Counted from the stretch's first letter, positions 1 through 64,000 are shown. The stretch: DNA of 64,000 bases from an uncultured Thermoleophilia bacterium (GCA_963736635.1 CAVTPK010000011.1:1698011-1762010), one strand, 5' to 3'. The notes: a model not told the origin generated them from the letters alone. Translations and numbers: made by a program.

Positions 1-97
1 TCGCACGACGCGAACCTCCAGCTCCGAATGTGTGAGGCCGCAATCATACGGCCGGCGCCCCGTCCCGCCCCACCCCTCCGCGCGTCACACTGCGCGC

Positions 98-523
98 ATG
101 GACGACGCCGATCTGCGGCGCCGCGTCGCGGCCGCGCGCGTGGCCCGCCTGGCGACCGTCGAGCCCGACGGCCGCCCCCACCTGGTTCCGATCTGCTTCG
201 CGGTCAACGGGGACACGCTCTACAGCGCCGTCAACGCCAAGCCCAAGCGCTCGCGCGACCTGCGGCGGCTGCGCAACGTCCGCGAGCGTCCGGTCGCCAC
301 GGTCCTGGTGGATCACTACGAGGAGGACTGGACCCGGCTCTGGTGGGCGCGCCTGCGGGGACCGGCGCGGGTCGTCGAGGCCGGCGGCGCCGAGGAGGCC
401 CGGGCGATCGCGCTCCTCGTCGACAAGTACCCCCAGTACCGGGAGGCCCGCCCGGCGGGTCCGGTCCTCGCCGTCACCCTCGAGGAGCGCCGGGGCTGGG
501 AGGTCTCGCCGCCCCTGCGGTAA
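98..523 (+). CDS. PPOX-class F420-dependent oxidoreductase (Rv0121-like)
   Basis: ARLATV..DGRPHLVPICFA, AVNAKPK, LRRLRN, VDHYEEDWTRLWW, KYPQY motifs. Confidence 0.85.
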   Translation: MDDADLRRRVAAARVARLATVEPDGRPHLVPICFAVNGDTLYSAVNAKPKRSRDLRRLRNVRERPVATVLVDHYEEDWTRLWWARLRGPARVVEAGGAEEARAIALLVDKYPQYREARPAGPVLAVTLEERRGWEVSPPLR

Positions 524-589
524 TGCCCCGAGGCGGGTTCAGGGGTCCGCCGGTTGCCGGGCGCCCGGCGCGGGAGCGATGCTCGGGCC

Positions 590-1057
590 ATGTCCGAAAA
601 GCCCGCCTCGGGGAAGCTCCCTCCCCGCTGGTTCATCCGCGCGTTCTGGGTCTGTCACCGGGCGCTGTACCGGGTCACCCGCGGCCGCATCGGCCTGCGC
701 GAGCCGCGCGAGCACCGCTGGGGCATGCTGCGGCTGCGGACCACCGGGCGCCGCTCGGGGGCCGAGCGCGCGGTGATCATCGCCTACCTGGAGGAGGGTC
801 CGAACCTGCTCCTGATGGCGATGAACGGCTGGGCCCAGCCGGGGCCGGCCTGGTGGCTCAACCTGCAGGCCCACCCGGACGCCATCGTCGAGCTGCCCGG
901 CGGGTCGGTGCGCCGGGTCACGGCCCGCGAGGCGGTCGGCGAGGAGCGCGCGCGCCTGTGGGAGCGGTGGAAGGACGTCGAGAAGGAGGACCTCGACGCC
1001 TACGCCACGCGCAGGACCCACACGCCCATGATCGTCCTGGAGCCCCGCGCGGACTAG
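590..1057 (+). CDS. Deazaflavin (F420H2)-dependent nitroreductase family protein (Ddn-like)
   Basis: LRTTGRRSG..R, NGW..PAWWLNL..HP, A.GEERARLW motifs. Confidence 0.85.
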   Translation: MSEKPASGKLPPRWFIRAFWVCHRALYRVTRGRIGLREPREHRWGMLRLRTTGRRSGAERAVIIAYLEEGPNLLLMAMNGWAQPGPAWWLNLQAHPDAIVELPGGSVRRVTAREAVGEERARLWERWKDVEKEDLDAYATRRTHTPMIVLEPRAD

Positions 1058-1087
1058 GGACGCGGCGCCATCGACGCCGCGCCAGCG

Positions 1088-1102
1088 ATAGGCCCGGCCT
1101 AT
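1088..1102. promoter_or_regulatory. LysR-type box ATAG-N7-CTAT upstream of methyltransferase
   Basis: ataggcccggcctat; same dyad at 2935-2949. Confidence 0.6.
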
Positions 1103-1205
1103 CGATGCGTCCGTCGTCGGTATTGGACGTCGCCGCGGCGGCGGGCCTACGGTGGACGAACGGGCGGCATGGCCGCGCCAGATCGGACGCGAGGGGGCAT
1201 CAGGA

Positions 1206-2027
1206 ATGGGGCACGCGAGCGGCGGCGTCGACTACTCCGAGATCCACCGGATCGACAGCCCGGCGAACCGGGCTCTCCGGAAGGACGTCTGGCTGCCGGG
1301 CGACGACCTCGGGCAGCAGTCGTTCGCCACCGTCCGCTACTTCGACGACCTGGTCGAGCGGCTCGGCATCGACGAGGGCACGCGCGTACTCGACCTCGGG
1401 AGCGGCACCGGCGGCCCCGCGATCTACATGGCGTCGATGAGCGGCTGTCACATGACCGGGCTCGAGGTCAACGAGGTCGGCATCGAGGTGGCTCATCGGC
1501 TGGTGCGGAACGCGGGGCTCGAGGACCGCGTCGCGTTCGTCCAGGCCGACGGGATGGCGATGCCCTTCGAGGACGAGTCGTTCGACGTCGTCATCAGCAT
1601 GAACGTGATGAACGTCTTCGAGGACAAGGTCGCCCTCTTCCGGGAGGTGCGTCGCGTGCTGCGTCCGGGGGGGACGTGGGCCTTCCTGTCGGGCACGTTC
1701 GCTTTCGACGAGGGCGACGACGACATCCGCGAGCGGATGGCGCGCGGCTACGCCATCCCCCAGTACACCGACACGCTCGCCGGCTACAAGGCGAAGCTGC
1801 GCGAGGCCGGCTTCGTCATCGACGAGGTCGTCGAGTACATCAGCGACTTCCGCGTCCAGATGGAGCGCTGGCGCACCGGCTGGATCACGCACCGGGACGC
1901 GATCGCCGAGGAGCAGGGCGCGGAGCAGACCGACCACCACATCGACTACTTCACCTGCTACCTCGAGATGATCGACGCCGGCAAGGCCTCGAATCACCTG
2001 GTCATCTCGACCCGGCCCCTCGTCTAG
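1206..2027 (+). CDS. Class I SAM-dependent methyltransferase (N-methyltransferase-like)
   Basis: VLDLGSGTGG motif I, AD..MPFEDESFD, LRPGG. Confidence 0.85.
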   Translation: MGHASGGVDYSEIHRIDSPANRALRKDVWLPGDDLGQQSFATVRYFDDLVERLGIDEGTRVLDLGSGTGGPAIYMASMSGCHMTGLEVNEVGIEVAHRLVRNAGLEDRVAFVQADGMAMPFEDESFDVVISMNVMNVFEDKVALFREVRRVLRPGGTWAFLSGTFAFDEGDDDIRERMARGYAIPQYTDTLAGYKAKLREAGFVIDEVVEYISDFRVQMERWRTGWITHRDAIAEEQGAEQTDHHIDYFTCYLEMIDAGKASNHLVISTRPLV

Positions 2028-2936
2028 ACCCAGCCCTCACGCCGGGACACGTCGCGGACGGCCTCGAGCAGCCGCTCGACGGCGGGTGGCGTCGTCCCGG
2101 CGGCCCAGGCGATGCTCAGCCCGATGCGCGCATCCTCGTCGACCACCGGCACGTGGACGACCCCGCCCCACGCGAGGCTCGCCATCGACGCCGGGCCGAC
2201 GAAGAGGTGGTCCTCATTCCGGGAGAGGTGCGCGAGCAGCGGTTCCCGGTTCTCGGGACTCGCCAGCTCGACCTCGGGCGGCCGGAAGCCGCGCCTCTCG
2301 CAGAGCCGGCCCACGAGGCGGTGGAATCCCGGGGCGAGCGATTCGGGAACGACGATCACCACGCGGTCCCGGAGGTCCTCGATTGCCAGGTGCCGGCCGC
2401 GCGGCGAGCGGGTGCCGCACGCTCATGAAGGCGGCAAGCGGCTCGCGTTGCACCAGCTCCTCGCGCAGTCCCCGCTCGCCGGCGAACTCCCGGACCAGGG
2501 CCACGTCCGCCTCGCCCAGGAGGACGGCCTCGATGGCGCGCGCGCTCCAGGCCTGATGGGCGACGACCTGCAGGTGCGGCGCGACCGCCGCGAGCTCGTC
2601 GAGGATCAGGGGGAGCGCCAGGTAGGCGACGCTCGCCGTGTAGGCGATGCGGAGCGTCGCGTCGGCGGCGTCGTGGGTGCGGCGCGCGCGATCACGGGCC
2701 CGTTCGAGGTCCGCCAGCAGCCGGCGAGCGTCCTCGTGCAGGCCGCGCCCGGCCTCGGTGAGCTCGACCGAACGGCTGGTTCGCCGCAGGAGCTCCACGC
2801 CGAGGTCGCGTTCCAGGTGGCGGATCTGGACGCTGAGGGCCGGCTGAGAGAGGTGCAGCCTCGCCGCGGCGCGGGTGAAGTTGAGATCCTCGGCGACCGC
2901 GACGAAGTAGCGAAGCTGCTTCAGCGTCACATCCAT
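2024..2936 (-). CDS. LysR family regulator (frameshift near 2395)
   Basis: LRYFVAVAEDLNFTRAAARLHLSQPALS HTH; C-terminus continues in ORF 2024..2362. Confidence 0.85.
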
Positions 2937-2949
2937 AGATCGACGCTAT
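2935..2949. promoter_or_regulatory. LysR autoregulatory box ATAG-N7-CTAT
   Basis: atagatcgacgctat overlapping the LysR start codon. Confidence 0.6.
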
Positions 2950-2991
2950 CAATCGCCCGTCAGACGGCGAGGGCGTCCGCGCCCGCCATTT

Positions 2992-3051
2992 GCAACTAAT
3001 GGTTGCGCGATCGTGCGACACCGGCTACGGTTATGCGCAACCAAATGTTGC
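2992..3051. promoter_or_regulatory. Two GCAAC-N5-GTTGC operators, probably bound by the ArsR protein
   Basis: gcaactaatggttgc 2992-3006 and gcaaccaaatgttgc 3037-3051 upstream of the SRPBCC-ArsR operon. Confidence 0.65.
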
Positions 3052-3062
3052 GGGAGGGTGTC

Positions 3063-3524
3063 GTGGAGTTCGGAACGATCGAGCGCGAGATCTACGTCGA
3101 GGCGGCTCCCGAGGTCGTCTTCGAGGTGGTGAGCAGCCCCGAGCACGTGCGGCGGTGGTGGCCCGACGAGGCGCGCTACGAGCCGGTGCCGGGATCGACC
3201 GGCGAGATCGTCTTCGGCGAGGGCGACGCCGACGCGACCGCGGTGCAGTTCACCGTCGTCGAGGCACGCCCGCCGCGGACCTTCTCGTTCCGCTGGACGC
3301 ACCCTGAGGGCGAGTCGGCGGCGGCGGGCAACTCGCTGCTCGTCACCTTCGAGCTGACGGCGTCCGGTGGCGGGACGCTGCTGAGGATGACCGAGAGCGG
3401 CTTCCGCGAGATGGGCTGGGAGACCGCCGTCCTCGAGCAGCAGTATCGGGAGCACGTCACCGGCTGGGACTTCTACCTGCCGCGCCTCATCTCGTACGTC
3501 GCGACGCTCGGGGTGCGGCCGTGA
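3063..3524 (+). CDS. SRPBCC/AHSA1 domain protein
   Basis: IEREIYVEAAPEVVF, PPRTFSFRW, GTLLRMTESGF, GW. Confidence 0.85.
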   Translation: MEFGTIEREIYVEAAPEVVFEVVSSPEHVRRWWPDEARYEPVPGSTGEIVFGEGDADATAVQFTVVEARPPRTFSFRWTHPEGESAAAGNSLLVTFELTASGGGTLLRMTESGFREMGWETAVLEQQYREHVTGWDFYLPRLISYVATLGVRP

Positions 3525-3871
3525 GCACCGCCGTGCGGGGCGGCATCGACGACGCGCTCTGGTCGGCGATCGGAGACCCGACTCGCCGGCGGATCGTCGA
3601 CCTGCTCCTCGCGGAGGGTGACGGCACCGCCACCAGTCTGAGCGAGCGGCTGCCGGTGACGCGGCAGGCGGTCGCCAAGCACCTGGGCGTCCTCGACCGG
3701 GTCCTCCTGGTGCGGGCGACGTCCGCGGGCCGGGAGCGGCGCTACCGGGTGGACGAGGGCCAGCTGGCCCGCGCGGTGGCGCAGCTGAACTCGGTCGGCA
3801 CCGCCTGGGACGCCCGCCTGCAGCGGATCAGGCGGATCGCCGAGGCGATCCAGCAGGACAGGGAGGACTGA
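3521..3871 (+). CDS. ArsR/SmtB family regulator
   Basis: AIGDPTRRRIV, TRQAVAKHLGVL, GRERRY; GTGA overlap with upstream gene. Confidence 0.9.
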   Translation: MSTAVRGGIDDALWSAIGDPTRRRIVDLLLAEGDGTATSLSERLPVTRQAVAKHLGVLDRVLLVRATSAGRERRYRVDEGQLARAVAQLNSVGTAWDARLQRIRRIAEAIQQDRED

Positions 3872-3946
3872 GCGGCACTCCGGGGCGTCCGCGCTTGGCT
3901 CGGGCCCCACTGAACGGCGATCCAGAACCGAGAAAGGACGGACACG

Positions 3947-4391
3947 ATGGCGGACATTCGGCACCGGGTCGGGGTGAGGACCCCCTCGCCGGACAAGGTG
4001 TACGAGGCGCTGACGACGGTCGACGGCCTTGCCGGCTGGTGGACCGACGACACGAGCGGGAGCGCGGAGGTCGGCGGCGTGCTGGCGTTTCGCTTCCCCG
4101 CCGGCGGCTTCGACATGGAGGTCGTCGAGACGGCGGCCGTCCGAGCGGGTGGCGTGGAGGGTCGTCGAGGGCCCGGAGGAGTGGCTGGGCACGACGATCG
4201 ACTGGCGGCTGCGCCAGGACGGCGATCTCACGATCGTGCTCTTCACGCACCGGGACTGGAGGGAGCCGGTCGAGTTCATGCATCACTGCAGCACCAAGTG
4301 GGCGACCTTCCTGATGAGCCTGAAGTCGCTGGTCGAGACCGGCACGGGGGCGCCCTCCCCGCGCGACGTGCACGTCGCGTTCCCGGACTGA
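3947..4391 (+). CDS. SRPBCC domain protein (frameshift near 4135)
   Basis: MADIRHRVG..VYEALTTVDGLAGWW, then GPEEWLGT..FMHHCSTKWATFL in a second frame. Confidence 0.8.
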
Positions 4392-4437
4392 ACGTCCGGC
4401 GGCGATGCGATCCCACGACGAGCGAGGGAGTCCGGAA

Positions 4438-4885
4438 ATGGCGGTCGATGTCGTCACCGAGATGGAGATCCGTCGCCCGCGAACGGACGTCGCGGCTTTC
4501 GCCTCCGACCCGGACAACGCGGTCGCCTGGTACGAGAGGATCGAGGCCGTCGAGTGGAGGACCCCCCGGCCTCTGGTGATCGGCTCGGAGGTCGCCTTCG
4601 TCGCGCGCTTTCTCGGTCGGCGTCTCGCGTACACCTACGAGGTGCGGGAGCTCGTCGCCGGCGAGCGGCTCGTGATGGCGACGTCCGAGGGGCCGTTCCC
4701 GATGGAGACGACGTACACCTGGGAGGACGCGCCCGGCGGCGGAACGCGGATGATCCTGCGCAACCGCGGTGAGCCATCGGGCTTCGCCCGGCTCTCCTCT
4801 CCGCTCGTGGCCGCGGCGATGCGGAGAGCGAACCGCACGGACCTCCGCCGGCTCAAGGAGATCCTCGAGCATCGGCCCGCCGGCG
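4438..4885 (+). CDS. SRPBCC/polyketide cyclase family protein; natural stop missing (frame open to 5031)
   Basis: DPDNAVAWY, ARFLGRRLAYTYEV, GPFPMETTYTW, AMRRANRTDLRRLKEILE. Confidence 0.8.
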
Positions 4886-4886
4886 A

Positions 4887-5225
4887 TCGCTCGAGCAGAA
4901 GAAGCAGTACCGGCGGTACACGGCCCGCATCGAGGCCCTGCCCGAGCCGTACGGCGCCGTCGCGCAGGCGCTGCAGCGGTACTTCATGTACTACGCGGGC
5001 GTCACGGACGGGGACACCGCCGTCACGATGATGAGCGACTTCGCCGACCTCTGGGAGCGCGCGGCCGCCGACGGGACACCGGTGCGCGCGATCGTCGGGG
5101 AGGACCCGGTCGAGTTCGCCGAGGCGTTCGCCCAGGCCTACACCGGCGCGCGGTGGATCGACAAGGAACGCGCCCGTCTGACCGCGGCGATCGAGGAGGC
5201 CGAGCGCGCACAGGAGGCCCGCTGA
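4887..5225 (+). pseudogene. DUF1048 family protein, 5'-truncated
   Basis: SLEQKKQYRRY.ARIEALPEPY..DLWERAAADGTPVRAIVGEDPVEFAE; no start codon before the conserved block. Confidence 0.65.
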
Positions 5226-5331
5226 CGGCGGTTCACACGGCGCCGGCGTCGGCGATCGTCACCCCGATCCGCGACCCGAGGCGTCCTCGGCACGACTCAC
5301 AACACCGGGACCGCCGATCTACGCTGTCGCC

Positions 5332-6231
5332 GTGATGGTCGATCTGGACAGCCGGCTGCTGCGGGCCTTCGTGGCGGTCGCCGACGAGCTCAGCTTCACC
5401 CGCGCCGCGGAGGGGCTCCACCTGACCCAGCAGGCGCTGTCCAATCAGGTGCGTCAGCTCGAGGCGCGGATCGGCGCGCCGCTGTTCGAGCGCACCACCC
5501 GGCGGGTGGCCCTGACCGCCGCGGGCCGGGCGCTGCTGCCGCACGCGCGGGACGCGCTCGCGGCCATGCGCGAGGGGGCCGAGGCGGCCCGGCGCGCGTC
5601 CGGCGACGGCGACGTCCTGGCCGTGGCCGTGTTCCCGCTCGCCAGCACCGAGCTCGGCGGCCGCATCCTGCGGCGCTTCGCGGCCGAGCACCCGCAGACG
5701 GCGCTCGAGGTCGGCACGCTCGGCATGCCGGACGCCGTCGCGGCGCTGCGCGAGGCCCGGGCGCACGTGGCGTTCGTCCGGCCCCCCTTCGCCTCGGACG
5801 GGATCTCGATGGTCACGATCCTCACCGAGCCGCGGGTCGCCGCGGTGGCGGCCGACCACCCGCTGGCGTCGGGTGACAGCGTCGACCCGGCCGCCCTCGC
5901 CCGCGAGCCGCAGGTCTTCGTCGAGGGCGCCGACGCCGTCCAGGCCGACTACTGGTGCCTGGCCGAGCACCGGGGCGACGCCCCGCTCGTCATCGGGGCG
6001 CGGATGACCGGATTCGACTCGTTCTTCGAGGTGGTGTCGGCGGGACTCGCCGTGGGTGCGTGTCCGGCGTCCGCGGCACAGACGCTCGGGCCCTCCTTCC
6101 CGGGGGTGCGCTTCCTGCCGATCGACGGGGTCGCGCCCTGCACGGTCGCCGTGGCGTGGCCGACCGCGGGCGAGACGCCGGCGACGCGCGCCTTCGTCGG
6201 CACGGCGCTCGCGGAGGCGGCCGGGAACTGA
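5332..6231 (+). CDS. LysR family regulator
   Basis: LRAFVAVADELSFTRAAEGLHLTQQALS HTH, 299 aa. Confidence 0.9.
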   Translation: MMVDLDSRLLRAFVAVADELSFTRAAEGLHLTQQALSNQVRQLEARIGAPLFERTTRRVALTAAGRALLPHARDALAAMREGAEAARRASGDGDVLAVAVFPLASTELGGRILRRFAAEHPQTALEVGTLGMPDAVAALREARAHVAFVRPPFASDGISMVTILTEPRVAAVAADHPLASGDSVDPAALAREPQVFVEGADAVQADYWCLAEHRGDAPLVIGARMTGFDSFFEVVSAGLAVGACPASAAQTLGPSFPGVRFLPIDGVAPCTVAVAWPTAGETPATRAFVGTALAEAAGN

Positions 6232-6335
6232 CAACCGCCCGGCGTGAATCCTCGCCGGATCCGTGTTTCCCCTCCGCGCCGCCGCCGGGGATCGTGGCCA
6301 TGCACCACGCACCCACGACTCCAACGGAGGCCGAC

Positions 6336-6812
6336 ATGACCACCACCACCCGCATCGAGCCCGAGTCCTTCGCCGGCAACACGTTCACCTGGCGGGTCGA
6401 GACCGACGACGTCGCGGTCGCCGACGTCATCGCCCGCCCCGGCGGCGAGCCGGCGCTGCACGTTCACGAGCGCGAGGACGAGACCTACGTCGTCCTGGAG
6501 GGCGAGCTGACCTTCCAGCGCGGCGCCGAGCGCCTCGACGCCGGCGTCGGCGACGTCGTCTTCCTGCCCCGTGGCGTGGAGCACGGCTTCGCCCTGCGGT
6601 CGCCGCAGGCGAGGCTGCTGGTCGTCTGCACCCCCGGCTCGGGTGGGCTCGCGGCCGCCTTCCACGCGCTCTCGCAGCCCGCGGCGACGGCGGTGCCGCC
6701 GGCCGGGCCGCCGAGCGCCGAGGAGATCAACGCCTGGGAGGTCACCTTCGGCGCGGTGGGCGTCACCTTCACCGGCCCGCCGCTGCCCGTCCTGCTCGCC
6801 GCCGGGCGGTAG
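6336..6812 (+). CDS. Cupin domain protein (quercetin dioxygenase-like)
   Basis: PALHVHEREDETYVVLEG, GDVVFLPRGVEHGF; RBS ggagg. Confidence 0.85.
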   Translation: MTTTTRIEPESFAGNTFTWRVETDDVAVADVIARPGGEPALHVHEREDETYVVLEGELTFQRGAERLDAGVGDVVFLPRGVEHGFALRSPQARLLVVCTPGSGGLAAAFHALSQPAATAVPPAGPPSAEEINAWEVTFGAVGVTFTGPPLPVLLAAGR

Positions 6813-6838
6813 TCGTACGATCGCCGGGCAGGGCGGGA

Positions 6839-6865
6839 CGATGAGTTCTCGTCTCGCGGTCGGTC
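6839..6865 (+). promoter_or_regulatory. ECF sigma (SigG-like) promoter CGATGA-N18-GTC
   Basis: cgatgagttctcgtctcgcggtcggtc; same spacing at 57430-57456. Confidence 0.5.
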
Positions 6866-6956
6866 ATCAACGGCGAAGCACACCGCAAACGAAGGAGAGC
6901 CCGATGTCGATCCTCAGGGTGGACCTCGCCACCGTCCCGCCCGACCACCTCGCGCC

Positions 6957-7520
6957 ATGCTGATCTTCTCGATGAGCGTCTCGGTGGACGGCTTCATCAA
7001 CGACCGCGAGGGCGCGTTCGCGTGGGGGTTCCCGAGCGACGAGCTGTTCCGCTTCCACACCGCGTCCGTGGGCGAGCTCGGGGCCTACCTGTGCGGCCGC
7101 AGGCTCTACGAGACGATGCTGGTGTGGGAGACGGATCCGTCGATGCGTGACGACGAGCTCGGGGCCGCGTTCGCCGACCTCTGGTGCGCGCTCCCGAAGG
7201 TCGTCTTCAGCCGCACGCTCGACGGCGTCCAGGGCAACGCCCGGCTCGCCGAGGGGTCGGTGGCCGAGGAGGCGGCCGCGGCGCTCGCCGCGACCGACAG
7301 GGATGTCGCGATCGGCGGCGCCGGCCTGGCGGCGGAGGCCGTCGCGCTCGGCCTGGTTGACGAGCTGCGCATGTTCCGCTACCCGGTCGTCGTCGGCGGC
7401 GGCACGCCGTTCCTGCCGCCGGTCACCGAGGACGTAGCGCTGGACCTGATCGAGACGAGGGCCTTCGGCGCGCGCGTGATCTACGAGCGCTACCGACACG
7501 TCCGCGATGACGCGAGCTGA
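6957..7520 (+). CDS. Dihydrofolate reductase family (RibD C-terminal) protein
   Basis: SVSVDGFI, GRRLYE, KVVFSRTL, GGAGLA, GLVDEL, PVVVGGG. Confidence 0.85.
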   Translation: MLIFSMSVSVDGFINDREGAFAWGFPSDELFRFHTASVGELGAYLCGRRLYETMLVWETDPSMRDDELGAAFADLWCALPKVVFSRTLDGVQGNARLAEGSVAEEAAAALAATDRDVAIGGAGLAAEAVALGLVDELRMFRYPVVVGGGTPFLPPVTEDVALDLIETRAFGARVIYERYRHVRDDAS

Positions 7521-7529
7521 GACCTCGAA

Positions 7530-7569
7530 TGGCGCGCCCAGACAAAGTGGGATCGAGGTTGGACCTGAA
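7530..7569 (-). repeat. Degenerate tRNA-3'-like/att-like repeat, copy 1
   Basis: minus strand ttcaggtccaacctcgatccc-acttt-gtctgggcgcgcca; first part resembles copy 2. Confidence 0.4.
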
Positions 7570-7713
7570 GCCCGGGACCGGGATCGGCGTGGAACCCGCC
7601 TGAGCATCACCGAGGAGGTCCTGGGCTCGCTTGCGGTTCCAACCCGGTCGGGGTGATCCAAGCCTCAACGCGCAACCGGCGAGAACATCAACACCGAGCT
7701 CACGCTCATTCGC

Positions 7714-7754
7714 CCTGCGAGACACCTCACCCGGACGGTGAGGTGTCTCGCAGG
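7714..7754. repeat. Perfect 18-bp inverted repeat (REP-like)
   Basis: cctgcgagacacctcacc-cggac-ggtgaggtgtctcgcagg. Confidence 0.8.
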
Positions 7755-7818
7755 CGAGGATCCGCGAGCCCTATGGTCCCCGGGACCAGCCCAAGCAGGT
7801 CCACGTTCAGGAGGCCGA

Positions 7819-8082
7819 ATGCCCACCGTGATCGCCACCCACGAGGTCAAGGACACCGCACACTGGCTTGCTTCGCCCCGCCGCGCGGAGATCTTCGCCA
7901 CGATCGGGGTGACGAACATCCGCACGTTCGTCAATCCTCAGAACCGCAACAGCGTCGGCCTGATCATGGACGTCCCGGACATGGACGCCATGATGGCCAT
8001 GCTGCAGTCGGACGAGGGCAAGGCCGCGGAGGAGTACGACGGCGTCCTCGCCGAGACCATCGTGATCTTCATCGAGGAGTAG
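7819..8082 (+). CDS. Small hypothetical protein (ABM/dimeric alpha-beta barrel-like)
   Basis: RBS aggagg; GC3-rich codons; HEVKD..HW..SP.R. Confidence 0.7.
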   Translation: MPTVIATHEVKDTAHWLASPRRAEIFATIGVTNIRTFVNPQNRNSVGLIMDVPDMDAMMAMLQSDEGKAAEEYDGVLAETIVIFIEE

Positions 8083-8097
8083 GCCTGGCCGCGCCTT

Positions 8098-8129
8098 CCG
8101 AGGAGGGACGCACCGAGCGCCCTCCTCGG
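8098..8129. terminator. Hairpin next to repeat copy 2
   Basis: ccgaggaggg / ccctcctcgg arms. Confidence 0.6.
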
Positions 8130-8136
8130 GGGTCAG

Positions 8137-8156
8137 GGGCCTGGCGGGATTGAAGT
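8137..8156 (-). repeat. tRNA-3'-like/att-like repeat, copy 2
   Basis: gggcctggcgggattgaagt, identical 20-mer at 9679-9698. Confidence 0.75.
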
Positions 8157-8276
8157 CGACCTGAACCTGCGGGGACGCCGACGGGTCATGGCGGGATGAG
8201 CGAGCCGCACTCGTCGGGTGTGTGGCGATGACGTGCGGCCGGGAACGAACAGGGCCTCCGACCCGCCACGGCCGAG

Positions 8277-8315
8277 AGCGGCGGGAGCCTCCATCGTCGC
8301 GAGGCTCCCGCCGCT
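8277..8315 (-). terminator. 15-bp stem hairpin downstream of gene 8325..8612
   Basis: agcggcgggagcctc / gaggctcccgccgct. Confidence 0.6.
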
Positions 8316-8324
8316 GGCCATCGG

Positions 8325-8612
8325 CTAGGCGCTGACCTGGTTGGAGACCTCGAACACCGTCTCCACGGGCGACGACGTGAAGCCGCCGTCGATGCCGGCG
8401 GCCATCCGGGGCATCAGTACCCCGTCCCGGAAGCGCTCCCAGCTCTCCTTGGAGTCGTGGATCGCGACGATCGTCCAGCCCCCCTCGGAGGGCCCGGCCG
8501 CGTGGAACACCTGACCCTCCGGGAGGCCGCCGCTCGGGTGCACGGCCCCGATCGACGCCTCGTACTGCTCCTTCGTGCCACCCGCGAACTGATGCACGAC
8601 GCCGTATGCCAT
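8325..8612 (-). CDS. Small hypothetical protein (ABM-like)
   Basis: RBS gaggagga; GGTKEQYE..LPEGQVFHAAGP..SWERF. Confidence 0.75.
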   Translation of the reverse strand: MAYGVVHQFAGGTKEQYEASIGAVHPSGGLPEGQVFHAAGPSEGGWTIVAIHDSKESWERFRDGVLMPRMAAGIDGGFTSSPVETVFEVSNQVSA

Positions 8613-8679
8613 GTCGTCCTCCTCCTCGCCGATCGGGTGCGCTCCTCGCGCTTGGTAAGACCCTCGTCCGCCCGTGGGC

Positions 8680-9063
8680 CTACTCGGGCTGGAAGAGGGC
8701 CAGGGTGTTGCCGTCCGGGTCCTTGAACCAGGCGGACGAGCCGATCCCGGGGGTCGTCGCGATGCCTTCGACGGTCTTCAGGGTGGGGAAGTCGTATTCC
8801 TCGAACACCACTCCGCGCGCGGCCAGCGCCGCCGCGTCGGCCTGGATGTCGTGCGACCAGAACCGCACCTGGGTGTGGTCGGCCACCGAGGGGGACGGCC
8901 GGCCGTAGACGAGCAGCGTGCTGCCGTCACCGCACTCGAACAGCAGGTGGTTCGTGATCGTCTCGGGAGAGAGGGTCAGGCCGACGGCGTTCTCGTAGAA
9001 GGCCCGGCTTCGCTCCAGATCCGTTGAGCAGATGACCGCCGATGCCCTGTCCATGCTCGCCAT
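8680..9063 (-). CDS. VOC/glyoxalase family protein
   Basis: DLERSRAFYE, RGVVFEEYD, AWFKDPDGNTL. Confidence 0.9.
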   Translation of the reverse strand: MASMDRASAVICSTDLERSRAFYENAVGLTLSPETITNHLLFECGDGSTLLVYGRPSPSVADHTQVRFWSHDIQADAAALAARGVVFEEYDFPTLKTVEGIATTPGIGSSAWFKDPDGNTLALFQPE

Positions 9064-9090
9064 CGATGCCTCCGTCCTCGGGTCAACTAC

Positions 9091-9131
9091 TTGTCATGCC
9101 AACTTATATGCGCCGATCTTTGGCATGTCAA
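9091..9131. promoter_or_regulatory. Two MarR-type operators TTGnCATGnCAA
   Basis: ttgtcatgccaa 9091-9102 and ttggcatgtcaa 9120-9131 between divergent VOC and MarR genes. Confidence 0.6.
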
Positions 9132-9154
9132 CAGTTTTCTCGTAGGCTACGGAC

Positions 9155-9598
9155 ATGACCGACGGCGACCACGATCGCTGGATGGGCGCCTGGCTGACAC
9201 TCGTCCGCACGCACGCGCGCCTCTGGGATCAGGTGGAGGCTCAGATGCGCCGCGACCACGGCCTGACCATCGCCCGCTACGACGTGCTGGCCAGTCTGGA
9301 CGCGGCCGGGGGGCGGCTGCGTCTGGGCGATCTCGGCGCGTCGATCGTCCTCTCGCCCTCGGGTCTCTCCAAGCTGCTCGACCGCATGCAGGCGTCGGAC
9401 CTGATCCGGCGCGAGCCCGATCCGGCCGACGCCCGCTCGACCTTCGCGGTCATCACCCCGCGTGGGCGGGCGCTCATCAAGAAGGCACGCCGGACCCACC
9501 ATGGGCTGTTGCAGCAGAGGTTCGGCGACGCGCTGGACGACCGTGACGTCGCCGATCTGATGCGGATCATGGAGCGGATCGCCGCGTCGTCCAGGTAG
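9155..9598 (+). CDS. MarR family regulator
   Basis: YDVL, LSPSGLSKLLDRM, DPADARS..ITPRG. Confidence 0.9.
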   Translation: MTDGDHDRWMGAWLTLVRTHARLWDQVEAQMRRDHGLTIARYDVLASLDAAGGRLRLGDLGASIVLSPSGLSKLLDRMQASDLIRREPDPADARSTFAVITPRGRALIKKARRTHHGLLQQRFGDALDDRDVADLMRIMERIAASSR

Positions 9599-9637
9599 AG
9601 GACGCCACGAGGCCGCCCGCTTCGTCGGCGAACCAGG

Positions 9638-9672
9638 CTCGGGGCCCCGGCGACCGCCGCCGGGGCCCCGAG
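9638..9672. terminator. 15-bp stem hairpin next to repeat copy 3
   Basis: ctcggggccccggcg / cgccggggccccgag. Confidence 0.65.
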
Positions 9673-9678
9673 ATGAGC

Positions 9679-9698
9679 GGGCCTGGCGGGATTGAAGT
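9679..9698 (-). repeat. tRNA-3'-like/att-like repeat, copy 3
   Basis: gggcctggcgggattgaagt followed by tgaacccaaacccaaacc. Confidence 0.75.
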
Positions 9699-10213
9699 TG
9701 AACCCAAACCCAAACCTCTGGGACGGGTCCGCCCATCACGATCCAGAGCGCCCCTCGTTCGATGCTAAGCGGCGGCGCTAGCTCCAATCCCGCGAACGAA
9801 CTCGATGACGTCCTTCGCGGATTCCTCGAAGGCTGCCCGGCCCTCGTTCGGTTCCTCAAAGCAGCACCGAAGCACCTCGTCGAGAAGAGCCTTCTTCGCT
9901 GGTCGCTTCGCCCGGTGGGCAGCGACCCCAAGAGCCGCATCGACCTGCCTGGCGAATCGGGCCGGGTAGTAGCGCGCGAATGCATCTGCCGAGAGAGCGA
10001 CAGTCGAAGCCGCAAGCGAAGACGTCTGTCTTCGTCGTGGTCTACGCCTCGGCGACCGGAAAGCCCTCAGAGACATCCGCGCCGACATGCATCGAAAACC
10101 GCCGAGCCCGGTTGCGGATATCGAGCGAACCAACACTGGCCAGCACCATTCTCTTGACTCGGCCCATCACGCGAAAGGAGGATCTGCCGCACACCTCGAC
10201 GACAGGTTATGCC

Positions 10214-11590
10214 ATGGTCCCGCGCGCCCCGACGACTCCACGCACCAGGCGCCGCCACCACCGTTACCTCGCCGTCGCGGCGCTCGTCCTCGGCGCCACC
10301 TTCGCGCTGAGCGGTTGCGCACAGATACGGGGCTACAACCTCCAGCAACTCGGCTCGATCGGGGACATCGACATCGTCCTCGACGGATGCGGCTCCGAGG
10401 CCGGCAATCCCGACTGTGGGCTCGGCAACTCCGGCCTCGCCTCGAACGCGACCGGGACGGGGCAGGTGCTGCTGGGCTTCGAGATCGACGCCCGTTTCGT
10501 GCCACCGGCGACGTTCGCGACAGATGTCGTCTCCGGCCACCAGCCCTTCACGGCGAGCCCGTCCTACACGGCCGAGCTGACGCGGCTCGACCCGCCCGGT
10601 CCCGGTCTCAAGTGGGCCGGGTATCTCTCAGACGCCCGCACCTACACGCCCGGCAAGCTGGTCGGGGCGCGGGTGCCGATCGCACGCCCCCTCCTTCCCG
10701 ACGGGTCTCCCAATGGGAGCACCGTCTTCGTCTCATGGCGCATCGGATCGCGAGGCGTCCTCGCGGACGCCCCGGCGACACGCCCCGTGACCTGCGGGGA
10801 CAGCCTGACGGCGATCCTTCAGTCGGACCTCACGATCTGCTCAGACGAGAGCGGCTCCGTGGGCGTCTTCGACTTCAACGACTTCGGCTTCCTGACCCCG
10901 GCGCCCGTCACGGTGCAGCCGGGGCAGACGGCGGTCATCCCGGTCACCGGCAAGCTGACGGGGCCCGCGCGTCCCGCCATCAACTTCGCGCTCAGGACCA
11001 CGACCACGGTTCCCGGTGCCACCGCCGTCACGAACGTCCCGACGCTCGTACCCCTGGGTGACAGCACGACATCCGTGACGGTATCGGTACCCGTCCCGCC
11101 GGGGACCGCACCCGGCACCTACGCGGTGACGCTCAGCGGCACCCTTCCAAGCGGCGAGACCCGCGCGACGACAGGGGCCGTGATCGTCGCCGGGCCGGGC
11201 GCCGGCATCGTCGCCGGGCCGGGCGGAGCGCCGGGCGGCGGCACCGCCGCCGCGCCGCTGTGCGCCGGACGACCCGCAACCGTCACCGGGACCGCCCGCC
11301 CGGACCGGCTGAAGGGCACCGCGGGCCCCGACGTGATCGCCGGGCTGGGCGGTGCCGATGTGATCGACGGCCTGGGCGGCGCCGATGTCCTCTGCGGCGG
11401 CCCGGGGGCCGACCTCCTGCGGGGCGGCGGAGGTCGCGACGTCCTGGTCGGCGGAGCCGGCCCCGACCGCCTGCTGGGTGGGCTCGGGCCGGATCGCCTT
11501 CTGGGCGGACCCGGCGCCGACCGCCTGCTCGGCGGCCGCGGCCTCGACGTCCTGATCGGCGGGGCAGGCCGGAACGTCCGCATCCAATAG
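10214..11590 (+). CDS. Secreted/lipoprotein with C-terminal RTX (hemolysin-type Ca-binding) nonapeptide repeats
   Basis: Signal with LSGC lipobox; Ig-like middle region; tandem GGxGxDxL repeats. Confidence 0.8.
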
Positions 11591-11738
11591 CCTCGGCAGG
11601 GGCACGGGGTCGGGCCGACCACCGGCGCGCCGAGGGGCGAGAGGGACTGCGCCCCGCCCGGGGCGCCTTCGCCCGGCTCGGGCACGCGTCGGGGTCTGCC
11701 GCCATCCAAGGCCGAACTGAGCGGCCCGACCAGATCAG

Positions 11739-11826
11739 CGGAGGGGGAGGGATTCGAACCCTCGGCCGGGGGTTGCCCGGCAACGGTTTTCAAGACCGTC
11801 GCATTCGACCGCTCTGCCACCCCTCC
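11739..11826 (-). tRNA. tRNA-Ser(TGA)
   Basis: ggaggggtggcagagcgg..acggt-cttgaaa-accgt, long variable arm, ggttcgaatcc. Confidence 0.95.
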
Positions 11827-11885
11827 GCGCCGCGCCCGCGCGCCCTCACCGGGCGGGGGCCCGGTCGCTACGATACGGCCCGCGC

Positions 11886-11975
11886 GGAGAGGTGGCCGAG
11901 TGGCTGAAGGCATCCGCCTGCTAAGCGGGTAATCGGGGTTAACCTGATTCGAGGGTTCGAATCCCTCCCTCTCCG
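11886..11975 (+). tRNA. tRNA-Ser(GCT)
   Basis: ggagaggtggccgagtgg..ccgc-ctgctaa-gcgg, long variable arm, ggttcgaatcc. Confidence 0.95.
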
Positions 11976-12127
11976 TTCCTCCGCGCCCGGGGCGGCGGCC
12001 CACGTCGCGCCGGCGCGCACGCAGCGGCCGGGCCAGCTCCACCAGGAGACCCTCGGGCCGCGCGCCGGGCCGCCCGCCCGCCTGGCATCCTCCGCTGCGA
12101 CGTTCGGCGGGTGGGCTCGCGGAGGGC

Positions 12128-12808
12128 GTGAGCGGGGTGGACGTGGAGGAGTACGAGAACGAGCCGGGTTTCGTCGGCGAGGCGCGCTGGCCGATGGCCA
12201 GCGCCGTCCTGGCGGCGATCCTGCTCACCTTCCTGCTGCCCGCGGACGTGCGGATCTTCCCGGTGTGGGTGATGCCCTCCGTCGAGGCCCTGCTGCTGAT
12301 CGCGCTGGTGGCCGGCGACCCGGGGGAGATCTCGCGCCGCTCGCGCCAGTTGCGCGGGCTGTCGATCGTGCTCGTCGCCCTGCTGCTGCTCGCGTCGCTG
12401 CTGTCGACGATCCTGCTGGTGGCGTCCCTGATCGAGGGCGGCGAAAAGCTCGATACGGCCGACTCGCTGCTGGCCGCCGGCGCGGTGGTGTGGGGCTCCA
12501 ACGTGCTGGCCTTCGCCCTGCTGTTCTGGGAGCTCGACTGCGGCGGGGCGGCCGAGCGGGCCCATCGCATGCCCCCGCACCCGGACTTCGCCTTCGTCCA
12601 GCAGATCAACCCGGACCTCGCGCCGCCGGGCTGGCGGCCGCGATTCGTCGATTACCTCTACCTGTCGATCACCAACTCCATCGCGCTCAGCCCCACCGAC
12701 ACCATGCCGATGACCCCGTGGGCGAAGAGCGCGATGGCCGCGCAGTCGATCATCTCCCTCCTGATCATCGGCCTGGTCATCGCCCGGGCGGTCAACGTCC
12801 TCAACTAG
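12128..12808 (+). CDS. DUF1345 family membrane protein
   Basis: FALLFWELDCGG, PDFAF, WRPRFVDYLY, SPTDTMPMT. Confidence 0.8.
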   Translation: MSGVDVEEYENEPGFVGEARWPMASAVLAAILLTFLLPADVRIFPVWVMPSVEALLLIALVAGDPGEISRRSRQLRGLSIVLVALLLLASLLSTILLVASLIEGGEKLDTADSLLAAGAVVWGSNVLAFALLFWELDCGGAAERAHRMPPHPDFAFVQQINPDLAPPGWRPRFVDYLYLSITNSIALSPTDTMPMTPWAKSAMAAQSIISLLIIGLVIARAVNVLN

Positions 12809-12858
12809 GCCGACCGCGCGCGAGCGGGCGCGGCCGTCCTGGTAACCTCCCGGGTCGC

Positions 12859-12932
12859 GCGCCCGTAGCTCAGTCGGATAGAGCGTCGGTCTACGAAACC
12901 GAAGGTCACAGGTTCGAATCCTGTCTGGCGCA
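12859..12932 (+). tRNA. tRNA-Arg(ACG)
   Basis: gcgcccgtagctcag..tcggt-ctacgaa-accga..ggttcgaatcc; one acceptor-stem mismatch. Confidence 0.92.
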
Positions 12933-12935
12933 CTT

Positions 12936-12964
12936 CGAGAGCCCGCCCTCGCAGCGGGCTCTCG
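12936..12964 (+). terminator. Hairpin after tRNA-Arg
   Basis: cgagagcccgc / gcgggctctcg. Confidence 0.65.
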
Positions 12965-13039
12965 CCGTTCTCGGGGTGCCCCCCACTGGCGCCGAGAGCG
13001 CCCGGCGGGGTAGGTTCCGGCGGTGAAGGAGCGCTGACG

Positions 13040-14140
13040 ATGACCACCGATCCGTCCAACCCGGCCGGTCCGCGCTGGCGCCGGATCACCGCGGGGGTCC
13101 TCCTCGGCCTGGCGATCCTCGCGATCATCCTCGCACCGGTGATGCTCTACCTCCGGTCGCAGGTCCTCGACTCCTCCGAGTTCCGCAGCCGGGCGGAGAC
13201 GGCGCTCGCCTCGCCCGAGGTCCAGGACTACCTCGCCGACGCCCTGACCGCCCGGTTGGTGGCCCGCGGCGGGCCCGCCGCCGAGCGCGCCGAGCCGCTG
13301 GTGCGCGCCGTGGCCGGCGGGGTCGTCGCCAGCGATCAGTTCGCGGAGGTCTTCGGCCGCGCGGTGGAGGGCCTCTACGGCCGGATCATCTCCGGCGACA
13401 CGGCGTCGCGGGTGGTCGATCTGCGCGAGGCGGTGGACCGGGCATCCGCGGCGATCGCGGTCGCCAGGCCCGAGCTCGGCCAGCGCATCGCCGAGGCGTC
13501 CGGAGAGATCCCGGTGGCACAGGGCACGGCCGGCGAGAAGCTGGCGGAGGTCGCCCATCGCGCCCACCAGCTGAGGGTGCTCGGGATCGTGCTGCCGATC
13601 GTCGCCTTCGTCCTGCTCGTGGCGTCGGTCGCCGTGGCCCCGGACCGGCTGCGGGCCACCCGGCGGGCCGGCTGGGGCCTCATCGCGGGCGGCATCGTCA
13701 TCACCGCGGTCGTCGCGTTGACGCGCCGGATCATCGTGGGGATCCCGAGCGACGCCGAGGTGCGCGGGGCGGTCGGCCAGGTCGAGAGCGCCTACCTGTC
13801 CGACCTCGGGCGCTGGGGCGCCTGGGTGACCGCCATCGGGGTGGTGGCGCTGGCCACCGCCGTGTTCCTGGGCAGCAGCCTCACCCTGCGCGAGCAGGCG
13901 GCGCGGGCCTGGGATGCCTCGACGCGCCGGCCCGCGCGCACCTGGGTGCTCGTGCTGCGGTTGCTCGTCCTCCTCGTCATCGTCCTGCTGGCGATCTTCG
14001 CGCTGGACGCGGTCCTCACGCTCGTGGTGGCGGTGGCGATCGCCCTCCTCGTCGCCTACGGCCTCGCGGAGCTCCTGCGCCTCGCCGGCGTCAATCCGCG
14101 AGACCCGGACTCGGAATCGAGGACCCCGGCCGCACGGTGA
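13040..14140 (+). CDS. Integral membrane protein, hypothetical
   Basis: RBS gaagga; multiple hydrophobic helices. Confidence 0.7.
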   Translation: MTTDPSNPAGPRWRRITAGVLLGLAILAIILAPVMLYLRSQVLDSSEFRSRAETALASPEVQDYLADALTARLVARGGPAAERAEPLVRAVAGGVVASDQFAEVFGRAVEGLYGRIISGDTASRVVDLREAVDRASAAIAVARPELGQRIAEASGEIPVAQGTAGEKLAEVAHRAHQLRVLGIVLPIVAFVLLVASVAVAPDRLRATRRAGWGLIAGGIVITAVVALTRRIIVGIPSDAEVRGAVGQVESAYLSDLGRWGAWVTAIGVVALATAVFLGSSLTLREQAARAWDASTRRPARTWVLVLRLLVLLVIVLLAIFALDAVLTLVVAVAIALLVAYGLAELLRLAGVNPRDPDSESRTPAAR

Positions 14141-14203
14141 CGCCGCGAGGTGCGGCAGCGGGTCCCGTCGGGACCGGAGTCCCGCGACCCGCGTCGCTCG
14201 CCC

Positions 14204-14605
14204 CTAGCGCGTCCTTCGGGAGGAGGCGTTGAGGGCGACCGCCTCGCGGATGAGGGCCGTGAACGCGCCGGCGTCCAGCTCCTCCCCCTCGCGGATGTCG
14301 ATCGCGCGCCGGACGTTGCCGTCCAGGCTCGAGTTGAAGAGGCCGGTCGGGTCCGCGAGCGAGGCGCCCTTCATGAAGGTCAGCTTCACGACCGCCTTGT
14401 ACGACTCGCCGGTGCAGATGATCCCGTCGTGCGACCAGACGGGGGTGCCCTTCCACTTCCACTCCTCGACGACGTCGGGATCGGCCTCCCTGATGAGGCT
14501 CCGCATCCTGCTCAGGGTCTCGCCCCGCCAGTCCCCGAGCTCGGCGATCCTCGCGTCGATCAGCTCGCTCGCCGACCGATCCCCGGTCGCGCCCGAACCC
14601 GCCAT
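14204..14605 (-). CDS. DUF1801 domain protein
   Basis: LGDWRGETL, EEWKW, VKLTFMKGASL.DP.GLFNSSLDGNVRRAID. Confidence 0.9.
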   Translation of the reverse strand: MAGSGATGDRSASELIDARIAELGDWRGETLSRMRSLIREADPDVVEEWKWKGTPVWSHDGIICTGESYKAVVKLTFMKGASLADPTGLFNSSLDGNVRRAIDIREGEELDAGAFTALIREAVALNASSRRTR

Positions 14606-14751
14606 GGTCACCTCCTCGAACGTCGGGCCAATCCTAGTGCCCGGCCGCCCCTGGCCCCCGGGGCGGCTCGTCGCCGCGACCGGCACGCTGGCGAGGGCCC
14701 TCATAGCTGAGCCCCGCCCCTCGGTGCGGGGGGCGGGGCCGGTGTGCCGGA

Positions 14752-16974
14752 TCAGACCGTGGCGCCCTGGGGAAGCGGCGCGTCGGTCTCCCGCTCGTGT
14801 TCGAGGCGGGGGAGCCAGCGGAGCCAGCTCGGCAGGTACCAGTTGCGGTCGCCGAGCAGGGTCATCGACGCGGGCAGCAGCACGGCCCGGACGATGGTGG
14901 CGTCGATCAGGATGGCGGCCGCGAGGCCGATCCCCATCTCCTTCATGTCGAGGATGGGCAGGAGGGCGAAGACGCTGAACACGGCCACCATCACGACGGC
15001 CGCGCCGGTGACGACGCTGGCGGTGGAGCGGATGCCGTGCTCGACGGCGTCACGGGTGCTCATGCCGCGGTCGTAGAGCTCGCGGACCTTGCTCAGGATG
15101 AACACGTGGTAGTCCATCGAGAGCCCGAACAGGATCACGAACAGGAACATCGGCAGCCACGAGGCGATGCCGCCGGTGGGGTTGAAGTCGAAGACGTTCT
15201 CGCCCCAGCCCCACTGGAAGACGATGACGAGCAGGCCGTAGGCCGCCGCCACCGACAGCAGGTTCAGGATGATCGCCTTCAGCGCGACGACGACCGAGCG
15301 GAACGCCACCAGCAGCAGCAGGAACGCGAACAGCAGCACGAACCCGAAGACCTGCGGCGCCGATCGCTTCATCATCGCCGTGAAGTCGTGGGACTCCGCG
15401 GTGCCGCCGGTGACGGCGTACTCGGCGCCCGGGACCGCGCCGACGGTGGCCGGCAGGACCCGGTGGCGCAGCGTGGCCAGGGCGTGGTCGGAGACCGCGT
15501 CGGTGCCCTTGCCGACCAGCGGGACGCTGACCTGGAAGGTGGTCCCGTCGGGGCTCTGCTCGACCGTGATGGGCTCGAGCATCTCGCCCGAGGCGAGCGC
15601 CGCCCGCTTCATGTCGCCGATGGCGGCGCGGGTGGAGGCCGGGTCGTCGGAGCGCACGGCCACCACGGCCGCGGTCGCACCGCCGGGGAAGGACTCCTCG
15701 AGCTTGTGGAACGCCTGGAGCTCCGGCTGGCTCTTGGGCATCGCGTCGAGGCCGCTCTGCGCGGTGTGGAGCTGCAGCGCCGGCAGGGCGAGGGCCACGA
15801 GGATCGCCGCGGAGGCGACCGTCGAGATGACCGGGTGCCGCAGCACCGGGCGCAGGATGGCGCCCCAGAAGCGGCTGCCCTCGGCGCCGGCGCGCCGGCG
15901 GCGGCCGAGGAATGGGATGCGGCCCTTCTCGATGCGGTCGCCGAGCGCCGACAGGACGGCCGGCAGCACGGTGAGCGAGCCGAGCATCGCGACGAAGACG
16001 ACCAGCATCGCGCCGATGGCGAACGACATGAACGTCTTGTCGCCGGAGAAGAACATCCCGGCCATGGCGATCATCACCGTGAGGCCCGAGAGCAGCACGG
16101 CGCGCCCGGAGGTGGCGGCGGCGGCCTGGAGCGAGGCGCCCGCGCTGCGCCCGGCCCGGCGCTCGTCGCGTTCACGGCGCATGTAGAAGAGCGCGTAGTC
16201 GACGCCGACGGCGAGTCCCGACCAGCAGGATCACCTCGCTGATCTGGGCGTCCATCGGCACGAGCTGGCTCGGCAGTGAAACCAGGCCGAGCGTGGCGAA
16301 GACGGCCGGTCAGGCCGAGCATCACGGGCACGAGCGCGCCCATCAGCGAGCCGGTGACCAGCAGCAGGATGAACAGCGTGAGCGGGATGGCGATGAGGCC
16401 GGCCCGCGCGAGCTGCGAGTCGAACAGCGCGTCGAGCTGCTTGTCCGTCGAGGTGCCGGCGGACGCGACGTAGAAGTCCGGGTGCGCCTCCTGGACGCGC
16501 GTCCACGCGGGCGACGATCGTGTCGATGTAGGCCGTGGCCTCGTCGTAGGTGCCGCGCGGGGTGTAGGAGACCATCACGGCGTGGCGGTCGGGCGAGATC
16601 TGGCCCTCGTTGCCGGCGGTAGGGGGGAGTGGAGGTCCTCCACCTGCGGGAAGGCCGACAGCTCGTCGATCGTCTCGCGGATCGTGGCGCGGAACGCGGG
16701 GTCGTCGACCGTCCGCGCGTCGGAGCGGATCAGGACGAACTCGCCCTGGCCGGTCGCGTCGAGGTCGAAGCCCCTGGTCGATGAGCGCGTTGGCGCGGCC
16801 CGCCTCGCCGACGGCCGCGTCCTGCGGGTCGATGACGTGCATCGGCGCGGCGATGCCGATGGCGAACGCCACGAGGACGAAGGCGAGCCATCCGAAGATG
16901 GCCGTCTTGCGGTGAGCGGCGCTCCAGCGGCCCATGCGGGCGGCGAGATTGCGGGAGTGCGTGAGGGGGGTCAT
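14752..16974 (-). CDS. MMPL/RND family transporter (several frameshifts 16200-16780)
   Basis: NLAARMGRWSA, GRAVLLSGLTV, ILFGLSMDYHVF, DATIVR. Confidence 0.85.
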
Positions 16975-17079
16975 CGCTGTCTCCTTGGTCCGTGTGCCCG
17001 GGGCCCGCGGTGGGCTCCGGCTGCGGCTCGAGCCTCTTCCCGGCCCGTCCGCGGCGGCAGCCGGGTCACCCGTGGACCG

Positions 17080-17097
17080 GGGGGCGGTTTTCTGGTG
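17080..17097. promoter_or_regulatory. 18-bp motif upstream of MMPL, probable response-regulator site
   Basis: gggggcggttttctggtg, identical at 18007-18024. Confidence 0.65.
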
Positions 17098-17184
17098 GCC
17101 CGGCGGGCGGCACGCCGCCCGGCCCCGGACGCGCCGGAGCCCCGCGTGGCGGGGCTCCGGGGGCGGGGCGCGTGCGTGCGCTGC

Positions 17185-17922
17185 CTACGCGGGCGCCCGC
17201 GGCCGGCCGGCGAGCATCAGGGCGGTGCCCGACCCGGCGAGCGCGACGCCGGCGAGGAGCATGCCGACGCCGAGCCACAGCACCACGTCGGTCGTCACGG
17301 AGACACGGGTCGTCGCCCGCACGCCGGCCGAGCCGTCGGCGTTCATCACGACGGCCGACCAGTCGCCCTCCTGGACGGGCCAGACGACGGTCTGGGTCCC
17401 GGCGCCCGGCGGCGGACTTCTCCCAGAATCCCCGGGAGGCGGGCGGCGCCGGCGCGCCCGTCCCGGCGACGATGTCGGGCGGCGCTGCCCGCCGTCGAGG
17501 TCGGCGAGCGCGTGGGAGACGCCGGCGAGGTAGGCGTCGACGTCCGCTCCGGCGCGCGATGCCCACGAACACGGGTCCGTCGCGCGCACCGGTGGCGGCC
17601 ACCCGCACCCGGCCGAGCCGGCCCTCGGCCGGCAGCCAGTCGGGGCCCGCGTCCCCGACGTCGAGGTCGTGGGACACCAGCGCCCGCGTGGCGTGGCGAG
17701 CGCGGCCGTCTCGGGGGCGTAGAACCCCGCGGCGTCGCGCTGGGTCTCGTTGACCGCCACCAGCGCGGCGCCGCCGGCGAGCGCGCCGGCGCCGATGGCG
17801 GCCGTGAGGGCGCCCGCGACCACCAGGCCGCGCCGGCGGGGGCGGGCGGGGACGGCGGCCGGGGGCGGCGCACCGGTGATGGCGCCGCCGTCGGGGTCGT
17901 TCTGGATCACCTTGGTCTTCAT
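17185..17922 (-). CDS. Membrane-anchored hypothetical protein (frameshifted)
   Basis: TM helices at both ends; QRDAAGFY, GDWSAVVMNADGS. Confidence 0.65.
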   Translation of the reverse strand: MKTKVIQNDPDGGAITGAPPPAAVPARPRRRGLVVAGALTAAIGAGALAGGAALVAVNETQRDAAGFYAPETAALATPRGRWCPTTSTSGTRAPTGCRPRAGSAGCGWPPPVRATDPCSWASRAGADVDAYLAGVSHALADLDGGQRRPTSSPGRARRRRPPPGDSGRSPPPGAGTQTVVWPVQEGDWSAVVMNADGSAGVRATTRVSVTTDVVLWLGVGMLLAGVALAGSGTALMLAGRPRAPA

Positions 17923-18006
17923 GTCGCGCCTCCTCGGATCGGTTCGGTCGTGATCCGAGGCTGTCGCGGACCGGCCCCGACGGACAGACGGCGCACCGGC
18001 CGCCGA

Positions 18007-18024
18007 GGGGGCGGTTTTCTGGTG
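18007..18024. promoter_or_regulatory. Second copy of the 18-bp motif, upstream of gene 17185..17922
   Basis: gggggcggttttctggtg. Confidence 0.65.
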
Positions 18025-18036
18025 TCCGGGCGGAGG

Positions 18037-18680
18037 CTAGGCGCGCAGGTAGAGCAGCACGCGAGCACCCGGCGCGAGTCGCTGCCGGTGGACGGCAGCC
18101 CGAGCTTGGTGAAGATGCTGGAGACGTACTTCTCGGCGGCGCGCAGCGTGATGACCAGGCGGTCGGCGATGCCCTGGTTGGAGCGGCCCTCGGCCATCAG
18201 GGTCAGCACCTCGCGCTCGCGCGGCGTGAGCTCGGCGATCGGGTCGTCGTCGCGGCGCCGGCCGAGGAGGGTCGAGACGATCACCGGGTCGATCGCCGAG
18301 CCCCCGCCGCCGACCCGCCGCACGGCGGCCACGAACTCGCCGACGTCGCTGACGCGGTCCTTCAGGAGGTAGCCGGCGCCCTCGGCCGAGTCGGCCAGCA
18401 GCTTCATGGCGAGGCCGACCTCCACGTACTGGGACAGCACCATGACGCCGACGCCGGGGTGGGCCTCGCGGATCCGGATCGCCGCGCGCAGGCCCTCGTC
18501 GGTGAACGTCGGCGGCATCCGGATGTCGGTGACGACCACGTCCGGCGCGTAGCTGCGGACCTTCAGCAGCAGGTCGTCGGCGTCCTCGCAGCGGCCCACG
18601 ACCTCGAGGCCGGCGTCCTCGAGGATGCGCGCGATCCCCTCGCGCAGCAGGACGCTGTCCTCGGCGATCACGACGCGCAC
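18037..18680 (-). CDS. NarL/LuxR family response regulator (frameshift near 3' end)
   Basis: VVIAEDSVLLREG, DIRMPPT, GYLLKDRV, LTPREREVL.LMAEGRSN. Confidence 0.9.
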
Positions 18681-20431
18681 GGGATCTCCGCCGTCACGCG
18701 CGTCCCGCCGCCGGCCGGGCTCCACACCCGCAGGCGGCCGCCGAGCGCCTCGACGCGGTCGGCCAGCCCGCGCAGGCCCGAGCCGCGCTCGGTGTCGGCG
18801 CCACCGACCCCGTCGTCGGAGACCTCGACGCGCACCAGGCCGTCGCGGCGCAGCACGTGGACGCGCGCCGACGACGCCTCCGCGTGCTTGCCCATGTTGG
18901 CCAGGCTCTCGGAGACGAGGTAGTAGGCGGCCAGCTCGAGCGCCTCCGGCAGGCGCTCGTCCATCCGCACGACCAGCTCGACCGGGACCGGCGCCACGGC
19001 CACGAGCTGCTCGAGCGCGACCTCGAGCCCGTGGTCGCTCACGACGGCCGGGTGCAGCCCGCGGGCGATCTCGCGCAGCTCGGCCAGCGACCGGGCGAGC
19101 TCGGCCCGCGCCTGCTCCACCCGCGCGCGGCCCGGCGCGTCGTCCCCCAGCTCGCGGCCCGAGCATCCCGAGCTCCATGCGACAGCGCCACCAGGCGCTG
19201 CTGGGCGCCGTCGTGCAGGTTGCGCTCGAGTCGCTTGCGCTCCTCCTGGGCCACCTCGACGATCCGCTCGCGCGATCCGCGCAGCTCCTCCAGGCGCGCC
19301 CGCAGCTCCACCTGCAGCCGGGCGTTCTCCAGGGCGATCCCGGCGGCGGCGGTCACGGCGTCGAGCAGCTCCCGCTCGTCGGACAGCGAGGGGTCGTGGA
19401 TGAGCGCCGCGACGCGCTCGCCGTCGTGGTCGATCGGCGTGATCGCGCGCCGCCCGCCGCCCTCGGGCGTCGCCACCTCGCGGCCGTCAACGTCCGCGTA
19501 GCAGCCGAACTCGGGCAGCCAGTAGACGAGCTCCAGCGACGGGTCGCGCAGCGCGCGGGCGAGCGCCGGGCCGAGCTCGGACGGGCCGGGGTTGGCGCGC
19601 AGGGCGATCACCAGGTCGCCCACGCCCGAGCGCGCGAGACGCGCGTCGAGCAGGCCCAGCAGGAAGGCGATCGGGCTCAGCCCGATCACGAGCAGGGTCG
19701 CGCGCTGGATCGGGACGAACGCCGGCCCGTGGAGCGCCGCCGTCATGTAGAGCGCCGCCAGCATCACCAGGCCGGCGGCGAAGCACTCGGGGAGCACGGC
19801 GACCCACCCGCGGCGCGGACGACCGGCGTCGCGACGCCGCAGGGCCAGCAGCACGACGGCCGTGAGGCAGAACGCGGAGACGGCGATCAGCTGCCAGCGC
19901 TCGACGGTCTGCGCCGCGTCGGTCGTTCGAGGAGACCGCCAGCAGGTTGTCCGGGCCGAAGGCGCCGAGCATCATCTTGGCGACCTGCGGGCCGACCGAC
20001 GCGACGTAGGTGGCGACCACCAGCGCCACCTCGGCCCGCGAGCGCAGGCGCCCGGAGGGGAACGCCAGCGTGACGTGCAGGAAGATCGCCGCCGCGAGGA
20101 TGTCGAAGAGGTCCCCGACCGTCCGCAGGACGTCGTTCTCGGCGAACTGCAGGCACAGCAGCCCGGTGGCGAACCCGCCGACGACCATCAGGGGCCCGAG
20201 CCGGCTGGCGGGACGCCGCGCCCAGGCGATCAGGCCCGCGGCGATGTACGGGATGGTGATCCACTGAAGCAGCAGGATCTGGATGCCGGGGACGCCCTCG
20301 CGCCGGGCCAGGGCGACCGACAGGACCAGCAGCCCGCAGGCCGCGACGGCGAGGGCGGCCAGCACGTACGGGTGCGGCGCGCGGGACGTGCGGGCGTGCG
20401 GCCTCTCGGGGGTCTCCGCGAGGGTGGCCAT
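18668..20431 (-). CDS. Membrane sensor histidine kinase, HisKA_3 (frameshifted)
   Basis: ERNLHDGAQQRL H-box, ESLANMGKHA, DDGVGG, GSGLRGLADRV. Confidence 0.85.
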
Positions 20432-20582
20432 CGGTCCGGTGGGACGGGACGTCCCGGCGCGACCCTATTCCTGCGAGCGCCCCGGGGACATCCCCCGCGC
20501 GCCGCCGCCGCGGATCGCTGGACGGGGCCGCTCGCGGTGAGGGAGCCTTGGCAGTCCCGGATCCCGCGTGAAAGGGGGAGTG

Positions 20583-21905
20583 GTGACCTACGACGAGGTG
20601 GTGGCCAGGGTCGAGGAGCGGGACGTGAGGTTCATCCGGCTCTGGTTCACGGACATCCTCGGCCAACTCAAGAGCTTCGCGATCGCCAAGGACGAGCTGG
20701 CCGGCGCGATGGAGCAGGGCATGGGCTTCGACGGCTCCTCCATCACCGGCTTCAACGCGATCGAGGAGTCGGACATGATCGCCATGCCCGACCCGAGCAC
20801 CTTCGCGATCCTGCCCTACCGCCCGCAGGAGCAGTCGGTGGCGCGCATGTTCTGCGACATCCGCGTGCCCGGCGGCGAGCCGTACGAGGGCGACCCGCGC
20901 TACGTGCTGCGGCGGGCGCTCGACCGGGCCAAGGCGATGGGCTTCGACCACTTCTACCTGGGGCCGGAGCTCGAGTACTTCTACTTCAGGGACTCCGCCG
21001 GCACCGAGGTCCTCGACCGCGGCGGGTACTTCGACCTCACCACGCTCGACGCGGCCAGCGACCTGCGCCGCGACACGGTGCTGGCGCTGGAGCAGATGGG
21101 CATCGGCATCGAGTACTCGCACCACGAGGTCGGGCCCTCGCAGCACGAGATCGACATGCGCTTCGCCGACGCGCTGACGATGGCCGACAACGTCATGACC
21201 TACCGCACGATCGTCAAGGAGATCGCGCACAAGCACGGCTGCTACGCGACCTTCATGCCCAAGCCGCTCTACGGCGAGAACGGCAGCGGCATGCACGTGC
21301 ACCAGAGCCTGTTCCGCGGCGAGCAGAACGCCTTCTTCGACGCGGGCGACGAGTACTACCTGTCGGCCGAGGCCAAGGGCTTCATCGCGGGCCTGCTGCG
21401 GCACGCGCCCGAGATCGCGTGCGTCTTCGCCCAGTGGGTGAACTCGTACAAGCGCCTGGTGCCGGGCTACGAGGCGCCGGTCTACGTCGCCTGGAGCCGG
21501 CGCAACCGCTCGGCCCTGGTGCGGGTGCCGGTGTACCACCCCGGCAAGGAGCAGTCGACGCGGGCCGAGCTGCGCTGCCCCGACCCCGCCTGCAACCCGT
21601 ACCTCACCTTCGCCGCCCTGCTCCACGCCGGGCTCGAGGGGATCGAGCAGGGCTACGTGCTGCCGCCGCCGATGGAGCAGAACCTCTACGACCTCACCCA
21701 CGAGGAGCGGGAGCGGGCCGGCATCGAGTCGCTGCCCGAGTCGCTCGGCCAGGCCATCGAGCTCGGCGCGGCCAGCGAGCTCCTGCTCAAGTGCTTCGGC
21801 GAGCACATCCACTCGCGCTACGTGGAGCTCAAGCGCGACGAGTGGGAGGACTACCGCGTCCAGGTGACCCCCTACGAGCTGGAGCGCTACCTGCCGCTGC
21901 TGTGA
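20583..21905 (+). CDS. glnA: Type I glutamine synthetase (GSI-alpha/GlnA2-like)
   Basis: FDGSSI.GF..IEESDM, HHEVGPSQHEI, ATFMPKP..NGSGMHVH, NSYKRLVPGYEAP, ELRCPDP. Confidence 0.93.
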   Translation: MTYDEVVARVEERDVRFIRLWFTDILGQLKSFAIAKDELAGAMEQGMGFDGSSITGFNAIEESDMIAMPDPSTFAILPYRPQEQSVARMFCDIRVPGGEPYEGDPRYVLRRALDRAKAMGFDHFYLGPELEYFYFRDSAGTEVLDRGGYFDLTTLDAASDLRRDTVLALEQMGIGIEYSHHEVGPSQHEIDMRFADALTMADNVMTYRTIVKEIAHKHGCYATFMPKPLYGENGSGMHVHQSLFRGEQNAFFDAGDEYYLSAEAKGFIAGLLRHAPEIACVFAQWVNSYKRLVPGYEAPVYVAWSRRNRSALVRVPVYHPGKEQSTRAELRCPDPACNPYLTFAALLHAGLEGIEQGYVLPPPMEQNLYDLTHEERERAGIESLPESLGQAIELGAASELLLKCFGEHIHSRYVELKRDEWEDYRVQVTPYELERYLPLL

Positions 21906-21982
21906 GACGTCCCGCCGGGCGCGACGGATCCCGATCGCGCCCGGCGCAGGACTGCCCTCCGGCCGGACGAAGACCGGTGACC

Positions 21983-22621
21983 ATGGGCAACCGATGGGGC
22001 ACCGCGCGCACCGAGGCCTTCAGCGACGGCGTCTTCGCCATCGCGATCACCCTGCTCGTGCTCGAGATCTCGGTGCCCGCGTCCGACTTCGACGACCTCT
22101 GGCAGGGGATCGCCGACCAGTGGCCGTCCTACCTGGCGTACGTCACCAGCTTCACGGCGATCGGCGGCATGTGGCTCGCCCACCACGGCATCTTCCGCCG
22201 CCTGCGCTACGTCAACGACGCCGTCATGCGGGCCAACCTGCTGCTGCTGATGGTGGTCGCCTTCCTGCCCTTCCCGACGGGGCTGGCGGCGGAGTCGCTG
22301 GGCGACATCGACGCCGAGCGGGCGGCCGTCATCTTCTACGGCTCCTCGCTGCTGGTGATCTCGGTCCTCTTCTGGGTGCTGTGGCAGGCGGTCCTGCGCG
22401 ACCGCGCGCTGCTGGAGGAGGGGATCTCGGAGGCGGAGATCGCCGGCATCACGCGGCGCTCCTCGCCCAACATCCTCTTCTACGTGGTCGCGACCCTCGT
22501 GGCGGTCGTCCATCCCACCGCCGCGGCCGTGCTGTACCTGGTCATCGCGGTCCTGTCCGTGCTCCGGGCGCCGGGGGGCCGCCGGGAGCACGCGCCGCCT
22601 CAGCCGACGGCGGCGGACTGA
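21983..22621 (+). CDS. TMEM175 family potassium channel
   Basis: RTEAFSDGVFAIAITLLVLE signature, W.AHH. Confidence 0.9.
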   Translation: MGNRWGTARTEAFSDGVFAIAITLLVLEISVPASDFDDLWQGIADQWPSYLAYVTSFTAIGGMWLAHHGIFRRLRYVNDAVMRANLLLLMVVAFLPFPTGLAAESLGDIDAERAAVIFYGSSLLVISVLFWVLWQAVLRDRALLEEGISEAEIAGITRRSSPNILFYVVATLVAVVHPTAAAVLYLVIAVLSVLRAPGGRREHAPPQPTAAD

Positions 22622-22748
22622 CCGTCGAGGGTCGGCGGGCGGCCGTCCGTAGTTCGCCCCCGTACGCCGCGTGGTGGCACGGACGCCGGCGGGGGCGGCG
22701 CGACGGCAGGCTGGGCGGCGTGGTGACGATCGCCGGTGGCGCCGAGGC

Positions 22749-23424
22749 ATGATGACGCGGATGCTCCGTGAGCCGGTGGCGACCGCCGGCGCGCTGCTGG
22801 CCGGTGCGGGGGCGGTCATCCTCCTCGGGATCATCACCGCGGAGGCCCTGTACCCGGCGCCCTACGCGACCGACGTGAACACGATCAGCGACCTCGGCGG
22901 CACGCGGCCGCCGGAGGGCGTGGTGCGGCAGCCGTCGGCGGCGATCTTCGACGCCACCATGGTCGTGTCGGGCCTGATGATCCTCGCCGGCGCCCTCTTC
23001 CTCGTGCGCGCGGCCCGCGGGCGCGCGGTGACGCTGCCGGTCGCCCTGCTCGGGGTGGGGGTCCTCGGCGTCGGCATCTTCCCGGGCAACACCTCGCCGC
23101 ACCCCTTCTTCGCGCTGCTGGCGTTCGGCGCGGGCGGCCTGGCGGGCGTCCTGTCGGCGCGGTCGCTGCCCGCGCCGATGCGCCAGATCTCCGCGGCCCT
23201 CGGTGCCGTCGCCCTGTGCGCGCTGGCGCTCGGCCTTTTCCTGGTCGACAGCGAGCCCGTCGCCTCCCTGGGCGAGGGCGGCATCGAACGCTGGATCGCC
23301 TACCCGGTCGTCCTGTGGCTCGTGGCGCTTCGGCGGCTTCCTGTGCGCCGGGGCGCGGGCCGAGATCGACGGCGGTGGCACCGGGTCCGGTTCCGGGGTC
23401 GGGAGCGGCGTCGGCGGCGGGTAG
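22749..23424 (+). CDS. DUF998 family membrane protein (frameshift near 23325)
   Basis: AEALYP, NTISDLG, GVGIFPGN, GGIERWIAYP. Confidence 0.75.
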
Positions 23425-23606
23425 GGCTCGGGGATGCTCGGGGGAGTGGGCTCCGGGATCGTGGGGGGATCCGGGAAGGGCTCGGGGATGGGTTTCGTCG
23501 TCATGACGCCCCATATACCCCGAGGGGCCCCGCGCGGCACATCGCGATTCGGCCGCCCTCGTGCCGGGAACCCTCACCCCTGACCGCAAGCGAGTGACGG
23601 AGGGTC

Positions 23607-23735
23607 ATGCCCCCCAAGAGCCAGGAACCGCACCCCCACGAGCACGAGACCGACGACGAGGACACGCTGGACGAGGAGCTCGAGGAGTCCTTCCCCAGCT
23701 CCGATCCCCCGAGCACCGGCGGCCCCGGGATCTAG
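23607..23735 (+). CDS. 42-aa acidic protein with ESFPxSDPPS motif (not in ORF track)
   Basis: RBS ggagg; MPPKSQEPHPHEHETDDEDTLDEELEESFPSSDPPSTGGPGI. Confidence 0.65.
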   Translation: MPPKSQEPHPHEHETDDEDTLDEELEESFPSSDPPSTGGPGI

Positions 23736-24016
23736 AGGGGGTCGTCCTCCGGGGGAGGGCCGCCCAGCCGGCCGTCCTCGCCGACGCTGCCGAAGCGCGC
23801 CTGGCCGCCGCGCGTGTGGATGTCGCGGACGACGCCCCGGACGAACTCGGCCCGCTCCTCGGGGTCCATGTCCTCGAGCTGGCGGACCTGCTCCAGCGAG
23901 GCGCCCACGTCGCCCGCGTCCGCGAGGGCCCGCAGCGGATCGGCGATCAGGGCCTCGCGGAAGTCCGGGTCCGCGACGGTCCGCGTCCAGATCGGAACGA
24001 GGGTCTCATCGGCCAT
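23732..24016 (-). CDS. Small protein with NHLP-leader-like N-terminus
   Basis: W.RTVADPDFREALIADPLRAL. Confidence 0.55.
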   Translation of the reverse strand: MADETLVPIWTRTVADPDFREALIADPLRALADAGDVGASLEQVRQLEDMDPEERAEFVRGVVRDIHTRGGQARFGSVGEDGRLGGPPPEDDPL

Positions 24017-24070
24017 GGACAATGATCGCACGGGTGACCGTCCCGCGGCCACCCGTGCGACCGGCCCGCG

Positions 24071-24559
24071 CTAGCCCTCGGGGTCCAGGCCCAGGATCTG
24101 CCGGATCTCGGCCAGCTCGGTCAGCTCGCCCTCGCTGACCCGCGTCGCGCCGATGCCGAGGAAGCCGCCCTCCTTGGCCGCGTCGGCCGCCTTCTGGGCC
24201 GCCTCGACCAGCCACCGCCGGAAGGCCGCCGCCTCCTCGGGCGTGGCCTTGGCCTCGAGGATCGCGTTGACCGAGGTCAGCTCGTCGGTGAGCTGCTGGC
24301 GCGCGGTGGAGGCCTTCAGGTCGAGCTCCTTGCGCAGGTTGGCGTGCTCCTTGGCGTGCGCCTGCGCGTACTGCGAGACCGCGATCAGCAGCTCCTCGTC
24401 GGAGGGCGGCGTGGCGAGCGACTTGATGGCCGCCATCGTCTCCTTGCTGAGCTCGATCGGACCGCCCGGGTCGGCGAGCGAGATCGCGAAGCCGGCGACG
24501 AGCGGCGAGCGCGCGAGCGCCTCCCACTCGTCGTCGGTGTAGTCGGCGCGTTTGGTCAT
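24071..24559 (-). CDS. Conserved hypothetical protein
   Basis: DYTDDEW, ADAAKEGGFLGIGA.RVSEGE. Confidence 0.75.
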   Translation of the reverse strand: MTKRADYTDDEWEALARSPLVAGFAISLADPGGPIELSKETMAAIKSLATPPSDEELLIAVSQYAQAHAKEHANLRKELDLKASTARQQLTDELTSVNAILEAKATPEEAAAFRRWLVEAAQKAADAAKEGGFLGIGATRVSEGELTELAEIRQILGLDPEG

Positions 24560-24575
24560 GGGCCCTCGCTTGTGG

Positions 24576-25658
24576 TCAGCCGGCCGCGGTCTGCGGCGTG
24601 GCGGGTTTGGCCCCTCCCGGTGGGTCGGGGTCCACGTACTGCTGCATGAAGGTCGGATCCTCCTCGCGGCGGATCATGTACCGCAGGGCGAGGTAGAACA
24701 GCAGGTCGATCGCCAGCCCCTGAATGGCCCAGAACTGGTCGTGGTAGAAGACGAACAGCTGGGTGATGAGCAGCGACACGAGCACGGCGCGCAGGAACCA
24801 CTTGTAGGCCCGCAGCCGCGAGCGCCGCATCAGGAACAGGCCGATGATGATGAACGCCGCGCTCACGAGGGCGGCCGTGAGCTGGATGCCGTGCGCGGTG
24901 TCGGCGCTCGCCGCCCTGCCGTCCAGCCCCTTGTCGTCCACCTGCACATCGATCGTGACCGGCAGGCGGGAGAGCAGGTAGACCACGCCCACCCACGCGA
25001 TGATCGTCTGCGAGCGGCGCCGGAGGATGAAGCGGCGGTAGCGCGCCTCCAGCCGGTCCCTGACCCGCACGTAGGCCGGCGCCTGGTAGCGCACGTCTCC
25101 GGTCTCCCGCGCGAGGCCCTGGCGCAGTCCCTGGACCACCGGGTCGTCCGGGTCGGCCCGGTCGAGCAGCGACGAGACCGTGGTGCGCGTGGTCAGGTCC
25201 AGCGGCTGGCCGGCCGCGCCGGCGAGCAGCGTCAGCGCGTTGGCCAGGGCGTCGCGGGGACGGGTGGCGACGCGCCACCGGCGCAGGGCGCCGAGGGAGA
25301 GGAAGAGCACCATGAACACCGCGTACATCACCGCGACGGCCGGCTTGAAGAAGTAGTTCACGTCCTTCGAGATGAACTTGCCGATCTCGTCGATGAAGAA
25401 CCCGAACCCGATGCCGCCCAGCAGGGCGGCGTACCAGCGCGCGCCGGTGTTGAGGAGCACCAGCACGAGGAACACCGCGAGCAGCATCAGCAGCCCGCCG
25501 TACAGCAGGTGGGCGATGTGCAGCTCCCCGTTGCCCACCTTCGGGTAGCCGGTCAGCTGGAGGTACAGGCGGATGAGCAGGACCGTCGCCACCGCGCAGA
25601 CCAGCGCCAGCTCGATCTGGTCGGCCCCGTCGTTGCTCTTCAGCGGATGAGGCGCCAC
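24576..25658 (-). CDS. Integral membrane protein
   Basis: TGYPKVG..LHIAHLLYGG, GIGFGFFIDEIGK. Confidence 0.75.
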   Translation of the reverse strand: MAPHPLKSNDGADQIELALVCAVATVLLIRLYLQLTGYPKVGNGELHIAHLLYGGLLMLLAVFLVLVLLNTGARWYAALLGGIGFGFFIDEIGKFISKDVNYFFKPAVAVMYAVFMVLFLSLGALRRWRVATRPRDALANALTLLAGAAGQPLDLTTRTTVSSLLDRADPDDPVVQGLRQGLARETGDVRYQAPAYVRVRDRLEARYRRFILRRRSQTIIAWVGVVYLLSRLPVTIDVQVDDKGLDGRAASADTAHGIQLTAALVSAAFIIIGLFLMRRSRLRAYKWFLRAVLVSLLITQLFVFYHDQFWAIQGLAIDLLFYLALRYMIRREEDPTFMQQYVDPDPPGGAKPATPQTAAG

Positions 25659-25700
25659 GGCGACAGAGCCTAATCCACCGTGCGAGGATCACCCTAACCC

Positions 25701-26456
25701 GTGAGCTTCCAAGCCGACATCGCCACCGAGCCCGGGCGCGCCGCGATCCTCTGGATGCTGCTGGCGTTCGTGATCACGTTCCTCCTCACCCGCACGGTCA
25801 CGCGGCGCATCCAGGCCAAGTCGAAGAAGCCCACCGTCGACGCGGGCGGGCGGTCCCTGATCGGCGACATCACGATCGGCGGCGTCCACATCCACCACCA
25901 GGTGTGGGGGATCCTCCTGGTGCTGCTGTCCTCGCTGCTCGAGTTCGCGTACCGCCCCGACCGCCCGTGGGTGGAGATCCTGGGCGTCATGTTCGGCATC
26001 GGCGCCGCCCTCGCGCTGGACGAGTTCGCGCTCTGGGTCTACATGGACGACGTCTACTGGAAGGAGGAGGGGCGCACCTCGATCGACGCGGTGATCGTCG
26101 CCGCCACCATCTGCCTGCTCCTCCTGGTGGGGCTGTCGCCGTTCGACGCGGCCGACGTCCAGGCCGGCGACCTCGCGGGCTACGTCGCGCTGGCGATCAC
26201 GGTCGTGATCAACGGCTCGCTCGCGGTGGTCTGCTTCTTCAAGGGCAAGCTCTTCCTGGGCTTCGTGGCCATCTTCCTCCCCGCGGTGGGGCTGTTCGGG
26301 GCGATCCGGCTCGCGCGGCCCAACTCACCCTGGGCCCGGCGGCGCTACCCCGAGGACTCGCGCAAGATGGCGCGGGCGCGGGCGCGCTTCGCCCGCCACG
26401 ACCGCCGGATGGACGGGTTCCGCCGCCTGATCGGCGGCGACTTCAGCGGCACCTGA
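25701..26456 (+). CDS. Integral membrane protein
   Basis: GVHIHHQVWG, GAALALDEFAL, DVYW..EGR.S, RLARP.SPWA. Confidence 0.8.
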   Translation: MSFQADIATEPGRAAILWMLLAFVITFLLTRTVTRRIQAKSKKPTVDAGGRSLIGDITIGGVHIHHQVWGILLVLLSSLLEFAYRPDRPWVEILGVMFGIGAALALDEFALWVYMDDVYWKEEGRTSIDAVIVAATICLLLLVGLSPFDAADVQAGDLAGYVALAITVVINGSLAVVCFFKGKLFLGFVAIFLPAVGLFGAIRLARPNSPWARRRYPEDSRKMARARARFARHDRRMDGFRRLIGGDFSGT

Positions 26457-26549
26457 GGGTCCGTCGGGGCCGACCCCCCGATCGGCCAGGCGCGACCCAT
26501 CGGCGGTCGCGTTGCCCGCTTCGGGCCGGCTGCACTAGCGTCGCCGGCC

Positions 26550-27161
26550 ATGACGAAATCACGGATCTCCACACCCGCCCGCCTCCTGGCCGCGGCCGCG
26601 GTCGGCGCCGCGGCGCTGGCCCTGGTCGCCACCCCGCTGGCCTCCGCCAAGGCGCCCCCGAGGACCTACTTCTTCAGCGGCAGCACCACGATCCTGTGGG
26701 ATCCGGCCGTCTTCACCCCGCTCGGCGTCACGGCGACCCCGGGCGAGGGCGCCGTCGGCGCGGCCGACGGCCTGCGCTTCAAGGTCACCGAGGGCGTGGG
26801 CACGACGACGTACCCGCTCAGCGGTCAGATCCGCAGCGTCAAGGGGATGACGCTCCAGCAGGGCACCACCCGCCTCACCCTCCACTGGTTCAACATCGGC
26901 CTCGGCAAGGGCCGCCCGCTGTCCGCGCTCGTGGGCTCGAACGCCAACTGGGGCCCGCGCATGACCCTCTTCGCCACCAAGGTCGGGCGCGCCTCGGTCG
27001 TCGTCAAGCCGGGCCGCTTCCAGCTGAAGGACGTCCCCGTGGTGCTGACGCCGGTCGGGGCGGCCGTCTTCAACGCGCACTTCGGCGCGGGCGGGGCGCC
27101 GTTCGCGGCCGCCCAGCGGGTGGGAACCCTCCAGCTCCGCACCCGCACCTTCCTGGGCTAG
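26550..27161 (+). CDS. Secreted beta-rich hypothetical protein
   Basis: Signal peptide ending ASA; basic beta-strand-like sequence. Confidence 0.65.
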   Translation: MTKSRISTPARLLAAAAVGAAALALVATPLASAKAPPRTYFFSGSTTILWDPAVFTPLGVTATPGEGAVGAADGLRFKVTEGVGTTTYPLSGQIRSVKGMTLQQGTTRLTLHWFNIGLGKGRPLSALVGSNANWGPRMTLFATKVGRASVVVKPGRFQLKDVPVVLTPVGAAVFNAHFGAGGAPFAAAQRVGTLQLRTRTFLG

Positions 27162-27165
27162 TGCC

Positions 27166-29403
27166 TCACTCGGTCTCGGTCGCCGGCTCGCCCACACCGC
27201 GGGGCGCCGGCGCCGGGGCGGGCTGCTCGGGCGGCTCGATGGTGATGTTGGGCAGCAGCCGGTCCGCCCAGCGCGGCATGTACCAGGCGCGCTCGCCGAG
27301 GATCTGCAGCACCGCCGGCACGATGATCAGGCGCACGATGAACGCGTCGATCGCGATCGCGACGCCCAGGGCCAGGCCGAACTCCTTGATCGTGCGCTCG
27401 TCGCCCAGCAGGAAGCTGAAGAAGACCGAGCACATGATCAGCGCGCAGGCCACGATCACGCGTCCGATGGCCGCGACGCCGTGGTCGATCGACTCGCGCG
27501 CCCCCCGGCCGGCCACGTGCTCCTCGCGGATCCGGCTCATGATGAAGACCTCGTAGTCGGTCGAGAGGCCGAAGAGGATCGCGAAGACGATCACCGGCAG
27601 GAACGACTCGATCGGGCCCGTGCTGTCGATGCCGAGCAGGCCGGCGCCCCAGCCGTGCTGGAAGACGGCGATCAGCACCCCGAAGGCGGCCAGCGCCGAG
27701 AGGGCGGTCGTGAGCGCCGCCTTCGCCGCCACCACGATCGAGCGGAAGGCCATGGCGATCAGCACGAAGATGATCCCGATCACCACCACCAGGAACACCA
27801 GCTGGCGCGTCTGCAGGATCGCGGCGATGTCCTCGTAGGCGGCCGTCTGGCCGCCGACGAAGGCCTGGGCCCCGGTGCCCGCGAGGGTGTCGGGGATCAC
27901 GTCGTCGCGGAGCGTGTGCACCAGATCGGCGGTCGTCGCGGACTGCGGTGAGGTGGTGGGGTAGGCGGTGATCACGGCGGTGTTGCCGGCCGCGTTGACC
28001 GCCGGGGCCTGCACCGAGGCGATCCCCGGGGTCGACTCGAGCGCGCTCACCAGGCGGTCGGCCGCGTCCGAGCCCGGCTTCTGGTCGACCGCGACCAGCA
28101 GCTCGCCGTTGAAGCCGGGGCCGAAGCCCTCGGCCAGCAGGTCGTAGGCCTTGCGGGTGGTCGTGCCCTCCGGGTTCGAGCCGGCGTCGCTCGAGCCGAG
28201 CTGCACCGTGAGCACCGGGATGGCGAGGATCAGCAGGAACACGACGGCGGTGCCGCCGGTGAGCCAGGGCCGGCGGGTCACCCAGCGGCCGAAGCGCGCG
28301 GTGGCGGAGCGGTTGCGCGCCGCCTCGGAGTCGTCGCGGTGGGGCAGGAAGGGCAGGCGGCCCTTGTCAACCCGGTGACCGAGCTTGGCGAGGATCGCCG
28401 GCAGCAGGGTCACCGCCGCCATCACCGCCACGAGCACGGTGATCGACGCGCCGAGGCCCATCTTGGTGATGAAGTCCAGGCCGAGCACGGCGAGGGCCGA
28501 GATCGAGATGGCCACCGTGATCCCGGCGAAGATCACGGCACGTCCGGCGGTGGAGGCCGCGGTCGTCGCCGCCTCGATCGGCGGGCGGCCGTCGTGGAGC
28601 GCCTGGCGGAAGCGGCTGACGATGAGCAGCGAGTAGTCGATGCCCACGCCGAGCCCGATCATCGTGGCCAGGGTCGGCGTGATCGTGTTGAAGGTCCACA
28701 CGCCGGCGGCGAGCGTGATCAGCGAGATCCCGATGCCCACCGACGTGATCGCCAGCACGATCGGGAGGCTCATGGCGACGGCCGCGCCGAGCATCACGAG
28801 CAGGATCACGATGGCCACCAGGATCCCGATCAGCTCGCTGACCCCGGTGGTCGGGGGCTCCGCGTTGGCGATCACCGGGCCGCCGAACTCGGTCTGGACG
28901 CCGCCGGCCTCCGCCGCCGCCCGCGCCGTGTCCTCCAGCTGGGTGACCGACTCCTTGGGCACGTCGATCGCCGGCTGGGAGAACTGGACCGTGGAGTAGG
29001 CGATGCGGCCGTTCTCGCTGACCTGGTCGGAGCCGGCCGCGAAGGGATCGCTCGCCCCGACGACGCCGGGCACGGCCTCGGCCTTGGCGACCGCGGCCTG
29101 CACCGCCGCCCGGGCCTCGCCCCGGTCGAGGCGGCCGGAGTCGACGGCGAAGACCATCTGGGCCGAGTCGCCCGAGCGCGCCGGGAAGCGGCTCTCGAGC
29201 AGGTCGACGGCCTTCTGCGAGTCGGAGCCCGGCAGGGAGAACTCGTCGATCAGCTGCCCGCCCACGGTGCCCGCGGCCCCGAAGATCCCGATGATCACGA
29301 CCACCCATATCGCGATCGTCCGCCAGGCGTGGGCCGCGCACGCATGCACGAACCGGGAGAGCGCGCCAGGGCGCGCGGGGCCGTGCGGCTCCGGTGAGCT
29401 CAT
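27166..29403 (-). CDS. MMPL family transporter
   Basis: GLGVGIDYSL, GRAVIFAG, GFGPGFNG, FGLSTDYEVF. Confidence 0.93.
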   Translation of the reverse strand: MSSPEPHGPARPGALSRFVHACAAHAWRTIAIWVVVIIGIFGAAGTVGGQLIDEFSLPGSDSQKAVDLLESRFPARSGDSAQMVFAVDSGRLDRGEARAAVQAAVAKAEAVPGVVGASDPFAAGSDQVSENGRIAYSTVQFSQPAIDVPKESVTQLEDTARAAAEAGGVQTEFGGPVIANAEPPTTGVSELIGILVAIVILLVMLGAAVAMSLPIVLAITSVGIGISLITLAAGVWTFNTITPTLATMIGLGVGIDYSLLIVSRFRQALHDGRPPIEAATTAASTAGRAVIFAGITVAISISALAVLGLDFITKMGLGASITVLVAVMAAVTLLPAILAKLGHRVDKGRLPFLPHRDDSEAARNRSATARFGRWVTRRPWLTGGTAVVFLLILAIPVLTVQLGSSDAGSNPEGTTTRKAYDLLAEGFGPGFNGELLVAVDQKPGSDAADRLVSALESTPGIASVQAPAVNAAGNTAVITAYPTTSPQSATTADLVHTLRDDVIPDTLAGTGAQAFVGGQTAAYEDIAAILQTRQLVFLVVVIGIIFVLIAMAFRSIVVAAKAALTTALSALAAFGVLIAVFQHGWGAGLLGIDSTGPIESFLPVIVFAILFGLSTDYEVFIMSRIREEHVAGRGARESIDHGVAAIGRVIVACALIMCSVFFSFLLGDERTIKEFGLALGVAIAIDAFIVRLIIVPAVLQILGERAWYMPRWADRLLPNITIEPPEQPAPAPAPRGVGEPATETE

Positions 29404-29579
29404 CGGTCGGGGTCCCTTCGAAGGGGGTGTGGGCGACTGCGATATCCGTATCGCGAACGCACTAATTTATGCCCGGCGCCGGCGTGAAGGTCAACGCGGG
29501 CTCGGACAAGAGTGGGGAAAACGGCCGCCCGGGCGGACCGTGCCCGCCGCGGGGCCGGGCGGCCCCGCGGCGGCGGCGA

Positions 29580-30654
29580 TCAGGGCGTGACGGTCACCTT
29601 GATCACGCCGTCCTCCTGGTTCGAGAACAGGGAGTAGGCCTGCTCGATGTCGTCCAGGTCGAAGCGGTGGGTGATCAGCTGCTGCAGGTTGAGGCGGCCG
29701 GTCTTGACCAGGTTCATGAGCGCGCTGAGGCGCTTCTTGCCGCCCGGGCACAGGGTCGTGCGGATGTCGATGTCGCCGATGCCGTAGATGAACGGCTCGA
29801 GCGGGATCGTGACCTTGTCGCCGTAGACCCCCAGCGACGAGACCACGCCGGCCGGGCCGCACCGACTTGAGCGAGTTCTCGAAGGTCTCCTGGATGCCCA
29901 GGGCCTCGATGGCCACGTCCGCCCCGCGTCCCTCCGTGAGGGCCTTGATCTTGGCGACCGGGTCCTCCTGGGTGTAGTCGATGATCACGTCGGCCCCCAT
30001 GGTGCGGGCCATCTCCAGCCGGCGGTGGTTGGAGTCGACCGCGATCACCAGCCCGGCGCCGCGCAGGCGCGCGCCGGCCGTCGCGCACAGGCCGATCGGC
30101 CCCTGCGCGAACACCGCCACCGTGTCGCCCAGGTGCACGTCGGCGGTCTCCACCGCGGAGATGCCCGTGGTGGCGATGTCGGTGACGAACAGGACCTCCT
30201 CGTCGGAGAGCCCCTCGGGGATGCGGGAGAGGTTGGCCTGGGCGTAGGGCACCCGGAAGTACTCGGCCTGGACGCCGTCCATCGAGTTGCCCAGGCGCCA
30301 CCCGCCGATGATCCCCCACTGGTCCTCGTAGCCGGCGCACTGCGAGAAGTCGCCGGCCTGGCAGAAGTAGCAGGAGCCGCAGGGGGTGATGGCGCCCACC
30401 ACCACGCGGTCGCCCACCTCGTAGCCGACCACCGCGTCGCCCACCTCGTGGATGATCCCGGCCGGCTCGTGGCCCACGACGCGCCCGGGGGCCACCGGGT
30501 ACTCGCCGCGCCAGATGTGGGAGTCGGTGCCGCAGATCGTGGTCGTCGTGACCTTCACGATCGCGTCCGTGGGTCCGCACCGGGGGATCGGGACCTCCTC
30601 GATGTGGATGTCGCGAACATCCTTGAAGACCGCCGCACGCATCATCTCGGGCAT
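29580..30654 (-). CDS. Zn-dependent alcohol dehydrogenase (frameshift near 29850)
   Basis: TTICGTD, GHEPAG, CGSCYFC..C structural Zn site, QGPIGL. Confidence 0.9.
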
Positions 30655-30807
30655 GGCTTCCTCCTGTGCGTCTGGGGCCCCCACACTCGCCCCCCGCCGT
30701 CCTCCGGGCAATGCCGTTCGGTCGCGCAGCACCGCCCCCGCGGCCGCCCCGGCGACCGCGAACGCCATGCCCAGGACGATCCGCGCGGGGAGGGCGGGCT
30801 GTAAGCC

Positions 30808-30825
30808 CTCACCCGTTCGGGTGAG
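30808..30825. promoter_or_regulatory. 8-2-8 palindrome, probable NarL-type site
   Basis: ctcacccg-tt-cgggtgag between divergent ADH and kinase. Confidence 0.6.
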
Positions 30826-30888
30826 TTCGTTGCGGTCCGCACATGGCGGCCGTAGGGTCGAAGGGTCGCAGCGGCAGGGGGGCAGCGG

Positions 30889-32103
30889 GTGAGTCGCGAG
30901 GGAGGCATCGGATCGCCGGTCGCCGACGGAGGGCGCGTCGCCGACCTCAACCTGATGCGCCGCGCAGACGCCGCCGGCCAGCGCCTGTTCCGCGAGCTGG
31001 TGGTGTCGCGCATCGCCTGGCGCACCGCCTCCGAGGCCAGCCGGCTGATCGCCGCCGACGTCGTCGGCTTCTCCCTGCGCGTGGCCGGGTGCGAGCACCC
31101 GCAGCCCTGCCACCTGCACCACTGCTTCGACCGGCTGGAGATGAAGGCCATGCTGGGCAACCGCGGCCCGCGCCTTCCCGGCCTGCGGCTGCTGGCCGGG
31201 GCGGGTGTGGGCGGCCAGGTGCTGGACACCGGCAAGGCCATCGGCGTGCCCCGCTACCGGTCGGCGTCCTTCGACGACGAGCTGGTGAAGCTGGTCGCCG
31301 ACGAGGAGGGCATCGGCTCCCTGATCGGCGTCCCGGTCTCCTTCGGCGGTGAGGTCCGCGGCGTGCTGCACGTCGGGATGCGGTCCGAGGGCGGCGTCAG
31401 CGAGAGCGCGGTCGAGGCCCTCGGGCGCCTGTGCACGTACTCGGGCGCCGCCCTCGCGGCGGCGCGCGACCGGGCGCGGGTCGAGGAGGTCGCGGCCATG
31501 CGCGAGCGGCGCCGGCTGGCCCGCGCGCTGCACGACGACTTCGGGCAGCGCCTGTTCGGGATCGGCGTCTCCGCCCAGCTGGCCCACTCCAGCGCCGCGG
31601 CCGGGCGCCCCGACCTGCTGGGGCACCTCGCCGGCCTGGAGCAGCAGATCGCGGGCGCGTCCGCGCAGCTGCGCTCCACCCTGCGCGCCCTGGACCGGCC
31701 GGCCGCGCCCGCCGGAGCGGTGGCCGTCAAGCTGCGCGAGGACGCCGCCGCGTTCAGCACCCGCAGCGCGGTGCCGGCCCACCTGCTCGTGCTGGGCGAC
31801 CCCGCGCCCGTCGACGAGGCCCGCGAGGAGCTGCTGATCCGCATCGCCCGGGAGGGCCTGCGCAACGTCGAGCGCCACGCGGGGGCGACCGAGGTGGTGC
31901 TGACGCTGGCCTTCCAGGGCGAGGCGGTCGAGCTCGTGATCCAGGACGACGGGGTCGGCCCGCCGTCGCGCCCGCAGGCGCACGGGAGCGGGCTGGGCCT
32001 GGGCATGCTCCGCGAGGAGGTCGCCCGGTTCGGCGGCGACGTGCGGCTGGCGCGCAGCGAGGACTCCGGGTCGACCATGAGGGCGCTGATCCCGCTCGCC
32101 TGA
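30889..32103 (+). CDS. Soluble GAF-domain histidine kinase (HisKA_3)
   Basis: GVGGQV..G GAF, ALHDDFGQ H-box, EGLRNVERHA, DDGVG, GLGL. Confidence 0.88.
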   Translation: MSREGGIGSPVADGGRVADLNLMRRADAAGQRLFRELVVSRIAWRTASEASRLIAADVVGFSLRVAGCEHPQPCHLHHCFDRLEMKAMLGNRGPRLPGLRLLAGAGVGGQVLDTGKAIGVPRYRSASFDDELVKLVADEEGIGSLIGVPVSFGGEVRGVLHVGMRSEGGVSESAVEALGRLCTYSGAALAAARDRARVEEVAAMRERRRLARALHDDFGQRLFGIGVSAQLAHSSAAAGRPDLLGHLAGLEQQIAGASAQLRSTLRALDRPAAPAGAVAVKLREDAAAFSTRSAVPAHLLVLGDPAPVDEAREELLIRIAREGLRNVERHAGATEVVLTLAFQGEAVELVIQDDGVGPPSRPQAHGSGLGLGMLREEVARFGGDVRLARSEDSGSTMRALIPLA

Positions 32104-32104
32104 C

Positions 32105-32740
32105 GTGAGCCGCATGCCGCACACGGTCGTGGTGGCCGACGACCACCCCATCGTCCTGTCCGGGATGCGGCTGCTCCTGTCCGGCAGCCGCTTCTTCCAG
32201 CTGGTGGGCGACGCCCGCACCGGCGCCGAGGCGATCCTGCGCTGCGAGCAGTTCCGCCCCGACGTGCTGCTGCTGGACCTGCGCCTTCCCGACCTGCCGG
32301 CGCCCACCATCTGCGACCGCATCAAGGAGCGCCACCCCGAGATCGCGATCGTGATCCTGACCGCCCACCCCGAGGAGATGGCGGTGCGCGGCTGCCTCAA
32401 GGCCGGCGCGTCGGCCTGCCTGTTCAAGGACGTCAGCGAGCAGAACCTGCTGTCGGCCCTGATGCAGGTGGTGCACGGGCGCACCGTGATGGACCCGCGG
32501 ATCGCGGGCGCCGCCCTGCCGCGGCGCGAGCGGGCCGCGGCGGTCGACGGCGCCCTCACCGCGCGCGAGCACGAGGTGCTGCTGCTGATCGCCCGCGGGC
32601 TCACCACCCAGGAGATCGGCGAGTCCCTGGGCCTGTCGCCCAACACGGTCAAGAGCCACTCCCGCTCGCTGTTCACCAAGCTCGAGGCCCACAACCGGGT
32701 CCAGGCCCTGGCGATCGCCAAGGAGCGCGGTCTGCTCTAG
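32105..32740 (+). CDS. NarL/LuxR family response regulator
   Basis: ADDHPIV, LLDLRLPD, LTAREHEVL, SPNTVKSH. Confidence 0.92.
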   Translation: MSRMPHTVVVADDHPIVLSGMRLLLSGSRFFQLVGDARTGAEAILRCEQFRPDVLLLDLRLPDLPAPTICDRIKERHPEIAIVILTAHPEEMAVRGCLKAGASACLFKDVSEQNLLSALMQVVHGRTVMDPRIAGAALPRRERAAAVDGALTAREHEVLLLIARGLTTQEIGESLGLSPNTVKSHSRSLFTKLEAHNRVQALAIAKERGLL

Positions 32741-32789
32741 CCGGCCGCCGGTCCACTAGGTTTGCGGTTCCAGCAACGAAGGGTGCGAG

Positions 32790-33143
32790 ATGGACGATGC
32801 ACGTGCAGCCGAACTGCTCGCCGCGGAGCGGGCGAGGGTCACCGAGGAGCTGAGTCGCCTGGAGGCCGAGTTCCGGCCCGACGCCGCCGACTCGGCGGCG
32901 GACGAGGTCGCGTCGGGCGACGGCGCGGTGGACCTCACCGAGCGGACCCGCGACCTGGACCGCATCGAGGCCCTGCGCGTGGAGCTCGCGGCCGTCGAGC
33001 GCGCCGAGGCGCGCCTGGCCGCCGGCACCTACGGCCTGAGCGTCGACAGCGGCGCGCCGATCTCCGACGCCCGCCTGGAGCGGATCCCCACCGCCGAGCG
33101 CACGGCCGACGAGCAGCGCGAGTTCGAGAGGCACGGGGGATGA
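32790..33143 (+). CDS. TraR/DksA family protein lacking Zn-finger cysteines
   Basis: ERAEARLAAGTYGLSVDSGAPI..ARLE.IP.A. Confidence 0.8.
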   Translation: MDDARAAELLAAERARVTEELSRLEAEFRPDAADSAADEVASGDGAVDLTERTRDLDRIEALRVELAAVERAEARLAAGTYGLSVDSGAPISDARLERIPTAERTADEQREFERHGG

Positions 33144-33376
33144 GCGCCGCCGGAGCGGTCGCCCTGGAGGTGCTGCGCGACTCCGGCGAGCCGGTGCGCG
33201 AGGCGGCCCTCTACGAGCGGGTCACCGCCCGCGGCGTGGAGGTGGCGCCGCCGGCCTTCGTCGCGGTGCTCGAGCGCCTCGCGACCGAGGGCCACGTGCG
33301 CGTCTCCTTCGAGCACGACTCGACGGCCCGGGATCCCGAGCCGTTCGAGCCGCGCTTCTGGAGCCTGGTGAGCTAG
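33140..33376 (+). CDS. Small winged-helix-like hypothetical protein
   Basis: ATGA overlap with DksA-like gene; LERLATEGHV. Confidence 0.6.
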   Translation: MSAAGAVALEVLRDSGEPVREAALYERVTARGVEVAPPAFVAVLERLATEGHVRVSFEHDSTARDPEPFEPRFWSLVS

Positions 33377-33377
33377 A

Positions 33378-33533
33378 GCCCTGAGCCGCAGCAGGCGCGG
33401 CCGTTCCCGGCTGCATCTCGTCGCGACTCGTCGTCCTCGACAGCCCCGATATCACCGATATCGGGGCTGATCTGCGTCCTAGATTCGCAGGAGATTCGCG
33501 CGGGAACCGCGGACGCATCTGCGACTCAGGGCA
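33378..33533. repeat. About 155-bp imperfect palindrome (REP/MITE-like)
   Basis: Core cagccccgatatc-acc-gatatcggggctg; outer ccctgagccgcag / ctgcgactcaggg. Confidence 0.7.
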
Positions 33534-33842
33534 CTAGAGCTCGGGGCCCGTGGGCGGCGGGTCCACGGGCGGCGGGTCCACCGGCGGGGTCACCGGGGGC
33601 GGGGCCGGGTTGCAGTCGCCCCGGGTCCGGTCGCCCCGGTACCGGTCGCGATCGCGGTCGCCCCGGTGGTCGCGCTTGCCGCCCCAGTCGTACGAGGGGC
33701 TCTTGGCGGGCTGCTTGTAGGCGACCCCCCCGGGCGGACCGGAGGGTCCCTTGCCCCCTCCGCACGCCATCGCGCTGGGAACGGCGATCGCTCCCACCAG
33801 CGCCGTCGCCACGATGGCGCGGCTCAGCATCCTGCTGTTCAT
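33534..33842 (-). CDS. Small secreted Pro-rich protein
   Basis: RBS aaagga; signal peptide; PPVDPPPVDPPP. Confidence 0.6.
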   Translation of the reverse strand: MNSRMLSRAIVATALVGAIAVPSAMACGGGKGPSGPPGGVAYKQPAKSPSYDWGGKRDHRGDRDRDRYRGDRTRGDCNPAPPPVTPPVDPPPVDPPPTGPEL

Positions 33843-33953
33843 CTGGAGTCCTTTCCTCGATCCGGCTGGGCACAGCGCCTGAGACCGTGCCCTTCCATCG
33901 ACGGCGCCCCCGGCGGCGCGCTCCCGCACGGTGCGTTATGCGAGGCTCGCGCC

Positions 33954-34490
33954 GTGGACGACCTGCTCGCCGCCGTCGCCAGCCTGCGGGCCACCCGCCG
34001 CTTCACGGCCCGTCCGGTCGCGCCGGCGGATCTCGATCGCATCCTGGAGGCGGCCCGGTGGACGGGGTCGGCGCGCAACCGCCAGCCCTGGCGCCTGGTG
34101 GCCGTCGACGCCCCCGCCGACCTCGACGCGCTCAGCCGCCTCGGCGCCTACGCGCAGTTCGTGCGCGGCGCCCCGCTCGCCCTGCTGATCGCCATCGACC
34201 GCACCGCCGGCGGGGCGGACGCGGAGTTCGACGCCGGGCGGCTGGCCCAGAGCGTCATGCTCGCGGCCCACGCGCTGGGCCTCGGATCGTGTCCGGCCAC
34301 GATCTTCCCCGCGCGCAACGTGGCGGCCGCCACCGCCCTGGCGGGCCTGGGCGACCCCTGGGGGGTGCGCACGATGATCGCGGTCGGCCATCCCGATCCC
34401 ACGCCGCCGCCCCCGGGCAGGCCCGCGATCCCGCGGGGGCGGATGCCGGTGGAGCGGCTGCGCGGAGGACCGGAGCCCCCCGGGGCCTAG
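33954..34490 (+). CDS. Nitroreductase family protein
   Basis: RATRRF, SARNRQPW, FDAGR.AQS.MLAA. Confidence 0.85.
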   Translation: MDDLLAAVASLRATRRFTARPVAPADLDRILEAARWTGSARNRQPWRLVAVDAPADLDALSRLGAYAQFVRGAPLALLIAIDRTAGGADAEFDAGRLAQSVMLAAHALGLGSCPATIFPARNVAAATALAGLGDPWGVRTMIAVGHPDPTPPPPGRPAIPRGRMPVERLRGGPEPPGA

Positions 34491-35665
34491 GGCCGGACGG
34501 CTCCGACGTAGTCGCCGCGGCCGCCGACGCTGCTCACCTTGACCACGTCGCCGGTCTGCGGGGCGTGCACGTACTGGCCGCCGCCGATGTAGATGCCCAT
34601 GTGGCCCAGGCCGCGGTAGAAGACCAGGTCGCCGGGCTGCAGCTGGCTCGAGGGGACCTTGGGGAAGGCGTTGTAGATCGCCACCGTGTAGTGCGGGACG
34701 CTCTTGCCGATCTGCGCGTAGGCCCACGACGCGAGGCCGCTGCAGTCGAAGCCGCCGGGGGAGGCGCCGCCCCACCGGTAGGGCGTGCCGAGCTGCGACA
34801 TGGCCGCGCTCGCGGCGGCCGAGTTGCCGCTGCCGCTGGGCAGCGCGGGGGTGGCCTCGGGCGTCGCGGCGGGAGTGGCCGCGGCCGGATCGGCGGCCGG
34901 GGCCGACGCGGCGGGGTCGGCGGCCGGTGCGGCCTGGGGATCGGCGGCCGGGGTGCTCGGGGTGCTCGCCGCCGCGGCCTGGCGCTGGCGGGCCACCTCG
35001 GCGGCCGCGGCCGCGGCGCGGCGCTCGCGCGCCTGCTCGGCCGCCAGCATCTGGCCCAGCTCGCCCTTCGCGCTGGCCAGCACGGCCTGGCGCTGGCCCA
35101 TCAGAGCCTCGACGGTCGCCTTGTGCTCGCGGGCGGCCGCGACCTGCTTCTCGCTGGTGGCGCGATCCTCGATGAGCTTGGCGCGCAGCGTCTGGAGCCG
35201 CTTCTTGCCCTCGCGCAGCCCGCCCACCACGCCGGCGTCCTTGCGGCCGACCCGGTCCAGCAGGTCCACCTGGTCCGCGGCGGCGGTGATGCTGCCGCTC
35301 GTGATCAGCACCTCGGCCAGCGAGGGCTCGGGGGTGGCGTAGATGTCGCGCAGGCGGGCCGCGAGCACCTTGCGCTTGGCGGCGAGCGCCTTGGTGGTGG
35401 TCACGATCTGGGCGCGGTTGTCCGCGATCCGATCCTGCACCTGGCCCAGCTCGTAGCGGGCGCCGTTGAACTCCTCGGCGGCGTCCTCGACCTGCTGGTC
35501 GATGCCGGCGAGCTCGGCCTGGATGCGCTCGACCTCCGCGCGCTTCTGGGAGATCGACGCGGGCTCGGAGCTCGCGATCGGCCCGCCGAGGAGCAGCAGA
35601 GCCGCGATCAGGACGCCGAATGCGCCCACGGTGCGGCTGATGAGGGGGAGCCTCAGGAAGGGCAT
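34487..35665 (-). CDS. NlpC/P60 peptidoglycan endopeptidase with coiled coil (CwlO/RipA-like)
   Basis: LGTPYRWGG..GFDCSGL, LQPGDLVF, HMGIYIG, HAP. Confidence 0.93.
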   Translation of the reverse strand: MPFLRLPLISRTVGAFGVLIAALLLLGGPIASSEPASISQKRAEVERIQAELAGIDQQVEDAAEEFNGARYELGQVQDRIADNRAQIVTTTKALAAKRKVLAARLRDIYATPEPSLAEVLITSGSITAAADQVDLLDRVGRKDAGVVGGLREGKKRLQTLRAKLIEDRATSEKQVAAAREHKATVEALMGQRQAVLASAKGELGQMLAAEQARERRAAAAAAEVARQRQAAAASTPSTPAADPQAAPAADPAASAPAADPAAATPAATPEATPALPSGSGNSAAASAAMSQLGTPYRWGGASPGGFDCSGLASWAYAQIGKSVPHYTVAIYNAFPKVPSSQLQPGDLVFYRGLGHMGIYIGGGQYVHAPQTGDVVKVSSVGGRGDYVGAVRP

Positions 35666-35794
35666 CTCCTGCGGGGGAACGGAAAAGGCGACCCAACACG
35701 CGGTCGCCGTCGATCGGTGACGCTACCAGCATCGGGGGGTCCAAGGGAAACCCCGCCGTCGTCACCGCGCACCGAGCGTGCAAGTGTGGGGGAC

Positions 35795-36676
35795 ATGCCC
35801 CCACGTCTTCGACCGCGCGCGATCGCCCTCCTGCTGGCGCTGGCGGGCGTGTGCGCCGCCGGCTGCGGCGCGGGCGCGGGGGCGGCGCAGGGCGACCCGC
35901 CACCGGACCGCTTCGACGCCGGCCGGGCCTTCGCCGAGCTGCGGGCCCAGGTCGCGCTGGGACCGCGCCCGGCGGGGTCCGCGGCCTCGCTGCGCCTGGC
36001 CCACCGCCTGCGCGCGCAACTGCCGCGGGGCGCCTTCGAGGGGGTCCCCGGGGGGCTGCGCAACGTCACCGGGCGCCTGCCGGGCCGCGGCGACCCGATC
36101 CTGATCGGCGCCCACTACGACACCAAGGACATCCCCGGGTTCGTGGGCGCCAACGACGGCGCGGGCGGGGTGGCCGTGGTGCTGCAGCTCTCGCGCGAGC
36201 TGGCGCGCGGCCGGCGGGCCTGCCAGCGCGAGGTGCGCTTCGTGATGTTCGACGGCGAGGAGAGCCCCCGGGGCTCGCGCGACTTCCTCGCCGACGGCCT
36301 GCGCGGCAGCCGCATCCACGCGGAGCGGCACGCGGACGGGCTGCGCGCGATGGTGCTGGTCGACTTCGTGGCCGATCGCGATCTGCGCATCCCGCGGGAG
36401 TCGTCCTCGGACACCGGGCTGTGGAGCGCGCTGCGGGCCTCCGCGCGGGCCGCCGGAGCGGCGCGCGCCTTCCCCGACCTGACCGGGCCCCGGGTCTACG
36501 ACGACCACACGCCCTTCCAGGAGGCGGGTGTGCCGTCGATCGACCTGATCGACTTCGACTACCCGTACTTCCACACCACCGGCGACACCCTCGACAAGGT
36601 GTCCGCCGCGAGCCTCGACCAGGTGGGCGAGACCCTGGTCGGCTTCATCGACCGGCTGCGCAACGAGACCTGCTGA
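35795..36676 (+). CDS. M28 family peptidase / glutaminyl cyclase-like lipoprotein
   Basis: AAGC lipobox, GAHYDT, GANDGAGG, FDGEE, DDHTPF, HT. Confidence 0.85.
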   Translation: MPPRLRPRAIALLLALAGVCAAGCGAGAGAAQGDPPPDRFDAGRAFAELRAQVALGPRPAGSAASLRLAHRLRAQLPRGAFEGVPGGLRNVTGRLPGRGDPILIGAHYDTKDIPGFVGANDGAGGVAVVLQLSRELARGRRACQREVRFVMFDGEESPRGSRDFLADGLRGSRIHAERHADGLRAMVLVDFVADRDLRIPRESSSDTGLWSALRASARAAGAARAFPDLTGPRVYDDHTPFQEAGVPSIDLIDFDYPYFHTTGDTLDKVSAASLDQVGETLVGFIDRLRNETC

Positions 36677-36789
36677 GTCCTCCCTGGTCCCGGCGGCCAG
36701 GGTGACAATCCGTTACTTGGCCCTCGGGCCGCTGTCCCGCGCGCCGCCCCGGAACTACGATCGCCGCGACGATGGCCGATCGACATTCA

Positions 36790-38250
36790 ATGAACGGCGC
36801 ATCCTTCGACTACGACCTGATCGCGATCGGGTCGGGGCCCGGTGGCCAGCGCGCCGCCATCCAGGCGGCGAAGCTCGGCAAGCGGGTCGCGGTCATCGAG
36901 CGCACGACCGGCGTCGGCGGCGTCTGCGTGCGCACCGGGACGATCCCGTCCAAGACGCTGCGCGAGGCGGCGATGGCGCTCACCGGGTATCGCGACCGGG
37001 GCTTCTACGGCTCCTCGTACTCGGCCAAGCAGCACATCGGCATGGACGACCTGATCTTCCGGGCCGACCAGGTGGTGCGCAACGAGACCGACGTGGTGCG
37101 CCACCAGCTGCTGCGCAACGACATCGACATCTACAACGGCCACGGCGCGTTCCTGGATCCCCACACCATCGAGATCGACGACCCCGAGGGCCACGGGCGC
37201 CAGACGATCAGCGGCGCCAACGTGGTGCTGGCCACCGGGACGACGGCCACGCGCGACGAGAGCGTCGAGTTCGACGGCCGGCGCATCCTGACCAGCGACG
37301 ACGCCGTGAGCCTGGACCGCCTGCCGCGCACGCTGGTCGTGATCGGCGCCGGCGTGATCGGCCTCGAGTACGCCAGCATGTTCGCCGCCCTCGGCGTGCG
37401 GGTGACGCTGGTCGACAAGCGCCCGCGGCTGCTGTCCTACATGGACGCCGAGATCATGGACGCGCTGGCCTTCCACATGCGCCGCAGCCGCATGACGCTC
37501 TGGCTGGGCGAGGAGGTGAGCGGGGTCGAGCTCGACGACGGGCCCGACGGGATGGTCCGCGTCCACCTCGCGAGCGGCAAGCACATCGTGGCCGAGAAGG
37601 CCTTCTACTCGATCGGCCGCACCGGGGCCACGGCGAGCCTCAACCTGCCCGCCGCCGGCCTGGAGGCCGACGACCGCGGACGCCTGACGGTGGACGAGCA
37701 CTACCGCACCGCCGTCCCCCACATCTACGCGGTGGGCGACGTGATCGGCTTCCCCAGCCTGGCGTCGACCTCCCTCGAGCAGGGCCGCCTGGCCGCCTGC
37801 CACGCGTTCGGGATCGCCGCCCGCAGCGTGCCCTCGCTGGTGCCCTACGCGATCTACACGATCCCCGAGATCTCGACGGTGGGGCGCAACGAGGAGGACC
37901 TGACCCGCGACGGCGTGCCGTACGAGGTCGGCAAGGCCCAGTACAACGAGATCGCGCGCGGCCAGATCATCGGCGACCGCACCGGCCTGCTCAAGCTGAT
38001 CTTCCACTGGGACACCCACGAGCTGCTGGGCGTCCACATCATCGGCGAGGGCGCGAGCGAGCTGATCCACATCGGCCAGGCGGTGATGACCTACGGGGGC
38101 TCGGTGGAGCACTTCGTGGACGCGGTCTTCAACTACCCGACGCTGGCCGAGTGCTACAAGACGGCCGCCCTCGACGGCCTCAACCGGCTGGACTCCTGGC
38201 AGACCGCGGTCCCGCGGCCCTCCCTGAGGGTCGTCTCCCAGACCGAGTAG
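36790..38250 (+). CDS. sthA: Soluble pyridine nucleotide transhydrogenase
   Basis: GSGPGG, GGVCVRTGTIPSKTLRE (CxxxxT), GDVIGFPSLAS, FNYPTLAE.YK.AA. Confidence 0.92.
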   Translation: MNGASFDYDLIAIGSGPGGQRAAIQAAKLGKRVAVIERTTGVGGVCVRTGTIPSKTLREAAMALTGYRDRGFYGSSYSAKQHIGMDDLIFRADQVVRNETDVVRHQLLRNDIDIYNGHGAFLDPHTIEIDDPEGHGRQTISGANVVLATGTTATRDESVEFDGRRILTSDDAVSLDRLPRTLVVIGAGVIGLEYASMFAALGVRVTLVDKRPRLLSYMDAEIMDALAFHMRRSRMTLWLGEEVSGVELDDGPDGMVRVHLASGKHIVAEKAFYSIGRTGATASLNLPAAGLEADDRGRLTVDEHYRTAVPHIYAVGDVIGFPSLASTSLEQGRLAACHAFGIAARSVPSLVPYAIYTIPEISTVGRNEEDLTRDGVPYEVGKAQYNEIARGQIIGDRTGLLKLIFHWDTHELLGVHIIGEGASELIHIGQAVMTYGGSVEHFVDAVFNYPTLAECYKTAALDGLNRLDSWQTAVPRPSLRVVSQTE

Positions 38251-38259
38251 CGCCCGGGG

Positions 38260-39141
38260 TCAGCCCCCGGCGGCGATCCGCGCCGCGGCGGCCATCGGGG
38301 CGTCCTGCAGCAGGCGGGATCCGGTCGCGTGCGCCATCTCGGCCGACGAGGCCCGGCCCGCCAGCGCCACCGGGAACTCGGCGGCCAGCATCGCGATCGC
38401 GTCCAGGGCGGCGCGCAGCGGCGCCTCCTGCTCGGCGCACACCACCACCAGCGCGGGCTGCAGCTGGACCGCCGCCCCGTGGAGGGCCTCGATCGGCGTG
38501 TCGGCGCCGAGGAAGGTGACGCGCCAGCCGCGCTCGCGGAGCCCGATGCCGAAGCACAGGAGGCCCAGGTCGTGGCGGTCGCCGGAGGGGCAGGCGAGCA
38601 GGGCGCGCGGGCCCACGCCCACGTCGAAGCCGCGCGCCAGCCCGAGCAGGCGCCCGCGCAGGACCGCGCTCGCGAAGTGCTCCTGGGCCACGCTCACCTC
38701 GCCGGTCTCCCAGCGCTCGCCCAGCTCGCGCAGGCAGGGCAGCACGACGTCGCGCAGGACCGCCTCGGTGCTGAACTCGGCGAGGGCCTTGTCCAGCACC
38801 CCCTGCGCCTCGACGTCCTGGAAGCCCTCCAGGCGCTCCATCAGCTCGATCTGCGCGGCGTGGAGCGCGTTCTCGGGATCCGGCCGGTCGGGCCGCGCGG
38901 GCGTGCGCAGGGCCATGCGGGCCGCGATGGCCGCCGTGTAGCCGAGGGCGAGGTTCTGCCGCATCACGCCCACCCGCTCGTCGTCCCGCGGCGTGTACAG
39001 GCGGAATCCGCCCTCGGTGCGCTCGGGGTGCAGGAGGCCGTAGCGGCGCTCCCACACCCGCAGCAGGTCCGGGCTCACGCCGTGGCGGCGGCTGAGCTCG
39101 CCGATCCGCATGAGCCCGGCCGGGGTGTCTGTCGTCGCCAT
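38260..39141 (-). CDS. MerR-family B12-binding photoreceptor (CarH/LitR-like)
   Basis: LRVWERRYGLL HTH, W-x9-EH (WETGEVSVAQEH), DRHDLG B12 motif, FLGADTP. Confidence 0.88.
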   Translation of the reverse strand: MATTDTPAGLMRIGELSRRHGVSPDLLRVWERRYGLLHPERTEGGFRLYTPRDDERVGVMRQNLALGYTAAIAARMALRTPARPDRPDPENALHAAQIELMERLEGFQDVEAQGVLDKALAEFSTEAVLRDVVLPCLRELGERWETGEVSVAQEHFASAVLRGRLLGLARGFDVGVGPRALLACPSGDRHDLGLLCFGIGLRERGWRVTFLGADTPIEALHGAAVQLQPALVVVCAEQEAPLRAALDAIAMLAAEFPVALAGRASSAEMAHATGSRLLQDAPMAAAARIAAGG

Positions 39142-39147
39142 GCGCCC

Positions 39148-39268
39148 ATTGTGCACATAATCTGAACAGATTGTCCAGAGTTGGCGGCCGGACACCATCG
39201 GAGGTGCCCTGCCAAGCGCGATCCAGGGCGAACTCACTCTCGACAGAACCTTGACACATCGTGCACGC
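39148..39268. promoter_or_regulatory. Two CarH-type operators, each three tandem 11-bp repeats
   Basis: attgTgcACAt/aatcTgaACAg/attgTccAgAg at 39148-39180; actcTcgACAg/aaccTtgACAc/atcgTgcACgc at 39236-39268, includes TTGACA. Confidence 0.7.
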
Positions 39269-39286
39269 GGTGGTTTCCTGCTGGAC

Positions 39287-39754
39287 ATGGCCGAGCCGGT
39301 CCCCACCGCCCTCCCCGCCTCCGCGCCGAGTCGTGCGGTCGCCATCAGGCGGTACACGCGAGCGCTGTGGAAGGCGCTGGTCCCCTCGCTGGTGCCGGAC
39401 CCCCGCCGGCCCGGGTGGTCCGAGCGCTACCTGCTCCAGGTCTGCGACTCGGGCATCTCGCGCGTCGCCGCCGACCCCCACTCGGAGCCCATGGTCGCCC
39501 GCTCGCTGTTCGCGGCCGCCCGCTCGCTGATCAGCGCCCAGGACCAGCTGCGCGCGTCGCTGGTCATCGACGCGCACGTCTCGCGGGCGCGCGCCTTCTT
39601 CGAGGCCGAGCGCGGCGCGTCGGGGATCCCCGGCTCCACCCCGCGCTGCGCCGCCCTCAACCGCAAGGGCAAGCCCTGCGCGCGCGAGCCCATCTGGGGG
39701 ACGCCCTTCTGCGTGTCGCACACCCCGCGACCGGACCCGGAGGGCGTGGTCTAG
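39287..39754 (+). CDS. Hypothetical protein with C-terminal Cys3His motif
   Basis: CAALNRKGKPCAREPIWGTPFCVSH. Confidence 0.65.
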   Translation: MAEPVPTALPASAPSRAVAIRRYTRALWKALVPSLVPDPRRPGWSERYLLQVCDSGISRVAADPHSEPMVARSLFAAARSLISAQDQLRASLVIDAHVSRARAFFEAERGASGIPGSTPRCAALNRKGKPCAREPIWGTPFCVSHTPRPDPEGVV

Positions 39755-39764
39755 GCTGACGGGC

Positions 39765-40292
39765 GTGGAGACGCACCTCGCCCTGGCCAGCAAGCGCGAC
39801 GTGCGCGCGTACGACGGGGCGCCGGTCCCCGAGGACGTGGCGCTGCGCATCCTGGACGCCGGCCGCCTGTCCGGCAGCGCGCGCAACCGCCAGCCCACCC
39901 GCTTCGTGGTGGTCGAGGGCGACGCCCTGCCGGCCGTGGCGCGCGCCGTCTACGTGAGCCGCAACATCATCACGGCGGGCCTGGTGGTGGTGATCGTCGT
40001 GAGCCCCGGCGGCAACCTGGTCGACTTCGACGCCGGGCGCGCCGCCCAGAGCATGATGCTGAGCGCCTGGGCGGACGGGATCGCGTCGTGCCCCAACGGC
40101 ATCGCCGACGCCCCGGGCCTGGAGCGGGCCCTCGGCATCGCCCCGCCCGAGCGGGCGGCCGTGGTGCTGTCGTTCGGCGCGCCGGCCGTCCCGCGCGACC
40201 CGGCGCGGCGCAGCGCCGAGCAGTGGAGCGCCCGCGCCCGGCGGCTGCCGCTGGAGGACGTGGTCCGGCGGGTGGGCGCGGTGGCGCCGTGA
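39765..40292 (+). CDS. Nitroreductase family protein
   Basis: KRDVRAY, SGSARNRQP, FDAGRAAQSMML. Confidence 0.85.
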   Translation: METHLALASKRDVRAYDGAPVPEDVALRILDAGRLSGSARNRQPTRFVVVEGDALPAVARAVYVSRNIITAGLVVVIVVSPGGNLVDFDAGRAAQSMMLSAWADGIASCPNGIADAPGLERALGIAPPERAAVVLSFGAPAVPRDPARRSAEQWSARARRLPLEDVVRRVGAVAP

Positions 40293-41020
40293 GGCTCGCG
40301 CGCAGCGGGCGCCTCGGCGCGCGCGGCCCGGGCGAGGCCGCGATCGGGCACGCCGACGCGAGCCTGCTGACCCGTCCCGAGAGCTCGGACTTCCTCCACA
40401 GCGAGCCCTGGCGGGCCCTGCGCATCCTCGGCGAGTTCGTCGACGGCTTCGACGCCCTCGCGCGCGTCGGACCCGCGGTCTCGATCTTCGGCTCGGCGCG
40501 CACGCCGGCCGAGGCCCCGACCTACGAGCTGGCGCGCGAGGTCGGGGGGCTGCTCGTGGAGCGGGGGTTCGCCGTCATCACCGGCGGCGGTCCCGGGATC
40601 ATGGAGGCGGCCAACCGCGGGGCCAGCGAGGCCGGCGGCATGTCCATCGGGTGCACGATCGAGCTGCCGCACGAGCAGGCGGTGAACGAGTTCGTCAACC
40701 TCGCGATCGCGTTCCGCTACTTCTTCGTGCGCAAGACGATGTTCGTCAAGTACTCCGAGGCCTACATCGTGTTCCCGGGCGGCTTCGGCACGCTGGACGA
40801 GCTCTTCGAGTCGCTCACCCTGATCCAGACCGGCAAGGCGCTCAGCTTCCCCGTCGTGCTGTGCGGCAGCTCGTACTGGGCCGGCCTGGTGCGCTGGATC
40901 CAGGCGCGCCTCCTGGAGGAGGGCCTGATCAGCCGCGGCGACATGGACCTGATCCAGATCTCCGACTCGGCCGACGAGATCGTGGATCTCGCCGTCGGCC
41001 CCGCGACCGCGGGCACATGA
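40289..41020 (+). CDS. LOG family (TIGR00730) phosphoribohydrolase
   Basis: FGSART, TGGGPGIMEAANRG, FFVRK, PGGFGTLDE. Confidence 0.92.
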   Translation: MRLARSGRLGARGPGEAAIGHADASLLTRPESSDFLHSEPWRALRILGEFVDGFDALARVGPAVSIFGSARTPAEAPTYELAREVGGLLVERGFAVITGGGPGIMEAANRGASEAGGMSIGCTIELPHEQAVNEFVNLAIAFRYFFVRKTMFVKYSEAYIVFPGGFGTLDELFESLTLIQTGKALSFPVVLCGSSYWAGLVRWIQARLLEEGLISRGDMDLIQISDSADEIVDLAVGPATAGT

Positions 41021-41838
41021 GCTCGCGCGCCGCCCGCGTCTTCGCCGGCGCCGCGGCGGCGCGCCGCGAGCGGCTGGAGCGCGAGCGGACGGCGGCGCAG
41101 CTGCGGCGCCAGCGGGAGCTGGAGCGCGAGGTCGCGGAGCAGCTCGAGCCCCTGCTGGGGCCCGCCGGCCGGCCCGTGGGCGACACCGCGATGGCCCTGT
41201 GGCGCCGCCGCCAGGTGGACGACTACCTCGCGCTGGCCCCGTGGCGGCGCGCGTGGCGCACGTGGGCGTCGTGGGACCGCCTGCGCCGCGGGCTCGCCGT
41301 GCTCGTGGCCGCGCTGGCCTGGACCCTGGTCTGCCTGCCGCTGCGGATGCTGGGGGTGGCCGGCCTGGAGGTCTCGCAGGCCGGCGTCGCGGCCGCGCTG
41401 GTGGCCGCTCCGGTCGTGGCGGTGCTCCCCCCCGCGCGCCGCGGGCGCTTCGTCGATCCGCTGCCGCACGGCGGGCCCCCCTGGCGCCGGTCGCGGCGCG
41501 CGGTGCGCCTGGCCCGCGCCGGGGCGGCGGCGGCCGTGCTGGGCGTGGTCGCGCTCGCGCTGCTGGCGCTGCTCGGTCCCGGCCCGGCCGACGCCCCGGA
41601 CGCCCGCATCACCGCGGCGGCCCGCGCCGCCGACGCCCTGCTCGTGCGCCACGCCGTCGCCGCCGCGTGCGGCCCGGGCGCCGCGGTGCACCTGACGCCG
41701 CTCGACGCCGACCGGTACCGCCTGAGCACCGGCGCGGGCGCGGTGAGCACCATCGCGGTCAGCCGCGACACCGGCTTCGCCGCGGGCGCGCGCCACGTCA
41801 CCCCGGTCGGCGGGCCCATCGCCTGCCCCGCCCCGTGA
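41017..41838 (+). CDS. Hypothetical membrane protein
   Basis: ATGA overlap; TM segments. Confidence 0.55.
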   Translation: MSSRAARVFAGAAAARRERLERERTAAQLRRQRELEREVAEQLEPLLGPAGRPVGDTAMALWRRRQVDDYLALAPWRRAWRTWASWDRLRRGLAVLVAALAWTLVCLPLRMLGVAGLEVSQAGVAAALVAAPVVAVLPPARRGRFVDPLPHGGPPWRRSRRAVRLARAGAAAAVLGVVALALLALLGPGPADAPDARITAAARAADALLVRHAVAAACGPGAAVHLTPLDADRYRLSTGAGAVSTIAVSRDTGFAAGARHVTPVGGPIACPAP

Positions 41839-42317
41839 GCGGAGCCGCCCGGGCCTGGCACGTCGGGAGCTGGTCGGCCCTCGCGTGGGCCGAGACGGCG
41901 CTCAAGACGCTCGGCATCGGCGTCGGCGTGGCCGCGCTGCTCACGGCGCTCGACGCGCCGGCGGACGGGGCCGGCGGCGCGCGTCTGGTGGCGGTCGTGA
42001 TCCTGGTCGTGCTCTCGCTGGGCCTGGTCGCCGCCATCTTCGATCGCGTGGCCGACCGTGAGGTGGTGGGCGTCGTGTTCATCCTGGCGATGAACGTGGG
42101 GCACTGGTGCATGACCGTCGCGCTCGCACGCGACGACGTGGCGGGCTTCCTCGTGGCCTTCGCGGCGCTGATGCTGGCCGGCGACCTGGTGAAGCTCGCC
42201 TTCCTCGCCCGCACCGGCTTCACCGTGCGGACGGTGCCCCGCGGCGTGGTCTACGGCCTGACCGCGTCCTACGCCGTGGGGTACGCGGTGCTCATCCTGC
42301 TGGCCGCCGCGATCTGA
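41835..42317 (+). CDS. Hypothetical membrane protein
   Basis: GTGA overlap; about five TM helices. Confidence 0.65.
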   Translation: MSGAARAWHVGSWSALAWAETALKTLGIGVGVAALLTALDAPADGAGGARLVAVVILVVLSLGLVAAIFDRVADREVVGVVFILAMNVGHWCMTVALARDDVAGFLVAFAALMLAGDLVKLAFLARTGFTVRTVPRGVVYGLTASYAVGYAVLILLAAAI

Positions 42318-42951
42318 CGCGTTCGGCCCGCGCGGCGAACGATTCGCGCCAGCCCTCCGCGAGCGCCGGCACCGCCGCCGCGCGCTCGAGGGCGTCCGCG
42401 TCGGCCCCGTCCGACAGCAGGGCGGTGGCGGCCCGGATGCTCAGGCCGCCCTCGCCCCGCCGCTCGCGGACGATCGCGTCCCCGGCGCCGAGCTCGCCCT
42501 GCTCGAGCACCCGCAGGTAGAAGCCCACGCGTCCGCTGCGCAGGAACGGCCGGGCGAAGGCGGGGTCGTCCATCCGGGCGGCCAGCTTGAAGCAGGGCAC
42601 GCGGGGCTGGCTCACCTCGAGCAGGGCCGAGCCGATGCGCAGGACGTCGCCCACCAGGACGTCGTCCTCGAGCAGGCCCTCGGTGGTCAGGTTCTCGCCG
42701 AACCGGCCGGGGGAGAGGTCGTCGCGCCCGAGCGCGGCCGTCCAGTGGGCGTAGTGCTCGAGCGGGTAGGCGTACACGGCCTTGTCGACCCCGCCGTGCA
42801 CCGTCAGGTCGGCCTGACCGTCGCCGTCGAGGTTGGTGGCTCCGACGGCCACGCGCCCCGGGACCGGCTCCTTGACGATCCCCGACGGCACCGTGCCGTC
42901 GCCGACCGCCAGCGGGCGGGGCCGTCCCACGTTGACCGAGCGGACCACCAT
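42292..42951 (-). CDS. MOSC domain protein (YiiM-like)
   Basis: GDGQAD..VHGG.DKAV, FGENLT, SQPR.PCFKL, G.Y.RVL. Confidence 0.92.
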   Translation of the reverse strand: MVVRSVNVGRPRPLAVGDGTVPSGIVKEPVPGRVAVGATNLDGDGQADLTVHGGVDKAVYAYPLEHYAHWTAALGRDDLSPGRFGENLTTEGLLEDDVLVGDVLRIGSALLEVSQPRVPCFKLAARMDDPAFARPFLRSGRVGFYLRVLEQGELGAGDAIVRERRGEGGLSIRAATALLSDGADADALERAAAVPALAEGWRESFAARAERVRSRRPAG

Positions 42952-42986
42952 GCGCCCACGCTATCCGCCCCGGCTACTGTCCGCCC

Positions 42987-43449
42987 ATGACCCGCGTCTT
43001 CCCCCGCGACGAGCACTTCATGCGGATGGCCCTCGGCGAGGCGGCCCGGGCCTCCGAGCACGGGGACGTCCCGGTGGGCTGCGTCGTGGTCCGCGACGGC
43101 GAGGTGGTGGGCGCCGCCCACAACGAGCGCGAGCTGCGCGCCGACCCCACCGCCCACGCCGAGATCCTGGCGCTGCGCGCCGCGGCGGTCGCGCTGGGGG
43201 GCTGGCGCCTGCTGGGGACCGTCGTCTACTGCACCCTCGAGCCCTGTCCCATGTGCGCCGGCGCGATCCAGCAGGCCCGGGTGGCGCGGGTGGTCTACGG
43301 GGCGCCCGACCAGAAGGTCGGGCGCCGCGGGCTCGGTGATCAACCCGCTCCAGGACCCGCGCCTGCTGCACCGGGTCGAGGTGCAGGGGGGCGTGCTCGC
43401 GCAGGACGCGCTCGGCCTGCTGAGGGCCTTCTTCGACGACCGCCGCTGA
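42987..43449 (+). CDS. tadA: tRNA adenosine(34) deaminase (frameshift near 43318)
   Basis: DVPVG, DPTAHAE, TLEPCPMCAGA; C-terminus GSVINPL..LHRVEV.GGV in shifted frame. Confidence 0.9.
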
Positions 43450-43560
43450 GGCGCGTCCCTCACGAAAACCACGCATTTCGCCTCACCCCTTGCATACGAG
43501 TGGCGTCGGGGTTCGTTGGTACCATGCCGCCCGCACGCGCCCAGAGCTGAGGAGATACAG

Positions 43561-44725
43561 GTGACACGAAAGGCCATCACGCCCCGGCGCACGCTGACCG
43601 GGCTGGCGATCGCAGGCGCCGCCGCCGCGGCCCTCGCAGTGCCGTCCACCGGGGTGGGGGCCGTCGCGGCCCTTCAGGACGACGTCCTCGCCATCGCCCC
43701 GCTCAACGACATCCCGACGCGCGTCGAGATGGTCAAGCAGACCAAGGCGAAGGTGACGCGGGTCGACATCCTGTGGAACTTCGTGGCCCCGACGCGGCCC
43801 GCGAACCCGACCGACCCCAACGACCCGGCCTACAACTGGAGCCGGCTCGACCTGATCTTCACGTCGCTCACCGCGTCCAACATCCGCATCATCGTGAGCA
43901 CGTACAGCACGCCCAACTGGGCGGTCGCCGGGAAGAACCAGAAGGTCCCCTCGCAGTACAACCCCAACGCCCCGCGCCCGGCGGACTACGCCAACTTCAT
44001 GGCCGCCGTCACCAAGCGCTACAGCGGGACGTTCGTGCCGGCCGGCTCGGCCGTGCCCCTGCCGCGGATCCGCCACTGGGAGATCTGGAACGAGCCGAAC
44101 ATCGTCCAGTTCTTCCGCTTCAACGGCAAGAGCTCGCTGCCCAAGTACAAGGCGCTGATCAAGGCCGCCTATCCCAAGATCAAGGCCTCCAACCCGAAGG
44201 CCGTGGTCATCGCCGGCGTCGCCGGCCCGCGCAGCAGCACCGGCGGCGGCAACATCGGCTCGCGCAACTGGATGAACAGCATCCTGGGCGACAAGAGCCT
44301 CAAGTTCGACGCCTACTCGCAGCACATCTATCCGTCGAAGGGCCCGACGTTCACGTCGAAGTCCTACGCCAAGGCGTTCCCCACCTGGTCCAGCCTGCCC
44401 GAGATCTACGCGGCGCTCGAACAAGCGCAAGAAGGGCATGAAGCTCTACGTCACCGAGGCCGGCTACACGACGGCCAAGACCCCGTTCCGCAACGTGAAG
44501 GTCACGTTCGCCCAGCAGAAGCAGTACCTCAACCAGATCTTCGCGCTGCCCACGGTCAAGAACCCGCAGCTGGCCACCGTGGTCTGGTTCAACCTGCAGG
44601 ACAACGCGTTCTGGCCCGGCGGCCTGCTGACCGCCAAGGGCGCGAAGAAGCCCAGCTACGCGGCCTTCGTCGCGCAGGCGCGCAAGCCGATCCCGGCCGC
44701 GCTGCGCTCGACCTTCGCCCGCTAG
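43561..44725 (+). CDS. Secreted clan GH-A glycoside hydrolase (GH5/GH39-like; frameshift near 44420)
   Basis: Signal peptide; WEIWNEPN acid/base; YVTEAGY nucleophile. Confidence 0.8.
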
Positions 44726-44778
44726 CCCCGCCGCCCGGAAGCGCCCGCAGGTCGCGGGCGCTTCCGGCGACGGCCCCC

Positions 44779-46275
44779 TCACCGCACCGGGATGCTCTGG
44801 CGGAAGCGGAACAGGTCGTCCGGGTCGACGGTCGACTTCACGTCGATCAGCCGGCTCAGGTTGGTGCCGTAGTAGGCCTTCTGCCAGGTGGCGAGCTCGG
44901 GGTCGATGTAGTTCTGGTACGAGTAGCCCGAGACGTAGGGCTGCGTGGAGCGCACCGCCCCCCGGATCCAGGTGAGTCCGGCCGACGCCGCCCCGGGCGT
45001 CTCCCAGTAGGCGGCGTACTGCAGCGAGAAGAGCGCGTTGCGGTGCACGAACGCGGTGGCGCCCGGCGCGACCTCGTTGATCACCCCGCCGTAGGAGTCC
45101 ATCTCGATGGCGCCCGATCCGAGCGACGACTGGCGCTGGCGCTGCTCGATGGTCGCGATCATGGCCCGGATGCCGGCGCCCGAGATCGGCTTCAGGGCGT
45201 AGCGGGACTTGGCGGCGAAGAGCTGGTGCGGGGGCGTGCGGCACGCCGCCGCCGACTCGCCCAGGCACCCCGCCCACCGCTGCATCAGCGAGAGGTAGGG
45301 GGCGGTGCCCACCTGGATGCTCGCCGGCGAGACGGCCGAGGTGAGCCCGCGCGCCAGCGTCCGGCGCAGCGCGGTCGCCGACCCCATGTACTGCCCGAAC
45401 ACGTTGAGCACCGGCGTGTTCCCGGTGCTGGTGCCCAGCGAGCAGATCGAGAACAGCTCGGGCGGGGCGTTGGGCGCCCAGCGCTGCCAGGCCGCGATCA
45501 CGTCGGCCGCGTCGCTCCAGCTGAAGTTGGCGAAGAAGTACGACGCCGAGTCGACCCGGTGGGTGGTGAAGGTGAAGCCGGTCGCGATGCCGAAGTTGCC
45601 GCCCCCGCCGCCCCGGCAGGCCCAGTAGAGGTCCGGGTTGGTGCGGGCGTCGCAGACGCGCACCTGGCCGTCGGCGGTCACCACGGTGAGCCCGACGACG
45701 TTGTCGCTGGTGGTCCCGAGGGCACGGGAGGCCAGGCCCACGCCGCCGCCCAGGGCGAGCCCCCCGACGCCGACCGTGGGGCACGACCCCGCGGGGATGG
45801 TGAGGCCGCGGTTGGCGAGGGCGGTGTAGACGTCGATCAGGCGGTTGCCGGCCCCGATCTGGACCGTGCGCCGGTCGCTCGACACGCGGATCCCGTCGAG
45901 CGCGGACAGGTCCACCACCAGGCCGCCGTTGAGGGTGGAGTAGCCGGCGTAGCTGTGGCCGCCCGAGCGCGCCGTGATCTGCACGCCGTTGCGGGCGCAC
46001 CAGAGCACGGCCTGGCGCACGTCCTGGGCGTTGCGGGCCTGGAGCACCGCCAGCGGGCGCTTGCCCGAGAAGCGCGCGTTGACCACCTGCTGGGCGGCGT
46101 TGTAGCCGGCGCTGCCCGGCGTGATCAGCCGGCCCTGGGTCACCCGCGCGAGCGCGGCCAGCGAGGGCTTGCGCGCGGTGAGGCGCGGCGGCCCGGCCGC
46201 CGCCGCGGTCCCGCCCGCGCCGGCCACGAGGGCCGCGCCGATGCCGGCCCTCTTGAGGAATGTCGCCCTGTTCAC
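44779..46275 (-). CDS. FAD-binding oxidase, berberine-bridge/VAO family, Tat-like signal
   Basis: RSGGHS, GSCPTVGVGG, LYWACRGGGGGNFG, YQNYID, YYG.N..RL..VK. Confidence 0.9.
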   Translation of the reverse strand: MNRATFLKRAGIGAALVAGAGGTAAAAGPPRLTARKPSLAALARVTQGRLITPGSAGYNAAQQVVNARFSGKRPLAVLQARNAQDVRQAVLWCARNGVQITARSGGHSYAGYSTLNGGLVVDLSALDGIRVSSDRRTVQIGAGNRLIDVYTALANRGLTIPAGSCPTVGVGGLALGGGVGLASRALGTTSDNVVGLTVVTADGQVRVCDARTNPDLYWACRGGGGGNFGIATGFTFTTHRVDSASYFFANFSWSDAADVIAAWQRWAPNAPPELFSICSLGTSTGNTPVLNVFGQYMGSATALRRTLARGLTSAVSPASIQVGTAPYLSLMQRWAGCLGESAAACRTPPHQLFAAKSRYALKPISGAGIRAMIATIEQRQRQSSLGSGAIEMDSYGGVINEVAPGATAFVHRNALFSLQYAAYWETPGAASAGLTWIRGAVRSTQPYVSGYSYQNYIDPELATWQKAYYGTNLSRLIDVKSTVDPDDLFRFRQSIPVR

Positions 46276-47330
46276 CGCGCCCTCCCGAGTCCCCATGCCA
46301 GTGGTCCCTGCTCCCAGCCGCCCCCGAGCGTGACCGCGAGGTCGGTGTCGTCCGGCGCCGCGACCCCCTCCGCGACGCAGCGCGTGGCCTCGTCCACCGC
46401 CCCCCGGTAGTACCGCTCGGCCACGTCGCGCCCGGCGGCGTCGGCGCTCGCCGGGGGCGGCGCTCCGTCCAGGAAGCCCGCGCCGGTCTTGGCCCCGAGG
46501 CGCCCCTCGGCGACGAGGGCGGCCAGCTCGTCCCCGGCGGCGAAGCGGTCGCCGTAGGCCTCCTCCAGGTCGCGCTGGACGTGCAGGAGGGTGTCGAGCC
46601 CGATCAGGTCGCCCAGCGCGAAGGGACCCATCGGCGCCGGGCCCTCCTCCACCACCGCCGCGTTAACGGCGGCCCGGTCGGCGCCGATCTCGGCCGTGCG
46701 CCGGTAGGCCTCGGCCAGCGCCCGGATGACCACGCGGTTGACGAGGAAGCCCGGGCACTCGGCCACGCGCACCGGCGTCTTGCCGATGCGCGTCACCAGG
46801 TCCATGGCCGCCCGGACGGCCTCGGGCGAGGTGTCCTCCCCGGCGATCACCTCCACCAGGCGCATGACGCTGGCGGGGTTGAAGAAGTGCAGCCCCAGCA
46901 CCCGCTCGGGGCGGGCGGTCGCGCGGCCCATCTGGGTGATCGACAGGCCGGACGTGTTGGACGCCAGGACGGCGTCCTCGCGCGCGACCGCGTCGAGGCG
47001 CGCGAACACCTCGCGCTTGACCTCCATCACCTCGGTGGTGGCCTCGATGATCACGTCGCAGTCGGCCAGGTCCGCGTCGTCGGCCGCGGGCGCGATGCGC
47101 GCCAGGATCGCCTCGGCCTCCTCGGGCGTGAGCCGCCCGCGCGCCACCCGGCGGGCGCCGATGTCGCGCACGTGGGCGAGGCCCCGCTCGACCGCCGCCG
47201 CGTCGACGTCCCGCAGCGTGACGGCGAGGCCGGCGGCGCTCGCCACCTGGGCGATCTCGCTCCCCATCACGCCCGCGCCGACCACCCCGATCCGGTGCGC
47301 CTGCACACCCGCCCCCTCGGCCGTGAGCAT
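46272..47330 (-). CDS. 3-hydroxyacyl-CoA dehydrogenase family protein
   Basis: GAGVMGSEIA, SNTSGL, GLHFFNP, PGFLVNR, PMGPF..DLIGLD. Confidence 0.9.
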   Translation of the reverse strand: MLTAEGAGVQAHRIGVVGAGVMGSEIAQVASAAGLAVTLRDVDAAAVERGLAHVRDIGARRVARGRLTPEEAEAILARIAPAADDADLADCDVIIEATTEVMEVKREVFARLDAVAREDAVLASNTSGLSITQMGRATARPERVLGLHFFNPASVMRLVEVIAGEDTSPEAVRAAMDLVTRIGKTPVRVAECPGFLVNRVVIRALAEAYRRTAEIGADRAAVNAAVVEEGPAPMGPFALGDLIGLDTLLHVQRDLEEAYGDRFAAGDELAALVAEGRLGAKTGAGFLDGAPPPASADAAGRDVAERYYRGAVDEATRCVAEGVAAPDDTDLAVTLGGGWEQGPLAWGLGRAR

Positions 47331-47453
47331 TCCGCCGGTAGCCTGCCACGCCGCCGCCCCGGGCGCAGCGCGGGCCGGGCGCGACCCGCTGGTCGCCGCC
47401 CGCCCGCCGTCGTAGGCTCGACCCCAGGTCACTCATCGCTCCACGAGAGGAGG

Positions 47454-47912
47454 ATGACCATGGCACGCTGGACCGGAGACGACCGGGCCGGCGACGACGA
47501 CCGGCCCGAGTGGGAGCGCATGTGGACGGGCCTTCGCGACGGCGAGTTCCTCGGCCACGAGGAGGGCGTCCGCAAGCGGGGGCTCGTGAGCATCAACCGC
47601 GGCTGGCTCGCGCGCGGCGGCCTGCTGCGGCTGTACGCCGACCGCATCGAGTTCGAGCCCAACCCGCTCGAACGCCTCATGCTCGCGCGGCGGTGGACCC
47701 TGCCGTTCCGTGAGATCGCCCGGCTGGAGCGCCGTCCGGAGCGTCCGGACCAGGTCTCGCCCGTCGGCCAGACCCCCCGCATCCGCCTGCACACGGCCGA
47801 CGGGGCGCAGCTCGACGTCATCCCCGCCGGCGGCACCCTCGACGACTGGCTGGGCGCGATGCACCACGTGTGGGCCTGGCACCGCCGCAGCGAGGAGGAG
47901 CCCGCCGGCTAG
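47454..47912 (+). CDS. Hypothetical protein (PH/GRAM-like)
   Basis: RBS gagagg; GGLLRLYADRIEFEP. Confidence 0.6.
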   Translation: MTMARWTGDDRAGDDDRPEWERMWTGLRDGEFLGHEEGVRKRGLVSINRGWLARGGLLRLYADRIEFEPNPLERLMLARRWTLPFREIARLERRPERPDQVSPVGQTPRIRLHTADGAQLDVIPAGGTLDDWLGAMHHVWAWHRRSEEEPAG

Positions 47913-48000
47913 CGACGTCCGCGGACACTCGGGGTTTCTCCGCAGCGCGTGCCGCGGGCGGCCGGTTGCGCGGGCGCCCGCGCGGGTGCAGGGTGCCCGC

Positions 48001-49611
48001 ATGCGGCAGTCCCCGACCCCACGCCGGACCCGCCGCCGCGCCGGCGCGCTCGGCGCCGCCGCGCTGGCGGGCCTGGTCGTCTACGACCTCACCCAGCGCC
48101 GCCACGCGATCCTGCGCAACTTCCCGGTCGTGGGCCACCTGCGCTACCTGCTCGAGGCCTTCGGCCCGGAGCTGCGCCAGTACATCGTCACCGGCAACGA
48201 CGACGAGCGGCCCTTCTCGCGCAACCAGCGCCGCTGGATCTACGCGACGGCCAAGCGCCAGGACCCCCACTTCGGCTTCGGCTCGGACGTCGACTGGTCC
48301 CGCCACCCCGGGCACGTGCTGATCAACCCGGCGGCCTTCCCCCAGTCGCCGCCGCCCGGCGGCGATCACGTCGGCTGGCCGCTGCCCTGCGCCAAGGTGC
48401 TCGGGGCGCCCAACGGGCGCCGTCACGCGTTCCGCCCGGACTCGGTGGTGAACGTCTCGGGCATGAGCTTCGGCGCCCTGGGCGCCCACGCCGTGGAGGC
48501 CATGAACCGGGGCGCCCTCATCGCCGGCTGCCTGCACAACACGGGCGAGGGCGGCCTGAGCGACCATCACCGCCACGGCGCCGAGCTCGTCTTCCAGGTG
48601 GGCACGGGGTACTTCGGCTGCCGCGACGCGGCCGGCCGCTTCGACCTGGACGCGCTCGTGGCCCTGGTGCAGGCCAACCCGGTGCGGGCCATCGAGATCA
48701 AGCTCAGCCAGGGCGCCAAGCCCGGGGCCGGCGGGATGCTCCCGGCGGCGAAGGTCACGGCCGAGATCGCGGCCGCCCGGGGCGTCCCGCCCGGGCGCGA
48801 CTGCGTCAGCCCCCCCGGGCACTCGGCGTTCCACGGGGTGGCCGGCCTGGTGGAGTTCGTCGAGCGCCTGGCCGACGCCACCGGCCTGCCGGTGGGCATC
48901 AAGTCCGCCGTCGGCGATTCGCTCTTCTGGGACGAGCTCGCCACGCTGATGCGGCGCGAGGGCGCCGGGCCCGACTTCATCACCATCGACGGCGGGGAGG
49001 GCGGCACGGGCGCCGGCCCGCTGGTGTTCACCGACCACGTGGCCCTTCCCTTCCGCCTGGGCCTGGCCCGCGCCTACCGCCCGTTCGCGGAGGCCGGCGT
49101 CTCCGACCGCATCGTGTTCATCGGGTCGGGCCTGCTGGGCCTGCCGGCGAACGCCCTGCTCGCCTTCGCGATGGGCTGCGACATGGTCAACGTCGGCCGC
49201 GAGGCGATGCTCGCCGTCGGGTGCATCCAGGCGCAGCGGTGCCACACCGGGCGCTGTCCCACGGGCGTGACGACGCACTCGGCGTGGCTCCAGCGCGGGC
49301 TCGACCCGGTGCGCAGCGGGGACCGCCTGGCCAACTACGTCGCCGGCCTGCGCTCCGAGCTGGTGCGGCTGGCCCGCGCCTGCGGGAAGGTGCACCCCGC
49401 GCTGGTGGAATGCGACGCCCTCGAGCTGCTCGACGGGGTCAGCGCGCGTCCCGCGGCCGAGAGCTTCGGCTACCGGCCCGGCTGGGGACTGCCGGCCGAG
49501 GCCGACCGCGACGCGCTGGAGCGGCTCATGAAGGAGCTCGGCCGAGAGCCACCGGAGGCGGAGGCGCGAGAGGTGCCCACTCGGCGGGGTCAGCCTCCGT
49601 ACCTGCCCTGA
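48001..49611 (+). CDS. FMN-binding glutamate synthase family protein (stand-alone)
   Basis: SGMSFGAL, NTGEGG, EIKLSQGAKPG, DGGEGGTGA, CIQAQRCHTGRCP Fe-S motif. Confidence 0.92.
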   Translation: MRQSPTPRRTRRRAGALGAAALAGLVVYDLTQRRHAILRNFPVVGHLRYLLEAFGPELRQYIVTGNDDERPFSRNQRRWIYATAKRQDPHFGFGSDVDWSRHPGHVLINPAAFPQSPPPGGDHVGWPLPCAKVLGAPNGRRHAFRPDSVVNVSGMSFGALGAHAVEAMNRGALIAGCLHNTGEGGLSDHHRHGAELVFQVGTGYFGCRDAAGRFDLDALVALVQANPVRAIEIKLSQGAKPGAGGMLPAAKVTAEIAAARGVPPGRDCVSPPGHSAFHGVAGLVEFVERLADATGLPVGIKSAVGDSLFWDELATLMRREGAGPDFITIDGGEGGTGAGPLVFTDHVALPFRLGLARAYRPFAEAGVSDRIVFIGSGLLGLPANALLAFAMGCDMVNVGREAMLAVGCIQAQRCHTGRCPTGVTTHSAWLQRGLDPVRSGDRLANYVAGLRSELVRLARACGKVHPALVECDALELLDGVSARPAAESFGYRPGWGLPAEADRDALERLMKELGREPPEAEAREVPTRRGQPPYLP

Positions 49612-50636
49612 GGCGCGGCCCCACCAGCGCGAGCGCCGCCAGCCCGATCATCAGCGAGGTGCCGAGCGCGACGGCCTGCACGCCGAGGCTGAAGGCGATC
49701 GCGTCGCCGCTCGCGACCCCGTGGGCGAGGGCCAGCGCGGGCACCAGGATCAGCTCGCGGGCGCCCGCGCCGCCCGGCGCGCCGGGCACGGCGCCCGCCA
49801 GCACGATGACGCAGAAGGTGAGCCCGGCGGCCGTGAACGGGATCCCGAACGCGGCGAGCAGCGCGCCCAGGCTCACGATGCGGGCCAGCGCGGCGCCCAG
49901 TCCGAGCAGCGCGGCGCCGCCGGCGGCCCGGGGGTCCCGGAGCGCGCCGGCCCCGTCCGCGAGCGTGCTCGCGGTGCCGCGGATGCGGCGGGGAAGGTGA
50001 CGGCCCAGCCGCCCGATCCCCAGCAGCCGCCACGAGAGGGCGACCGCGAGCAGCACGCCCACGAAGCCCAGGGCCGTCCAGCGCAGGCCTCCGGCGGGGC
50101 CGGGCAGCGGCGTCGCGAAGGCGATGGCGATGACGACGACGGCCGTCACGACCGCGTCGATGGCCTTGTACGCGGCCAGGCCGCCCGTGATCCGGCACAT
50201 CCCGGCGCTGCGGCCCCCGGGGTGACGGCGCACCAGGCCCACGCGCACGCCCTCGCCGAGGCTGGCCGGCAGCAGCTCGCAGGCGCCGCGCGCGATCCAG
50301 TGCAGCCCCATCGCCGACCCCATGCCGATGCCGCCGACCCCGCCGGCGCTCTGGCAGCGGGCCCACATGAGGCCCGAGATCGTCTGGCCCACGGCGTAGG
50401 CGAGGATCCCGACGGCCAGGTAGCGCGGGTCGGCGCCGGCCAGCGCGTCGGCCACGGCGCCGCGGTCGATGCTCCTCAGGCCGACGATCGCGAGCGCCAA
50501 CACCGCGATGACGGCGACGCCGGTGAGGGCAAGGCGCCGCGACGGGAGCCGTCGGAGGACGGCGGGTGCGTGGGTGAGGTGGCGAGTCAGCGAGGAGAGA
50601 CCGGTGATCCGGCGCAGGCAACGGTAGCAGCGTCAC
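49526..50636 (-). CDS. Lysylphosphatidylglycerol synthase TM / flippase-like protein (5' frameshift; ends approximate)
   Basis: LPASLGEGVR, PGAPGGAG..E, many TM helices; RBS ggaaagga. Confidence 0.7.
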
Positions 50637-50709
50637 CTGAACGATTCCTTTCCATGGGTATCGGCCGCCGGGCTGGGCATCCGAGAGCCCGGAGTCGGAT
50701 AATCGGCCG

Positions 50710-51496
50710 ATGGGCTCGCTGCCACAGCGGTGGTCGGTGACGGCGTCCGGGCGGACGCGGTCCGCGGCCGGGCCCGTGTTCCCGGGCTGGTGGACCCTCA
50801 TGTGGCAGGCGGCGCTCGTCGCCGTGGCGGCCGCTCTGCTACTTCGGCGTCCGCGACCTGACCGAGGGCGCCCGGCAGACGGCGGAGGCCAACGCGCGCT
50901 CGGTGACCCGGCTGGAGGAGGCGCTCGGCCTCGACTGGGAGCGGGCGATGCAGGAGCAGGTGATCGACCACAGCCGCCTCGTGACCCTGGCGAACTGGGT
51001 CTACATGTACGGGCATTGGCCGGTGATCATCGTGACCCTCGCGTGGCTCTTCGTGCGCCACCCGCCCGACTTCTACCTGCTGCGCAACGCGATGTTCATC
51101 TCGGGCGCCATCGGCCTCGTGATCTTCGTGCTCTTCCCGGTCGCACCCCCGCGACTGGGGGTCCTGGAGATCGTCGACACGGTCACCCAGCGCTCCAACT
51201 CGTACCGCACCCTGCAGCCGCCCGGCCTGATCAACCGCTACGCGGCCGTGCCCAGCCTGCACTTCGGCTGGAACCTGCTCGTCGGGATCATGGTGTGGCG
51301 CGTGTCGCGCCTGCCGTGGCTGCGCGCCCTGGCCGTGGTGATGGTGGTGGCGATGGGGCTCGCCGTGGTGGTGACGGCCAACCACTACGTGGTCGACGTC
51401 CTGGCCGGCGCCGCCGTCGCGCTGGCCGGCCTCGGCCTGGCGATGCTGCTGCCGCGGGTGCGCCGCACCCCGGCGTGGGCCCTGCCCCGCGAGTGA
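50710..51496 (+). CDS. PAP2/AUR1-like phosphatase-phosphotransferase (frameshifted 5' part)
   Basis: PVAPPRL, YAAVPSLHFGW, TANHYVVD. Confidence 0.85.
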
Positions 51497-52140
51497 GCGT
51501 TCCGGGGGTCCTGGTGGCCCACCGCGCGGCGAACGCCCCGGACACGCTGCGGGCCGCCCAGGGGTGCGCCGACGTGGCGGAGGCCGACGTCCACCTGTTC
51601 CGCGGCCGCCTCGAGGTGCGCCACGCCAAGACGCTCGGCCCGCTGCCGGTGCTGTGGGAGAAGTGGTACCTGCTGGACCGCGACACGCCGCGGCCGCTGC
51701 TGGGGGACCTCCTGGCCGGGGCCGCCCCGCTCGCCAGCGACCTGATGCTGGACCTCAAGGGCCCCGACCCGCGCCTTCCGCGGGCGGTCGCGCGCGAGCT
51801 GGCCGGGTGGACGGGCGAGCGCCCGCTCATCGTGTGCGGGCGCATCTGGCGGACGGTCAACCGGCTGCGGGAGGGCGCCGACGTGCGGGCGCTGCACTCG
51901 GTGGGCAGCCCGCGCGAGCTGCGGGCGCTGCTGCGACGCTACGGCCCCGGCGCGCTGGAGGGCGTCTCGGTGGACCACCGCCTGCTGAGCCCGGCGGCGG
52001 TCGCGGCGCTGCGCGAGCGGGCCGACCTGGTGTGGGCGTGGATCGTCGACGACCCGGCGCGGGCGGAGCTGCTGTCGGGGTGGGGCGTCACCGGCTTCAT
52101 CAGCGACGCCCCCCGGGCGCTGCGCGACTGCGGCGGGTGA
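51493..52140 (+). CDS. Glycerophosphodiester phosphodiesterase family protein
   Basis: VAHR, EADV, RH, LDLK, W.VDD, GVTGFISD. Confidence 0.8.
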   Translation: MSVPGVLVAHRAANAPDTLRAAQGCADVAEADVHLFRGRLEVRHAKTLGPLPVLWEKWYLLDRDTPRPLLGDLLAGAAPLASDLMLDLKGPDPRLPRAVARELAGWTGERPLIVCGRIWRTVNRLREGADVRALHSVGSPRELRALLRRYGPGALEGVSVDHRLLSPAAVAALRERADLVWAWIVDDPARAELLSGWGVTGFISDAPRALRDCGG

Positions 52141-52213
52141 CCGCCGCCAGGTTTCACCCGGAGGCCACGCCGCTGTAACCGGGGCGGGCCGGGATGCTGG
52201 CAGCCTGGCGTCC

Positions 52214-54646
52214 GTGCGATCACCCGCGCCGGCCGCGCCCACCGGGGGCGCGCGCATCGACCTCCACCTCCACTCGCGGGCGTCGACCGACACCGGGAGC
52301 TGGTTCCTCAACCGGGCGGTGCTGCCGGAGTCGTACACCGAGCCGGCGCTCGCGTACGCCACCGCCAAGCGGCGCGGGATGGACCTGGTGGCGCTGACCG
52401 ACCACAACACGATCTCCGGCGCCCTGGAGATCGCGCACCACCCGGACGTGCTGATCGGCGTCGAGGTGACCGCGGCCTTCCCCGAGGACCGCGTCCCGGT
52501 GCACGTGCTGGTGTGGGGGGTCAACGAGCCCCGCTGGGCCGACATGGACCGCCTGCGCGACAACCTCTACGAGCTGCTCGACTACCTCGACGCGGCCGGG
52601 CTGCCGTGCGCGCTGGCCCACCCGCTCCACCGGGTCGGCGCCGAGCTGACCGCCGACCACGTCGAGCGCTGCCTGCTGCTCTTCCGCCTGTGGGAGGGCC
52701 GCAACGGATCGCGCCCGGCGGCCACCAACCAGGTGGCCGCGCGGATCGCCGCCTCGGCGCGCCCGGACCTGCTCGACCGCCTGGCCGACAAGCACGGCAT
52801 CAGCCCGCGCGGGCGCGGCGCCCCGGCGCTCACCGGCGGCAGCGACGACCACGGCGCCTTCGACATCGGCATGACCTGGACGGCGATGCCGGCGGTGCGG
52901 GGCCCGCGCGACGCGCTGGACCACCTGCGCGCCGGGCGCGTGGAGCCCGGCGGCCAGCACGGCGACCCGGCGGCCCTCGCGCACTCGGTGGGGTCGCTCG
53001 CCGCCAAGGCCTACCTCGAGCGCGGCACCGCCGCCGTGCCCGACCAGCTGCGCGGCCTGGTCGGCGACCTGCTCCAGTACCCCCTCCCGCCGGCCGCGGG
53101 GCCCGTGCCGCCGGGGGCGTCCGGCATCGCCCAGGACGTGCTGGGCCGCATCCGCGGCGACCGGCGGCTGGTGCGCCGCTACCGCAGGCTGTCGCGGATC
53201 CCCGAGGGCGGCGCGCGCAGCCACGCCCGCCTGCGCCTGGTGAGCGGCTGGCTGCACGAGGAGCTGGTGAGGCGGGCGCTCGACCCACGGGGGCTGAGCC
53301 TGGGCAGCGTCGGGCGCCGGCTGGAGGCGCTCGCCGGCGCCGGGGCGCTCGCCCTGCCGTACCTGCTGGCGGCGAACTACGCGCGCGGTGAGGTCCGGTA
53401 CGCCGAGGGGGTGGAGCGCGAGTTCTTCGGCCCGACGGTCGCGGCGCCGGGGCCGGTGCCCGCCGTGATGCTCACGGACACGTTCGCCGAGCTCAACGGC
53501 GTGGCGGGCACCATGCGCCGCCTGGCGGCGTTCGCGCGCGAGCACGAGGGCACCGGCATCAGCGTGATCACCTGCGGGGCGGGAGCGGACGACCCGCCGG
53601 TGCATCGCGACCTGACGCCGGTGGCCCGCCTGCCGGTGCCCGCCTACGGCGACGCGAGCTGGCGCCTGGGGGTCCCGTCGGTGATCGACGTCCTGGACGC
53701 CGTGGAGGCGACCGGGGCGCGCGTGGTGCACGCGGCCACCCCGGGGCCGATGGGCCTGGCCGGCCTGGTGGTGGCCCGCACCCTCGGCCTCCCCTTCGTG
53801 GCGAGCCACAACACCGAGCTCGCGCGGTACGCCCTGGAGCTGACCGGCGACCGGCTGGCCGCCCAGCTCGCCGACCGGGCGCTGCGCTGGTTCTACGGAC
53901 AGGCCGAGCGCGTCTACGTCCCGACCCGCGCCGCGGCGGAGGGCATCGTGGCGGCGGGCGTCGCGCCGGCGCGGGTGCGCACGTTCTCGCGCGGCACGGA
54001 CCGGGAACGCTTCGATCCCGCGCGGCGCTCGCGCGGCATGCGCCGCCGGCTGGGCGCGCCCCGGGGCACCATCCTGATCTACGTGGGGCGCCTGTCGCGC
54101 GAGAAGGGCCTCGGCGCGCTGGCGGAGGCCTTCCGGCGGGCGTCGGCCAGCCGCCCCGACCTGCACCTGGCGATCGTCGGCGACGGCCCGGCCCGGCGGG
54201 AGGTCGCCCGGGCCCTGGCGGGCACCCGCCACCGGTTGGTGGGCCCACTGCGCGGCGACGACCTGGCCGCGGCCTATGCCTCCGCCGACATCTTCTGCCT
54301 GCCCTCCGAGACCGAGACCTTCGGGCAGGTGGTCACCGAGGCCGCCGCCTCGGGCCTGCCGGCCGTCGTCGTCGACCGCGGGGGCGCCGCCGAGCAGGTG
54401 GATCACGGGGTCACCGGACTGGTGGCCGGCGCCGGCGACGTCGGTGCGCTGGCCGGAGCCATCGCCCTGCTGCACGACGTGCCCGCGATGCGGGAGGCGA
54501 TGGGCGCCGCCGCGCGCACGGCGGCGCTCGCGCGGCCGACGTGGGACGAGGTGTTCGCCGACCTGGCCGCCGGCTATCGCGACCTGGTGGACGAGGACGA
54601 CCTGGCCGCCCCCGCGCGGGTCGCCGTGACCCGCCCCGTCCCATGA
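52214..54646 (+). CDS. PHP phosphoesterase fused to GT4 glycosyltransferase
   Basis: DLHLHS, LTDHN, GVEV, AHP, GGSDDH; then TDTF..NGV, HAATPG, YVGRLSREKG, ETFGQVV.EA. Confidence 0.88.
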   Translation: MRSPAPAAPTGGARIDLHLHSRASTDTGSWFLNRAVLPESYTEPALAYATAKRRGMDLVALTDHNTISGALEIAHHPDVLIGVEVTAAFPEDRVPVHVLVWGVNEPRWADMDRLRDNLYELLDYLDAAGLPCALAHPLHRVGAELTADHVERCLLLFRLWEGRNGSRPAATNQVAARIAASARPDLLDRLADKHGISPRGRGAPALTGGSDDHGAFDIGMTWTAMPAVRGPRDALDHLRAGRVEPGGQHGDPAALAHSVGSLAAKAYLERGTAAVPDQLRGLVGDLLQYPLPPAAGPVPPGASGIAQDVLGRIRGDRRLVRRYRRLSRIPEGGARSHARLRLVSGWLHEELVRRALDPRGLSLGSVGRRLEALAGAGALALPYLLAANYARGEVRYAEGVEREFFGPTVAAPGPVPAVMLTDTFAELNGVAGTMRRLAAFAREHEGTGISVITCGAGADDPPVHRDLTPVARLPVPAYGDASWRLGVPSVIDVLDAVEATGARVVHAATPGPMGLAGLVVARTLGLPFVASHNTELARYALELTGDRLAAQLADRALRWFYGQAERVYVPTRAAAEGIVAAGVAPARVRTFSRGTDRERFDPARRSRGMRRRLGAPRGTILIYVGRLSREKGLGALAEAFRRASASRPDLHLAIVGDGPARREVARALAGTRHRLVGPLRGDDLAAAYASADIFCLPSETETFGQVVTEAAASGLPAVVVDRGGAAEQVDHGVTGLVAGAGDVGALAGAIALLHDVPAMREAMGAAARTAALARPTWDEVFADLAAGYRDLVDEDDLAAPARVAVTRPVP

Positions 54647-55759
54647 GGGTCGTCAACGTCACCCAGTGGTACTCGCCCGTCTCGGGCGGCATCCGCACGT
54701 ACCTGCGGGCCAAGGCCGCCTGGGCCGAGTCGGAGGGCCTGGAGCACGCCGCCGTCGTGACCGGCGCGCGCGCCGGCACCGAGACCGTCGCGTGCAGCCC
54801 CTTCGTGCGCGTCCGCGGGATGACGCCGTCCCGCCGCTGGGGCTACCGCGTGGCGCCCCGCGCCGACGCCGTGATCGCCGCCCTCGAGCGCCTCGAGCCC
54901 TCCGTGGTCGTGATCCACGACGCCCTCGCCTTCCCGCACGCCGTGGCCCGCTGGGCCGCCCGCCGCGCCGTCGGCGTGGCGATGGTGTGCCACTCCGACC
55001 TCGCGCTGGCCGGCGCCGGCCTGCCCCGGCTCCTGCGCCGGCCGGTGGGGGCGGCGCTCGGATCGGTGCAGCGCCGGGCGCTGACCGCTCCCGTCGACCG
55101 TGATCGTGGCCTCCGCCGCGTCGCGCGCCCGTCTCGCGCGCCTGGTGGGGACGCCCCTGGTGACCTCGCCGCTGGGCGTCAACCTCGAGGTCTTCGGCCG
55201 GGCGCGCCCGGACCCCGCGCTGCACGCGCGCCTCGCGCCGCCGGGCGGACGGCTGCTGCTGTACGCCGGGCGCGTGTCCAGCGAGAAGCGCGTCGACCTG
55301 CTGCCGCCGATGCTGGCGCGCCTGGACGCGTCGCACGTGCTGGCGGTGGCCGGCACGGGGGCGGCCATGCCCCAGCTGATGCGGGGGGCGCGGCGCCTGG
55401 GGGTGGACGGCCGCCTGGTGGCGCTCGGCCACGTGTCCGGCCGCTCGGACCTCGCGACCCTCATGGCGACAGCGGACTGCTTCGTGCACCCCAACCCCGA
55501 CGAGCCGTTCGGGCTGTGCCCGCTGGAGGCGCTGGCGGCGGGTTGCCGGGTGGTGGCGCCCGACGCCGCGGGCACCGCCGAGACCCTGGACGGCAGGGGG
55601 GCGGTGCTCGTGCCCCCGGGCGACCCGGACGCGCTGGCCGCCGGCGTGCGCCGGGCGCTGCGCCGGCCCCGGCCGCGGCCGGATCTGTCCTCGCTGTCGT
55701 GGGGCGAGACCTTCGCCCGCGAGTGGGCGGTCTACGGCATCCTGGCGAGGGCGGCGTGA
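54643..55759 (+). CDS. GT4 glycosyltransferase (frameshift near 55095)
   Basis: YSPVSGGIRTY, HSD, YAGRVSSEK, EPFGL..LEA. Confidence 0.85.
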
Positions 55760-56448
55760 AGCTCCTGGTGATCGCGATCCACGACGTCGCCCCCTCGACC
55801 CTGGCCGAGGCGGGGACCTGGCGCGCCCTCGCCGCCGGGCTCGTGCCCGCGCCCGTCAGCCTGCTCGTGGTTCCCCGGTACCACGGGCGCGAGTCGTGGC
55901 GGGCCGGGGCGGCCCGCGGCTGGCTGCGCGAGCAGGCCGAGCGGGGGGACGAGCTGGTGCTGCACGGCTACGCGCACATGCGGCCCGGCGGGCGCGACGG
56001 GCGCGAGCTGGCCGGCCGGCGCGCGGCCGAGATCGCCGGTCTGATCGACGACGGGCTGGAGGAGATGGCACGCTCGGGGATCGACACCGACGGCTTCATC
56101 GCGCCCTCGTACCTCCACCCGCCCGCGCTCGACGCCTGCTGCCGCGACGCCGGCATCGCCTGGTGGGCCACGCGCTGGACGCTGTCGTCGGCGCGGGGGC
56201 GGCGCGCGCTGCCGAGCCTCGGGCTGGGCGCCTCGACACCGGGACGGCGCGCGCTGTCGCCCGCCGCGGCGCGGGCCGCCGCCCGCCTGCTCGCGGCCGC
56301 GCCGGCGGTGCGCCTGGACCTCCACCCGGCCGACCTGCGCCACCCCCGCCTGGCGCGCGCCGGCCGGCAGCTGCTGGAGACGCTGCTGGAGCAGGGCCGC
56401 CACCCGGTCACCCACCGGGAGCTGGGCGAGGCGCCCCTGGCCGCCTGA
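55756..56448 (+). CDS. DUF2334 polysaccharide deacetylase-like protein
   Basis: IHDVAP, LLVVP, LHGYAH, GFIAP, LHPAD. Confidence 0.8.
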   Translation: MKLLVIAIHDVAPSTLAEAGTWRALAAGLVPAPVSLLVVPRYHGRESWRAGAARGWLREQAERGDELVLHGYAHMRPGGRDGRELAGRRAAEIAGLIDDGLEEMARSGIDTDGFIAPSYLHPPALDACCRDAGIAWWATRWTLSSARGRRALPSLGLGASTPGRRALSPAAARAAARLLAAAPAVRLDLHPADLRHPRLARAGRQLLETLLEQGRHPVTHRELGEAPLAA

Positions 56449-56471
56449 CCGCGACTACGATGTCGCGGCCC

Positions 56472-57416
56472 ATGTCCCGGATCGTCACGCTCACGCTCAA
56501 CCCCGCCCTGGATCTCGCGACCGAGGTCGAGCGCGTGGAGCGCGGCCCCAAGCTGCGGTGCGGGCCGGTGCGGCGCGAGTCCGGCGGCGGCGGGCTCAAC
56601 GTGTCGCGGGCGATCACCTCCCTGGGCGGCGACACCCTCGCGCTGCACGTCTCCGGCGGGGCGACGGGCGCGCTGGTGGAGGACCACCTGGCCGCCGAGG
56701 GCGTGGCCCAGCGGCGGCTGCCGATCGCCGGCATCACCCGCGAGAACCTCGCCGTCCGCGAGCGGGCGAGCGGCGAGCTCTACCGCTTCGTCATGCCGGG
56801 TCCCACGCTGAGCGAGGAGGAGTGGCGCGGGGCCCTGGACGCGACCGTGGCGGCGGCCGAGGGGCGCTACGTGGTCGCGAGCGGCAGCCTGCCGCCGGGG
56901 GTCCCGCCGGAGGTGTACGTCCTGCTGGCCCGCGCCCTCGCGGCCGGCGGGGTCCGCCTGCTGCTGGACACCAGCGGGCCGGCCCTCGGCGCCGCGGCGG
57001 GCGGCGGGGTCCACCTGGTCAAGATGAACTACCGCGAGTTCGACGAGCTGGCCGGCCGGGAGCAGACGGACCGCGAGCGGGAGGACCGGGCGCGGGGGAT
57101 CGTGGCCGGCGGCGGCGCGGAGGTCGTGATCGTCACGCTGGGCCCGGCCGGGGCGCTCGTGGTGGACGCGGACGGCGCGGTCAGGATCGCCGCGCCCACG
57201 GTGGCGTCGCCCGACAGCGCGGTGGGCGCCGGCGACAGCTTCATGGGCGGGCTCGCGCTGAGCCTCGACCGCGGGCTGCCGCTGGTGGAGGCCTGCACCG
57301 TCGGGGTGGCCTCGGCGGCGGCGGCCATGACGACGCCCGGCACCGAGCCGTGCCGCCGGGCGCAGGTCGAGCGGATGCTGGACGCGATGGGGGCGGGGGC
57401 GGGGCTCCTGGGCTGA
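56472..57416 (+). CDS. 1-phosphofructokinase/PfkB family hexose kinase
   Basis: TLTLNPALD, GGGGLNVSR, SGSLPPG, VGAGDSF. Confidence 0.9.
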   Translation: MSRIVTLTLNPALDLATEVERVERGPKLRCGPVRRESGGGGLNVSRAITSLGGDTLALHVSGGATGALVEDHLAAEGVAQRRLPIAGITRENLAVRERASGELYRFVMPGPTLSEEEWRGALDATVAAAEGRYVVASGSLPPGVPPEVYVLLARALAAGGVRLLLDTSGPALGAAAGGGVHLVKMNYREFDELAGREQTDREREDRARGIVAGGGAEVVIVTLGPAGALVVDADGAVRIAAPTVASPDSAVGAGDSFMGGLALSLDRGLPLVEACTVGVASAAAAMTTPGTEPCRRAQVERMLDAMGAGAGLLG

Positions 57417-57429
57417 GCGCGGCCGGCGC

Positions 57430-57456
57430 CGATGAGTCCCCCGGCGCCGGGCGGTC
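57430..57456 (+). promoter_or_regulatory. ECF sigma (SigG-like) promoter CGATGA-N18-GTC
   Basis: cgatgagtcccccggcgccgggcggtc. Confidence 0.5.
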
Positions 57457-57516
57457 TGATTCATGTGCCGTGGCGGATCCGGCACGCTTTCCCCACATCG
57501 ACCGCGAGGTGCACCG

Positions 57517-58158
57517 ATGAGCGCACTCCGACTCACACTCTCCATGTCCCTCGACGGCTTCGTCGCCGGGCCCGACCAGAGCCTGGACGACCCGCTGGGC
57601 GTGGGCGGCGAGCAGCTGCACCGGTGGGTGTTCCCCCTCGCCGTCTGGCGCGCGCCCCACGGGATGGAGGGCGGCGAGGTGACCGCCAGCACCCCCGTGA
57701 TGGAGCGCCGCCTCGCGGGGGTCGGCGCGACGATCATGGGCCGCAACATGTTCGGCGGCGGCCCGGGGCCGTGGGGCGAGACGCCGTGGAACGGCTGGTG
57801 GGGCGACGACCCGCCCTTCCATCATCCGGTGTTCGTCCTGACCCACCACGCCAGGCCCCCGCTCGCCTGCGAGGGCGGCACCACCTTCACGTTCGTCACC
57901 GAGGGCATCGACGCGGCCCTGGAGCAGGCCCGGGCGGCCGCCGGGGGCGGGGTCGTCTCCCTGGCCGGCGGCGCCGCCACCGGGCGTCAGTACCTCGCCG
58001 CCGACCTGGTGGACGAGATGGAGATCGACCTGGTCCCGGTGTTCCTGGGCGCCGGCGAGCGCCTGCTGGACGGGCTGGGCGCCGGACGGCCCGGGCTGGT
58101 CCACGCCGACACCGTCGCGGCGCCCGGCGTGACCCACCTCCGGTTCACCCGCGGCTGA
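57517..58158 (+). CDS. Dihydrofolate reductase family (RibD C-terminal) protein
   Basis: SMSLDGFVAGP, MGRNMF, WWGDDPPFHHPVFVLTHH, GVTHLRF. Confidence 0.9.
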   Translation: MSALRLTLSMSLDGFVAGPDQSLDDPLGVGGEQLHRWVFPLAVWRAPHGMEGGEVTASTPVMERRLAGVGATIMGRNMFGGGPGPWGETPWNGWWGDDPPFHHPVFVLTHHARPPLACEGGTTFTFVTEGIDAALEQARAAAGGGVVSLAGGAATGRQYLAADLVDEMEIDLVPVFLGAGERLLDGLGAGRPGLVHADTVAAPGVTHLRFTRG

Positions 58159-58189
58159 CGCGGCCGCGCGGGTCGCATAGCCTCACGCG

Positions 58190-58672
58190 GTGATCGCCTA
58201 CGACCCATCCGCGTGGAGCGACCTCTTCGTCGCCGGCGCCGGCGCCGCGGCGGCCCTCGCCGGCCTCCTGTTCGTCGCCGTCTCGATCAACCTGGAGCGC
58301 ATCCTGGCGTACGCGGTGCTTCCCGGCCGCGCGCTCGAGACCGTGATCCTCCTGCTGGGCGTCCTGGTGGTGTCGGTCTTCGGCCTCGCCCCGGGCCAGA
58401 GTCACCGCACCCTGGGGATCGAGGTGCTGGTGGTGGGGGTGGTCGCGACCTGGGCCGTCGCGACGATCGTCATCCGCCACCCGGGAGACCTCGGGCGCCT
58501 TCCCGGGCGGCTGGTGGCGGTCACGCCCGGCTCGGCGCTGTACGTGGTCGGCGGCCTCAGCCTGCTCGCCGAGTCGGGGGGAGGCCTGTACTGGGTCCTC
58601 GCCGCGATCGTGGGCGCCTTCATCGGCGCCGCCGCCAACGCCTGGGTGCTGCTCGTCGAGATCCAGCGGTAG
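58190..58672 (+). CDS. Integral membrane protein
   Basis: AGAAAALAGLLFVAVSIN, NAWVLLVEI. Confidence 0.75.
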   Translation: MIAYDPSAWSDLFVAGAGAAAALAGLLFVAVSINLERILAYAVLPGRALETVILLLGVLVVSVFGLAPGQSHRTLGIEVLVVGVVATWAVATIVIRHPGDLGRLPGRLVAVTPGSALYVVGGLSLLAESGGGLYWVLAAIVGAFIGAAANAWVLLVEIQR

Positions 58673-58716
58673 GCCCTCCGCCCGGGCGCGGTCCGGGACC
58701 GGGCCGGGCGCGTGCT

Positions 58717-59234
58717 CTAGTGGGCCAGCAGGACCTTGAGGCCGACGATCACGAGCCCGAGGACGAGGTTGACTCCGATCACGGCGAGCGTGCCGGCCCG
58801 GCCGAGCCGCTCGAGGGACGCGTAGCGGGCACCCTGGATGCCCAGCGTCGCCACCCCGATCCCCAGCGCGAGCCAGACAGCCGCCTGCTCGCTGAGCAGA
58901 CCGAAGGCCGCCAGCACCAGCATCGCGACGGCGCGGCCGCGGCCGCGGCGATCGACCACTCGCGCCGGGCGACGGCGCCGACCTCGGCCCGGTCGAGCCT
59001 CCTGCCCCGCTCGATGCTCTCCGAGGAGTGGGTAGAGGTGCGCGATCCGAGGACCAGCACGGTCACCGCGACGATGACCGCGAGCCTCCAGGCGATCGTG
59101 TCCTCGCCCTGATAGCCGGCCGCCACGGTGGCCATCACGACGATCGTGCCGTACACCGTTCCGGCGATCGTCTTCTTCGATCCGAAGATGAGGCGCCCGG
59201 CCGGTCCCCGGATCCTCCCCTCCGGGTGCGTCAA
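58717..59234 (-). CDS. Membrane protein (frameshifted)
   Basis: VYGTIVV ... LGLVIVGLKVLLAH across frames. Confidence 0.6.
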
Positions 59235-59430
59235 CGCGGGATCCCGGGATCACGACGTCACCGCTCCCGCGCCCACGTCCACCCTCGCGATCCGGCGTGG
59301 GGGCATCGCCTCTTGTCGGCCGGTATCCCCTGCGACCGCGCAGCGGCACACGCCGGCCGTTCTCGCGGCGTCGCCTGCGCGGCCGGCCGGCATCTGGCAG
59401 GAGCCCGGGGACGGTGTTCGGGGGGTTCGT

Positions 59431-59849
59431 TCAGCCGCGCAGGTCCGCCCGCGCGTCCTTCCAGCCCGCGGTGAGCGCCCACAGCACCGCGACCCCGAGG
59501 CCGATCGCCACCAGGCTCCACAGCGGGTAGGCGGGGAACCATGCGATCTGGACGATCATGTTGACGAGGACCGCCGCCATGGCGAACCAGCGGCCCCAGC
59601 CGCCGCCGGCGAAGAGGGACCCGGCCGAGAGCATCAGGACGACGCCCCAGATGATCAGGGCCCAGCCCCAGGTGTCGAAGCTCGTCGTGACGAGCAGTGA
59701 ACCCTCGCCGCCGGGGATGACGTAGGTCGTCTCTTCAGCAGGGCCGCCAGGCCCTGGATGATGTCGATGGCGCCGACCGTGAACATGACGGCCGCGGCGA
59801 AGAGCACCCAGCCGCTCGCCGCCGACGTCTTGTAGGAATCCGTGGACAT
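59431..59849 (-). CDS. DUF7144-like membrane protein (frameshifted)
   Basis: SGWVLFAA, QGLAAL, WGW, WGRW, PAYPLWS. Confidence 0.7.
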
Positions 59850-60010
59850 CTGATCTCCGTTCTCGCGGGATTTTCCCGGCGAACATACGACCGCGCGACG
59901 ACCGCCCGGAGACCCGTGATCGAAGTTCACTTGGGTGAGCGCGAACGGCGCCGATCAGCTCCTCGGTAACGAGGACGGCCTCGTCCCGCCGGCTCCGCCG
60001 GGGCGACCGC

Positions 60011-60656
60011 TCAGACGGAGAGGCTGACCGGGAAGGTCGCGACCCAGACCACCGCGCCGGTGAAGACCACGATCCCCATCACGAGGAGGGCCAGGCGGAT
60101 GCGGTGCGACGGCAGCTTCGCGCTCATCCCGGCGAAGAAGAGCGTGGCGGCGAAGAGGACGACGCCGAGCACGTAGTTGGTCGCGCGCTGGACGTTGGCG
60201 CGCGCCTTCGCCGACAGGGCGTCGGCGCCGGCCTCGAGCTGCGCGGCCTCGTCGCGCGCGGCGAGCTGGTACTGCGGCATCGCGAACGGGCGTCAGCGGC
60301 GCGTCCGGGTTCTTGAGCGGCCGCGTGGCGATCCAGGCGTCGACCGCCGGGCGCGAACTCGGCGCGGAAGCGTCGCTTGTAGAAGGCGGCGAGATCCGCC
60401 TCGCCGCGCGCGTAGGCGTCGACCCACTGCGGTGAACGTGGCGACGTCGATCTGCGTCTGGGCGTCGGCGAGCGCCGGACGCCCGCGTCGATTCGATGCG
60501 GGCGGCGTTGGCGCGGCTGAAGGCCGTCGCCTGCTCGCCGTTCCAGCGGCTCGCCTGGTAGCCGCTCCAGGCGGTGGCGACCGTCGCGAGGGCGAGCAGG
60601 ACCGTCGCCACGATGTCGATCCAGTCGTCCCGCCACCCGCCCGCCGGCGCGCTCAC
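60011..60656 (-). CDS. Membrane protein, DUF4337-like (frameshifted)
   Basis: ATVATAWSGYQASRW, NYVLGVVLFA..LFFAG. Confidence 0.65.
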
Positions 60657-61481
60657 CGCGGCTGCCCCTGCGCGTCGCAGGGCGGGCGCACCGTCGTCTC
60701 GCCGACGGCCGCGAGCGCCTGGTCGGCCATCCGGAGCGTGCGCTCCATCGCGACGGGCTCCAGCGTCCCGACACCCGACCCGAACGGGCTGTCGAGGAAG
60801 GCCAGCAGAAGCAGCATCACCGTGATCACGGCGGTCGACCGAGCCCATCAGCAGCGCCTGGGTCAGGGCGCGCTCGGCGCTGTCGGCGAAGAACAGCATG
60901 TAGACGAAGATGACCGCCGAGATGAGGAAGAGCGACGATCCACAGCGGAGACGGGATCACGCCCTCGGCGCCGTGGATGCGGTCGCGGCGCGCCTCCTCG
61001 CGGGTGGAGGTCTGGCGAGCCACTCGTCGTAGGCCGACTGCTCGGATGGCGACACGGGCTGCACCCCCTTGAGCGTCTTGAAGAGCGCGACCCCCCACGG
61101 GTTGATCGCGTCGCCCTGGGTGCCGGCCTCCATGCGGTCCCACTCCGGCCCGACGACGCTGCGGGCGTAGCAGAGGAGCTCGCCGGTGAGGTCCGCGGTG
61201 GCCGAGCGGGGAAGGAACTGCGCCGTCTCGACCTGCTGGATGACGGCCAGCGCCTCGGTCTCGGCGCCCGTCCTCGACTGGTCGTAGCTGGTGAACGCGA
61301 GGAAGATGATGAAGCCGAGCAGCACCGAGAAGCCGGTCGCGAGCACGCCGAAGACGCCCGAGGCACGGTCACCGTCCGCGAAGTAGCTGCCCTCGGGTGC
61401 GCGCCGGCGCACGATCAGCATGGCGGCGACGGCGACGCCGACCGCCACCACGACGACGAGGGCGCCGAGGGCCAGGTTCAC
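60653..61481 (-). CDS. DUF4239/bestrophin-like membrane protein (frameshifted)
   Basis: FSVLLGFII, AETEA, YARSVV..EW..M, LDSPF. Confidence 0.65.
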
Positions 61482-61796
61482 CGGCGACCCGGACCCGAGG
61501 ACGATGAGCAGCAGGCGAAGACGGGGTGCACGATATCCCTGTGTTCAGATGGCCGTGGCACCGGGCCCGGTCGAGGGCGACGATCGGGGCCCCTTTCCAC
61601 ACTATGGGATGGACGGCCCCTGGTCGGGACGCGGGGCTGGACGCCGGGCCGTGCGGCTGCAGCCTGAGGCGCCGGTCGAGTCGCCTCTCTTGCGGACTAG
61701 TACGGTCGCATTTCAGGGGATCGACGGACGACCATGCGGCCGCGTGAAAACGACGACTCTCCGCCAACATGGATCCCGCAGCTCGGAGAGGTGCCC

Positions 61797-62705
61797 ATGA
61801 CCAAACCGGTGGTGACGAGAGCGCTAGCGGTGCGCCGATCGCCCGGCGGCCGCGACCCGCCCGGCCTCGACGTCGCGCCCCCGCTCGCGGCGGCGAGGCT
61901 CGCGCCGCCGCGTGTCCCCGCGCCGCCGTCGTCCGGCCGCGGATCCGGGAGGCGCTCGACGCCGGCGCCGACAGCGTGCTGACGCTCGTCGGGGCGCCGG
62001 CCGGATACGGCAAGACGACGGCCGTCCGGACATGGTGCGCGGGGCAGGATGCCAAGCTGGCGTGGGTCACCGTCGGCGCCGACCTCAAGGATGCGAACCG
62101 TTCTGGACGTACGTCGCGACCGCGGTCAACCGGCTTCGCGCCGGTCTCGGCCAGCCGGCGCTGCGTCGCATCCGCGTCGGCGGAGTCCCCATCGAGCAGG
62201 CCGACGACGAGTCGATGAACGCCCTCGCCGGGTACGGTGAGCGGGTGATCCGCGTGCTGGACGAGCTCCAGGAGGTCACCGACCTGGAGTGCCTGGCGTC
62301 GATCGACCACGCGCTGCTGACTGCGCCCGCGAACGTGCGGGTGATCGTCTGACGCGGATCGACTCGGCGCTCGGGGTCGCCCCCTGCGGGCGGCGAAGGA
62401 GCCGCCGACTGCGAGCGAGCGAGTCGCGCACCCCGCGCGAGGCGCACGGCCTGCTCGTCGAGCGCTTCGGCCTCGCGCTGGGCGATGAGCGGATCGACGC
62501 GCTGCTCGAGCGCACGGAGGGTGGCCCGCGGCGCTCGTCCTCGCCGGCCTCTGGCGGCGGACCGCAACGACCGCTCCGCTGCGGTGTCCGCCGTTGGCGG
62601 CGATCCAGTACTGCTTCGGCCGACGGCGCCAGCGGCCGAGGTCCTCGCGGCGCTCGACGACGACCGTCGCGCCCTCCTCGGGGGCGTCGCCGAGCTCGGC
62701 CACGT
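61797..62705 (+). pseudogene. MalT-like (LAL/STAND) LuxR regulator remnant
   Basis: APAGYGKTT Walker A, AWVT..D..RFW.Y, VLDE, LLERTEG; many frame breaks; no C-terminal HTH. Confidence 0.7.
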
Positions 62706-62710
62706 CGCGT

Positions 62711-63621
62711 CAGGGGGCTTCGGTCGAACCGCGGGATGCTCAGCGCCAGCGCCCCGGTGTCGCAGCCCACGCCGTCGAAGACGCCCGTCGCGGTGATGCT
62801 CAGGGCGACCGCCCCGGGGCCGACCACGCCGGAGATGCTGCCGCTCCATCCGCGGGCGAGGTCCGAGGTGGCCTGGGCGATGTCGAACGTGAACGCGTTC
62901 CCCCGGCGGGGCACCAGCACGAGGTCGGCCGAACCGGCGCGGATCGCGCCGTCGGGGCCGCCGCACGTCGCCTGCCACTGCACGCGCCCCGCGACGAAGC
63001 GCGTGCTCGTCACCAGCAGCGCCTCGGTGGAGCTGTCCGGGTCCGGTGAGGAGCCCTGGTAGCGATTCTGCAGACGGTCCAGGCCGGCGGCCGTGGCGCG
63101 CAGCCCGGCCACCGAGACCTTCCTCGGCGTCGCGCTGCCGAGCGAGTGGACCAGCCCGTCCTCCCGCCAGATGAGCGTCCGGTCGGCACCCCGGGTGAGC
63201 AGGAAGCCGGGCTTCCCCGTCTGCGAGCGACCCTGGCGCACCTCGTACCGCTGCGTGGCGGCGAGTCCCGTGCACGTGCCGAAGGCCGCGCTGCCGATCG
63301 GCTGGCAGCGCTGCAGGGCGACGTCCGTCGGTCCCGCCCGCCCACGTGGAGGATCCGCATCGAGTAGACCCTCCCCCGGGCCCAGCCGGGCTCGATGAAG
63401 GCCCGCCCCCGCGCCAGCGCCGCCGGGACGTGGGTCGGGATCAGGGGCGCGGGGGCCACCCGTTCCTCGATCAGCTGCTCCGACACCTCGAGCACGGGCA
63501 GCACCGCTCGCGTGCGCCGGGGCCGCGACCAGGATCGCTCGCGAACGCGTCCCAGGACGTACCGACGCCCCCGACGGGCCCCGCTCGACGGAGGCGTTCG
63601 TGCGCCGGCCGTGACGCGCAT
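62711..63621 (-). CDS. Hypothetical protein, probably exported (frameshifted; ends approximate)
   Basis: Coding-like stretches in ORFs 62276..63805 and 63010..63621, paired cysteines. Confidence 0.4.
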
Positions 63622-63769
63622 CCGGCGGACCCCTTTCCACGTCGGCCGGTGCGGCGATGATCCTCGGCCGCGCGACCGCGGTCAATCCCGCCCCGTGCCC
63701 GGTGCGTCGCTCAGCGGACGCGACGACGGGCGGGTGGCGCGAGCCGGAGGCCCCCGCCGGGGCAAGCAG

Positions 63770-63858
63770 CGGAGGGGGGGGGATTTGAACCCCCGTCGGA
63801 GCCAAAACCCCGAAACGGTTTTCGAGACCGCCGCATTCGACCGCTCTGCCACCCCTCC
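63770..63858 (-). tRNA. tRNA-Ser(CGA)
   Basis: ggaggggtggcagagcgg..gcggt-ctcgaaa-accgt, variable arm, ggttcaaatcc. Confidence 0.93.
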
Positions 63859-63925
63859 GCGGGGCAGGCTAGCAGCGCCGCCGCGGCGGGAGGAACGGCC
63901 GGGCGTGCGGTAGCATCGCCGGCCG

Positions 63926-64000
63926 GGAGAGGTGTCCGAGCGGTCTAAGGAGCGCGACTGGAAATCGCGTAGACGGGGTTCCTCGTCTCGAGGGTTCAAA
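63926..64000 (+). tRNA. tRNA-Ser(GGA), cut by window end
   Basis: ggagaggtgtccgagcgg..cgcga-ctggaaa-tcgcg..ggttcaaa. Confidence 0.9.

Follow-up and report, generated by a model that had tools for sequence, protein, structure and literature searches.

In staphylococci, a single conserved gene, rlmH (orfX), receives SCC elements at its 3′ end through the CcrAB/C serine recombinases, and SCC arrays include pseudo-SCC units that lack a recombinase. Each SCC unit has short direct repeats of integration-site sequence at its ends, unlike the units described here. The ssrA-specific islands of Dehalococcoides carry a CcrB-like serine recombinase, DsiB, whose gene overlaps attL at its 3′ end, with the open reading frame running into the RNA gene. 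These islands stand in tandem behind one small RNA gene and have a conserved element-side motif next to the distal junction; some units without an integration module have been read as cis-mobilisable or fixed (PMC3146451). For large serine recombinases (LSRs) in general, the outer (zinc-ribbon) motif lies 5 bp further from the centre in attP than in attB half-sites (PMC3783163). Next to tRNA genes of Prochlorococcus, repeated insertion pushes the units of tycheposon islands outward, and many of these are integrase-less remnants (10.1101/2020.12.28.424599).

The locus compared with these systems lies in a window of 64,000 nucleotides (1.698–1.762 Mb of contig C11) from the 3.18-Mb genome of an uncultured Thermoleophilia bacterium. 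Three integrations at the tRNA-Ser(TGA) 3′ end, by elements that used an LSR, have probably left a fossil stack here, in which a repeated 36-nt site, M, would be the attP-type arm left at attR.

A conserved site behind serine tRNA genes

An exact 20-mer, GGGCCTGGCGGGATTGAAGT on the + strand, occurs at 8137–8156 and 9679–9698 of the window, as an earlier note on this DNA had reported, with no third copy there at up to 3 mismatches. The chance expectation is none (0 of 100 shuffles held any match), and the two copies are also the only ones in the genome. Alignment of related copies shows that the 20-mer is the core of M (consensus AGCGGGCCTNGCGGGATTGAAGTTGAACCYRAACC), which is conserved over 36 nt and sharply bounded, with flanks that are unrelated among copies. 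The GGTT-rich tract that had been noticed beside each copy, reading GTYGAMC...AACC after the 20-mer on the + strand, belongs to the same 36 nt. Each 20-mer is also preceded on the + strand, at a gap of 6–7 nt, by the strong GC hairpin of its own that the note had described; the sequence of such hairpins is not conserved and many copies of M lack them.

The genome holds three copies of M, all at this locus and all co-oriented (Table 1). M2 fits the family consensus (PWM 63 bits; nhmmer E 2e-12), and M1 scores 16 bits (E 9.6e-07). A third copy had been proposed at 7530–7569, ending in CCA: a degenerate M is indeed present, matching GGGATTGAAGTTGAACC with 3 mismatches (PWM 3.4 bits against a control maximum of -1.9) and orthologous to the intact M of L032 and L033 (genomes G013 and G008), which share its right flank, whereas the part with CCA (7530–7548) is the 3′ flank of a RibD_C gene, which G002 has too. 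Scores in the window fall with distance from the tRNA (63, 16 and 3 bits); an age gradient of decay along arrays fits the window, does not hold as a general rule, and was dropped.

Table 1. Sites, modules and tRNA genes at the locus (positions in the window)
Feature	Position	Strand	Description
M3	7549–7573	+	Degenerate remnant, right two-thirds of M, GGGATCGAGGTTGGACCTGAAGCCC; outer end of module 1
Module 1	7574–8132	+	87-aa gene 7819–8082 (no Pfam family); hairpin h1 8098–8129
M1	8134–8169	+	Slightly decayed M with 1-nt deletion; outer end of module 2
Module 2	8170–9675	mixed	Three genes (next rows); hairpin h2 9638–9672
95-aa gene	8325–8612	-	Module 2
VOC/glyoxalase gene (Pfam)	8680–9063	-	Module 2
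MarR gene (Pfam)	9155–9598	+	Module 2
M2	9676–9712	+	Intact M, putatively the attP-type arm P kept at attR; bounds module 3 on its outer side
Module 3	9713–11737	mixed	~350 nt of lower-GC DNA with doubtful ORF 9765–10136 (-), then RTX gene
RTX-repeat lipoprotein gene	10214–11590	+	Module 3; Pfam HemolysinCabind
tRNA-Ser(TGA)	11738–11826	-	ARAGORN, Rfam; last ~23 nt (11738–11760) are the putative attB-type half-site T
tRNA-Ser(GCT)	11885–11976	+	Divergent partner; second insertion point in some relatives

The earlier note is right on the sizes and gene contents of the modules, and the window holds no recombinase gene, in line with the note's failure to recognise an integrase there. An Rfam scan of 7000–12500 at E up to 10 returned the two tRNAs and noise, nothing else. 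The insertions appear to fall at the 3′ boundary of tRNA-Ser(TGA); both serine tRNAs of L130 are followed by M arrays, oriented as mirror images.

Among the genomes and metagenome contigs searched, true copies of M are restricted to Miltoncostaeaceae-type Thermoleophilia. One match on a viral contig was a chance match, and those on genome contigs from outside the Thermoleophilia were a conserved coding 19-mer. M almost always lies downstream of, and co-oriented with, a tRNA-Ser gene, often in arrays with a spacing of 0.1–6 kb; the repeats in the window had likewise been noted to face the same way as tRNA-Ser. A co-oriented tRNA-Ser 3′ end was found within 5 kb on the tRNA-ward side of M for 18 of 24 copies, versus 2 of 26 on the other side, and 28 of 30 adjacent M pairs are co-oriented. 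REP-like scatter in both orientations, which would have spoken against the earlier interpretation, is not seen.

The cargo between M sites includes nitrite reductase, oxidase subunits, metal efflux, methyltransferases, regulators and defence genes, a range which implies that the hot spot shapes the ecology of these bacteria.

Site interchange, recombinase elements and half-site geometry

A module that adjoins M in one genome can adjoin the tRNA-Ser 3′ end (T) in another, with the junction at the identical nucleotide. The 87-aa module adjoins M1 in the window, the intact tRNA-Ser gene in G012 and, in G013:C1, a 3′ fragment of tRNA-Ser, M1 sitting exactly in the slot that the tRNA-Ser 3′ end holds in those two genomes. 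The RTX module adjoins T in the window and M in G006 (gene and 3′ flank 88.5% identical), and one flank type adjoins T in G047 and M in another genus with identical spacing. Breakpoints between genomes fall exactly at the repeats, the outcome that the earlier note had proposed to look for, and its view that the repeats bound modules of a recombinase-less array at a tRNA is supported, with the array growing from tRNA-Ser.

Relatives carry LSR elements that end in M. In G001 the order is tRNA-Ser(CGA), LSR, ImmA-like peptidase, XRE regulator, Replic_Relax and coupling-protein genes, and then M, which stands 16.3 kb away in the right orientation and closes the far end of a 16-kb element of 65% GC (flank 71%). 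The LSR gene adjoins the tRNA gene and encodes Resolvase (PF00239, 1.7e-32), Recombinase (PF07508, 2.6e-12) and Zn_ribbon_recom (PF13408, 4.4e-11) domains. An element of ~3 kb in G060 consists of LSR, a single cargo gene and M, and a decayed one in G048 reads M, three ORFs, an LSR C-terminal fragment and tRNA-Ser(GGA). All three have hybrid ends, with attL formed by the LSR end and T and attR by the old flank and M, and with no long direct repeat common to both. G042 also has an LSR. What remains of an LSR C-terminus directly adjoins T at two loci of G007 and in G001 and G028, and directly adjoins M in L080, a contig of genus g19. The LSR-end motif stands beside M in only 7 of 59 copies and beside T in only 5 of 62; some LSR-end/M junctions in g19 have a spacing of 23 nt, not 11–12 nt. 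No homologue or remnant of this LSR was found in the window or its genome, and no synteny was detected between the window and the G001 flank beyond M; homology of the sites, together with the three elements in other genera, suggests the link of the window to the LSR.

Counted from a C shared by both sites, GGGATT occupies positions 11–16 in M and in T, and TGAACCC lies at 17–23 in T versus 22–28 in M, that is, 5 bp farther out. This shift is the published relation between attP and attB half-sites, and M is therefore read as attP-type. The dinucleotide before the shared C is AA or AG, the same two variants in M and T. The two arms of attL form an imperfect palindrome of 46 bp about the tRNA 3′ boundary, and each has TTCGAACCC at positions 15–23. 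Against the 5-bp rule for attP, the arm at the LSR end (P′) has attB-like spacing, so that the proposed attP would be asymmetric.

In the mechanism that we propose, the attP of a circular element would join two arms, the LSR gene's 3′ end (P′) and M (P), and the chromosomal attB would consist of the last ~23 nt of tRNA-Ser (arm B, T) and any downstream DNA (B′). Crossover, presumably LSR-catalysed and at the tRNA 3′ boundary, would leave the tRNA intact with the LSR gene adjoining it (attL, T.P′) and, at the far end, would bring M up to the DNA that formerly lay downstream (attR, M.B′). With every further insertion, older units would move outward, which would explain why M copies are co-oriented and separate modules, and the need for one set of recombinase domains to bind M as well as T would give M its likeness to a tRNA 3′ end. 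The hairpins adjacent to M may be terminators that once stood behind the tRNA. In this genome the LSR and the other backbone genes would have gone, leaving one M intact and two decaying, and the small modules may be what decay has left of larger elements; the array calls for a recombinase, either trans-acting or lost in the meantime. Weighing against such a stack, most modules bear no trace of a past LSR, and the model gives no reason why an LSR would be lost precisely as far as the tRNA boundary. Moreover, canonical LSRs recombine only attP with attB, so that repeated insertion at an occupied attL would need relaxed specificity or another route.

Alternative origins of the array

It is possible, though we think it unlikely, that units of 0.3–2 kb without a recombinase are themselves mobile, being excised from and inserted at the tRNA-Ser end or a resident M by an LSR supplied in trans, with the modules of the window captured singly. 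Such a counterpart of integron cassettes, run by a serine recombinase that needs little more than the M arm, would account for cassettes of 0.1–0.8 kb that stand between intact M copies, and for the 87-aa cassette, present in at least eight genomes and flanked by M on both sides, in tandem, in metagenome contig L141. Cassettes with orf186 (0.8 kb) and SDR (1.7 kb) are 98.4–98.5% identical between different arrays with different neighbours, the orf186 block starting at the left edge of its own M and the near-identity of the SDR block ending at the left edge of the next M. No scanned cassette ORF gave a recombinase above the Pfam cut-off, and most M and T flanks have no LSR remnant. However, LSRs normally need a full two-arm attP, and most cassettes lack the P′ arm at the tRNA-proximal end. 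Deletion and homologous exchange between arrays, with M and the tRNA as anchors, could yield the same pattern, and the VOC-MarR pair occurs without M in two close relatives (G002 and G010), 3–5 kb from tRNA-Ser(TGA). No circle or excision junction was found in four sequencing runs of short metagenome contigs, which match at most 0.20 of the sequence words of the locus. If such cassettes do move, they would form a functional integron analogue for Actinomycetota, built on a serine rather than a tyrosine recombinase; the Actinomycetota genomes sampled in one survey were without complete integrons (PMC4889954).

The earlier note had instead taken the repeats as 3′ fragments of a donor tRNA, left as att scars between cassettes by tyrosine integrases that target the T-loop, an origin that we regard as very improbable. 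Tyrosine integrases overlapping tRNA 3′ ends are common in the family, with related enzymes at Gly, Arg, Ala, Val and Pro tRNAs, and relatives do carry true tRNA-Ser 3′ fragments (29–81 nt) as direct repeats at the same hot spot; these form a junction class separate from M, and M/T hybrid sites do not exist. No tRNA or tmRNA ends like M, as judged by whole-genome ARAGORN, by Rfam for tmRNA, and, in 101 relatives, by sequence patterns that either required or omitted a canonical T-loop. Among 400 Actinomycetota genomes the closest tRNA, a tRNA-Arg(CCG) of other families, differs by one substitution and one indel and was judged weak, and the likeness of M to tRNA ends is generic (12–14 of 23 positions for many tRNAs). 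The co-occurring tyrosine recombinase that the scar model called for was not found: PF00589 is absent near M arrays or tRNA-Ser in six genomes (G000, G008, G013, G036, G039 and G050), and tblastn with the three tyrosine recombinases of the genome, which lie at 1.15–1.18 Mb of contig C11, gave one marginal match in 1.1 Mb of loci, the integrase of a tRNA-Gly element and the single such enzyme near an M. A recombinase-less array of gene modules at a tRNA thus stands from the earlier proposal, and its mechanism of tyrosine integrases and tRNA scars does not, the linked enzyme being an LSR.

Least probable of all is that M is a dispersed regulatory, RNA or REP-like element or an integron attC unrelated to insertion at tRNA-Ser: GTTGAAC in M fits the integron core GTTRRRY, M contains tandem TTGAAS hexamers and a hairpin often precedes it, but M is confined to one locus in this genome and fixed in orientation relative to tRNA-Ser across the family, it folds no better than shuffles on either strand, shows no covariation by RNAalifold on 12 extended, aligned copies and has no Rfam match, and the integron integrase (TIGR02249) exceeds the 265-bit cut-off in 0 of 61 family genomes (best 60 bits).

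Significance and comparison with known systems

A stack of LSR integrations at tRNA-Ser would explain a hypervariable spot in the genomes of a little-studied, deep actinobacterial lineage and names the likely enzyme, with candidate attP-type and attB-type half-sites given at nucleotide resolution. The LSR and its sites would make a natural, directly testable pair that targets a tRNA and whose half-sites show a clear shift of 5 bp. Integrase-less cassette arrays at tRNA genes can, on this evidence, be products of serine recombinases with no tRNA-derived repeat, so that island finders seeking tRNA direct repeats would miss them.

Much like the DsiB islands of Dehalococcoides, the LSR ORF of G001 reads through tRNA-Ser, units are in tandem, an element-side motif lies at the distal junction, and some units have no integration module. 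The target here is tRNA-Ser (four isoacceptors) rather than tmRNA, and we place the crossover exactly at the 3′ boundary, which would leave no copy of the RNA gene end, with the 36-nt arm M alone marking the distal junction. A second small serine recombinase is not seen here, and many units are far smaller (0.1–2 kb). With phage-type large serine integrases (A118/LI, Bxb1, phiC31; PMC3783163) the LSR shares its Resolvase, Recombinase and zinc ribbon domains, hybrid attL and attR without a long repeat, and an outer motif that in the host site is 5 bp closer to the centre. Unlike phages, the present elements are ICE/IME-like or minimal islands; strict attP × attB selectivity does not predict their stacking at one site, and the spacing of the P′ arm appears attB-like. 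SCC differs in host phylum and target. Tycheposon islands likewise grow outward beside a tRNA gene and hold integrase-less remnants, but use tyrosine recombinases and leave partial tRNAs, neither of which occurs at M units. CALIN (PMC4889954) have the same look of a cassette array with sites between single genes, although integrons need IntI and a folded attC, neither of which is seen here. On the proposed reading, the M arrays add one more case to an established mode of genomic-island construction.

The repeat family M and its relation to tRNA ends

Sequence search of the window recovered the two exact 20-mer copies claimed in the earlier note and no further copy within 3 mismatches, while none of 100 shuffled sequences held a match (0/100). 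These two are also the only copies in the whole 3.18-Mb genome, which is made up of a 3.10-Mb contig and ten small contigs. A GC hairpin lies 6-7 nt ahead of each copy, differing between the copies as had been described, and a GTYGAMC...AACC tract follows both. Of the third copy that had been proposed at 7530-7569, the larger part stands as a degenerate M element, the family to which both 20-mers belong, while its 'CCA' part is the 3′ flank of a RibD_C gene, common to the relative G002. The gene contents of the three modules (the first with an 87-aa gene and hairpin h1; the second with a 95-aa gene, VOC and MarR; the third with an RTX lipoprotein gene) match the earlier description. CheckM-type completeness of the genome is given as just 55% despite the 3.1-Mb contig.

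Among 101 relatives searched, the M motif is present in about a quarter, with a maximum of 8 copies per genome; the reversed pattern, used as a control, gave almost no matches. In anchored copies, conservation begins 3 nt ahead of GGGCC and ends ~33 nt past it, between unrelated flanks, which gives the 36-nt family-wide consensus AGCGGGCCTNGCGGGATTGAAGTTGAACCYRAACC. When 185,579 species genomes and JGI metagenomes were scanned with exact patterns, true copies were confined to Thermoleophilia/Miltoncostaeaceae MAGs and contigs, save one contig binned as Gemmatimonadota; the remaining matches are a coding 19-mer and were rejected as M. The element has neither a structure of its own nor an Rfam match, and such elements are unmentioned in the literature on this lineage.

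On contigs of the genus g19 and related ones (L078, L080, L092, L095, L122, L129, L131, L140), a semi-conserved spacer of ~75 nt, CTGCAAATCGGCTTGTT..., comes after M, and beyond it stands a second partial copy, M′ (GTGGGACTCAAGTTGAACCCC; alignment A2). A similar CTGCAAA motif adjoins tRNA-Ser 3′ fragments in G006, G018 and G008. Both M′ and the CTGCAAA motifs may be accessory binding sites.

The repeats had been read as tRNA 3′ fragments, a reading that did not survive the donor searches. An M-like end is absent from all 55 ARAGORN calls of the genome and from its tmRNA, and no tRNA ending like M was found in the 101 relatives, searched with and without the canonical 7-nt T-loop. The nearest tRNA end in 400 Actinomycetota genomes, that of tRNA-Arg(CCG) in other families, is one substitution plus one indel off. 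Since many tRNA 3′ ends share 12-14 of 23 positions with M, the likeness is generic. The tmRNA was missed by ARAGORN and found by Rfam at 100 bits; its 3′ end is without the canonical T-loop sequence.

Features of the window and of compared loci
Feature	Location	Strand	Remarks
M3	window 7549-7573		degenerate, right two-thirds of M
RibD_C 3′ flank	window 7530-7548		'CCA' part
Inverted repeat	window 7714-7754		perfect, 18 bp, 5-nt loop; upstream of the 87-aa gene, within module 1
M1	window 8134-8169	+	20-mer at 8137-8156
M2	window 9676-9712	+	20-mer at 9679-9698
tRNA-Ser(TGA)	window 11738-11826	-	its 3′ end is T
tRNA-Ser(GCT)	beside tRNA-Ser(TGA)		divergent
tmRNA	G000:C11:264153-264521		window's genome
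M, spacer and M′	L078:67-229		g19-type contig
Inverted segment	L124 7325-9013		same region in L135
Fragment-bounded island	L033 10271-14154		G008
tRNA-Arg(TCT)-type 3′ ends	G053:C47:15-191		contig start
G001 element	beside tRNA-Ser(CGA)		order from the tRNA: LSR gene; ImmA-like peptidase, XRE regulator, Replic_Relax and coupling-protein genes; M
G060 element			LSR, HD-LuxR gene, M; ~3 kb total
G048 element	at tRNA-Ser(GGA)		M, three ORFs, LSR C-terminal fragment, tRNA-Ser(GGA)

Arrangement at tRNA-Ser genes and module breakpoints

We mapped M, tRNA-Ser 3′ ends (T, the last ~23 nt) and ORFs across ~90 loci. With M placed on the + strand, a tRNA-Ser (TGA, CGA, GGA or GCT), whole or as a 3′ fragment, lies on the - strand 0.3-8 kb rightward. 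This is so for 18 of 24 distinct M copies with at least 5 kb of sequence there, against 2 of 26 on the opposite side. Neighbouring M copies are co-oriented in 28 of 30 pairs, at spacings from 94 nt to 6 kb, and the two exceptions lie at divergent tRNA-Ser pairs or an apparent inversion. The longest array has four copies (L134).

The claim that the repeats bound the modules of an array at tRNA-Ser is supported by breakpoints between genomes, which fall at M edges. In the window the 87-aa module with h1 ends at ...gggtcag directly before M1; at the same nucleotide it meets an intact tRNA-Ser in G012 and a ~30-nt tRNA-Ser fragment in G013:C1. Similarly, the RTX gene with its 3′ flank (88.5% identical) adjoins the tRNA in the window and M in G006, and a flank type ending in GTTATCCACAGGA lies next to T in G047 and, with the spacing unchanged, next to M in another genus. 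Within g19, copies of an orf186 cassette (98.4% identity) and of an SDR cassette (98.5%) recur in separate arrays beside unlike neighbours. The left edge of its own M is exactly where the orf186 block starts; the SDR block stays near-identical up to the left edge of the following M, at which 3 of 12 bases differ compared with 1.5% inside the block. As the close relatives G002, G010, G015 and G003 carry quite different genes near tRNA-Ser(TGA), with no M within ~15 kb of it, the locus is a hot spot.

Three further arrangements were observed. Left flanks of M (L071, L078, L092, L062, L064) and of the G047 tRNA-Ser (L058) carry a further motif conserved at cassette ends, ACCAGGGGA-N9-10-GTTATCCACAGG or GTTGTCCACAGG, 4-5 nt ahead of M or T; it holds a perfect DnaA-box-like nonamer (TTATCCACA / TTGTCCACA) and may be another P′-type arm or have a replication role. 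In locus L124, M, a methyltransferase gene and a tRNA-Ser fragment are inverted beside an oppositely oriented M, itself 10 nt from the tRNA-Ser fragment, in what looks like an inversion between inverted tRNA-Ser ends. Finally, in a contig from metagenome run X5 the end of an M2-like site is joined to the sequence 3′ of a tRNA-Ser(GCT)-like gene, the two lying on opposite strands (window 9710 / 11983). This junction may reflect M almost directly behind tRNA-Ser in a relative, a weak indication because the shorter side is only 35 nt.

Recombinases, site logic and cargo

The array had been attributed to a trans-acting recombinase, on the pattern of tyrosine integrases. No recombinase above the Pfam cut-off was found among the scanned ORFs in and around arrays, tyrosine recombinases are distant from all arrays, and none of 61 family genomes has an integron integrase. 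In the revised mechanism, a large serine recombinase (LSR) takes the place of the tyrosine integrase. The sole integrase near an M is part of a tRNA-Gly element and was set aside.

One of the PF07508 matches lies next to the tRNA-Ser(CGA/GGA) pair in the relative G001. Its ORF, with Resolvase, Recombinase and Zn_ribbon_recom domains, reads into tRNA-Ser(CGA), and an M copy lies 16.3 kb from the tRNA in matching orientation; GC content is 65% in the element versus 71% in the flank beyond M. LSR C-terminal remnants (49-77% identity) directly adjoin T in G007 (two loci), G001 and G028, and another directly adjoins M on contig L080. GGGTTCGAACGT, a motif that recurs in the flanks, is the coding sequence of the LSR's last residues, and this LSR-end motif is next to only 7 of the 59 M copies and 5 of the 62 T copies. 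Most units are without LSR trace, and the window's genome has no LSR homologue. Homologues of 44-55% identity adjoin tRNA-Glu(TTC), tRNA-Lys(TTT), tRNA-Val(TAC) and tRNA-Ala(CGC) (L202 of G042, L203 of G046, L178 of G119, L174 of G028), which suggests that the LSR clade diversified over tRNA 3′ ends.

The sites themselves can be read in the same terms. The LSR end and T together make up attL, an imperfect palindrome of 46 bp with its centre at the tRNA 3′ boundary; its arms match at 13 of 23 positions and both have TTCGAACCC at positions 15-23. This puts the crossover at the boundary, in agreement with the breakpoints from genome comparison. With numbering from a shared C, GGGATT occupies 11-16 in both M and T, whereas TGAACCC lies at 17-23 in T and 22-28 in M; M and T each come in an AA and an AG variant just before this C. 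A 5-bp outward shift is the established relation between attP and attB half-sites of serine integrases (PMC3783163). From the shift and the common variants it follows, on sequence grounds, that M is a putative attP-type P arm and T a putative attB-type B arm. One protein would read both M and T, hence the tRNA-end look of M, and the hairpins beside M would be terminators formerly downstream of the tRNA.

Insertion into an occupied site is not known from canonical LSRs. Stacking of units could come about through relaxed LSR specificity, as is the case for the recombinases of SCC elements, through decay of units by deletion and subsequent reshuffling via homologous exchange, or through mobilisation of LSR-less cassettes in trans.

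Pfam scans of ORFs within and near the arrays showed VOC, MarR, RTX, CDF/HMA efflux, methyltransferases, SDR, GMC oxidoreductase, GGDEF-EAL, cytochrome cd1 nitrite reductase, oxidase subunits, KaiC-like ATPase and PLD plus helicase, among others. No integrase is present either in islands delimited by true tRNA-Ser 3′ fragments of 55-81 nt (L033; L035 of G002; L038 of G013:C13); one carries KaiC-like ATPase, MerR-response regulator and STAS genes, and another a PLD-like nuclease and helicase that look like a defence system. The lineage also has a separate system of the classical kind for building islands, namely a tyrosine integrase family found in 38 of 111 family genomes (L142-L166: G036, G054, G031, G013, G009, G016 and others), whose 3′ ends overlap those of tRNA-Gly(CCC), Arg(CCG), Ala, Val and Pro genes. 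In G053, three tRNA-Arg(TCT)-type 3′ ends at 78-nt spacing may be a tandem of att fragments.

Comparison with known systems

Tycheposons, like integrons/CALINs, offer an analogy of form only. The closest described system is the ssrA islands of Dehalococcoides, in which the gene for a CcrB-like LSR invariably overlaps attL, islands lie in tandem and some are without an integration module (PMC3146451). In contrast to those islands, the target here is tRNA-Ser, the putative crossover at the gene boundary would leave no RNA-gene repeat, and many units are very small.
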